Shown in pieces: positions 1 to 27,319 of a stretch of DNA of 27,319 bases. This stretch comes from Candidatus Bipolaricaulota bacterium (GTDB lineage Bacteria > Bipolaricaulota > Bipolaricaulia > Bipolaricaulales > Bipolaricaulaceae). The first letter of the stretch is position 1. Every line of letters begins with the position of its first letter. The translations under genes were made by a program, and so were the position numbers. The stretch spans positions 1 through 27,319 of the forward strand of contig JAGGWU010000187.1 of assembly GCA_021163465.1 (NCBI GenBank). Direction: 5' to 3'. Below the pieces are notes generated by a model. The model saw only the letters and a list, made by a program, of their open reading frames with translations. It was not told the DNA's origin and made no database searches.

Positions 1-291
1 CAGACGCACCGCCCCCACTGGGAGGTCCACGTCGTCGTGGACCAGAAGGAGGTCTTCAGGGCTCAAGGGGCTCCACGCCAAAAGCTCCCGGACCGCCTCC
101 CCGGAGCGGTTCATGTAGGTTAGGGGCTTGAGCAATAAGCGGTCACCGAAGCGGAAGACCTCCCCCCATGGAAAAAGGTAACGTTCCCAATCTCCCTCCA
201 TCCGGAGGCGGTCCACGACCCAGAAGCCGAGGTTGTGGCGGGTGAGGGCATATTCGGGGCCGGGGTTCCCCAGCCCCACCACCGCCCTCAA
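1..291 (-). CDS. pth: Peptidyl-tRNA hydrolase (partial; C-terminal part runs off the left edge)
   Basis: Not in the ORF track; translated manually from TTG at 291, which overlaps the rplY stop (TTGA): MRAVVGLGNPGPEYALTRHNLGFWVVDRL...KPLTYMNRSGEAV...LLLVHDDVDLPVGAVRL. Contains the Pth GLGNPG, TRHNxG, MNxSG and HDD motifs, in the usual position after rplY. Confidence 0.96.
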   Translation of the reverse strand, partial: MRAVVGLGNPGPEYALTRHNLGFWVVDRLRMEGDWERYLFPWGEVFRFGDRLLLKPLTYMNRSGEAVRELLAWSPLSPEDLLLVHDDVDLPVGAVRL

Positions 292-917
292 GACTCCCCT
301 TCCTCCTCGGGGGGTGCCTCGGCCGGGGCCTCGGGGGCCTCAGCGGCCTCTTCCTCCTCGGCCTCCTCCGTCACCAGGACCTTGGGCGGGAGGATGTTCA
401 CCACCGCCTCGTCCTCGGGAAGGAGGGGGCGCAGTCCCTCGGGGAGGGGAAGATCCTTCACGAGGAGGGCCTCGTCCAGGCCGAGCCCCGAGATGTCCAC
501 CTCGATGTAAGGGGGTATCGCCTCCAGGGGTCCTTCCACGGGGATCTCCTCGTGGATATGCTCCAGGATCCCCCCGGCCTTGACCCCGGCAGGGGTTCCC
601 ACCAATCGGATCGGGACTTCCAGGGACATGATCTGCCCCGGCTCGGGGGCATAGAAGTCGACGTGGATGAACCTATCGGTGATGGGGTCCCGCTGGAGCT
701 CCTTGATGAAGACGAAGTGCCGCTCGCCGTCGTACTCCAGCTCGATCCTGGTAGAGCGGGTGATCTCGGAGATGAGCCGCTCCAGGGCCTTGTACTCCAC
801 CGCGATGGGGGTACTCACAAGATGGGGCCCATACACCACGCCGGGGACCCAGCCCTGGCGCCTCAGGGCCCTGGGCTTTTCGCTGTCGGAACGTTTTCGC
901 GCCGCGATCTTTGCCAT
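288..917 (-). CDS. rplY: 50S ribosomal protein L25/general stress protein Ctc (long TL5 form)
   Basis: LRRQGWVPGVVYG, ELQRDPITDRFIHVDFY, VPIRLVGTPAGVKAGG, acidic tail; GGAGGT Shine-Dalgarno upstream of the ATG. Confidence 0.96.
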   Translation of the reverse strand: MAKIAARKRSDSEKPRALRRQGWVPGVVYGPHLVSTPIAVEYKALERLISEITRSTRIELEYDGERHFVFIKELQRDPITDRFIHVDFYAPEPGQIMSLEVPIRLVGTPAGVKAGGILEHIHEEIPVEGPLEAIPPYIEVDISGLGLDEALLVKDLPLPEGLRPLLPEDEAVVNILPPKVLVTEEAEEEEAAEAPEAPAEAPPEEEGES

Positions 918-933
918 GCCGGTTACCTCCTCG

Positions 934-2028
934 CTAACGGCCCCGCACCAAAAGCTCGCTTATCGAAAGGCCGAGGTAGATCCTTATGATCGCTTCCGCC
1001 AGATCGTCCGCCACCGAGACCACCTCTACCAGCGGATGGCCTTCCGCGGCGGTTTGGGGAATGGTATCCGTGACGATAATCCGGCTCAAGGGGGAAGCCT
1101 CGATGCGTTCGAGGGCGTCCCCGGCGAAGATCCCGTGAGTGCAGGCAGCGTACACCTCCTTGGCCCCCTGCTCTATGAGCCTATCCACCGCCCGCAGGAG
1201 CGTCCCCCCGGTGGAGAGGATGTCGTCCACGAGCAGCACCCTTTTGCCCTTCACGTCCCCGATCACGAGCAGGACCTCCAACTTCCCTCCGTCGAAGCGC
1301 CGTTTGGCCAACGTGGCGAAGCCCGGGGACTGTAACCGCTCCGCCACCCGCCGCGCCCGGAAAAGCCCCCCGAGGTCCGGGGAGACGACCACGAGGTCCT
1401 CCAGCCAGTCGGGGTGGTGTGCCCGGATATGGCGGGCGAAGAGGTGGTCGGTGCGCAAATGATCCAGGGGGATGTCGAAGAAGCCCTGGATCTGGCTCGC
1501 GTGGAGCTCCACGGCGAGGACCCTGGTGGCCCCGGCCCGCTCGATCAGGTTCGCCACAAGACGTGCCGAGATCGGGACGCGGCCCTCGGTCTTGCGGTCC
1601 TGACGGGCGTAGCCGAAATAGGGGACCACGGCACAGATCTTTTCCGCCGAGGCCCGCTTCAGGGCGTCTATCAGGAGCAATAGCTCCATCAGGTGGTCGT
1701 TCACGGTCTTCGGGCCCGGCTCCCCGGGGGGCGTGCCCTGACGCGGGGGACAGGTGGGTTGGATCACGAAGACACACTGGCCGCGTACCGTCCTCTCCAC
1801 GTGGGCGTAGACCTCGTTGTCGGGGAAATATTTGACCTTTGCCTCACACCAGACGTCCTCGAACTTCAACGGGTCCCTTACCCCCTCGAGGGGCGCGCCA
1901 CGCCGCTCCCGGAGGACCTCGTCGATGAACTCCACGTATCTTGTGTTGAACTTCTCCACCACGAGCTCCGCCACCTTCCGGGCGAGGTCCGGGTTCGCGT
2001 TCCCCGCGACGATCCTCAGGCCGTTCAC
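934..2028 (-). CDS. prs: Ribose-phosphate pyrophosphokinase (PRPP synthetase) with two N-terminal-domain insertions
   Basis: VNDHLMELLLLIDALKRASA, PYFGYARQDRK, LHASQIQGFFDIP, SPDLGG, KRR, VDDILSTGGT, THG; glmU-prs-rplY-pth order. Confidence 0.96.
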   Translation of the reverse strand: MNGLRIVAGNANPDLARKVAELVVEKFNTRYVEFIDEVLRERRGAPLEGVRDPLKFEDVWCEAKVKYFPDNEVYAHVERTVRGQCVFVIQPTCPPRQGTPPGEPGPKTVNDHLMELLLLIDALKRASAEKICAVVPYFGYARQDRKTEGRVPISARLVANLIERAGATRVLAVELHASQIQGFFDIPLDHLRTDHLFARHIRAHHPDWLEDLVVVSPDLGGLFRARRVAERLQSPGFATLAKRRFDGGKLEVLLVIGDVKGKRVLLVDDILSTGGTLLRAVDRLIEQGAKEVYAACTHGIFAGDALERIEASPLSRIIVTDTIPQTAAEGHPLVEVVSVADDLAEAIIRIYLGLSISELLVRGR

Positions 2029-3375
2029 CTAAGCTCCCCCCTTGTTTTTGGCCCAATCGGGCTTTATCACCTGGCGGGCGCGGCCGAGGGCCAACGCGTA
2101 CGGGGGCACATCCTCGGTGATCACCGATCCCGCCCCCACGATCGCCCCCTCGCCCACGGTGACCGGGGCCACGAGGGAGGTATTGGAACCGATGAAGGCG
2201 CCCTTCCCGATCACGGTCCTGTGCTTGCGTACCCCGTCGTAATTGCAGGTGATGGTCCCGGCACCGATGTTCGTCCCCTCGCCCACCTCGGCGTCGCCGA
2301 TGTAGGCCAGGTGACCCGCCCGCACCCCCTCTCCGATATCGGCGTTCTTGACCTCCACGAAGTTCCCGATCCGGGCCCCTCGGCCGATCCGCGCCCCGGG
2401 GCGCAGGTGCGCGTAGGGGCCAATTCGTGCCCTTTCCTCCACGTACGCCCCTTCCAACACCGAGAACCAGATTTTGGCCTCCCGCCCGACGGTGGTGTCC
2501 ACAAGATACGCCTGGGGGCCGATCTCACATGCCGCGGCGATCTCCGTCCTCCCGTAGAGGTAGACCCCCGGGTGGAGCACCGTGTCCCCGCCCACGGCCA
2601 CGTCGGGCCCGATGTAAACCGTGCGGGGATCGACCACCGTGACCCCGGCCTCCTGGAGCCGGCGGATGATCCGACCCCGCACCAGCTCCCCGGCCCGGGC
2701 GAGGTCGCCCCGCGTACGCACCGCCAGAAGATCCCCCGGCTCGGGCCACGGGACCGCGTGGACTTTGGGGTAGAGGGTGGGGACGAGCTCGGCGAGGAGG
2801 GCTCCTGAGCTGCACCCGGGGGGAAGCCCCTTCAGGGCTTCCCATGTCTCGGGGACGTTCTCCAAGAGGAACACAGCGGCGGCGGCCTCGCGGGCTCCCG
2901 TCCCGGTGTCCTCGGTCACGATGGTCTTGGGGGTTCCGGACTCGTCCCGTATTACCCTGGGATAGCTCCCGGCATCCCCCGGATCGAAGGTGAGGAATGA
3001 GAGGAGGGCCTCTTGGGCTATGTGCTCACGCAGGAGCCGCTCCAGGGCCTTGGGAGAAAGCAAGGGGTGGTCTCCCGGGAGGACGAGGAGCCTCGGGGCC
3101 GTCACCGCACCCTGGATGGAGCCGAGGCAATGCCCCCTTCCCCCAGCCTCGATAGCCGGGATCCCGATACCCCGGCGGGCGAGTGCCTCGCGGACCTCGG
3201 CGGCCCCTTTGTCCACGATCAGGACCATCCGCGCCGGGGAAAGCTCGGAGGCCACGCGGATGACGTATTCAAGGAGGGTTAGCCCCAAAAGCTCGTGGAG
3301 GATCTTTGGGCGTTGGGATACAAACTCCTTCTCTCCGCCCGCGGCAAGGATTACCACATCCAGCGAGTTCTCCAT
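2029..3375 (-). CDS. glmU: GlmU-like protein: intact glucosamine-1-phosphate N-acetyltransferase (left-handed beta-helix) domain, degenerate N-terminal uridyltransferase domain
   Basis: Start placed at ATG 3375 (MENSLDVVILAAG); the ORF-track extension to 3648 overlaps yidD antisense. The C-half has IGPYAHLRPG, GNFVEVKN, GHLAYIGDA, NIGAGTITCNYDG, GSNTSLVAPV, LGRARQ. The stop is directly adjacent to the prs GTG. Confidence 0.92.
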   Translation of the reverse strand: MENSLDVVILAAGGEKEFVSQRPKILHELLGLTLLEYVIRVASELSPARMVLIVDKGAAEVREALARRGIGIPAIEAGGRGHCLGSIQGAVTAPRLLVLPGDHPLLSPKALERLLREHIAQEALLSFLTFDPGDAGSYPRVIRDESGTPKTIVTEDTGTGAREAAAAVFLLENVPETWEALKGLPPGCSSGALLAELVPTLYPKVHAVPWPEPGDLLAVRTRGDLARAGELVRGRIIRRLQEAGVTVVDPRTVYIGPDVAVGGDTVLHPGVYLYGRTEIAAACEIGPQAYLVDTTVGREAKIWFSVLEGAYVEERARIGPYAHLRPGARIGRGARIGNFVEVKNADIGEGVRAGHLAYIGDAEVGEGTNIGAGTITCNYDGVRKHRTVIGKGAFIGSNTSLVAPVTVGEGAIVGAGSVITEDVPPYALALGRARQVIKPDWAKNKGGA

Positions 3376-3465
3376 TCCCACAATGAATATATCCTGGGGG
3401 AACCCGGCCCACAACGCCAGGGGCCCCCTTTGCTCCCCCGTGGTGAGGGAGTAAAAATGTGAAGT

Positions 3466-3702
3466 ATGAGGAAGGCTTTGGTGTTGCTGATCCGTTTTTA
3501 CCAGCTCTTCATCTCCCCGGCCCTGCCCAAGCGGTGCCGGTTTTATCCCACCTGTTCTGAATACGCGCGGGAAGCGATCCTTATGCACGGGGTGATCCGG
3601 GGCGGGTGGCTTTCCCTGAAGCGGATCGTGAAGTGCGGCCCATGGCATCCCGGGGGCTACGATCCCGTGCCCGAGCCCAGGCAGGGGAAGAGGGGGCTAT
3701 AA
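3466..3702 (+). CDS. yidD: Membrane protein insertion efficiency factor YidD
   Basis: [48 protein letters not shown] are diagnostic YidD motifs. Confidence 0.96.
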
Positions 3703-4094
3703 TGGAAGAAGGGATCATGGGGACGTTTCGGTATCCGATCGTGGTTTACGGCCCCGAGGGGAAAAACAAACGGGAGATCCAAGCGTTGGTGGACACCGGT
3801 GCCACCTACACCTGGATCCCCCGTCCGATCCTCGAGGACCTGGGCTACCGGCCTTCCTTCAAGCAGCGACTGCGCCTCGCCGATGGAAACATTATCGTTC
3901 GCGACGGCTGCGAAGCGGTGGTGGAGATCGATGGCGCGCGGCGCACTACGGTGGTGATCTTCGGCGATCCGGATTCGGAGACCCTCCTGGGCGCGGTGAC
4001 CCTGGAGCAGTTCTCCCTGGCGCCCGACCCGGTGACGAAGCGCCTGATCCCGGTGGAGGCGCTCCTCATGGGGTTCCTCGACCGCCCTTCTTGA
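3702..4094 (+). CDS. Clan AA (retropepsin-like) aspartyl protease, AF_0612-like
   Basis: ALVDTGATYT catalytic DTG motif, RLADG flap, LLGAVTLEQF motif. Start is either ATG 3702 (TAATG overlap with the yidD stop) or ATG 3717. Confidence 0.85.
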   Translation: MEEGIMGTFRYPIVVYGPEGKNKREIQALVDTGATYTWIPRPILEDLGYRPSFKQRLRLADGNIIVRDGCEAVVEIDGARRTTVVIFGDPDSETLLGAVTLEQFSLAPDPVTKRLIPVEALLMGFLDRPS

Positions 4095-5265
4095 GCACCA
4101 CCTCCTCGAACTCCCGCCGCACCTCTTCATAAAAGCCCGGGACGAGCCAGAGTTCCAACGCCACGGCCGCCAGCGCCTTGGCGGCGGCGATCATCCCCTT
4201 GCGCGCTTCCTCCGAGCGGGCGGCTTGGGCGAACTCGCGGGAGTGGCCCGGGGTGCCGGTGGGGGCGATCTTGATATAGGGGTGGATGGCGGGCACCACC
4301 TGCGATACATCCCCCATGTCGGTGGAACCCATACCGCCTTTAGGGGGGTCGATCTCGAAGCCCAGTTCCTCGATGTTCTTGCGGAAGGACTGGGCCAGGT
4401 GGTGGTTGGGGCGCATAGATTTGTACTCGTGGCCCACCCGGGTGAAGGTGAGTTTGGCCCCCGTGGCCAACGCGGCCCCTTCGGCGCACTTGCGGAGCTT
4501 TTCCACCAGTTCCTCTTTATAGTCGTCGTCGATATCCCGCACGTAAAAGAGGGCGGCGGCGTACTCGGGGACGATGTTGGGCTTGGTCCCCCCGTGGGTG
4601 ATGATCCCGTGGATCCGGGCCCCGTCCCTGATGTGCTGGCGCAGGGCGTTCAGGCCCACGAAGGTTTGGATCACGGCGTCCAGGGCGTTGATTCCCTCCT
4701 CGGGGCTGCCGGAGGCGTGGGCGGCCTTCCCATGGAATTCGATCTTCACCTCGGTGATGGAAAGCGACCCCCGCTCCACCAGGGTTCGGTCGGCCGGGTG
4801 CACCATCATAGCTACGTCCACATCGGAAAAGACCCCGGCATCGATGAGCTTGATCTTTCCCCCACCGCCTTCCTCGGCGGGGGTTCCGATCACCATGAGC
4901 TTTCCCGGGAGGGTTTCCTTGAACGGAGCAAGTCCCAATCCTGCCCCCAGGGCGATGGCCGCGATGATGTTGTGGCCACAGGCGTGGCCCAGCTCGGGGA
5001 GCGCATCGTACTCGGCGAGGAAGGCCACCGCGGGGCCCTCGGCTTGCGTGGGGTGTACCGCCACGAAGGCGGTCTCCATGCCCCCTACCCCCCGCTCGAC
5101 CCGGAAGCCCCCTTTCTTCAGGGCCTCGGTCAGCCAGGCGGCGGCCTTGTGCTCCTCGAACCCCAGCTCCGGGTTCTCATGGATCTTCAGGGCGATGTCC
5201 CAAAGCTCATCCGCGATCTCATCGATCCTTTTCCAGACCTCCGTCTTCACCTGGGATAGATCCAT
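4066..5265 (-). CDS. M20 family metallopeptidase/amidohydrolase (ACY1L2/PM20D2/AbgB-like)
   Basis: IHENPELGFEE, AEYDALP, HACGHNII, GTPAEEGGGGK, MVHP, GKAAHA, GSTDMGDVS, GHS. Start placed at ATG 5265 after GGAGGT. Confidence 0.92.
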   Translation of the reverse strand: MDLSQVKTEVWKRIDEIADELWDIALKIHENPELGFEEHKAAAWLTEALKKGGFRVERGVGGMETAFVAVHPTQAEGPAVAFLAEYDALPELGHACGHNIIAAIALGAGLGLAPFKETLPGKLMVIGTPAEEGGGGKIKLIDAGVFSDVDVAMMVHPADRTLVERGSLSITEVKIEFHGKAAHASGSPEEGINALDAVIQTFVGLNALRQHIRDGARIHGIITHGGTKPNIVPEYAAALFYVRDIDDDYKEELVEKLRKCAEGAALATGAKLTFTRVGHEYKSMRPNHHLAQSFRKNIEELGFEIDPPKGGMGSTDMGDVSQVVPAIHPYIKIAPTGTPGHSREFAQAARSEEARKGMIAAAKALAAVALELWLVPGFYEEVRREFEEVVLKKGGRGTP

Positions 5266-5279
5266 GGTCACCTCCTGAG

Positions 5280-5861
5280 TTACCGGGAGAGCCCGACGTA
5301 CCTTTCCCGCAGGGCCTCCTTTTCCTCCGGGGACAGGTCCCCCGCGGCCCCGAGGGATTCCCGCCGCCTCCTAGCGCTTATGTAAAGGGATATGGCGGCC
5401 GCTACCGAGACGTTGAACGACTCTACGAATCCCCACATGGGGATCTTGAAGGTCCCGTCGCAGAAACCCAGGGCTTTTTCCGAGACCCCCTCCTTCTCGT
5501 TCCCGAAGACCAGGGCGAGGGGTTCGTCCACGGGGAGCTCCTCCACGGTGGCCGCCCCTCTTCCGGGCATGGCGGCGTAAACCCGATATCCTTTTTCCCT
5601 AAGTTCGGCGAAGGCCTTCTCGGCGCGGCGGAAGCGCTTGAGGAGAAGCCATTTCTCCGCCCCTTGGGTAATGGCCCGGGAAGGCTCGAAGGGGACCAGT
5701 TCCTCGATGATGTAGACGTTGAGAACCCCCAGAGCCTCACAGGTCCTCAGGATAGCCGCGGCGTTATGTGGATTGGAGAAGTTCTCACATACGGCGACAA
5801 GCCCTTTGAGCCTCGCGGAGATCACCCGATCGATCTTCCCGCGGCGCTCCTGGGTCACCAT
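5280..5861 (-). CDS. trmH: TrmH/SpoU family RNA 2'-O-methyltransferase, probably tRNA Gm18 methyltransferase
   Basis: ENFSNPHNAAAILRTCEALG (SpoU motif 1 with catalytic Arg), FGNEKEGVS, IPMWGFVESFNVSVAAAI; TrmH-like C-terminal helix LSPEEKEAL. Confidence 0.88.
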   Translation of the reverse strand: MVTQERRGKIDRVISARLKGLVAVCENFSNPHNAAAILRTCEALGVLNVYIIEELVPFEPSRAITQGAEKWLLLKRFRRAEKAFAELREKGYRVYAAMPGRGAATVEELPVDEPLALVFGNEKEGVSEKALGFCDGTFKIPMWGFVESFNVSVAAAISLYISARRRRESLGAAGDLSPEEKEALRERYVGLSR

Positions 5862-5867
5862 CGGATG

Positions 5868-6878
5868 CTAAGACCAGACCCCGGCGATCTCGGCCCCGCA
5901 CTTTGGGCAGCGGCCGTCGGCGAGCTCGTCGTGCTCCACCAGGAAACCGTAGCGGCGGATCAGGGTGTGTCCGCAGGAAGGGCACACGGTGTCCTCCCCC
6001 TGGCCGGGGACGTTACCCAGGTACACGTAGTTCAACCCCACCTCCCGCCCGATCTCCCATGCCCGGATAAGGGAGGAGATGGGTGTGGGGGGATGGGAGT
6101 GCATTCGATATGCGGGGAAGAAGCGGGAGATATGCCAGGGGATATCCGGGGAAACTCCCCGTATGAACTCCGCGATCCAGCGGAGCTCCTCCTCGGAATC
6201 GTTGAGGCCGGGGATGATGAGGGTGGTGACCTCCACCCAGATCCCCCGCTGATGCATCCCCTCGATGGTGTCAAGTACCGGCTGGAGGGTGGCACCCATA
6301 TGGCGCCTATAGGTCTCCTCCCGGAAGGACTTGAGATCCACGTTGGCCCCATCGAGGTAGGGGGAGATCTCGTCCAGGGCCTCCCGGGTCATGTAGCCGT
6401 TGGTGACGAAAACGTTCTTTATCCCCAGGGGATTGGCGCGGCGGGCCACCTCATACGCGAACTCGAAGAACACGGTGGGCTCGGTGTAGGTGTAGGCGAT
6501 CACCCGGGAGCCCGAGCTCACCGCCTGGCGCACCACCTCCTCGGGTTCCACCCGCTCCCCGAAGACACGTCCCCCGTGGTCCCGGGGGTATTGGGAGATG
6601 TGGTAGTTCTGGCAGAACTCACACTTGAAATTGCAACCCACCGTGGCCAAAGAAAGCGCATCGGCCCCGGGGAGGAAATGGAAAAGGGGTTTTTTCTCGA
6701 TGGGATCCAGGGCCACCGAGACCACCCGACCGTAGACCAGGGAATAGAGGGTCCCGTCGCGGTTTTCACGGACCATGCAGATCCCGCGTTTGCCATCTTG
6801 AATGACGCAGCGATGGGCACAGAGGGTACAGCGCACCCGTTTGTCCCCGAACGGCTCCCACAACATCGCCTCACGCAT
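5868..6878 (-). CDS. AmmeMemoRadiSam-system-type radical SAM enzyme (PflA-like)
   Basis: CTLCAHRC...GICMVREN N-terminus, DPIEKKPLFHF, GCNFKCEFCQNYHISQ (CxxxCxxC), AYTYTEP, VTNGY, NVDLK, EVTTLIIPGLND, YVYLGNV, C-terminal CPSCG/CPKCG. Start placed at ATG 6878 (MREAMLW). Confidence 0.92.
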   Translation of the reverse strand: MREAMLWEPFGDKRVRCTLCAHRCVIQDGKRGICMVRENRDGTLYSLVYGRVVSVALDPIEKKPLFHFLPGADALSLATVGCNFKCEFCQNYHISQYPRDHGGRVFGERVEPEEVVRQAVSSGSRVIAYTYTEPTVFFEFAYEVARRANPLGIKNVFVTNGYMTREALDEISPYLDGANVDLKSFREETYRRHMGATLQPVLDTIEGMHQRGIWVEVTTLIIPGLNDSEEELRWIAEFIRGVSPDIPWHISRFFPAYRMHSHPPTPISSLIRAWEIGREVGLNYVYLGNVPGQGEDTVCPSCGHTLIRRYGFLVEHDELADGRCPKCGAEIAGVWS

Positions 6879-6906
6879 CGTAGCCCATCTTAACCTCGAG
6901 GGATTC

Positions 6907-6926
6907 ACCGCGACAAGGATCGCGGT
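6907..6926. other. Perfect 7-bp inverted repeat (hairpin or operator-like site)
   Basis: ACCGCGA-caagga-TCGCGGT, about 15 nt upstream of the putative -10 of the radical SAM gene. Function unknown. Confidence 0.4.
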
Positions 6927-6943
6927 CGAGTTCGTGCTTTAGA

Positions 6944-7140
6944 GGCTGTTGCTCAAACCCTTTTCGGTTAAGAGAGGAAGGTGAGGATACTGTGAGAATC
7001 TCACCCTGGTGGATGGGACCAGCCTGGGGAACCTTTTGTTGGCGCTACATTTCGGGGATTTTCGGAACTGGATCCCCATGGCAAGGGCATTTCCGCCGCC
7101 TCACCCTCGCTCAACTGTAGAAGATCGGTTTAACAGGGCC
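6944..7140. ncRNA. Putative ~200-nt structured element (ncRNA candidate or degenerate MITE)
   Basis: Nested complementary segments found by eye: CTGTT 6946-50/AACAG 7132-36; AAACC 6955-59/GGTTT 7127-31; GGTGAGG 6980-86/CCTCACC 7099-7105; GCCTGGGGA 7022-30/TCCCCA(T)GGC 7073-82; CTGGT 7006-10/ACCAG 7018-22. No family assigned. Confidence 0.3.
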
Positions 7141-7210
7141 GCTTTGGCACAGCTGGCGAGGCATTGTCCCACCGGTTAAGGTCAAAGCTCTCGAAAAAGG
7201 GGGTGGCCAC

Positions 7211-8059
7211 ATGCAACGTTGGGTGGATTTGCACCTGCATACCAAGTGGTCCGACGGGACGTTGGACGTCGTGGCCACGGCCCGGCGGGCAAAGAACGCG
7301 GGGGCCGCCTGCATCGCCATTACCGATCACGACACCGTCGGCCCGGAGCTCCTACGCCCCCACCAGGTGATCGAGGGGATCGGGGTGATCTGTGGGGTGG
7401 AGATCAAGGCGGAGGTGGCGGGGGTGCGGGCGGAGATCCTGGGATACTTCGTCCGCCCGGGCCATCCCGCCCTGGAGGAGCTCTTTTCCCGGATGAGGAG
7501 GGCCAGAGTAGAGAGGATGCAAGCGATGATTGCCCGCTGCAACGAACTTTTGGGAACCGATATCACCTACGCAGAGGTAGCGGCCCGGGCCACCGGCTCG
7601 GTGGGACGGCCGCATCTGGCCGCGGCCCTGGTGGAGCGGGGGCTTGTGGACACCATCCGTGAAGCTTTCGAGACCTACATCGGGAACGATCGGCCTTGCT
7701 ACGTCCCCCTCCCCCGGGCAAAGAGCGAGGAGGTAATCGGTGCCATCCGGGCCGCCGGGGGGGTGGCGGCCCTGGCCCATCCCGGATTCCTGGCCATCGA
7801 AGATTGGGAAGGGGTGCTCCTGGGACTGAAGGACCAGGGCATGGAGGCCCTGGAGGTCTATTACCCCTACGAGCTCTCCACCGCCCCGGTGTACATCGGG
7901 GTCCCGGAGCTCGAGCGGCTGGCGAAGAGGTTGGGCCTTGTGGCCACCGGGGGCTCCGATGACCACGGCCCGGGTTCGGGCAAAGAGTACCTGGGGCGGA
8001 TTAAGCTCCCTTATGCCGTGGTGGAAGAGCTCGCGGCCCTCGCCCCTTCCACCGCGTGA
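7211..8059 (+). CDS. PHP domain metal-dependent phosphoesterase (TrpH/YciV-like)
   Basis: DLHLHTKWSDG, AITDHDT, GVEI, GRPHLA, LAHP, EVYY, TGGSDDHG. Confidence 0.92.
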   Translation: MQRWVDLHLHTKWSDGTLDVVATARRAKNAGAACIAITDHDTVGPELLRPHQVIEGIGVICGVEIKAEVAGVRAEILGYFVRPGHPALEELFSRMRRARVERMQAMIARCNELLGTDITYAEVAARATGSVGRPHLAAALVERGLVDTIREAFETYIGNDRPCYVPLPRAKSEEVIGAIRAAGGVAALAHPGFLAIEDWEGVLLGLKDQGMEALEVYYPYELSTAPVYIGVPELERLAKRLGLVATGGSDDHGPGSGKEYLGRIKLPYAVVEELAALAPSTA

Positions 8060-8871
8060 CGGAGGGCCGTCATGGCCACCTCAAGTTGTGCCTCATCCGG
8101 CTCCCGGGTGGTGAGCCGCTGAAGAAGTAGCCCCGGAAGGAGCAAGGGCTTGAGCAGAGGAAAGTTCGGATACTTTCCGCCCAAACGTAAGACCTCGTAA
8201 CTTATCGACACCACCACCGGCAAAAGCAGGAGCCTCCCCACCACCCGGATCCAGAAAACCCGGCTGGGGATCAACGAGAATATCAGGATGGTCAGGACGG
8301 CGGCGAAGAGGATGAACGCGGTGCCGCAACGGGGATGGAGCGGGGAAGCCCTTTTTGCCGCCGCAAGGGAAAAGCCCATCCCCGCCTCGAACGCATGCAC
8401 CGATTTGTGCTCCGCCCCGTGGTACTGGAACAGCCGTCGTACGTCCTTGAGTAACGAGATCCCGAGGATGTAAAGGAGAAAGAAGGCGATCCGGATGAGC
8501 CCCTCGACGAGGTTGAAAAGGAGCGTTCCCTGCAAGGGCAGCCTCTCCGCCAGGAAGACGGGGAGCACAACGAATCCCCCGAAAACTAACCCCAACGCCA
8601 AGACCACCGTAAGCACCAGATCGCCCCGGGATTGGGTTTGGCCGTAGGCGATCTCCGCCGAGCGGTTGAGGGCCCGCATCCCCAACGATAGCATCTCGTA
8701 GAGCCTCACCGGCCCCCGGATGAAGGGGATATCCCGCCATTTCCCGATCCGGCGGGACGGGGAGACTTCCTCTACCACGATCTCCCCCTGGGGATTCCGG
8801 ACCGCGATCACGGCCCGATCGCCGTTCTGCATCAATACCCCTTCGATGACCGCTTGTCCACCTATGGGCAT
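8011..8871 (-). CDS. DUF1385 domain membrane protein (YqhQ-like, predicted metal-dependent enzyme)
   Basis: IGGQAVIEGVLM, PFIRG, EGLIR, FQYHGAEHKSVHAFE, HPRCGTAF, LQRLTTREPDEAQLEVA. Start placed at ATG 8871. Confidence 0.92.
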   Translation of the reverse strand: MPIGGQAVIEGVLMQNGDRAVIAVRNPQGEIVVEEVSPSRRIGKWRDIPFIRGPVRLYEMLSLGMRALNRSAEIAYGQTQSRGDLVLTVVLALGLVFGGFVVLPVFLAERLPLQGTLLFNLVEGLIRIAFFLLYILGISLLKDVRRLFQYHGAEHKSVHAFEAGMGFSLAAAKRASPLHPRCGTAFILFAAVLTILIFSLIPSRVFWIRVVGRLLLLPVVVSISYEVLRLGGKYPNFPLLKPLLLPGLLLQRLTTREPDEAQLEVAMTALRHAVEGARAASSSTTA

Positions 8872-9003
8872 CCTACCACCGGAATACCAGACTAGCCGTT
8901 TCACCGCGGGCGATCAAATCCGCTTGGCCGTGTCCCGGCAACCTTGGGATTTCGCGGTAGCAAAGTTGAGGCATGGGGCCAACACCGGTATCTTTCTTTT
9001 ACG

Positions 9004-10305
9004 ATGAAGGCCTGTGTTCTCACCTGGGGCTGCCAGCTCAACGCGCACCGCTCCGAGGAGATCGAGGGAGTGCTCCAGGCGGCCGGCTACGAGATCGTTG
9101 CCCGCCCCGAGGAGGCGGACGTGGTGGTGCTCAATACCTGTATGGTCCGCCAGCGGGCGGAGGACAAGGTAATCGGTCGCCTCGGGGAGCTGTGGCACCT
9201 CAAAAAGAGGCGTCCCCTCATCATCGGGGTAGGGGGTTGTATGGCCCAGGGAAGGAGAGAGGAGCTCCTCAAGTACCCGGCGGTGGACTTTGTCTTCGGA
9301 TCCGCCAACGCTTCGGAGATCCCCGCGCTCATCGCGCGGTCCCTGCGGGGGGAGCGGCCGGTTTCCCTCCCCTACCCCGATAGGATCGAGCACCTCCCCG
9401 TAAGGCGCAGGAGCTCCTTTCAGGCCTATGTGACCATCGCCGAGGGATGTTCGCATTCTTGCGCTTATTGTATCGTCCCCTTCGTCCGTGGCCCCATGCG
9501 TTCCCGCCCCATGGAGGAGGTCCTGGAGGAGCTGCGGGGGCTCGCGGACGCGGGCTATAAGGAGGTAACCCTCCTCGGACAGAACGTGGACGCCTATGGC
9601 CTGGACCTCCGGGACGGGACGAACTTCGCCCGGCTTCTACGGGAAGCGGCCAGGATCCCCATCCCCCGCATACGGTTCACTTCCTCCCATCCGGCATACA
9701 TGACAGAAGAGACCATCGCTGCCATCGCCGAAGGCGAGAACATCTGTGAGCACGTGCACCTCGCGGTGCAGTCGGGGAGCAACAGGGTCCTCCGGGCCAT
9801 GCGCCGGGGCTACACCAGGGAGAGGTTCCTGGAAATAGTGGAACGGCTCCGGGCCGCGATCCCCGGCGTGAACATCACCACCGACGTCATCGTGGGTTTC
9901 CCTGGGGAAACCGAGGAGGATTTCGCCGAGACCCTTTCTCTGATCAGGGAGGCCCGCTTCGGCACGGTATACGTGGCCATGTACTCCCCCCGGCCCTACA
10001 CCGCGGCGGCAAAGCTCCCCGACGATGTGCCCCAAGAGGAAAAGAGGCGGCGCCTGGAGGCGGTGTTGGAGGAGACACGCCGGATCGCACAGAACATAAA
10101 CGAAGAGAAGCTGGGAAAGGTGGAGGAGGTATTGGTGGAAGGATACCTGGAGAGCAAGGGCCTTTACCACGGCAAAACCAGGGACATGCGGACCGTCCTC
10201 CTTCCCGGGGACGAAGGGATGGTGGGCGAGTTGGTATGGGTTAGATTCGAGCGGGCCACCTCCGGAGCCCTGTACGGTGAACCTGTCAAGGAGCCGGTGG
10301 CATGA
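9004..10305 (+). CDS. miaB: tRNA-2-methylthio-N6-dimethylallyladenosine synthase MiaB
   Basis: TWGCQLN, LNTCMVR, GGCMAQ, EGCSHSCAYCIVP, LLGQNVDAYG, RIRFTSSHP, HLAVQSGSNRVL, TDVIVGFPGETEEDF, YSPRP, C-terminal TRAM domain. Start placed at ATG 9004. Confidence 0.93.
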   Translation: MKACVLTWGCQLNAHRSEEIEGVLQAAGYEIVARPEEADVVVLNTCMVRQRAEDKVIGRLGELWHLKKRRPLIIGVGGCMAQGRREELLKYPAVDFVFGSANASEIPALIARSLRGERPVSLPYPDRIEHLPVRRRSSFQAYVTIAEGCSHSCAYCIVPFVRGPMRSRPMEEVLEELRGLADAGYKEVTLLGQNVDAYGLDLRDGTNFARLLREAARIPIPRIRFTSSHPAYMTEETIAAIAEGENICEHVHLAVQSGSNRVLRAMRRGYTRERFLEIVERLRAAIPGVNITTDVIVGFPGETEEDFAETLSLIREARFGTVYVAMYSPRPYTAAAKLPDDVPQEEKRRRLEAVLEETRRIAQNINEEKLGKVEEVLVEGYLESKGLYHGKTRDMRTVLLPGDEGMVGELVWVRFERATSGALYGEPVKEPVA

Positions 10306-11270
10306 TCCTCACCGTTACCCTTAATCCCACCCTGGACAAGTTCTATTGGGTGGATCGTCTCCCCCTGTCCCTGGAGCGGGCGGAGGAGGAGATCCTCATC
10401 CGTGCCCGCAAATCGAGCTCCAGCGCCGGGGGCAAGGGGATAAACGTCTCGGTGTTCTTGGCCTGCATGGGGGTGGAGACGGTGGCCATGGGTTTCCTAG
10501 CGGGCCATACCGGACAGATAATCCTCCGGGATCTCCTCGAGCGGGGCGTGACGGCCAATTTCGTTTGGATCGAGGGAGAAAACCGGACCAACATCACCGT
10601 TATCGAGAAGGGAAAGGAGTACCACCCGGTGAAGATCCACGAGGAAGGCCCCCGCATACCTACCCATGCCCAGGAGATTTTCCTCAAGAAATACCGGCGG
10701 ATGCTGAAGCGGGCCGAATACGTGGTATTGGCGGGGGCGATCCCGCCCGGGATATCCGAGACGGTCTACAAGGAGCTCGCCCAGGAGGCGGGGAGGGCCG
10801 GGGTGAAGGTGGTGGTCCATGCCGGCAGGCGGCCCCTATGGGAGGCGGTCAAAACCGGCCCCTTCTTCGTCAAACCCGACGTCCGTGAGGAGCTTGTGGT
10901 GGGGGATATGCCTGTACGTACCGAAGAGGAGATCATCGCCGCGGGGAAGAAGGCGGTGGAGTACGGGTGTCAGGCGTGCCTCATCTCTCACCACGTCACC
11001 GGGGACATCCTCATAACCCCGGAGGGGATTTGGGAATACGAGGCCGAGGTTCCCCTCACCAAGTTCAAGAACCTGGTGGGAGCCGATGACGCCCTGGTGG
11101 GAGGGGTCCTTTTCCGGCTGACCAAGGGGGATGACCTTTTGGAGGCGGTGAAGTTCGGGATGGCGGCGGCCCTGGCCTCCGCGGAGGTGGAGCCCAAGTT
11201 GTGCTTGGCCCCGGCGGCGATCGAACACGAGATGCGCACCGTGGAAGTACGGCGCAAGGAGGGATCGTGA
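10302..11270 (+). CDS. 1-phosphofructokinase-like (PfkB family) carbohydrate kinase with atypical GADD motif
   Basis: MILTVTLNPTLD, AGGKGINVS, GFLAGHTG, ENRTN, LAGAIPPG, VKPD, NLVGADDAL. ATGA overlap with miaB. Confidence 0.82.
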   Translation: MILTVTLNPTLDKFYWVDRLPLSLERAEEEILIRARKSSSSAGGKGINVSVFLACMGVETVAMGFLAGHTGQIILRDLLERGVTANFVWIEGENRTNITVIEKGKEYHPVKIHEEGPRIPTHAQEIFLKKYRRMLKRAEYVVLAGAIPPGISETVYKELAQEAGRAGVKVVVHAGRRPLWEAVKTGPFFVKPDVREELVVGDMPVRTEEEIIAAGKKAVEYGCQACLISHHVTGDILITPEGIWEYEAEVPLTKFKNLVGADDALVGGVLFRLTKGDDLLEAVKFGMAAALASAEVEPKLCLAPAAIEHEMRTVEVRRKEGS

Positions 11271-11701
11271 AGGCCCGGGAGCTCATGCGGCGCGATCTCA
11301 CCTCGGTGGAGCCCGATACCTTGATCCACGAGGCCATTTACCTCATGGAGCAGGCGGGGCTTTCCACCCTCCCGGTGGTGGACGAGGAGGGGAAGTTGGT
11401 AGGGGTTATCACCGAGCACGACCTCATCCACGCCGCCCTTCCCGAGTACTTCGAGATGCTCCACTCGATCTCTTTTCTCCCCAATTTGAACCAGGTCCAG
11501 AAGCGCCTCAGGGAGATGGCGTTCAAGCCCGTCTCCGATTACATGAAGGAGGCCCTCTCGGTACGCCTGGACGACGAAGACCTCCACATCGCGGACCTCC
11601 TCATCCGCAAGCGCCTGAAGCAGATCCCGGTGGTGGACGAGGAGGGGAAGCTGGTGGGGGTCATCCGCCGTATCGATATCCTTTCGCGCCTCGTGCGCTG
11701 A
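11267..11701 (+). CDS. Stand-alone tandem CBS domain protein
   Basis: Two CBS repeats, each with PVVDEEGKLVGVI. GTG 11267 overlaps the kinase stop (GTGA); the stop overlaps the dinG ATG (TGATG). Confidence 0.9.
   Translation: MKARELMRRDLTSVEPDTLIHEAIYLMEQAGLSTLPVVDEEGKLVGVITEHDLIHAALPEYFEMLHSISFLPNLNQVQKRLREMAFKPVSDYMKEALSVRLDDEDLHIADLLIRKRLKQIPVVDEEGKLVGVIRRIDILSRLVR
11371..11665 (+). repeat. 40-bp direct repeat inside the CBS gene (copies 11371-11410 and 11626-11665)
   Basis: cccggtggtggacgaggaggggaag(t/c)tggt(a/g)ggggt(t/c)atc; 37/40 identical, and the three differences are synonymous. Confidence 0.85.
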
Positions 11702-14181
11702 TGGAGTTCTTCGCGCTGGACCTCGAGACCACGGGGCTTGATCCCCGGAAGGACGAGATCCTGGAGATCGCTTGGGTCCGGTTCTTGGAAGGAAGGCCCC
11801 GAGAGCGCTTTCAAACCTTGGTGCGTGTCGCCTTCCTCCCCAAGGAGGTCGAGGTCCTCACCGGGATCTCCCCGGAACGGCTCCGGCGGGCACCACCGCT
11901 TCCCGAGGTGCTGCCCGGGGTCCTCGGGAGGCTGGCGGGCAAGGTGGTGGTGGCCCACAACGCCCCCTTCGACCGCGCCTTCCTCCAACACGCCGCGGCC
12001 CGGTTGGGCCTTGAGCTTCCGGAGATCCACTGGGTGGACACCCTGGCCATCTCCCGGGCCATCTGGCCGGAGCGGGAAAGCCACGCCCTGCCCGCCTTGA
12101 GGGAGGTCTTGGGGCTTGAGGACCGAGAGGCCCACCGGGCCCTTCCCGACGCCGAGGCCACCGGCTACCTCTTCCTCGAGGAGCTCGCCGCCTTCCCCTA
12201 TCTTCCCGAGCCCACCCGAGCCTTCATCCTCCGCGGGGTGCCGCCCCCGGCCCGGGAACTCCTCGCGGCGGGGCGCAAGGAAGGGGGAAGGGAAAAAACC
12301 GTGCTCGAGGAGGTCTTTTCCCTCCTTTCCCGGAAGATCCCCGGATTCCAGCTGCGGAAGGCCCAACTCGGTTATGCCGCTTGGGTCGAACGGGCCCTAA
12401 GGGAAGGGGGGGTCTATCTTCTGGAGGCCGGCCCGGGAACGGGCAAGACTTATGGGTACCTCGTTCCGCTCCTTTTGGCCCCGGAGGGCCGCGCCGTGAT
12501 ATCCACCCGCACCAAAGCCCTACAGGACCAGCTTTGGCACCGGGATCTCCCGGCCCTTCGGGAAGCCCTGCGGGCCGACGTCCGGGTCGCCCTCCTGAAA
12601 GGCTTCGACAACTACCTCTGCCCCTGGGCCTTGGAGCGGGAAGGGGGTCTCTTTTCGGGGCCCCTCAGGAAGCGGATCCGGGAGTGCCTTTCCGAGGTAG
12701 AAAACCCCGAGGTGGGGGAACTCTATAAGATCTTGGGCTTCGATCCCGAGGCCCGTGCCCTGGTGGAGCGGATCCGAGCCCGCCCCCACCGCTGTCTGGG
12801 AAGGGAGTGTCCCTTCCTTTCCCGCTGTCCCCCCCGCCGCGCGCGAAGATCCGCTCAGGAGGCCGAGATCGTGGTGGTGAACCACTCGCTCCTCGTCGCC
12901 GATTTCCTCGCGGGGGGCGGGATATTGGGGGAGTACGAGGTCCTCATCGCCGACGAGGCCCACTCCCTCCCCAAGGCATTCGAGGAGGGCCTCACGCGAT
13001 CCATCTCCCCCGCCGATGTGGCCGCGCTCCTGGAGGAGATCGAGGCGATGCTCCCTCAACTCGTTCCCCGGAGGGAGCTGCGAGGGGTCTGGGCCGAGCT
13101 GCGCCGGCTCCGCGAGCGCCTCCACGCCCTCCTCCCCGATGAGCCCGCACCTTACTCCCGCAGGGAGGGGCTGCGCTTCCTCTCCGCGGCCCAGGAACTC
13201 ATCTGGAAGTTGGTGGCACTCAAGGGGGCCCTGGAAGAGGGGCTGTCCGCGCTGGAGGGGGAAGAAAAAGGGATGGCCTCCGGGGAGATCGCCGCCCTCG
13301 AGAACTTGGTTTCCGAGATGGAGTACGTGTTGGCCGCTGAGGGCGAGGAGGTATTCTGGAGCGAGAAGGACCCGGACATCCGGTTCTACGCCACCCCCTT
13401 AGAGTTCGGCGACCGCCTCGCCACGGATTTCTGGGGGCGGATACGTGCCGCGATCCTCACCTCGGCCACCCTTTCGGTGGGGGGAAGGGTCGATTTCCTG
13501 GTGCGGGAGCTCGGGCTCGGGAATGCCATCCACCGCGTCTTCCCCGCCCAAGAAAAGGAGCGTCGGGGGCGCGTGTTCCTCTTGGAGTTCTTCCCCGGAC
13601 CCAATGAGGGCGGTTACGTTTCGGCCCTGGCGCGGCTCCTTTCGGAACTTCGGGAGAGGTTCCGGCGCAAGATCATGGTGCTTTTCACCTCTCGGAAGAT
13701 GCTGCGGGCGGTACGGGAAAGGCTGCCCCAGGAGGGGGTGATATCCCAGTTGGATTGGGGCGATGCCGCACAGGCGGTGGAGGCCTTCCGGGCAATGGAT
13801 GCCCCCGCGATCCTGTTGGGATTGGACAGCCTCTGGGAGGGAGTCGACTTCCCCGGGGAGGAGCTGGAGATCCTGGTGGTGGCCCGACTCCCCTTCCCCA
13901 ATCCCGCCGATCCCCTGATAAAGGCCAAGGAGGAGAGGCTCCGCGCCCAAGGGCTTGACCCTTTCCGTGCCCTTTACCTTCCCCGGGCCGTCCTCAAGCT
14001 GGCCCAGGGGGTGGGACGTCTCCTCCGTACCCCCGAGGACAGGGGCGCCGTGATCGTGGCCGACCCCCGTATCGTTGCCCGCCCCTACGGCGAGGTCTTC
14101 CGGGCCAAACTCACCCTCCCCACAAGGACGGTGGGGGACCTGGAGGAGCTCCTCTTTGCCCTCGAGGAGGTCTTCTCATAA
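11701..14181 (+). CDS. dinG: DEDDh 3'-5' exonuclease fused to a DinG/XPD-family helicase with an Fe-S motif
   Basis: ALDLETTG, HNAPFD, HRALPDA (DnaQ-like); EAGPGTGKT, STRTKALQDQL, VVNHSLL, DEAH, LTSATL, LWEGVDFPG, RLPFP, QGVGRLLR; cysteines YLC...CLGRECPFLSRC. Confidence 0.9.
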   Translation: MEFFALDLETTGLDPRKDEILEIAWVRFLEGRPRERFQTLVRVAFLPKEVEVLTGISPERLRRAPPLPEVLPGVLGRLAGKVVVAHNAPFDRAFLQHAAARLGLELPEIHWVDTLAISRAIWPERESHALPALREVLGLEDREAHRALPDAEATGYLFLEELAAFPYLPEPTRAFILRGVPPPARELLAAGRKEGGREKTVLEEVFSLLSRKIPGFQLRKAQLGYAAWVERALREGGVYLLEAGPGTGKTYGYLVPLLLAPEGRAVISTRTKALQDQLWHRDLPALREALRADVRVALLKGFDNYLCPWALEREGGLFSGPLRKRIRECLSEVENPEVGELYKILGFDPEARALVERIRARPHRCLGRECPFLSRCPPRRARRSAQEAEIVVVNHSLLVADFLAGGGILGEYEVLIADEAHSLPKAFEEGLTRSISPADVAALLEEIEAMLPQLVPRRELRGVWAELRRLRERLHALLPDEPAPYSRREGLRFLSAAQELIWKLVALKGALEEGLSALEGEEKGMASGEIAALENLVSEMEYVLAAEGEEVFWSEKDPDIRFYATPLEFGDRLATDFWGRIRAAILTSATLSVGGRVDFLVRELGLGNAIHRVFPAQEKERRGRVFLLEFFPGPNEGGYVSALARLLSELRERFRRKIMVLFTSRKMLRAVRERLPQEGVISQLDWGDAAQAVEAFRAMDAPAILLGLDSLWEGVDFPGEELEILVVARLPFPNPADPLIKAKEERLRAQGLDPFRALYLPRAVLKLAQGVGRLLRTPEDRGAVIVADPRIVARPYGEVFRAKLTLPTRTVGDLEELLFALEEVFS

Positions 14182-14193
14182 CCTAATACCACC

Positions 14194-15864
14194 ATGTTCG
14201 TACGCTGGTCGAGGTACTTTTTGCCCACCCGCAAAGATGCGCCGGCTGAGGCGTCCCCTCGGTTGAGATTGATGCTTCGGGCAGGTCTCATCCGGCGGTT
14301 GGAACCGGGCCTTTACGGGTTCCTCCCCTTGGGATGTCGCGCCCTGGAAAAAATCGAGCGGATCGTGAGGGAAGAGATGACGGAACTCGGGGCCCTGGAG
14401 ATCCGACTCCCCCGCCTTCGGCCGGCCGCCCGTGGGAACGGGCTCGCGTCAAAGGATCTCCACCTCACAGACGGAAAGGGTCGGCGGTTCGGGCTTGGCT
14501 CAAGCCACGCTTCGGCGGCGATCTCCCTTATCGGTGGAGATGTAAACTCCTGGCGTGACCTCCCGTTGCTCTTTTGTTGCGAAGGCAGTGGATACCGGGA
14601 CACGGTCGGCTCCTGGGCACGGGAGTTCCCCTTGTACGAAGCCTTCGGCTTCTTCGCGGATCAAGGTTCGCGGGAGGAAACCCACCGATACATGCTCCGT
14701 GCCTATTCCCGGGTGTTGGCCCGATGCGGGCTTGGGTTCAGGACCGCAGAGGTACCCAATGAGGCCTCGGAGGATGGAAGTTCCCTTGCGGTTGTGGTTT
14801 TTGAGGAGGAGGGCGATGAGGAGATCGCTTGGTGTACTTCCTGCGGATACGCTGCGAGCCGGTGTCTCGCCGACGTAGGATCCCCCGGCCCACCTCCCGG
14901 TACGGAAAAGGCCCTGGAGCTCGTGGAGACTCCAGGAGTGCGTACGGTAGAGGGGTTGGTGGAGTTCCTCGGAGTGAGCCCGGCCCAGGTGGTGAAGACC
15001 TTCCTTTATGTGGGGAAAAGGGGGACTGTGGGGGTTCTCGTGCGGGGCGACCACGAGCTGGAAGAGGAGAAGCTCCGCCGGGCTTTGGGGGATCGTAGCT
15101 TGCGGCGAGTGGACGATCCCGACGAGGCACAGGCCATCGCCGGGGCTCCCTTCGGATTCCTCGGCCCCGTTGGTCTTTCGGTCCCTATTTGGGCGGACAA
15201 GGCGGTGCGGGATATCCCGGCCGCGGTGGTGGGCGGCAATCGGGAAGGGTATCACTACGTGGGCGCTAAGGCGGGCCGCGACTTCCGGGTGGAAGGGTTC
15301 CTCGACCTCCGCCGTGTCCGCGAGGGCGACCCCTGTGGCAGGTGTGGTGCCCCCCTGCGGATCAGGAAGGGGATCAGGGTGGCCGAGCTCCTTCGAATGG
15401 GGGCAGCGGGGCTCACCTTCTCGGATCGGGATGGCCGGGTGAAGCCCGTCCTGGCGGGGCAGTATTCCCTGGAGCTTCACCGGCTTCTGGAGGCAGTGGT
15501 GGAAAAGCATCATGACGACTTCGGGATCGTCTGGCCCGTGGAGATCGCTCCCTTCCACGTGGTGATCGCGGTCTTGCGACCAGACGTTCCCGAACAGATA
15601 AGGGTTGCCGAGCGGATGGCCTCCGCTTTGGGAGCCTCCGGCCTCGATGTGCTCCTCGATGACCGCGACCGCTCCCCGGGGGAGAAGTTCCACGACGCGA
15701 AGCTCATCGGGGCTCCGGTGATGTTGGTGGTGGGACATAGAGCCCTAAAGAGGGGGGAGATAGAGGCAGAGCGGCGCTGGGACGGAGCACGGGCCTCCTT
15801 TCCCGCCGAACCAACCGAGGTGCTCCATGGGGTATGGGGCCTTCTGCGCGCCGAGCGCGGTTGA
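14194..15864 (+). CDS. proS: Bacterial-type prolyl-tRNA synthetase homologue with a degenerate aminoacylation site and conserved INS editing and anticodon-binding domains
   Basis: LMLRAGLIRRLEPGLYGFLPLG, IVREEM (motif 1 region); VVKT, VRGDHEL, GFLGPV, GGN..GYHY (INS); GIVWPVEIAPFHV, VLLDDR..PGEKFHDAKLIGAP (anticodon domain). TxE loop, motif 2 loop and motif 3 are strongly altered (see findings). Confidence 0.85.
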   Translation: MFVRWSRYFLPTRKDAPAEASPRLRLMLRAGLIRRLEPGLYGFLPLGCRALEKIERIVREEMTELGALEIRLPRLRPAARGNGLASKDLHLTDGKGRRFGLGSSHASAAISLIGGDVNSWRDLPLLFCCEGSGYRDTVGSWAREFPLYEAFGFFADQGSREETHRYMLRAYSRVLARCGLGFRTAEVPNEASEDGSSLAVVVFEEEGDEEIAWCTSCGYAASRCLADVGSPGPPPGTEKALELVETPGVRTVEGLVEFLGVSPAQVVKTFLYVGKRGTVGVLVRGDHELEEEKLRRALGDRSLRRVDDPDEAQAIAGAPFGFLGPVGLSVPIWADKAVRDIPAAVVGGNREGYHYVGAKAGRDFRVEGFLDLRRVREGDPCGRCGAPLRIRKGIRVAELLRMGAAGLTFSDRDGRVKPVLAGQYSLELHRLLEAVVEKHHDDFGIVWPVEIAPFHVVIAVLRPDVPEQIRVAERMASALGASGLDVLLDDRDRSPGEKFHDAKLIGAPVMLVVGHRALKRGEIEAERRWDGARASFPAEPTEVLHGVWGLLRAERG

Positions 15865-15889
15865 CTCACACTGCGACAACAGCTATACT
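15861..15889 (+). promoter_or_regulatory. Sigma70-type promoter for the GT2-rpiB-rho-M23-murA-hflX-mscS operon
   Basis: TTGACT (15861-66), 17-nt spacer, TATACT (15884-89); AGGAG at 15904-08 before ATG 15918. The -35 overlaps the proS-like stop codon. Confidence 0.8.
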
Positions 15890-15917
15890 GAAGCGTCAAC
15901 CCTAGGAGAAAGTCCCC

Positions 15918-16556
15918 ATGCGAGTTTCGGCAATCATCCCGGCCTTCAATGAGGCCGATCGTATCGGAAAGGTCCTCGAACCCCTCAAGGAAGTACCCGA
16001 GGTGGAAGAGATCATCGTCGTTGACGATGGCTCCTCCGATGGCACCGCGGATGTGGCACAGGCCCATGGGGTCAAGGTGATCCGGCTTCCCGAGAACAAG
16101 GGGAAGGCGTTGGCCCTTGATGCAGGGGTTAGGGCGGCGAAGAACGAGCTTCTCCTCTTCCTCGACGCCGATCTCACTGGGCTTCGGCCGGAGCACATAA
16201 GGAAGCTACTGGACGCGTATAGGGATGGGGGTGCGGATATCGTGATCGGTGTCTTCAAGGAAGGTCGGGCCGCCACCGACTTCTCCATGAAGATCGCTCC
16301 CTTCCTCTCGGGACAAAGGGTGCTACATCGACGCGTGTGGGAGAGGGCGCGGAAGGTGCTGGACGAGGAGACCTCGTTCGGGGCCGAAATTGCCCTCACC
16401 AAGGCGGCCCTGAAGGAAGGCTGGAAGCACCGCCGCGTGACCCTGGAGGGTGTTTCCCACGTACGCAAGGAGGAAAAGCATGGCTTTTGGGAGGGCCTCA
16501 TACATCGGCTTGCCATGTATCGTGATATCCTTCGCACGGTCTTCCGCAGGCTCTGA
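15918..16556 (+). CDS. Glycosyltransferase family 2 protein
   Basis: IIPAFNEA, IIVVDDGSSDGT, NKGKALA, LFLDADL (DxD), LSGQR. Confidence 0.9.
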   Translation: MRVSAIIPAFNEADRIGKVLEPLKEVPEVEEIIVVDDGSSDGTADVAQAHGVKVIRLPENKGKALALDAGVRAAKNELLLFLDADLTGLRPEHIRKLLDAYRDGGADIVIGVFKEGRAATDFSMKIAPFLSGQRVLHRRVWERARKVLDEETSFGAEIALTKAALKEGWKHRRVTLEGVSHVRKEEKHGFWEGLIHRLAMYRDILRTVFRRL

Positions 16557-16565
16557 GGTGATGCG

Positions 16566-17012
16566 GTGAGGATCGCTATCGGGGCGGATCACGCCGGCTT
16601 CCAGCTCAAGGAAGCACTGATAAAAGGGGTGTTGGCTCCATATGAGGTGTTGGACCTCGGCACCCATTCTCCCCATGAGCCCGTGGACTACCCCGAGTAC
16701 GCCTTCGCCGTCGCCGAGGCGGTAGCGGGAGAGAGGGCCGAATACGGTATCCTCGTCTGTGGGACGGGTATAGGGATGGCCATGGCCGCGGCCCGGATCC
16801 CGGGGATCCGGGCCGCCACGTGCACCAACGTCTTCATGGCCCGCATGGCCCGGGCCCACAACAACGCCAACGTATTATGCCTTGGGGGTAGGGTCCTCGG
16901 GATTGGGCTGGCGGAGGAGATCGTGCGTGTCTTCCTTACCACCCCGTTCGAGGGCGGGCGTCACGCCCGTCGTCTGGCGCTCATCTTTGGAGGACCCCAA
17001 AGGAGGGGGTGA
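16566..17012 (+). CDS. rpiB: Ribose-5-phosphate isomerase B
   Basis: IAIGADHAG, DYP, ILVCGTGIGM, ARAHNNANVLCLGGRV, FEGGRHARR. Confidence 0.95.
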   Translation: MRIAIGADHAGFQLKEALIKGVLAPYEVLDLGTHSPHEPVDYPEYAFAVAEAVAGERAEYGILVCGTGIGMAMAAARIPGIRAATCTNVFMARMARAHNNANVLCLGGRVLGIGLAEEIVRVFLTTPFEGGRHARRLALIFGGPQRRG

Positions 17013-18274
17013 TGGGGATGGAATTGGCGGAAATCCGCAACAAACCTCTCGATGAACTCGTGGAGCTCGCAAAGGAACTGGGAATAAACGGAACCGGTGA
17101 GATGGGGCTATATGAACTCCAACTCGCGGTGGTGAAGTCCTTTGCCTCCCGTGAGGAGCTTTATGCCGAAGGGGTCTTGGAGATCGTGACCTCCGACAAC
17201 AACACCTTCTTCGGCTTCCTCCGGGACAAATCCTGCCTCCCCTCCCGCTATGACGTCTACGTTTCCCCCTCCCAAATCCGGCGTTTCAACTTGAAGAACG
17301 GCGACATCGTCCGGGGGTTGGTGCGTCCGCCGAAGAACGGGGAGAAGTACTTTGCCCTTCTCAGGGTGGACGAAGTGGACGGGAAAGATCCCGAGGTGGT
17401 TCGCCGCCGCCGCGATTTCCACGAGCTCACCCCATTACACCCCAACGAGCAGTACGTTCTGGAACACGACCCGGACGAGCTCTCCACCCGGATGATCGAT
17501 CTCTTCGCCCCCATCGGGAAGGGACAGCGGGGCCTGATCGTCTCGCCCCCCAAGGCGGGAAAGACCACCCTCCTCAAGCACATCGCCCAGGGGATCGAGG
17601 AGAACTACCCCGACGTCAAGCTCCTGATCCTCTTGGTGGCGGAGCGTCCCGAGGAGGTCACCGACTTCAAGAGGTCGGTGCGGCGGGCAGAAGTGGTGGC
17701 CGCCACCTTCGACATGGAACCCCACCACCACACCCGGGTGGCGGAGCTGGTGACCGCCGAGGCCAAGCGCTTGGTGGAGGTAGGGTACGATGTGGTGATC
17801 TTGATGGACTCCCTGACGCGCCTCGCCCGGGCGTATAACCTCTCGGTTACTCCATCCGGGAAGCTGCTTTCGGGCGGCATCGATCCCACCGCCCTCTACA
17901 AGCCCAAGGAGTTCTTCGGGGCGGCGCGGAACATCGAGGAAGGGGGATCCCTCACCATCATCGCCACCGCCCTCATCGACACAGGCTCCCGTCTGGACCA
18001 GGTGGTATTCGAGGAGTTCAAGGGGACGGGGAACATGGAGCTCGTCCTCAACCGGGACCTGGCCAACAAGAGGATCTTCCCGGCCATCGACCTGCTTCAG
18101 TCCGGGACGAGAAAAGAGGAACTCCTGCTCGAGCCGGATGTCCTTCGCAAGGTCCACATCCTGCGGCAGTTAATCGGTAACATGGAACCGGAACAGGCGC
18201 TCCTTTTCATCATGAACAAGATGAGGCAGACCAAGGACAACAAGCAGTTCCTGGAGCTCATGAACAGTGAGTAA
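17012..18274 (+). CDS. rho: Transcription termination factor Rho
   Basis: [102 protein letters not shown]. Start is ATG 17012 or 17018; AGGAGG at 17001. Confidence 0.98.
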
Positions 18275-19121
18275 AGAGCTTTTGGTGATAATCCTGGCGC
18301 TGGTCCTCTTGCCCCTGGCGGTGGTGGGTGTCCTCGACGTCCCTTCCGAGCCGCCCCAGAAAGACCTGGGTGGCCCGTTGGGTATCTCGCCCGCCCAACC
18401 CTTCACCACCTACCGGGTGCGGCCGGGGGACACCCTCGCGGGCCTCTCCCGTCGCTACGGTATCCCAATCGAGTACATCCAGGCCAGCAATTACATCGCC
18501 GATCCCAAGGAGCTCCGGGCTGGATCGGTGATCGTGCTTCCCCGGGGAGGGGTCGTTCACGTGGTGAAGGAGGGGCAGACCTTAAGCGATATCGCCGCGG
18601 CTTACGGCGTAAGCGAGTTCGACATCATCGCCGCCAACGATCTCGCGGGGTTGCCGCTTCCGGGGGATAAGCTCCTCATTCCACACCCTGCTTCCATCCC
18701 CTGGCTGGAGGCATTGAAGCTCGGTTGGCGCCCCGATTCCCGCTTTATCTGGCCCCTACGGGGTCGGCTCACCTCCCTCTTCGGCCCCCGGATACATCCC
18801 ATCTTCGGCACCCCAGATTTCCATACCGGGATTGACTTCGCTGTGCCCGAGGGAACGGAGGTACACGCCGCCGCCGCGGGAAAGGTGAGCTTCGCCGGGG
18901 AGCGGGGCGGATACGGCCTTTTGGTGGTGGTGGAGCATGGGGACGGCTTTTCCACTTACTATGCCCACCTTTCGCGTATCCTGGTGGAAGCGGGACAGTT
19001 CGTGGAACAGGGACAGGTGATCGCCCTATCCGGCAATACCGGCATCTCCACCGGGCCACACCTGCACTTCGAGATCCGCCGCCACGGGAAGCCCGTGGAT
19101 CCCCTGCCGTGGCTTCCGTGA
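18267..19121 (+). CDS. LysM x2 plus M23 family metallopeptidase (peptidoglycan endopeptidase) with N-terminal membrane or signal segment
   Basis: Hydrophobic N-terminus; YRVRPGDTL and HVVKEGQTL LysM repeats; HTGIDF (HxxxD), YAHL, STGPHLHFE (HxH). Confidence 0.92.
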   Translation: MSKELLVIILALVLLPLAVVGVLDVPSEPPQKDLGGPLGISPAQPFTTYRVRPGDTLAGLSRRYGIPIEYIQASNYIADPKELRAGSVIVLPRGGVVHVVKEGQTLSDIAAAYGVSEFDIIAANDLAGLPLPGDKLLIPHPASIPWLEALKLGWRPDSRFIWPLRGRLTSLFGPRIHPIFGTPDFHTGIDFAVPEGTEVHAAAAGKVSFAGERGGYGLLVVVEHGDGFSTYYAHLSRILVEAGQFVEQGQVIALSGNTGISTGPHLHFEIRRHGKPVDPLPWLP

Positions 19122-20362
19122 TGGTCATCCGGGGCGGCCGACCCCTTTCGGGTCGGGTGGAGGTCTCCGGGGCCAAGAACGCCGTCCTCCCCGCCATCGT
19201 GGCCTCCCTCCTCATCGATGAACCACTGACGATCGGAAACGTCCCCGACCTCAGGGATGTGGAGACCCAACTGGCCTTGGTAGAGGCCCTGGGCAAAGCG
19301 ATAAGCCGGGATGGGGATACCCTCGTCATAACGGGCGAGGCTTCGCGCGCGGAGGCCCCGGAGGAGGTGGTCTCCAGGATGCGGGCCTCCTTCCTTTGTC
19401 TCGGTCCGCTCCTTGCCCGCTTCGGGGAGGCCCACGTGCCCCTCCCCGGCGGATGCGTCATCGGGGCCCGTCCGGTGGACCTGCACCTTGAGGGGCTGCG
19501 GAGGCTGGGGGCGGAGGTGGAGGTGTGCGAGGGGGTGGTGCACGCCCGCGGGAGGCTCCACGGGGGCGAGGTCTGGCTGCGTTATCCTTCCGTGGGCGCG
19601 ACGGAACAGCTGCTCCTCGCGGGGGCGGTGATACCCGAGCCGGTGGAGGTGGTTAATCCGGCGCGGGAGCCGGAGGTGATGGACTTGGCGCGGCTCCTCT
19701 CGGCCATGGGGGCCGAGATCTCCTTCTCCGAGGACAGGATCACGATCCAAGGGGGGAAATTGCGGGGCACGGGGCACCATGTGATACCCGACAGGATCGA
19801 GGCCGGGACGTATCTCCTCGCGGGGGCGATCACCGGGGGAGAGGTGGAAGTGGCGGGCGCCCGTCCGGAACACCTCACCGCCCTCTTGGTCAAGCTGGAG
19901 GAATGTGGCGTTGGGATCGCTGTTGAGGGGCGGACCATCTGCCTGAAGGCCCGGGTCCCCTGGTCCGGGGTGGAGGTGGAGACCGCCCCCTATCCCGGCT
20001 TTCCCACAGACCTCCAGCCCCAGTTCACATCTTTCCTTGCGCTTGCCCGGGGGCGGAGCGTGATCTGGGAGCGGGTGTTCGAATCCCGGTTCGGGCACGT
20101 GGGGGAGCTCCTGAGGATGGGGGCCCGAATCACCCTCCAGGGACAGGCCATCCTCATCGAGGGGGTGGAGGGCTTGCGGGGGGCGGAGGTGGTGGCCACC
20201 GATATCCGCGCCGGGGCCGCGTTGGTGCTGGCGGGCCTCGCCGCTCACGGGGAAACCAGGATAAACGGACTGGACCACCTGCGACGGGGATATGAGAATA
20301 TAGAGGGGAAGCTAGCCCAACTCGGGGCGGAGGTATGGGTAGAGGAACTCAACGTTACTTGA
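19118..20362 (+). CDS. murA: UDP-N-acetylglucosamine 1-carboxyvinyltransferase
   Basis: SGAKNA, MRAS, LPGGCVIGARPVDLH (active-site Cys present), PSVGATE, DRIEAGT, PGFPTDLQPQ, FESRF, TDIRAGA, RGYE. Start is GTG 19118 or ATG 19121. Confidence 0.96.
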   Translation: MMVIRGGRPLSGRVEVSGAKNAVLPAIVASLLIDEPLTIGNVPDLRDVETQLALVEALGKAISRDGDTLVITGEASRAEAPEEVVSRMRASFLCLGPLLARFGEAHVPLPGGCVIGARPVDLHLEGLRRLGAEVEVCEGVVHARGRLHGGEVWLRYPSVGATEQLLLAGAVIPEPVEVVNPAREPEVMDLARLLSAMGAEISFSEDRITIQGGKLRGTGHHVIPDRIEAGTYLLAGAITGGEVEVAGARPEHLTALLVKLEECGVGIAVEGRTICLKARVPWSGVEVETAPYPGFPTDLQPQFTSFLALARGRSVIWERVFESRFGHVGELLRMGARITLQGQAILIEGVEGLRGAEVVATDIRAGAALVLAGLAAHGETRINGLDHLRRGYENIEGKLAQLGAEVWVEELNVT

Positions 20363-21678
20363 TCGAGGACTATCTCGGCCGCCGGGCCCGGGTCTATGGC
20401 GGAGAGAAGGCCATCCTCGTGGGGATCCTTCCCCCGGGGGCGGCGGAGGAGGAGCGGGAGACCTTCGAGGAGCTCCGGGCGTTGGCCTATACCGCCGGGA
20501 TCTTCGTGGTGGGGCAGCTCCTCCAGCGCCGCGCGCGCCCCGATCCCGCTACCTTCATCGGCAGGGGAAAGGCGGAGGAGCTCCGTTCACTGGCCGAGGC
20601 CTTCGGCGCCGATACGGCCCTTTTCAACGACGAGCTCTCCCCCGATCAGGCCCGTACCCTGGAGGAGCTCACCGGCCTCAAGATCGTGGACCGTACCCAG
20701 CTCATCCTGGATATCTTCGCCCAACGGGCCGGGACCCGGGAGGCGGAGCTGGCGGTGGAGTTGGCCCAGCTCGAGTACCTCCTTCCCCGGTTACGGGGCT
20801 GGGGTAAGGCCCTCACCAACCCCGGAGGCGGGATCGGCACCATGGGGCCGGGCGAGACCAAGATGGAGATCGAGCGCCGCAAGGTGAAGCGGCGCATCCA
20901 GGCCATCCGGCGGGCCCTGCGGGAAGCGGACAGGGTCCGCGAGCTGCGCCGAAAGCGCCGCTTGCGGAGCCCCATCCCCAAGGTGGCCATCGTGGGTTAC
21001 ACCAACTCCGGCAAATCCACCCTCTTCCGTCGCCTCACCGGGGAGGAGGTCTTGGTGGAGGACAAGCTCTTCGCTACCTTGGACACCAAGGTAAGGAAGG
21101 TGGCCCTGGCCGAGGGGCGTTACGTCTTGGTGAGCGACACGGTGGGTTTCATCAGGAAGCTCCCCCACCAGCTTATCCCCGCCTTCCGGGCCACCATGGA
21201 GGCCGCCCGGGAAGCGGATCTCCTGCTCAACGTCTTGGACGCCTCGTCTCCCCGGCTGATCGAACACTTCCGGGCCGTGGAGAGGATCTTGGCGGAGGAG
21301 GTCTTCGCTCCCGATGAGCCGAGGCCCCCGATCCTTCACGTCCTGAACAAGATCGATCTCGTGAGGGATCCCCGCCAGGAAGCGCTGCTTTCGGAGCTAC
21401 AGCTGGAGCTTGAGCGGTATGTGGAGCTCTCGGCCCGCCTGGGGTGGGGGCTGGAGGGGCTCAAGGCCGCGATGGCGGAGATACTGGGGGATCGATGGGC
21501 GGACGTGCGGGCCCTGGTTCCCTACGATAGGGGTGAGCTCCTGGCGGATCTCGCCCGGCTGGGGAAGCTCGAGGTGGTGGGAGGCCAGGATGGGGGGCTC
21601 TTGGTCCATTTGGTCCTCCCGCGCGAGGAACTCCCCCGCTTGCGGGGAGTTCCGGGGTTGGTGCTGATGGAGGCCTGA
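20359..21678 (+). CDS. hflX: Ribosome-splitting GTPase HflX
   Basis: FIGRGKAEEL, DRTQLILDIFAQRA, LAQLEYLLPRL, GPGETKME, GYTNSGKSTL, KLFATLD, DTVGFI, NKID. Start placed at TTG 20359, overlapping the murA stop. Confidence 0.96.
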   Translation: MIEDYLGRRARVYGGEKAILVGILPPGAAEEERETFEELRALAYTAGIFVVGQLLQRRARPDPATFIGRGKAEELRSLAEAFGADTALFNDELSPDQARTLEELTGLKIVDRTQLILDIFAQRAGTREAELAVELAQLEYLLPRLRGWGKALTNPGGGIGTMGPGETKMEIERRKVKRRIQAIRRALREADRVRELRRKRRLRSPIPKVAIVGYTNSGKSTLFRRLTGEEVLVEDKLFATLDTKVRKVALAEGRYVLVSDTVGFIRKLPHQLIPAFRATMEAAREADLLLNVLDASSPRLIEHFRAVERILAEEVFAPDEPRPPILHVLNKIDLVRDPRQEALLSELQLELERYVELSARLGWGLEGLKAAMAEILGDRWADVRALVPYDRGELLADLARLGKLEVVGGQDGGLLVHLVLPREELPRLRGVPGLVLMEA

Positions 21679-21679
21679 G

Positions 21680-22756
21680 ATGGGGTTCTTTGAAGCGGAA
21701 GTGCTGGGCAATCCCCTGTGGAAGTACATCGCCCTCTTCGGGTCCCTCCTTGCCGCCGGGGTCCTGCACTTCGTGATACAGCGCCTCCTCCACCGGGCAC
21801 TCAAGCTCAGGGCCGTGCCCGAGGGGGTGGAACGCAGCGTCCGGGTCCTCTTCGGACGTCCCTTGGGGGCGCTCCTTTTCCTTTTGGCCCTGTGGGCAGG
21901 CATCAACCTCTTTGCGCTTCCCGCCGCCGCGGCCGGGGTGGTGCGGGGGCTGTTCATCACCGCCCTCACCGTGGTGGGGATCTACATCATCACCAAGCTC
22001 GTGGACCTCCTCTTTTCGCTTTGGCGGGAGAGGGCCAAGCGTACCGAGACCCGCCTGGACGACCAGGTGATCCCCATCCTCTCCAAGGTCACCAAGTTCG
22101 CCATCTGGGCCATCGGGATACTCCTTGTCCTCCAGAACCTCGGCTACAACGTCACCAGCCTCTTGGCGGGGCTGGGGATCGGGGGCCTGGCGGTGGCGTT
22201 GGCGGCCCAGGAGACCCTCTCCAACTTCCTCGGGGCGTTGGCGATCCTGGTGGACCGGCCTTGCGAGGTGGGAGACCGGGTGGACCTCGACCAACTCGGC
22301 ATAAAGGGGACCGTCGAGGCCATTGGGCTGCGTTCCACCCGAGTGCGCACCCTGGACGGGACGCTGGTCTCCATCCCCAACCGCACCATGGCCAATACCG
22401 TGATCAACAACGTGGCCAAAAGGCCCACCATCAAGAACGAATACGTGATCGGGATCGTCTACGACACCCCCTACGAGAAGATCCTCGAGGCCCTTAGGAT
22501 CCTTCGTGAGATCCTGGCCAACCACCCCAGCACCGCCAACTACCGTGCTTACTTCAAGGAGTACGGGCCCTATTCCCTCAACATCGTGGTGACCCACTGG
22601 TGCAAGTACACCGACTGGGAGGAGTTCCTCAAGGCCACCGAAGAGATAAACCTGGAGATAAAGCGGCGGTTTGAGGAAGCGGGAATCGAGTTCGCGTTTC
22701 CCACCCAGACCGTTCAGCTGGTGGGCTCCCCCCCGCCGGGAACTACGGGCTCCTGA
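21680..22756 (+). CDS. mscS: Small-conductance mechanosensitive channel family protein (MscS/YnaI-like)
   Basis: Multiple transmembrane helices, LLAGLGIGGLAVALAAQETLSN, GDRV, GTVEAIGLRSTRVRT, IPN, GIEFAFPT. Confidence 0.92.
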   Translation: MGFFEAEVLGNPLWKYIALFGSLLAAGVLHFVIQRLLHRALKLRAVPEGVERSVRVLFGRPLGALLFLLALWAGINLFALPAAAAGVVRGLFITALTVVGIYIITKLVDLLFSLWRERAKRTETRLDDQVIPILSKVTKFAIWAIGILLVLQNLGYNVTSLLAGLGIGGLAVALAAQETLSNFLGALAILVDRPCEVGDRVDLDQLGIKGTVEAIGLRSTRVRTLDGTLVSIPNRTMANTVINNVAKRPTIKNEYVIGIVYDTPYEKILEALRILREILANHPSTANYRAYFKEYGPYSLNIVVTHWCKYTDWEEFLKATEEINLEIKRRFEEAGIEFAFPTQTVQLVGSPPPGTTGS

Positions 22757-23528
22757 CCTCCTCCCACGGGATCTCCACCCGGCTCCCGTCCGGGCGTTCC
22801 AAGGTGACGGTGCCCCGGAAGATGTTGTAGGAAATCACCCGCCCCTCCATCTCCCCTATCCGCACCTTCTTCCCCACCCTGGGGAGACCCTCCAACAGCT
22901 CTTTGTAGTGGGAGTGTTCGAAGGCGAGGCAACACCGAAGCCTCCCGCAGATCCCCGTGAGGCGCTGGGGGGCGATGACCAGGCTCTGGTCGAAGGCCAT
23001 CTTCAGGGTGATGGGCTTGAACTCGCGCAGGAACACGGAACAGCAGGTTTCACGGCCGCACACCCCGATCCCGCCCACCATCCGGGCCGCGTCCCTGGGC
23101 CCCACTTGGCGCAGCTCCACCCGCGCCTGGAACGCCCGGGAAAGGAGCTTCACCAGGTTCCTGAAATCCACCCGTTGGGGCGCGGTGAAAAATAGGCGGA
23201 TGAAATCCCCGTGCAGGGTCTGTTCCGCGGCCACGAACTTCATGGGAAGCCCGAGCCGCTTCGCCTCCCGCTGGGCGATGCGGCGACGGTCCTCGGCGAT
23301 CCTTCTCCCCTCTTCGTGGGCCTTAAGCTCGGTGGGCCCTGCGGGCCGCAAAAGCACACAGCGGCTTCCCCCTTCTTGGGGGCGACAATGCGTTATTCTC
23401 ACCAACCACAACCGCCCCCCTTCCCGCTCCAGCCATATCTGGCCGGGCTTGGGTGCCTTCCCCCTCTCCACCCGCGCCAGATGGCAGTCGGGCCAGGGGA
23501 CCAACTTCCTCACCGCTACGAACCCCAT
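22743..23528 (-). CDS. ricT: PSP1 domain protein (RicT/YaaT, stage 0 sporulation family)
   Basis: FFTAPQRVDFRNLVK, VELRQVGPRD, GIGVCGRETCCSVF, AFDQ, GICGRLRCCLAFE (Cys ligands). Directly after holB, as in the holB-yaaT arrangement. Start placed at ATG 23528. Confidence 0.9.
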   Translation of the reverse strand: MGFVAVRKLVPWPDCHLARVERGKAPKPGQIWLEREGGRLWLVRITHCRPQEGGSRCVLLRPAGPTELKAHEEGRRIAEDRRRIAQREAKRLGLPMKFVAAEQTLHGDFIRLFFTAPQRVDFRNLVKLLSRAFQARVELRQVGPRDAARMVGGIGVCGRETCCSVFLREFKPITLKMAFDQSLVIAPQRLTGICGRLRCCLAFEHSHYKELLEGLPRVGKKVRIGEMEGRVISYNIFRGTVTLERPDGSRVEIPWEEVRSP

Positions 23529-24412
23529 CGTGGCCAAAGGAGAACGACCTCCAAAAGAAGCCTCAAGTTAGCGTTCGCCTCCACCTCCGCTTTCGCCAGG
23601 GAAAGGCGACGCAAAAGGTGGCGGCGGCCCTCCGCGGAGAGGTCACACCAACCCTCAGGGGCCTCACTGTAAAGGAAGCGGAAGTACTCGGCAAGGAAGC
23701 GCAGGACCACCTCCCGGCCCCCCCGAGCGAGCCTTTCCGCCGCCCCGAAAAGTTCCGAAACGGGGATCTCGGGGAGCATACGGAGGAAGCACCGTGCAGC
23801 GACACGGCGGCGGATGGGATCGCCCACGTAGGCGATGAACCGGGCGATGAGTTCCTCCGGGGGGAGCTTCCCCAGCTCTTCCTCGGCGTCCCGGGCCTCC
23901 TCCAGGGGGAAGCGCCGGTCCCTCACGAACGGTCGCAGTGCATCCGGATCGAATTCCAGAAAGTCAAGAAGGTAGGCGCGCTCTTCCTCGTTGTAACCTG
24001 CCTCGGCGAGCCTCTCTGTCCAATACGACCGGTGATCCCCGAACCAAATTGCGCGGCACCGGGAGCGTATGGTGGGAAGCACCCGATCCGGGGCGGTGGC
24101 GTAGAGGATGTAGACGAGGTAGGGGGGAGATTCCTCCAGGGACTTGAGGAGGGCGCTGGCGGCCTCGTGGGTCAGGCGCTCCGCCGGGCCGATCAGGACC
24201 ACTTTGCGGTCCGCCCGCAGGGGGCCATACCGGGCCCACGCCAACGCCTCCCGCACGGCTTCGATCCCGATGGATCCCGTGCCCTTGGGCGCCAGGACCC
24301 AAAGGTCGGGATGGGCCTCGAGGTCCTCATCGCGGAGGACGCGCGCCGCCTCGGCCCGGGCGCCTATCTCCGCCCCCGGCCCCAGGAGGAGGATCGGTGT
24401 GGTGCCTTCCAT
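23516..24412 (-). CDS. holB: DNA polymerase III delta-prime-like clamp loader subunit
   Basis: HPDLWVL, SIGIEAVRE, KVVLIGPAERLTHEAASALLKSLEESP, RVLPTIRSRC (SRC motif), NANLRLLLE. Start placed at ATG 24412. Confidence 0.85.
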   Translation of the reverse strand: MEGTTPILLLGPGAEIGARAEAARVLRDEDLEAHPDLWVLAPKGTGSIGIEAVREALAWARYGPLRADRKVVLIGPAERLTHEAASALLKSLEESPPYLVYILYATAPDRVLPTIRSRCRAIWFGDHRSYWTERLAEAGYNEEERAYLLDFLEFDPDALRPFVRDRRFPLEEARDAEEELGKLPPEELIARFIAYVGDPIRRRVAARCFLRMLPEIPVSELFGAAERLARGGREVVLRFLAEYFRFLYSEAPEGWCDLSAEGRRHLLRRLSLAKAEVEANANLRLLLEVVLLWPRWGS

Positions 24413-24481
24413 ACCGGCGAAAGCATAGGCCCCTTGAGGCCGTGGTTCCAGGAAAGGGGCACCGGGGTAAAATGCCCCGCC

Positions 24482-25141
24482 GTGGGGACAAAGGAGGTGC
24501 TCCTTGAGGTATACCGGCGGCTCCTTTCCGCATACGGCCCCCAGGGATGGTGGCCTGGGGAAAGCGCCTTCGAGGTGGCGGTGGGGGCGATCCTCACCCA
24601 GGCCACCAACTGGAGGAACGCTGCCAAAGCCATCGCCAACCTGAAGGCCGCCGGGGTCCTCTCCCCCGAGGGCCTGTGGCGGATGAGCGCGGCGGAGATC
24701 GCGGAACTCATCCGCCCCGCTGGCTACTTCAATCAGAAGGCCAAAAGGCTTCGGGCTTTCCTCGAGTTGGTGAGGGAACACGGTGGGCTTGTGGAGCTCT
24801 TTTCCCTGCCGACCGAAACGCTCCGGGAAAGGCTCCTCGCGGTGCCGGGCATCGGCCCCGAGACCGCCGATTCCATCGTCCTCTACGCCGCGGAAAAGCC
24901 CTCCTTCGTGATCGACGCCTACACCCGGCGGATCCTCTCCCGCCTGGGGCTGATCCGGGGGCACGAGGGCTATGCGGATCTGAAACGGATGTTCGAGGAG
25001 AACATCCCACGGGATCTCGAGCTCTACAAGGAGTACCACGCCCTCCTCGTCCGTCACGGGAAGGTCCACTGCCGCGCCCGCCCCCGCTGCGGCGGTTGTC
25101 CCTTGGAGGACATGTGTTCCTTTCCACAAAAGAGGGGCTGA
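24482..25141 (+). CDS. Endonuclease III-related HhH-GPD protein with Fe-S cluster (COG2231-like)
   Basis: YGPQGWWP, GAILTQATNW, PAGYFNQKA, VPGIGPETADSI (HhH; Glu where Nth has its lyase Lys), FVIDAYTRR, CRARPRCGGCPLEDMC. Start placed at GTG 24482. Confidence 0.9.
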   Translation: MGTKEVLLEVYRRLLSAYGPQGWWPGESAFEVAVGAILTQATNWRNAAKAIANLKAAGVLSPEGLWRMSAAEIAELIRPAGYFNQKAKRLRAFLELVREHGGLVELFSLPTETLRERLLAVPGIGPETADSIVLYAAEKPSFVIDAYTRRILSRLGLIRGHEGYADLKRMFEENIPRDLELYKEYHALLVRHGKVHCRARPRCGGCPLEDMCSFPQKRG

Positions 25142-25149
25142 AACCCCGT

Positions 25150-25155
25150 TATACT
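25150..25155 (+). promoter_or_regulatory. -10 hexamer positioned for a leaderless transcript of the UvrD-family gene
   Basis: TATACT followed by 6 nt (TTCCCG) and then ATG 25162; no Shine-Dalgarno sequence; no clear -35. Confidence 0.6.
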
Positions 25156-25161
25156 TTCCCG

Positions 25162-27319
25162 ATGGACGTCCTTGAGGGGTTGAACGATCGCCAACGGGAG
25201 GCGGTCACCCACGGAGAGGGGCCGCTTCTGGTCTTGGCGGGGGTGGGCACGGGCAAGACCACCATCATCACCAGGAGGATCGCCTTCCTCATCTCCGAGG
25301 GGTTTGTGCAGCGGCCGAACCAGCTCCTGGTGTTTACCTTCACCGAGCGGGCGGCGGAGGAGATGCTGGATCGGGCCTTCGAGTGGGTGGGTTATGCGGC
25401 GCTGGATGCCTGGGTCTCCACTTACCATTCGGTCTGCCAGCGGATCCTCCAGGAGAACGCTCCCCTGGCCGGCCTCCCCCACGACTTCCGGGTGCTGGAC
25501 GAGTGGGACCAGAAGATCTTCCTTTTGGACAACCTTTGGAGGCTTCCCCTGCGACGGTTCCGCCCCCGGGCGGTCCGCAATCCGCTGCGTTTCCTCCAGC
25601 CCTTGGTCTCCCTCATCCAGCGGGCCAAAGACGAGGGGATAACCCCGGAGAGGTATCTTTCCTGGGTAGAAGAGGAGCGGGAGAAGGGGGAACAGCCGGA
25701 GGATGTCCTGGAGCTACATGGGGAGCTCGCCCGGATCTACGCCGCGTATCAGCAGCTCCTAGAGCGGGAAGGGTACGTGGACTTTGGGGATCTGATCCTT
25801 AAGACGATCCGCCTCTTCGAGGAGCACCCGAGCCTCCTCTTGGAGTACCACCGTCGCTTTCCCTATGTCTTGGCCGACGAGTTCCAGGACACGAGCCCCG
25901 CCGAGTTCCGGCTGGTGGAGCTTTTGGGGGGGCATCGGAACATCACCGTGGTGGGGGACGACGATCAGGCCATCTACGGCTTCCGCGGCGTGCGTTGGGA
26001 TAACCTCAGGAACTTCCTACGCCGGTTCCCCGAGGCAAGGCTGGTGGTGTTGGAGGAGAACTACCGTTCCACCCAGGAGATCCTGGACCGGGCCCGGCGC
26101 CTGATCCTGAACAACCGGTTTCGGCTCGAGGCCCTGGCGGAGCGGGGGGAGATCCCCCACCGGATCACCAAGGAACTCCGGGCCAAAAGGGGGGAAGGCC
26201 CGCGGCCCCGACACTTCCACTTTGCCAACGTGGTGGACGAGGCGGAGTTCCTGGCGGAGAAGGTGGAGGAGCTCCACCGGGAGGAAGGGGTTCCCTACGG
26301 GGAGTTCGCGGTGCTTTACCGCAACAGGTACCGTCCCGATCCGTACCTTCGGGCGCTGTCGGAGCGGGGCATTCCGTGGCTTCTGGCCGGACGCCACGGG
26401 GCCGGGCTCTTCGATCAGGAGGAGATAAAGGTTCTCATATCGTTCCTCCGTTGCATCGCCGATCCCCGGGACGACCAAGCCCTGTTTCACCTTTTGGGGT
26501 CCGAGATCTACCGGATGCCCGGGGAGGACCTGGCGCATCTTTTGGGCCTCTCCCAGCGCTGGCAGCGCCCCTTGGGGGAGATTCTTTTGGAGGCAGCGGC
26601 GGGGAAGGTACGCCTTTCTCCTGAAGGGGCGAGGATCGCCGCCGAGGCGGTGGGCCACCTCTCCCGGTGCCGGGAGCTCTCCCGGGGCCGGTCCGCGGGC
26701 CAGGTGCTTTACACGTATCTCGCCGATGAAACCGGCTATATCGAGCGGCTTTCCCGCTCCCAAGACCGGCGGGAGGGGAGGAAGCTGGAGCATATCGCCG
26801 ACTTCTTCGAGCAGGTGGTGCGACGGTTCGAGGAGATCTCCCGACACGACCGGGTCCCCTGGTTCGTGCGGTACCTGGAGGAGCTCCGGGGGCTGGGCTA
26901 CAACCCCCTGGTGGGCGAGGCGGAACCCGGGGCCGAGGCGGTCCAGGTCCTCACCTTCCACCAGGCCAAGGGGTTGGAATTCCGGGTGGTTTTCCTCACC
27001 GGGCTGATAGAGGATTTCTTTCCGGGCCGGCCGCGGCGCCCGGCCCTGTCCCTTCCCCCCGGCTTGGTGCCGGAGGAGGTACCCCCGGAGATCGCGCACC
27101 TCGAGGAGCAGCGGCGCCTCTTCTACGTGGGGATGACCCGGGCCAAGGAACACCTCTTCCTCCTTTCGGCCGAGGACTACCGCCTCCCCGGAGAAGAGCC
27201 CCGCAAGCGCCCGGCGAAGGTATCCCGGTTCGTGGTGGAGGCCCTGGGGCCGGAGGGGGTGGCCGAGGAGGCGGTAGTCCTCGGCCGAAAGGAGGAAGAG
27301 GTGTTCCTTGGCCCGGGTC
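25162..27319 (+). CDS. UvrD/PcrA/Rep family SF1A ATP-dependent DNA helicase (partial; runs off the right edge)
   Basis: Absent from the ORF track because there is no stop in the window. Manual translation: MDVLEGLNDRQREAVTHGEGPLLVLAGVGTGKT, FTFTERAAEEM, TYHS, DFGDL, DEFQDT, VGDDDQAIYGFRG, ENYRST, TFHQAKGLEF, EQRRLFYVGMTRAK. Frame checked at 25876 and 26941. Confidence 0.95.
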   Translation, partial: MDVLEGLNDRQREAVTHGEGPLLVLAGVGTGKTTIITRRIAFLISEGFVQRPNQLLVFTFTERAAEEMLDRAFEWVGYAALDAWVSTYHSVCQRILQENAPLAGLPHDFRVLDEWDQKIFLLDNLWRLPLRRFRPRAVRNPLRFLQPLVSLIQRAKDEGITPERYLSWVEEEREKGEQPEDVLELHGELARIYAAYQQLLEREGYVDFGDLILKTIRLFEEHPSLLLEYHRRFPYVLADEFQDTSPAEFRLVELLGGHRNITVVGDDDQAIYGFRGVRWDNLRNFLRRFPEARLVVLEENYRSTQEILDRARRLILNNRFRLEALAERGEIPHRITKELRAKRGEGPRPRHFHFANVVDEAEFLAEKVEELHREEGVPYGEFAVLYRNRYRPDPYLRALSERGIPWLLAGRHGAGLFDQEEIKVLISFLRCIADPRDDQALFHLLGSEIYRMPGEDLAHLLGLSQRWQRPLGEILLEAAAGKVRLSPEGARIAAEAVGHLSRCRELSRGRSAGQVLYTYLADETGYIERLSRSQDRREGRKLEHIADFFEQVVRRFEEISRHDRVPWFVRYLEELRGLGYNPLVGEAEPGAEAVQVLTFHQAKGLEFRVVFLTGLIEDFFPGRPRRPALSLPPGLVPEEVPPEIAHLEEQRRLFYVGMTRAKEHLFLLSAEDYRLPGEEPRKRPAKVSRFVVEALGPEGVAEEAVVLGRKEEEVFLGPG

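Follow-up and report, generated by a model that had tools for sequence, protein, structure and literature searches.

As an antibacterial target, GlmU is regarded as bifunctional, essential, and nearly universal, and genes such as the one described here are labeled "bifunctional GlmU" by annotation pipelines. The glmU gene in our window (the whole 27,319-nucleotide stretch of DNA that was analyzed) raises the question of whether such a label can hide an enzyme with only one working half and, if so, how the organism makes UDP-GlcNAc. The window belongs to G000, a metagenome-assembled genome (MAG) of a hot-vent bacterium (Bipolaricaulota/Acetothermia) that comprises 187 contigs and is 84.7% complete. 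We examined it alongside about 280 genomes, 121 of them Bipolaricaulota.

The window gene is an orthologue of bifunctional glmU

The gene runs from 3375 to 2029 on the reverse strand (ATG at 3375, TAG at 2029-2031) and encodes 448 amino acids. Its N-terminal nucleotidyltransferase-fold domain (residues 1-228, reverse strand, 2692-3375) was defined from the motif comparison, an N-domain HMM, dN/dS, and an AF2 model. It is followed by a linker helix (residues about 229-250, reverse strand, 2626-2691), placed by the AF2 helix at residues 222-242 and by alignment to GlmU structures, and by a left-handed beta-helix GlcN-1-P acetyltransferase domain (residues about 251-448, reverse strand, 2032-2625), for which conserved blocks, a C-domain HMM, and dN/dS all provide evidence. 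The best PDB matches of the protein are the GlmU enzymes of S. pneumoniae, M. tuberculosis, and E. coli. It passes the whole-protein HMM TIGR01173 with 392.8 bits (cut-off, 366.85), although intact Bipolaricaulota relatives reach 480-552 bits, so its margin comes mainly from the C-terminal half.

The glmU-prs operon named in the original prediction is present: prs (934-2028, reverse strand; ribose-phosphate diphosphokinase; NF002320, 353.9 bits) has a GTG start codon that directly abuts the glmU stop, and reading the sequence placed GGGGGGAG just before this codon. The gene for ribosomal protein L25/Ctc (288-917, reverse strand; Pfam Ribosomal_L25p and TL5_C) completes a glmU-prs-ctc cluster. 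Given that prs lies immediately 3' of glmU in all 78 Bipolaricaulota orthologues examined, we conclude that the window gene is a true orthologue of bifunctional glmU.

The gene content of the genome suggests that UDP-GlcNAc is still needed. The window carries, as originally described, an intact murA, whose product consumes UDP-GlcNAc (19109-20362, forward strand; TIGR01072, 493.4 bits with the match at 19118-20338, above the cut-off), and a peptidoglycan hydrolase, an M23 endopeptidase with two LysM domains (18267-19121, forward strand; Pfam Peptidase_M23, 133.7 bits). Elsewhere in the genome are murG-like and glmM-like genes and a glmS fragment, and murA is also found in relatives that have lost the GlmU N-terminal half.

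Uridyltransferase residues are lost and acetyltransferase residues are kept

Using S. pneumoniae GlmU and intact Bipolaricaulota GlmUs as the motif reference, we found that the equivalents of E. coli R18, Q76, T82, G140, E154, N169, and N227 are replaced in the window protein by E, A, R, P, T, A, and R, respectively. R18, which we take to be the catalytic Arg of the GlmU N-terminal signature, was reportedly the subject of mutagenesis by Brown et al. in 1999. The signature itself (L-A-A-G-x-G-T-R-M-x4-P-K) has given way to LAAGGEKEFVSQRPK (residues 10-24, nucleotides 3304-3348), with G16 and T17 also lost, and IPAIEAGGRGHC occupies residues 72-83 in place of Q..QLGTGHA. Further along, GSYPRV (residues 136-141) stands in place of YGR, IVTEDTG (152-158) in place of IVE, REAAAAVF (162-169) in place of E(V/I)N(S/T)G, SSGALLAE (189-196) in place of GEYYLTD, and AVRTR (218-222) in place of GVNxR. 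This active-site alignment recovered every degenerate motif that had been quoted in the original prediction, at the position given there. LAAG, K25 (PK), D105 (LPGD), and G81 are kept, and only the latter two survive from the uracil-, GlcNAc-, and metal-site set (Q76, G81, T82, D105, G140, E154, N169, and N227). In M. tuberculosis GlmU the corresponding site residues are Q83, G88, T89, D114, G149, E166, and N239, and the positions lost here match those that in GlmU structures bind uracil (Q83, E. coli Q76) and GlcNAc (T89, G149, and E166), together with N239 (PMC9105790).

Divergence is concentrated in this half. An N-domain HMM built from intact Bipolaricaulota gave the window 176 bits versus 320-372 for intact genes, and the N-terminal half is 52% identical to that of the intact congener G089, versus 88% for the C-terminal half, which argues against chance drift of the whole protein. 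The dN/dS of the N-terminal half is 0.38 to 0.54, versus 0.20 in an intact pair, and that of the C-terminal half is 0.10 to 0.17, indicating strong purifying selection. The acetyltransferase blocks are all present (HLRPG, GNFVEVK, AGHLAYIGDA, NIGAGTITCNYDG, KHRT, FIGSNT, VAPV, GAGS, and PDWAK), as the original prediction had held for this half; the beta-helix blocks, including the His363 equivalent, are identical or near-identical to those of intact GlmUs, and the C-domain HMM score (338 bits) is normal. Mutating the active-site His abolishes acetyl transfer in M. tuberculosis GlmU (PMC4619583), and that His is kept in the window.

Taken together, these replacements suggest that the N-terminal half is a pseudo-enzyme domain, its uridyltransferase activity presumably gone along with the catalytic and substrate-binding residues. 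We consider it very unlikely that a remodelled site leaves this half active, whether as a uridylyltransferase or as a nucleotidyltransferase (NTase) for another substrate. Such activity might be read from the TIGR01173 score and from the remaining LAAG, K25, and D105 equivalents, but seven positions that bind substrate or serve catalysis have changed, several of the new residues are chemically opposite to the old (R18 to E, G140 to P, and N169 to A), sister lineages replace the same positions differently or delete them, and relaxed selection is limited to the N-terminal half. In addition, K26A alone abolishes activity in M. tuberculosis GlmU (PMC4619583), so the uridyltransferase site tolerates little.

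The degenerate motifs are found in independent assemblies

Since the source MAG is fragmented, the unusual motifs might come from an assembly or sequencing error, or from a pseudogene in a chimeric bin. However, the window glmU frame contains no stops or frameshifts, and its C-terminal half is under strong purifying selection. The same motifs are carried by P0004, a 98%-identical contig from an independent hydrothermal-vent metagenome, and in the congener G049 (73% identical) the shared derived motifs lie on a 47.7-kb contig. Within the limits of the sequence data, we tested and rejected the artefact reading, to which we give almost no credence. Two other congeners have an intact gene (G089) or one that differs only by T17A/R18Q (G033).

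GlmU decay tracks the presence of a single nucleotidyltransferase gene

Across Bipolaricaulota, the GlmU N-terminal half decays in steps, from a point mutant through scrambled motifs to a deleted domain, and always upstream of prs. In genomes of families f4 and f7, deletions have shortened the domain or removed it entirely, with the acetyltransferase motifs unchanged. The substitutions vary between decayed lineages, and no new conserved motif has emerged. N-only and GlmU-less lineages also occur in the phylum; these, along with the monofunctional uridyltransferases of Bacteroidetes (PMC4358021), make the original prediction's premise that GlmU is normally the only bacterial route to UDP-GlcNAc too strong.

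We found that GlmU decay tracks the presence of one gene, which encodes a 303-amino-acid NTase of the family represented by PDB entry 3PNN. Forty of the 121 Bipolaricaulota carry this gene, and in 38 of them the GlmU N-terminal half is decayed or missing: it is partly decayed in 2, decayed in 4, unrecognizable within a full-length open reading frame (ORF) in 13, and absent in 19, with the remaining two being G089 (intact) and G033 (T17A/R18Q). Where the NTase was not found and GlmU could be scored, the N-terminal half was intact in 40 of 43 genomes. The three exceptions are genomes that are 82 to 87% complete; congeners of two (G077 and G095) carry the NTase, and the third (G057) is the sole sampled member of its genus. 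A low N-domain score in G052 reflects an assembly gap rather than decay, and the "partial" label of G043 in the tree is a threshold artefact, as its motifs are intact. Related genomes are not independent in these counts, and the well-supported branches of a C-domain tree provided only three independent contrasts, two concordant and none discordant, which is an underpowered comparison (p = 0.5). In G087, whose GlmU consists of the C-terminal half only, just two PF00483-type genes are found, IPCT-DIPPS and the 3PNN-family NTase.

The association is not confined to this phylum, as the link between GlmU decay and the NTase recurs in Acidobacteriaceae and Aminicenantales. Among 61 Acidobacteriaceae genomes, two carry the NTase, and one of these is the sole genome with a C-half-only GlmU match, in a 462-amino-acid ORF. 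In Aminicenantales, the NTase is present in 51 of 51, and not one of the 46 GlmU genes is matched cleanly over its full length; their ORFs encode 440 to 620 amino acids, with degenerate N-terminal halves throughout a family. In 50 NTase-carrying genomes of other phyla, GlmU had no match in 35, a clean full-length match in 6, a full-length ORF matched in separate pieces in 1, an N-terminal match only in 1, and a C-terminal match only in 7 (four in ORFs of 377 to 582 amino acids and one cut by a contig end). Many NTase carriers retain a full GlmU, so carrying the NTase need not lead to decay.

A 3PNN-family enzyme is a candidate for uridylyl transfer

The original prediction assigned the second step of the pathway to a separate nucleotidyltransferase, a proposal that the comparative evidence supports and for which the 3PNN-family enzyme of this genome is the candidate. 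Its gene lies outside the window, on contig C161 (G000:C161:3849-4757). The protein matches 3PNN over its full length (residues 4-302, E = 4.6e-88) and contains the motifs AAGxGSR[FY]GGxKQ and NADDFYG; the G-x-G-S-R...K and NADDFY columns are invariant in the alignment. Its nearest characterized sequence relatives are GalU-type UDP-glucose pyrophosphorylases, at no better than E about 1e-4, and our literature search on 3PNN returned no relevant paper.

A homologue of NahK (N-acetylhexosamine 1-kinase; E = 7e-83 to 4OCU) neighbors the 3PNN-family gene in 18 of 80 loci, and does so in Bipolaricaulota G087 and G088 as well; GalE adjoins it in 18 of the 80. The NahK adjacency fits a predicted role of the family as a UDP-HexNAc pyrophosphorylase. 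The neighbor of the C161 gene is a galactokinase, not NahK; the first job of the enzyme here may be to make UDP-Gal or UDP-Glc, with GlcNAc-1-P as a side substrate. We rejected the galactokinase adjacency as a family-wide clue, since it is confined to Bipolaricaulota family f1. We also rejected the identification of the family with MurU: it gave no match to the MurU model, and Bacteroides has a separate MurU-like gene adjoining an AmgK-like kinase. AmgK is reportedly absent from P. gingivalis, the species from which 3PNN comes (PMC7670621).

The 3PNN family is widespread, occurring in Bacteroidales, Lachnospiraceae, Acidobacteriota, Chloroflexota, Verrucomicrobiota, and Bipolaricaulota. The Bacteroidales sampled also hold a MurU-like NTase, and the absence of GlmU from them is therefore not creditable to the 3PNN family alone. 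We tentatively suggest, at a little short of even confidence, that the family is a general UDP-N-acetylhexosamine pyrophosphorylase and that it has supplanted GlmU's uridyltransferase half time after time, with pseudo-domains, C-half-only GlmUs, and GlmU-less genomes left as traces.

Other nucleotidyltransferases fit the pattern of decay less well

The original prediction had called for a search for a second or an archaeal-type GlmU, and our searches of this 84.7% complete MAG found neither: there was no second GlmU, and the best match to archaeal-type GlmU (TIGR03992; cut-off, 292.1) was confined to the N domain, with a score of 113.7 bits. UAP1/UDPGP (PF01704) had no match in this genome and five relatives, in a search where the control genomes likewise lacked a match and so offered no positive control. 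The remaining NTases of the genome could be assigned to ManC-PMI, the GmhB-HddC-HddA operon, IPCT-DIPPS, IspD, and a MobA-like protein. The C65 NTase (241 amino acids) was rejected as a substitute, as its place in the GmhB-HddC-HddA heptose operon points to GDP-heptose and its distribution does not follow GlmU decay.

A 300-amino-acid NTase on contig C43 (C43:14804-15703), which follows a GT4 glycosyltransferase, was retained as a minor rival. We consider it unlikely that this enzyme, or one encoded in the unassembled 15% of the genome, is the substitute. The N domain of the C43 protein resembles archaeal GlmU and RmlA-long (TIGR03992 Arch_glmU positions 1-260, 96 bits; rmlA_long, 103 bits), archaeal enzymes of this type are promiscuous, and the incompleteness of the genome means that another enzyme may be unassembled. 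However, the distribution of C43-type genes does not follow decay; orthologues occur in many genomes with an intact GlmU and were not found in many genomes that have lost the N-terminal half (g22, g35, most of g26 and g37, G087, and G088).

Proposed division of labor and the fate of the N-terminal half

The explanation that we favor, and consider reasonably probable, is that the window GlmU is now a monofunctional acetyltransferase and that the 3PNN-family NTase performs uridylyl transfer. The trimeric beta-helix half would make GlcNAc-1-P, which the separate C161 enzyme would combine with UTP to form UDP-GlcNAc; the N-terminal half would still fold as a nucleotidyltransferase domain, having lost the binding of UTP and GlcNAc-1-P as well as uridylyl transfer. 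The lineage would first have had both enzymes, as the congeners G089 and G033 still do, and this redundancy would have relaxed selection on the GlmU N-terminal half, leading to its decay here and to its deletion in other families of the phylum.

Why the N-terminal half persists bears on the original prediction that it serves as a structural or regulatory module. A noncatalytic role in folding, solubility, trimer stability, ligand sensing, or docking of the NTase is conceivable, but we regard it as doubtful. The frame has stayed open although the G000 and G049 proteins differ by about 27%, and dN/dS between these two decayed genes (0.38) is well below 1; at about 0.4, the N-terminal half is not drifting freely. 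The K25 and D105 equivalents are kept, a whole family of Aminicenantales retains 440- to 620-amino-acid ORFs with degenerate N-terminal halves, and AF2 predicts a confident Rossmann-like fold (pLDDT mostly 75-96), although the AF2 alignment contained intact homologues and the predicted fold is thus biased towards them. Against a module, f4 and f7 genomes shrink or drop the domain without change to the acetyltransferase motifs, a GlmU-C truncation of M. tuberculosis is still an acetyltransferase (PMC4619583), and the substitutions are lineage-specific, with no new conserved motif. Given the relatives that shrink or delete the domain and the activity of the truncated enzyme, a slowly decaying relic fits the N-terminal half at least as well as a module does.

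Implications and comparison with known systems

A "bifunctional GlmU" annotation can conceal an enzyme that is half dead. Nature appears to have separated the two activities of GlmU on many occasions, and a single phylum still shows all the intermediate stages. A large family whose structure is solved but whose function is unassigned becomes a concrete candidate for UDP-GlcNAc formation. If the candidate is confirmed, it would close a gap in the metabolic reconstructions of Bipolaricaulota and Aminicenantes, and possibly in those of gut Bacteroidales and Clostridia. The locus would then be a natural example of nonorthologous displacement followed by domain decay. On the broader reading of the 3PNN family as a general pyrophosphorylase, it would be the missing last UDP-GlcNAc enzyme in many bacteria, common gut taxa included.

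The window protein shares its orthology, two-domain architecture, glmU-prs arrangement, and acetyltransferase motifs with bifunctional GlmU (E. coli, S. pneumoniae, and M. tuberculosis; TIGR01173; PDB 1HV9, 1G97, and 3SPT). Unlike those enzymes, it has a replaced signature and replaced uracil-, GlcNAc-, and metal-site residues, and it is predicted to carry out acetyl transfer only. In laboratory-made monofunctional GlmUs (the E. coli constructs del78 and Tr331 of Pompeo 2001, as cited in PMC4358021, and M. tuberculosis GlmU-C and K26A), acetyl transfer persists although the N-terminal half is nonfunctional or absent, as we propose here for a nonfunctional one; inactivation in our case is natural, involves multiple sites, and forms part of a graded evolutionary series.

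GlmUCc of Capnocytophaga canimorsus and its counterparts in other Bacteroidetes are monofunctional GlcNAc-1-P uridyltransferases, and genera with only the LbH_C half have also been reported (Renzi 2015, PMC4358021). Our proposal similarly places uridylyl transfer on a stand-alone enzyme. However, GlmUCc was recognized because it resembles the GlmU N domain (PMC4358021), whereas our candidate belongs to the 3PNN family, apparently a different one, and has no TIGR01173 match. C. canimorsus, a GlcNAc auxotroph, has no acetyltransferase (PMC4358021); the window organism has kept its own. The C161 NTase is a clear full-length homologue of 3PNN, deposited as a "conserved domain protein" of Porphyromonas gingivalis, and the functional link between this family and GlmU decay is proposed here.

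In the NahK-GalT-GalE (GNB/LNB) pathway of Bifidobacterium, the transfer step is carried out by a GalT-type uridylyltransferase. That pathway, or the pairing of NahK with GlmU/AGX1, runs from an anomeric HexNAc kinase through nucleotidyl transfer to a 4-epimerase, and many genomes likewise have homologues of NahK and GalE on the flanks of the 3PNN-family gene. Unlike in Bifidobacterium, a putative pyrophosphorylase of the NTP_transferase fold stands in GalT's place, and its neighbor in the window's genome is a galactokinase.

The uridyltransferase half of the window GlmU is degraded

The glmU gene of the window occupies a reverse-strand ORF (2029-3648), and its 448-aa protein, beginning MENSLD, starts from the ATG at 3375, the same start as in close relatives. 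With 392.8 bits against a cut-off of 366.85, it qualifies under the NCBIfam GlmU equivalog model, and among solved structures it is closest to GlmU from S. pneumoniae, M. tuberculosis, and E. coli. We read its motif states from a residue-by-residue alignment to other GlmUs (E. coli numbering). In the uridyltransferase domain (N half, residues 1-228), LAAGKGTRMxSxxPK has become LAAGGEKEFVSQRPK, with R18 replaced by E and K25 kept, and Q..(Q)LGTGHA has become IPAIEAGGRGHC, with Q76 replaced by A, T82 by R, and G81 kept. YGR reads YPR (G140 to P), IVE reads IVT (E154 to T), E(V/I)N(S/T)G reads EAAAA (N169 to A), GVNxR reads AVRTR (N227 to R), and the whole GEYYLTD block is lost, reading SGALLAE; D105 (LPGD) is retained. 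According to structures of M. tuberculosis GlmU, uracil is bound by the counterparts of Q76 and G81, ribose by those of D105 and K25, and the GlcNAc site is lined by those of T82, G140, E154, and N227 (PMC9105790); in that enzyme, the single substitution K26A is enough to abolish uridyl transfer (PMC4619583).

The acetyltransferase blocks of the beta-helix domain (C half, residues ~251-448) are all intact: HLRPG, GNFVEVK, AGHLAYIGDA, NIGAGTITCNYDG, KHRT, FIGSNT, VAPV, GAGS, and PDWAK. On half-specific HMMs trained on the intact GlmUs of Bipolaricaulota, the N half scored 176 bits versus 320-372 for intact genes, and the C half scored 338 bits (range over all genes, 295-350). Identity to the intact GlmU of a congener, G089, is 52% over residues 1-228 versus 88% over residues 251-448. 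The original prediction of degraded uridyltransferase motifs beside a conserved acetyltransferase half is therefore correct, both by alignment and by half-by-half HMM scores.

The GTG start of prs (934-2028, reverse strand) directly follows the glmU TAG stop, its Shine-Dalgarno sequence GGGGGGAG sits within the 3' end of glmU, and the next gene encodes ribosomal protein L25/Ctc. Also in the window is murA (493 bits), adjoining a LysM-M23 peptidase, and elsewhere the genome (a 1.40-Mb MAG of 187 contigs, 84.7% complete) has murG-like and glmM-like genes and a glmS fragment at a contig end. Given these genes, the cell requires UDP-GlcNAc and has the earlier steps of the route to it. Relatives of this genome carry the names Acetothermia or Bipolaricaulota, and a 98%-identical contig stems from a hydrothermal-vent metagenome.

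Several other features of the window are recorded here. Prs of this genus has two lineage-specific insertions, one of ~33 residues (residues ~27-59, after the first helix) and one of ~13 residues, reading PR-QGTPPGEPGPKT and placed in the N-terminal domain; G089, G033, and G049 have both, G104 has shorter versions, and the other aligned relatives have neither. An 826-aa protein (11701-14178, forward strand) joins an N-terminal RNase_T/DnaQ-like exonuclease to a C-terminal DinG-type helicase domain, and ORFs at 7211-8056 (forward, 282 aa) and 3657-4127 (reverse, 156 aa) had no Pfam match at E<=1e-6.

Decay of the N half is graded across Bipolaricaulota

The degenerate N half is genuine and belongs to a graded series. 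Its derived motifs recur in a 98%-identical public protein from an independent sample (P0004) and in the 73%-identical GlmU of G049, from the same genus. We surveyed 121 genomes of the phylum and fetched their GlmU loci; prs lies just downstream of every GlmU-like gene in them, and this constant position indicates that the genes are orthologues. GlmU is intact in most of family f1 and in six genera of f4. G089, a congener of the window genome, has fully intact motifs. Another congener, G033 (L010, contig C19), carries a nucleotidyltransferase (NTase) related to PDB 3PNN and deviates in one GlmU motif only, GKGAQM (T17A, R18Q), which may represent the first step of decay. The N half is partly decayed in G016, G048, and G077; decayed, through substitutions that differ by case, in the window genome and G049, in G104, and in G028; and unrecognisable, with deletions, in frames of 416-710 aa (e.g., G024, G032, G038, G040, G069, and G072). 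Elsewhere the C half stands alone in 227-283 aa (e.g., G087, G088, G109, G112, G117, and G066). Acetyltransferase motifs are constant through all of these stages.

Estimates of dN/dS (NG86), rough because dS was 0.6-1.0, were 0.38 for the N half and 0.16 for the C half between the two decayed genes of the window genome and G049, 0.54 and 0.11 between the window genome and G089, and 0.20 and 0.10 for the intact pair G089-G033. Selection on the N half is thus relaxed, not absent. AF2 confidently modelled residues 1-240 as a nucleotidyltransferase fold, a result biased toward the intact fold because intact homologues were in the input alignment.

Other arrangements were also seen. One public annotation of the G033 protein (P0009) places its start at the Met after the GKGAQM motif. 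In families f5 and f6 (L066 in G071:C2, and L206-L210), the reciprocal case occurs: the glmU orthologue preceding prs encodes ~300-345 aa, in which the uridyltransferase half is intact, only the first beta-helix turns remain, and the acetyltransferase active site is gone. No GlmU-like gene was found in families f2, f3, f8, and f10 (e.g., G003, G010, and G021), even at 90-96% completeness, nor was the 3PNN-type NTase; these families gave only weak matches to 355-400-aa NTase + LbH proteins (E ~1e-21, model positions 1-325).

A candidate nucleotidyltransferase tracks loss of the N half

The search proposed with the original prediction found no second GlmU and no archaeal-type enzyme over cut-off in the 84.7%-complete window genome; a UAP1-type search, run with no positive control, gave no match there. 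The genome's NTP_transferase-fold genes encode a ManC-PGI/PMI fusion (C46), an IPCT-DIPPS protein (C106), IspD (C128), a MobA-like protein (C7), a 241-aa NTase within a GmhB-NTase-HddA-like operon of the GDP-heptose pathway (C65), a 300-aa NTase preceded by a GT4 glycosyltransferase (C43), and a 303-aa NTase followed by galactokinase (C161).

Some of these loci are of separate interest. The C65 operon (1883-4026, L002), with GmhB (188.7 bits, over cut-off), the NTase, and an HddA-like GHMP kinase, resembles the GDP-D-glycero-alpha-D-manno-heptose pathway and suggests a heptose-containing surface glycan. The bifunctional inositol-1-phosphate cytidylyltransferase/CDP-alcohol phosphatidyltransferase (C106:367-1629) recurs in G087 (C4, L071), beside a myo-inositol-1-phosphate synthase-like gene; (hyper)thermophiles use di-myo-inositol-phosphate as a solute, and the presence of this enzyme fits a vent origin. 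On C46 (7401-9617, reverse strand), one ~700-aa ORF joins a mannose-1-phosphate guanylyltransferase-like NTase to an SIS-type phosphoglucose/phosphomannose isomerase-like C-terminal half, and fusions of equal length occur in G028 and G049.

We used the C43, C65, and C161 NTases each as a query across the phylum. The C43 and C65 types did not follow N-half loss: many genomes with intact GlmU have them, and they were not found in many that have lost the N half. The C161 type was found in 40 of 121 genomes (f1 genera g1, g8, g10, and g12; f4 genera g20, g22, g24, g26, g35, g37, and g40; and f7 genus g25), and these lineages are those with a damaged or missing N half. We cross-tabulated these 40 against the 43 genomes in which GlmU was scorable and the NTase not found. 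An intact N half accompanied the NTase in one genome (G089, where the NTase is cut by a contig end) and its absence in 40. Among altered GlmUs, the NTase was found with the R18Q point mutant (G033; none without), with two of three partly decayed N halves (exception, G077), with all four decayed ones, with 13 of 14 that are unrecognisable in a full-length ORF (exception, G057), and with 19 of 20 lacking the N domain (exception, G095). The three exceptions are 82-87% complete; congeners of G077 and G095 have the NTase, and G057 is the sole sampled member of its genus. G087, with a C-half-only GlmU and an intact murA, has just two PF00483-type genes, IPCT-DIPPS and the 3PNN-type NTase. Because G089 and G033 hold both enzymes, the data suggest that the NTase arrived first and GlmU decayed later. 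On the C-domain tree, the N half switches state 8-9 times and the NTase is gained or lost 7 times; well-supported branches offer only three contrasts (two concordant, none discordant), too few for a significance test.

Association outside the phylum

The NTase family has a very wide distribution beyond Bipolaricaulota. Among 50 carriers sampled from other phyla, 35 had no GlmU match at E<=1e-30, including isolates of Bacteroides, Prevotella, Porphyromonas, Phocaeicola, and Blautia. Clean full-length matches occurred in six, and one Anaerolineae genome had a full-length ORF that passed the cut-off only via separate N and C pieces. Seven matched at the C terminus only, four in ORFs of 377-582 aa (two Acidobacteriaceae, one Aminicenantales, and one Defluviitaleaceae), two in short ORFs, and one cut by a contig end; one had the N half only. 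Of 61 evenly sampled Acidobacteriaceae, 55 had full GlmU and only two the NTase, one of which, G173, is the only genome of the 61 with a C-half-only match (462-aa ORF); the tally takes in the unpublished G172 and G195 (full GlmU, NTase not found), and the claim stands without them. In the Aminicenantales, 51/51 genomes carry the NTase, and none of their 46 GlmU-like genes gave a clean full-length match: all match from position ~160-230 on, in frames of 297-792 aa (mostly 440-620 aa). Bacteroidales also carry a MurU-like NTase beside an AmgK-like kinase, and a monofunctional GlcNAc-1-P uridyltransferase has been characterised in C. canimorsus (Renzi et al., PMC4358021), so the 3PNN family cannot be taken as the sole explanation for the missing GlmU of Bacteroidales. 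In Bacteroides ilei (L169, G121:C1), a MurU-like NTase (245 aa) lies directly 3' of a gene for a single 475-aa protein that joins an AmgK-like kinase region to a RapZ-like C-terminal region.

A proposed split pathway for UDP-GlcNAc synthesis

The C161 NTase is a full-length homologue of PDB 3PNN (E 4.6e-88), a "conserved domain protein" of P. gingivalis; among solved structures, GalU-type UDP-glucose pyrophosphorylases come next, at E ~1e-4. It matches no curated family, and our literature search found no paper mentioning 3PNN. The family's NTase motifs are invariant in alignment. A clear homologue of NahK (N-acetylhexosamine 1-kinase; E 7e-83 to 4OCU) neighbors the NTase in 18 of 80 loci from outside the phylum and, within it, in G087 and G088, a GalE-type 4-epimerase adjoins it in 18/80 loci, and in family f1, the window genome included, the neighbor is galactokinase (E 8e-55 to 1PIE). 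These neighbors point to hexosamine-1-phosphates as probable substrates. The simplest reading is that the NTase may be a UDP-sugar or UDP-HexNAc pyrophosphorylase supplied by anomeric kinases, and it would also take GlcNAc-1-P produced by the GlmU C half. All such functional statements about GlmU and the NTase are inferred from sequence and distribution. The co-distribution of the NTase with N-half loss supports the split pathway originally proposed behind a normal-looking glmU-prs operon, and names the C161 NTase as candidate partner.

The GlmU halves are autonomous (Pompeo 2001, as cited in PMC4358021), as PMC4619583 also established, and natural monofunctional forms of GlmU activity are known in Bacteroidetes (PMC4358021). 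What appears to be new is the full-length pseudo-domain state of GlmU, for which a single phylum preserves every intermediate stage, together with the connection between GlmU decay and the uncharacterised 3PNN family.

Follow-up and report, generated by a model that had tools for sequence, protein, structure and literature searches.

Crenarchaeal ThrRS-ed has a degenerate catalytic domain. The protein also contains an editing domain and an anticodon-binding domain (ABD), and it works in trans on what ThrRS-cat has mischarged (PMC3592468; PMC11295145). The known trans-editors of tRNA(Pro) are small, single-domain homologues of the INS editing domain, which either recognise the acceptor stem or are carried by prolyl-tRNA synthetase (ProRS) (PMC11295145). 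ProXp-ala edits Ala-tRNA(Pro) in species whose ProRS has no INS (PMC3973320; PMC11295145); it reads the acceptor stem (G72/A73), and YbaK depends on complex formation with ProRS (PMC11295145). INS by itself does not recognise tRNA(Pro) and relies on the anticodon domain, and full-length ProRS deacylates Ala-tRNA(Pro) that has already been formed (PMC3973320; PMC11295145). Here we describe a bacterial protein that is probably a full-length, editing-only relative of ProRS, since its charging site has been lost, its INS and ABD are under selection and its genome encodes a second, archaeal-type synthetase.

The gene lies at positions 14194–15864 (+) of the window, the 27,319-nt stretch of DNA analysed here, which comes from the genome (G000) of a hydrothermal-vent Bipolaricaulota (Acetothermia) bacterium. 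It translates, as expected from the first reading of the sequence, into 556 amino acids with no stop or frameshift, giving a ProRS-derived pseudo-synthetase whose closest solved structure is 2j3l (E. faecalis ProRS; E = 3.5e-92, full-length alignment). By position, the gene is orthologous to bacterial-type proS: the order helicase–proS–GT2–rpiB is kept between this locus and the proS locus of relatives, and the start-codon context is that of canonical orthologues. The original prediction had called it a paralogue, but synteny with the relatives' single proS identifies it as the original resident proS and not an extra copy. A stray duplicate or a horizontally acquired paralogue is ruled out for G000 by the same synteny and is also contradicted by the tree, in which the eroded gene nests inside the family's proS clade. 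It is the bacterial-type proS that its lineage has inherited vertically. In two metatranscriptome runs, the locus is present as one 7-kb contig, identical to the DNA contig from that sample and sharing its 37 differences; such an RNA-library contig fits RNA as well as carried-over DNA.

Towards its N-terminus (residues 1–77; 14194–14424, +), the class II core is still conserved. This part contains the motif 1 region, which in class II synthetases forms the dimer interface. Compared with the 15 nearest canonical sisters, 64%, 88% and 100% of the sister-invariant columns are kept in residues 1–25, 26–50 and 51–75, respectively, and P73 and P77, the prolines of motif 1, are invariant. Only 26–46% of such columns are kept in residues 76–200.

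The eroded synthetic-site region spans residues 78–213 (14425–14832, +), where 22 of 49 invariant columns are changed, among them T109S, E111A, R144G, R151W, K158Y, D159E, G203E, G204D, E209A and F210V (E. coli numbering). The proline loop GPTHEE has become GSSHAS (residues 102–107; 14497–14514, +), motif 2 is reduced to the remnant GYRDTVGSWAREFPLYE with a five-residue loop deletion (residues 133–149; 14590–14640, +), and GGxxSHEF reads EDGSSLAV, within EASEDGSSLAV (14761–14793, +). When the protein is aligned with E. coli ProRS and with 24 relatives, a deletion of six residues at LWxxxGRW is visible besides the motif-2 loop deletion. The class II core is eroded towards its C-terminus (residues 393–445; 15370–15528, +) as well, with nine of 15 invariant columns changed (E410R, G412A, F415L, loss of Y421 and S422, M441A, G445S, I446L and G447E) and the five residues TKYSE deleted. 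Here, GIEVGHIF reads GIRVAELL, within GIRVAELLRMG (15370–15402, +), and the remnant of motif 3 has AGQYSLELHR for MGCYGIGVxR (15454–15483, +). The sequences GSSHAS, EASEDGSSLAV, GIRVAELLRMG and AGQYSLELHR, all quoted in the original prediction, were located in the translation, and its missing LWQESGRW segment corresponds to the six-residue deletion. For motif 2, the shortened loop was borne out, but the start had been placed at 14593, one codon off.

Motifs 2 and 3 and the proline- and ATP-contact residues of ProRS-B are thus not intact. The alignment to ProRS profiles proposed earlier gives scores below the cut-offs for the class II core (PF00587, 19.2 bits against 29.3) and for PRK09194 (398 bits against 558), whereas TIGR00409 is matched with 324 bits, slightly above its cut-off of 306.7. 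The latter match, the full-length fold and the retention of the motif-2 Arg (R140) and the equivalent of the motif-3 Arg (R450) in both G000 and its sister species (G001) would be in keeping with a divergent prolyl-tRNA synthetase that still works, and residual nucleotide binding by both proteins is possible because the two arginines are kept. A working synthetase is nevertheless very improbable. Changes affect 31 of 64 invariant catalytic residues and hit the Thr and Glu of the proline loop, R151 (to Trp), the Glu and Phe of SHEF and the motif-3 glycines (to Glu and Ser); the motif-2 loop is five residues shorter; two of the profiles fall below their cut-offs; and the catalytic domain evolves about five times faster than in canonical enzymes. 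Moreover, the related eroded proteins P0004 and P0015 have fully lost motif 2 or the proline loop, with P0015 lacking motif 2, but keep INS and ABD. We infer that tRNA-charging activity has been lost.

The INS editing domain (residues 214–392; 14833–15369, +) is intact. It matches PF04073 (tRNA_edit) over residues 246–360 with E = 3e-21 and is flanked by two CxxC pairs (214–217 and 381–384). None of its 17 invariant columns is changed, and the changes relative to the nearest sisters (5 of 77) are each conservative and away from the signature residues. K268, L255 and H354, which correspond to E. coli K279, L266 and H369, are all present, as is the GXXXP loop (GFLGP, 321–325), so that the protein carries the full Lys, GXXXP, His and Leu signature of INS-superfamily deacylases. 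Functional roles have been described for K279, L266 and H369 (PMC3973320; bioRxiv 10.1101/2020.09.11.293571). The HGTP-type ABD (residues 446–556; 15529–15864, +) is likewise intact, with a match to PF03129 (HGTP_anticodon) over residues 456–532 (E = 1e-13), no change in 11 invariant columns and two in 42 relative to the nearest sisters. The domain order is that of ProRS-B, with INS between motifs 2 and 3 and the HGTP ABD at the C-terminus. The elements read as retained at the outset are present in the translation, namely VVKT, RGDHE, GFLGP and the YHY His in INS and GIVWP, IAPF and LDDR in the anticodon domain.

The decay is domain-selective, as had been proposed. With invariant columns defined over 24 canonical ProRS, the 31 changes in 64 catalytic columns compare with none in the 28 columns of INS and ABD (Fisher p = 6.6e-7), and leave-one-out controls with canonical enzymes give 0–3 changes. 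Against the 15 nearest canonical sisters, 78 of 161 catalytic columns are changed and 7 of 119 in INS and ABD (p = 7e-16). The AF2 model, which rests on an alignment made up mostly of canonical ProRS, has a pLDDT of 90 and superimposes on 2j3l with a TM of 0.88 (Foldseek), so the full-length ProRS fold is predicted to be kept. The pLDDT drops to 48–70 at residues 71–110 and to 61–76 at residues 131–150.

Eroded relatives of the gene occur in other lineages, which the original prediction had not foreseen. In a tree built from INS and ABD columns, P0001, P0003, P0004 and P0015 form one clade of eroded lineages with ordinary branch lengths, and their catalytic deletions differ from one another. 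Pairwise identity in INS is the same for eroded lineages and canonical sisters (0.78 and 0.78) and similar in ABD (0.74 and 0.71), whereas in the catalytic domain it falls from 0.85 among canonical sisters to 0.48 among eroded lineages. The tree gives no support for counting the gene of another genome, G005, in this erosion event: it branches apart from the eroded clade, and its changes are milder and of a different kind; it may represent an independent early stage of erosion. The same architecture is found independently in a second Bipolaricaulota family (G026b-like, at least 11 protein clusters), and the pattern returns in the metagenomic lineages P0144, P0187, P0191 and P0214. G026 has its eroded paralogue beside a canonical INS-bearing ProRS, and the rationale of replacing a missing INS therefore fails there. 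The G026b-like clade also has a fixed P340V substitution in the GXXXP loop.

A comparison of G000 with G001 gives dN/dS values of 0.28, 0.20 and 0.18 for the catalytic domain, INS and ABD, respectively, at a dS of about 0.7; the corresponding values for canonical pairs are 0.06, 0.09 and 0.13. This per-domain analysis, which had been suggested as a check, reveals purifying selection in all three domains and a roughly fivefold relaxation in the catalytic one. A 99%-identical strain variant differs by 17 synonymous and two non-synonymous SNPs with no indels (p = 8e-7). Under neutrality, about 38 nonsense hits would be expected and the probability of an open frame is 2e-17, and the frame is open in four diverged eroded lineages. 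The dN/dS values, the 17:2 SNP ratio and the improbable absence of stops rule out a pseudogene, and in relatives the orthologue is present and free of frameshifts, unlike what a young pseudogene might have shown.

A related alternative is that the gene became functionless when the archaeal-type ProRS displaced it and is on its way to loss, with decay yet to reach INS and ABD. The outright loss of the bacterial-type gene in some family members and the early, mild stage of erosion in G005 would suit such a course. This explanation is strongly disfavoured and, to us, scarcely credible. The constraint on every domain, the excess of synonymous SNPs and the missing nonsense hits speak against it, INS and ABD evolve at the rates of working enzymes, and the pattern has recurred independently. 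In addition, the erosion is older than the split of at least three to four lineages, which are now 57–73% identical and still have an open frame.

A second proS alongside the eroded gene had been anticipated, and G000 indeed encodes an archaeal/eukaryote-type ProRS without INS (G000:C42:12692-13696), which is cut by a contig end and matches TIGR00408 with 382 bits over model positions 140–475. The enzyme is complete in G001 (596 bits, above the cut-off) and is also present in G005. The eroded gene is hence not the sole proS of its genome. Between G000 and G001, the archaeal-type ProRS is 96% identical and the eroded gene 73%. A profile search for ProX/YbaK-like genes in G000 and G001, whose genomes are about 85–88% complete, found no PF04073 domain other than that within the eroded gene; G000 is a metagenome-assembled genome (85% complete), and its assembly could lack an additional proS or a free-standing editor. 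The tRNA(Pro) genes carry C1:G72 and A73.

The PF04073 search also found no such domain in seven family members that have only the archaeal-type ProRS (G006, G008, G012, G014, G018, G020 and G023), so trans-editing is dispensable in close kin. This result, likewise unforeseen in the original prediction, weakens the argument from a need for editing, and the idea that editing is indispensable once ProRS lacks INS is unsupported by these genomes. G016 and several more distant relatives carry both ProRS types with intact motifs, so that co-occurrence does not force erosion.

Our favoured explanation, which we hold to be rather likely on the sequence data, is that the eroded protein would act as a tRNA(Pro)-specific, trans-acting Ala-tRNA(Pro) deacylase, the bacterial ProRS counterpart of crenarchaeal ThrRS-ed. 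Those checks put forward with the original prediction that can be run on sequences all turned out in its favour. The main competitor is that the protein is kept for some other task that depends on tRNA(Pro): it might hydrolyse a different mischarged species, such as Cys-, Ser- or Abu-tRNA(Pro), or possibly even Pro-tRNA(Pro), or it might serve non-catalytically as a tRNA(Pro) chaperone, a sequestering factor or a regulator. Selection on INS and ABD shows function but not substrate, members of the INS superfamily differ widely in specificity (PMC11295145), and the archaeal-type-only relatives do without Ala editing. For the G026b-like proteins, P340V and the co-resident INS-bearing ProRS hint at a different job. 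Within the G000 clade, however, INS is not distinguishable from that of canonical sisters (0/17 and 5/77 changes, none at signature residues), so a change in specificity finds no support in the sequence there, and pure RNA binding would not demand a conserved hydrolytic pocket. We consider a different role doubtful, though clearly less so than a working synthetase or a gene in decay.

For the deacylase, a plausible course of events would begin with the archaeal-type enzyme taking over prolylation, after which the aminoacylation site of the resident enzyme could decay, the proline loop and the loop of motif 2 being lost along with the adenylate-binding strands and the glycines of motif 3. Selection would retain the INS hydrolytic domain and the ABD, together with as much class II scaffold, namely the motif-1 region and the beta-core, as is needed to fix both in their native geometry. 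Retention of the ABD and the connecting scaffold would be explained by the dependence of INS on the anticodon domain for tRNA(Pro). The ABD would bind tRNA(Pro) via G35/G36 and the 3' end of the tRNA would be delivered to INS, where the K268/H354/GFLGP pocket would hydrolyse Ala-tRNA(Pro) released from the archaeal-type ProRS. We infer that deacylase activity is kept, with Ala-tRNA(Pro) as the substrate, and that the protein dimerises. Its net role would be that of a trans-acting, tRNA(Pro)-specific proofreader ('ProRS-ed').

Whether full-length 'ProRS-ed' proteins form a recurrent, unrecognised class of trans-editors, with several independent origins and, in contrast to every known single-domain INS homologue, selection of tRNA(Pro) by the anticodon, seems to us evenly poised; in the G000 clade, the protein and the xenologous archaeal-type ProRS would then make up a two-gene split synthetase. 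The origins counted are the G000 clade, the G026b-like family, P0144, P0187/P0191 and P0214. The open-access literature searched contains no description of an editing-only or inactive ProRS, absence there not being proof; the 'ProRS paralog' of PMC9403976 refers to human versus Plasmodium ProRS and is no editing-only case.

If the proposed function is correct, a full-length ProRS that sheds only its synthetic site would represent a new route to trans-editing. It would also be a natural separation-of-function mutant with which to test directly the published view that INS depends for tRNA selection on the ABD and on class II scaffold geometry. The fate of a displaced synthetase would then extend beyond loss or dual activity to sub-functionalisation into a proofreader, apparently repeatedly. 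In annotations, eroded ProRS genes appear as 'proline--tRNA ligase' or as 'hypothetical protein', which inflates counts of duplicated synthetases and can mask the enzyme that truly charges tRNA(Pro), a matter of importance, for example, for inhibitor targets and marker-gene phylogenies.

The eroded protein derives from canonical ProRS-B (E. coli ProS, E. faecalis 2J3L), with which it shares domain order, fold, locus and the conserved INS and ABD. It differs from this ancestor in a synthetic site with changes at 31 of 64 positions and two or three deletions, and in a class II core whose HMM score is below threshold. The occurrence of a bacterial-type and an archaeal/eukaryote-type ProRS in one bacterium is reminiscent of Bacillus thuringiensis, which has ProRS1 (P-type), ProRS2 (E-type) and only bacterial-type tRNA(Pro) (PMC11229370); C1:G72 and A73 in the tRNA(Pro) genes studied here are a further likeness. 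Both B. thuringiensis enzymes are reported to be active, whereas the bacterial-type copy of G000 has no synthetic site. HisZ, LeuRS-I of Sulfolobaceae and ProRSx are likewise synthetase paralogues that have departed from canonical aminoacylation (PMC9437257; PMC5388404). HisZ and LeuRS-I redeploy the catalytic domain, however, and ProRSx is still a synthetase with an altered tRNA target; none of the three is described as having editing and anticodon functions only.

ProXp-ala, YbaK, ProXp-x and ProXp-ST1/2 share with the eroded protein a homologous hydrolytic domain and its Lys/GXXXP/His signature. These free-standing factors are single domains of about 150–170 residues, whereas the eroded protein has 556 residues in the full ProRS domain order. 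It keeps the synthetase's own ABD, and its tRNA would therefore be chosen by the anticodon, as in a cis-editing ProRS. In organization, there is a likeness, by analogy and not by homology, to crenarchaeal ThrRS-ed and ThrRS-cat, in which charging and proofreading are split over two synthetase-derived genes (PMC3592468; PMC11295145). In the bacterial case, G000, G001 and G005 each encode a ProRS partner that has no editing domain, and purifying selection acts on INS and ABD whereas the synthetic site is not conserved. The two systems differ in amino acid (Thr, not Pro), in their unrelated editing folds and in domain of life (Archaea, not Bacteria). Furthermore, the bacterial system pairs ProRS of two evolutionary types, with the archaeal-type one charging and the eroded bacterial-type one as the putative editor, rather than two halves of one ancestral enzyme.

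The ORF at 14194-15864(+) is open throughout its 556 codons, and its start-codon context is that of the canonical orthologues. Pfam detects two domains, INS for editing (PF04073, E = 3e-21) and an HGTP anticodon-binding domain (ABD; PF03129, E = 1e-13); the class II core reaches only 19.2 bits against a threshold of 29.3 bits. NCBIfam assigns the protein to bacterial-type ProRS (TIGR00409, 324 bits, slightly above the cut-off), and its PRK09194 score of 398 bits is far below the cut-off of 558 bits. The closest solved structure is E. faecalis ProRS (2j3l), which aligns end to end with E = 3.5e-92. An AF2 model (pLDDT 90, pTM 0.85) superimposes on 2j3l with a TM score of 0.88 and has low confidence over the eroded loops only; since it leans on the canonical alignment, the model shows only that the sequence is in no conflict with the fold.

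All editing signature residues are kept, namely Lys279, Leu266 and His369 of the E. coli enzyme (K268, L255 and H354 here) and the GXXXP loop (GFLGP); their roles in INS have been described (PMC3973320; bioRxiv 10.1101/2020.09.11.293571). The motif readings of the original prediction were reproduced at their coordinates with the exception of the motif-2 remnant, which begins at 14590, one codon further upstream. Two CxxC pairs, C214/C217 (14833-14844) and C381/C384 (15334-15345), bracket the INS domain. The pairs are near-invariant in canonical and eroded ProRS of this group, are missing in E. coli and resemble a zinc knuckle located at the hinge of INS.

To locate the changes, we aligned bacterial-type ProRS from 24 relatives and E. 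coli K-12, in which the canonical enzymes share 92 invariant columns. The window's protein has changed 22 of 49 in the N-terminal and 9 of 15 in the C-terminal part of the catalytic domain, and none of the 17 in INS or the 11 in the ABD (catalytic versus INS and ABD, Fisher's test, p = 6.6e-7). In leave-one-out controls, canonical enzymes show 0-3 changed columns each. The contrast is the same against the 15 nearest canonical sisters, with 78/161 catalytic, 5/77 INS and 2/42 ABD columns changed (p = 7e-16). Catalytic decay is concentrated at four sites (proline loop, motif 2, GGxxSHEF strand and motif 3), and the motif-1 region (aa 26-75) is still 88-100% conserved. The erosion is thus domain-selective, and both column counts and profile scores bear out the initial observation of an eroded synthetic site beside intact editing and anticodon domains.

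Between the window's own genome (G000) and its sister species (G001), dN/dS is 0.28 for the catalytic domain, 0.20 for INS and 0.18 for the ABD at a dS of ~0.7, compared with 0.06, 0.09 and 0.13 in canonical pairs of similar dS. All domains are under purifying selection; relaxation is strongest in the catalytic domain (~5-fold) and at most 2-fold in INS and ABD. Along the G000-G001 path, neutrality predicts ~38 nonsense hits, and the probability of none is 2e-17. A 99%-identical strain from another sample carries 19 SNPs in the ORF, 17 of them synonymous, and no indels (p = 8e-7).

Two more eroded lineages are present in the protein database, P0004 (536 aa) and P0015 (538 aa). Their catalytic deletions are larger and different, with motif 2 absent in both and the proline loop absent in P0015; their INS domains and ABDs are near-identical. 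In a tree of INS and ABD columns the eroded forms cluster (SH-aLRT 99 for three, 88 for four) on branches of ordinary length. In a larger tree P0015 has no settled position, and erosion therefore began once or twice. Identity within the eroded clade is 0.48 (catalytic), 0.78 (INS) and 0.74 (ABD); canonical sisters show 0.85, 0.78 and 0.71.

The gene order DinG-like exonuclease-helicase, proS, GT2 glycosyltransferase, rpiB is kept both within the family and outside it. By position, the eroded gene is thus the orthologue of the resident proS rather than an additional copy. The upstream gene (11701-14181(+), 826 aa), which ends 12 nt before the proS start, combines an RNase T-type exonuclease domain at its N-terminus with a DinG-type helicase (PF00929, PF00270, PF13307) and is syntenic across the family. 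Elsewhere in the window, a 439-aa ORF with coding-like GC3 (18959-20278(-)) has no Pfam match at E <= 1e-5.

The original prediction had suggested that the protein may serve alongside a second ProRS. We found a second proS, of the archaeal/eukaryote type, at the end of contig C42 of G000 (TIGR00408 model positions 140-475, canonical motifs), whole in G001 (596 bits) and also in G005, a member of the same genus. The G000 and G001 enzymes are 96% identical and nest with the family's other archaeal-type enzymes; this slow evolution and placement are consistent with a working synthetase. The three tRNA(Pro) genes carry the bacterial identity elements C1:G72 and A73. A search for ProX/YbaK genes found no PF04073 domain outside the eroded gene in G001 or in G000, an incomplete MAG (1.40 Mb, 187 contigs, 84.7% complete). 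The window is contig C186 of this MAG, which the names of homologous proteins assign to Bipolaricaulota/Acetothermia. The window sequence is present in ~20 runs belonging to 15 studies, mainly hydrothermal-vent metagenomes.

Among the aligned relatives' genomes, strong erosion and two identical deletions are common to G000 and G001 only (73% identity, both ~555 aa). Bacterial-type ProRS motifs are fully canonical in G002-G004 (same genus) and in G015, G013 and G007 (neighbouring genera); searches of these genomes yielded no archaeal-type ProRS. In G005, the bacterial-type enzyme (P0010; loci L061 and L032 on contigs C113 and C67) is mildly damaged (T109I, D141G, E154R, D159A, G447D and others, and a 4-aa deletion); it lies outside the strongly eroded clade and apparently represents an early stage of erosion. 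Both types are intact in G016 and several more distant relatives. Across the family's 50 species representatives, genomes with the bacterial type alone, the archaeal type alone or both are interspersed, a pattern suggesting that the ancestor had both types and that lineages later differed in which they lost. No PF04073 (INS/YbaK/ProX) domain was found in seven archaeal-only members (G006, G008, G012, G014, G018, G020 and G023), and editing is therefore not essential in the family.

A comparable protein occurs in G026, which belongs to a different family of the class. This genome has one canonical INS-bearing ProRS and, on the same contig, a second bacterial-type copy (locus L062:552-2195(-), G026:C3:42366-43937) with 43/64 catalytic, 3/17 INS and 0/11 ABD invariants changed. 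The copy is part of a diversified family (proteins P0122-P0133) of at least 11 clusters of 43-100% identity, one of which bears the annotation "hypothetical protein" in Bipolaricaulota. The family has lost the arginines of motifs 2 and 3, keeps Lys279 and His369, and carries a fixed P340V change in its GXXXP loop. Conservation is inverted as in the G000 clade: identities are 0.37 (catalytic), 0.66 (INS) and 0.52 (ABD), compared with 0.70, 0.60 and 0.43 for canonical enzymes, and INS and ABD columns group these proteins with Patescibacteria-type ProRS. Judged by sequence, this is a second, independent eroded ProRS-like family; because it coexists with an INS-bearing ProRS, its role may differ from that of the G000 clade. 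Four metagenomic proteins (P0144, P0187, P0191 and P0214) retain INS and ABD and have changes at 33-47 of the 64 catalytic invariants; they occupy separate tree positions, which suggests further independent origins. The INS and ABD tree requires ~6 changes of state; evolution has evidently arrived repeatedly at the architecture of a dead synthetic site combined with a live INS and a live ABD.

INS has no intrinsic tRNA(Pro) recognition and relies on the reading of G35/G36 by the ProRS anticodon domain, and full-length ProRS deacylates pre-formed Ala-tRNA(Pro) in solution (PMC3973320; reviewed in PMC11295145). With the synthetic function of the bacterial-type enzyme redundant, the adenylate and proline pockets would be free to decay. 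A cell that keeps editing would have to retain INS, the ABD and the connecting scaffold, since INS depends on anticodon-domain recognition. We therefore propose, as a reading of the sequence, that the eroded protein is a trans-acting, anticodon-directed Ala-tRNA(Pro) deacylase serving the INS-less archaeal-type ProRS. The proposal predicts that the protein no longer charges tRNA but still hydrolyses, that Ala-tRNA(Pro) is its substrate and that it forms dimers. The analysis itself shows the second ProRS, purifying selection, domain-selective erosion, synteny and recurrence. The interpretation first put forward, a candidate editing-only ProRS, is supported.

The open-access literature searched yielded no account of a full-length ProRS that only edits. 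A 2022 review of duplicated synthetases lists only ProRSx for ProRS (PMC9437257), and both enzymes of the dual system of B. thuringiensis are active (PMC11229370). ProXp-ala, YbaK and their relatives are homologous trans-editors, but they are single-domain proteins with other tRNA-recognition strategies (PMC11295145). The nearest analogue is the crenarchaeal pair ThrRS-cat/ThrRS-ed (PMC3592468), and the eroded protein would likewise be a trans-editing factor with synthetase architecture.
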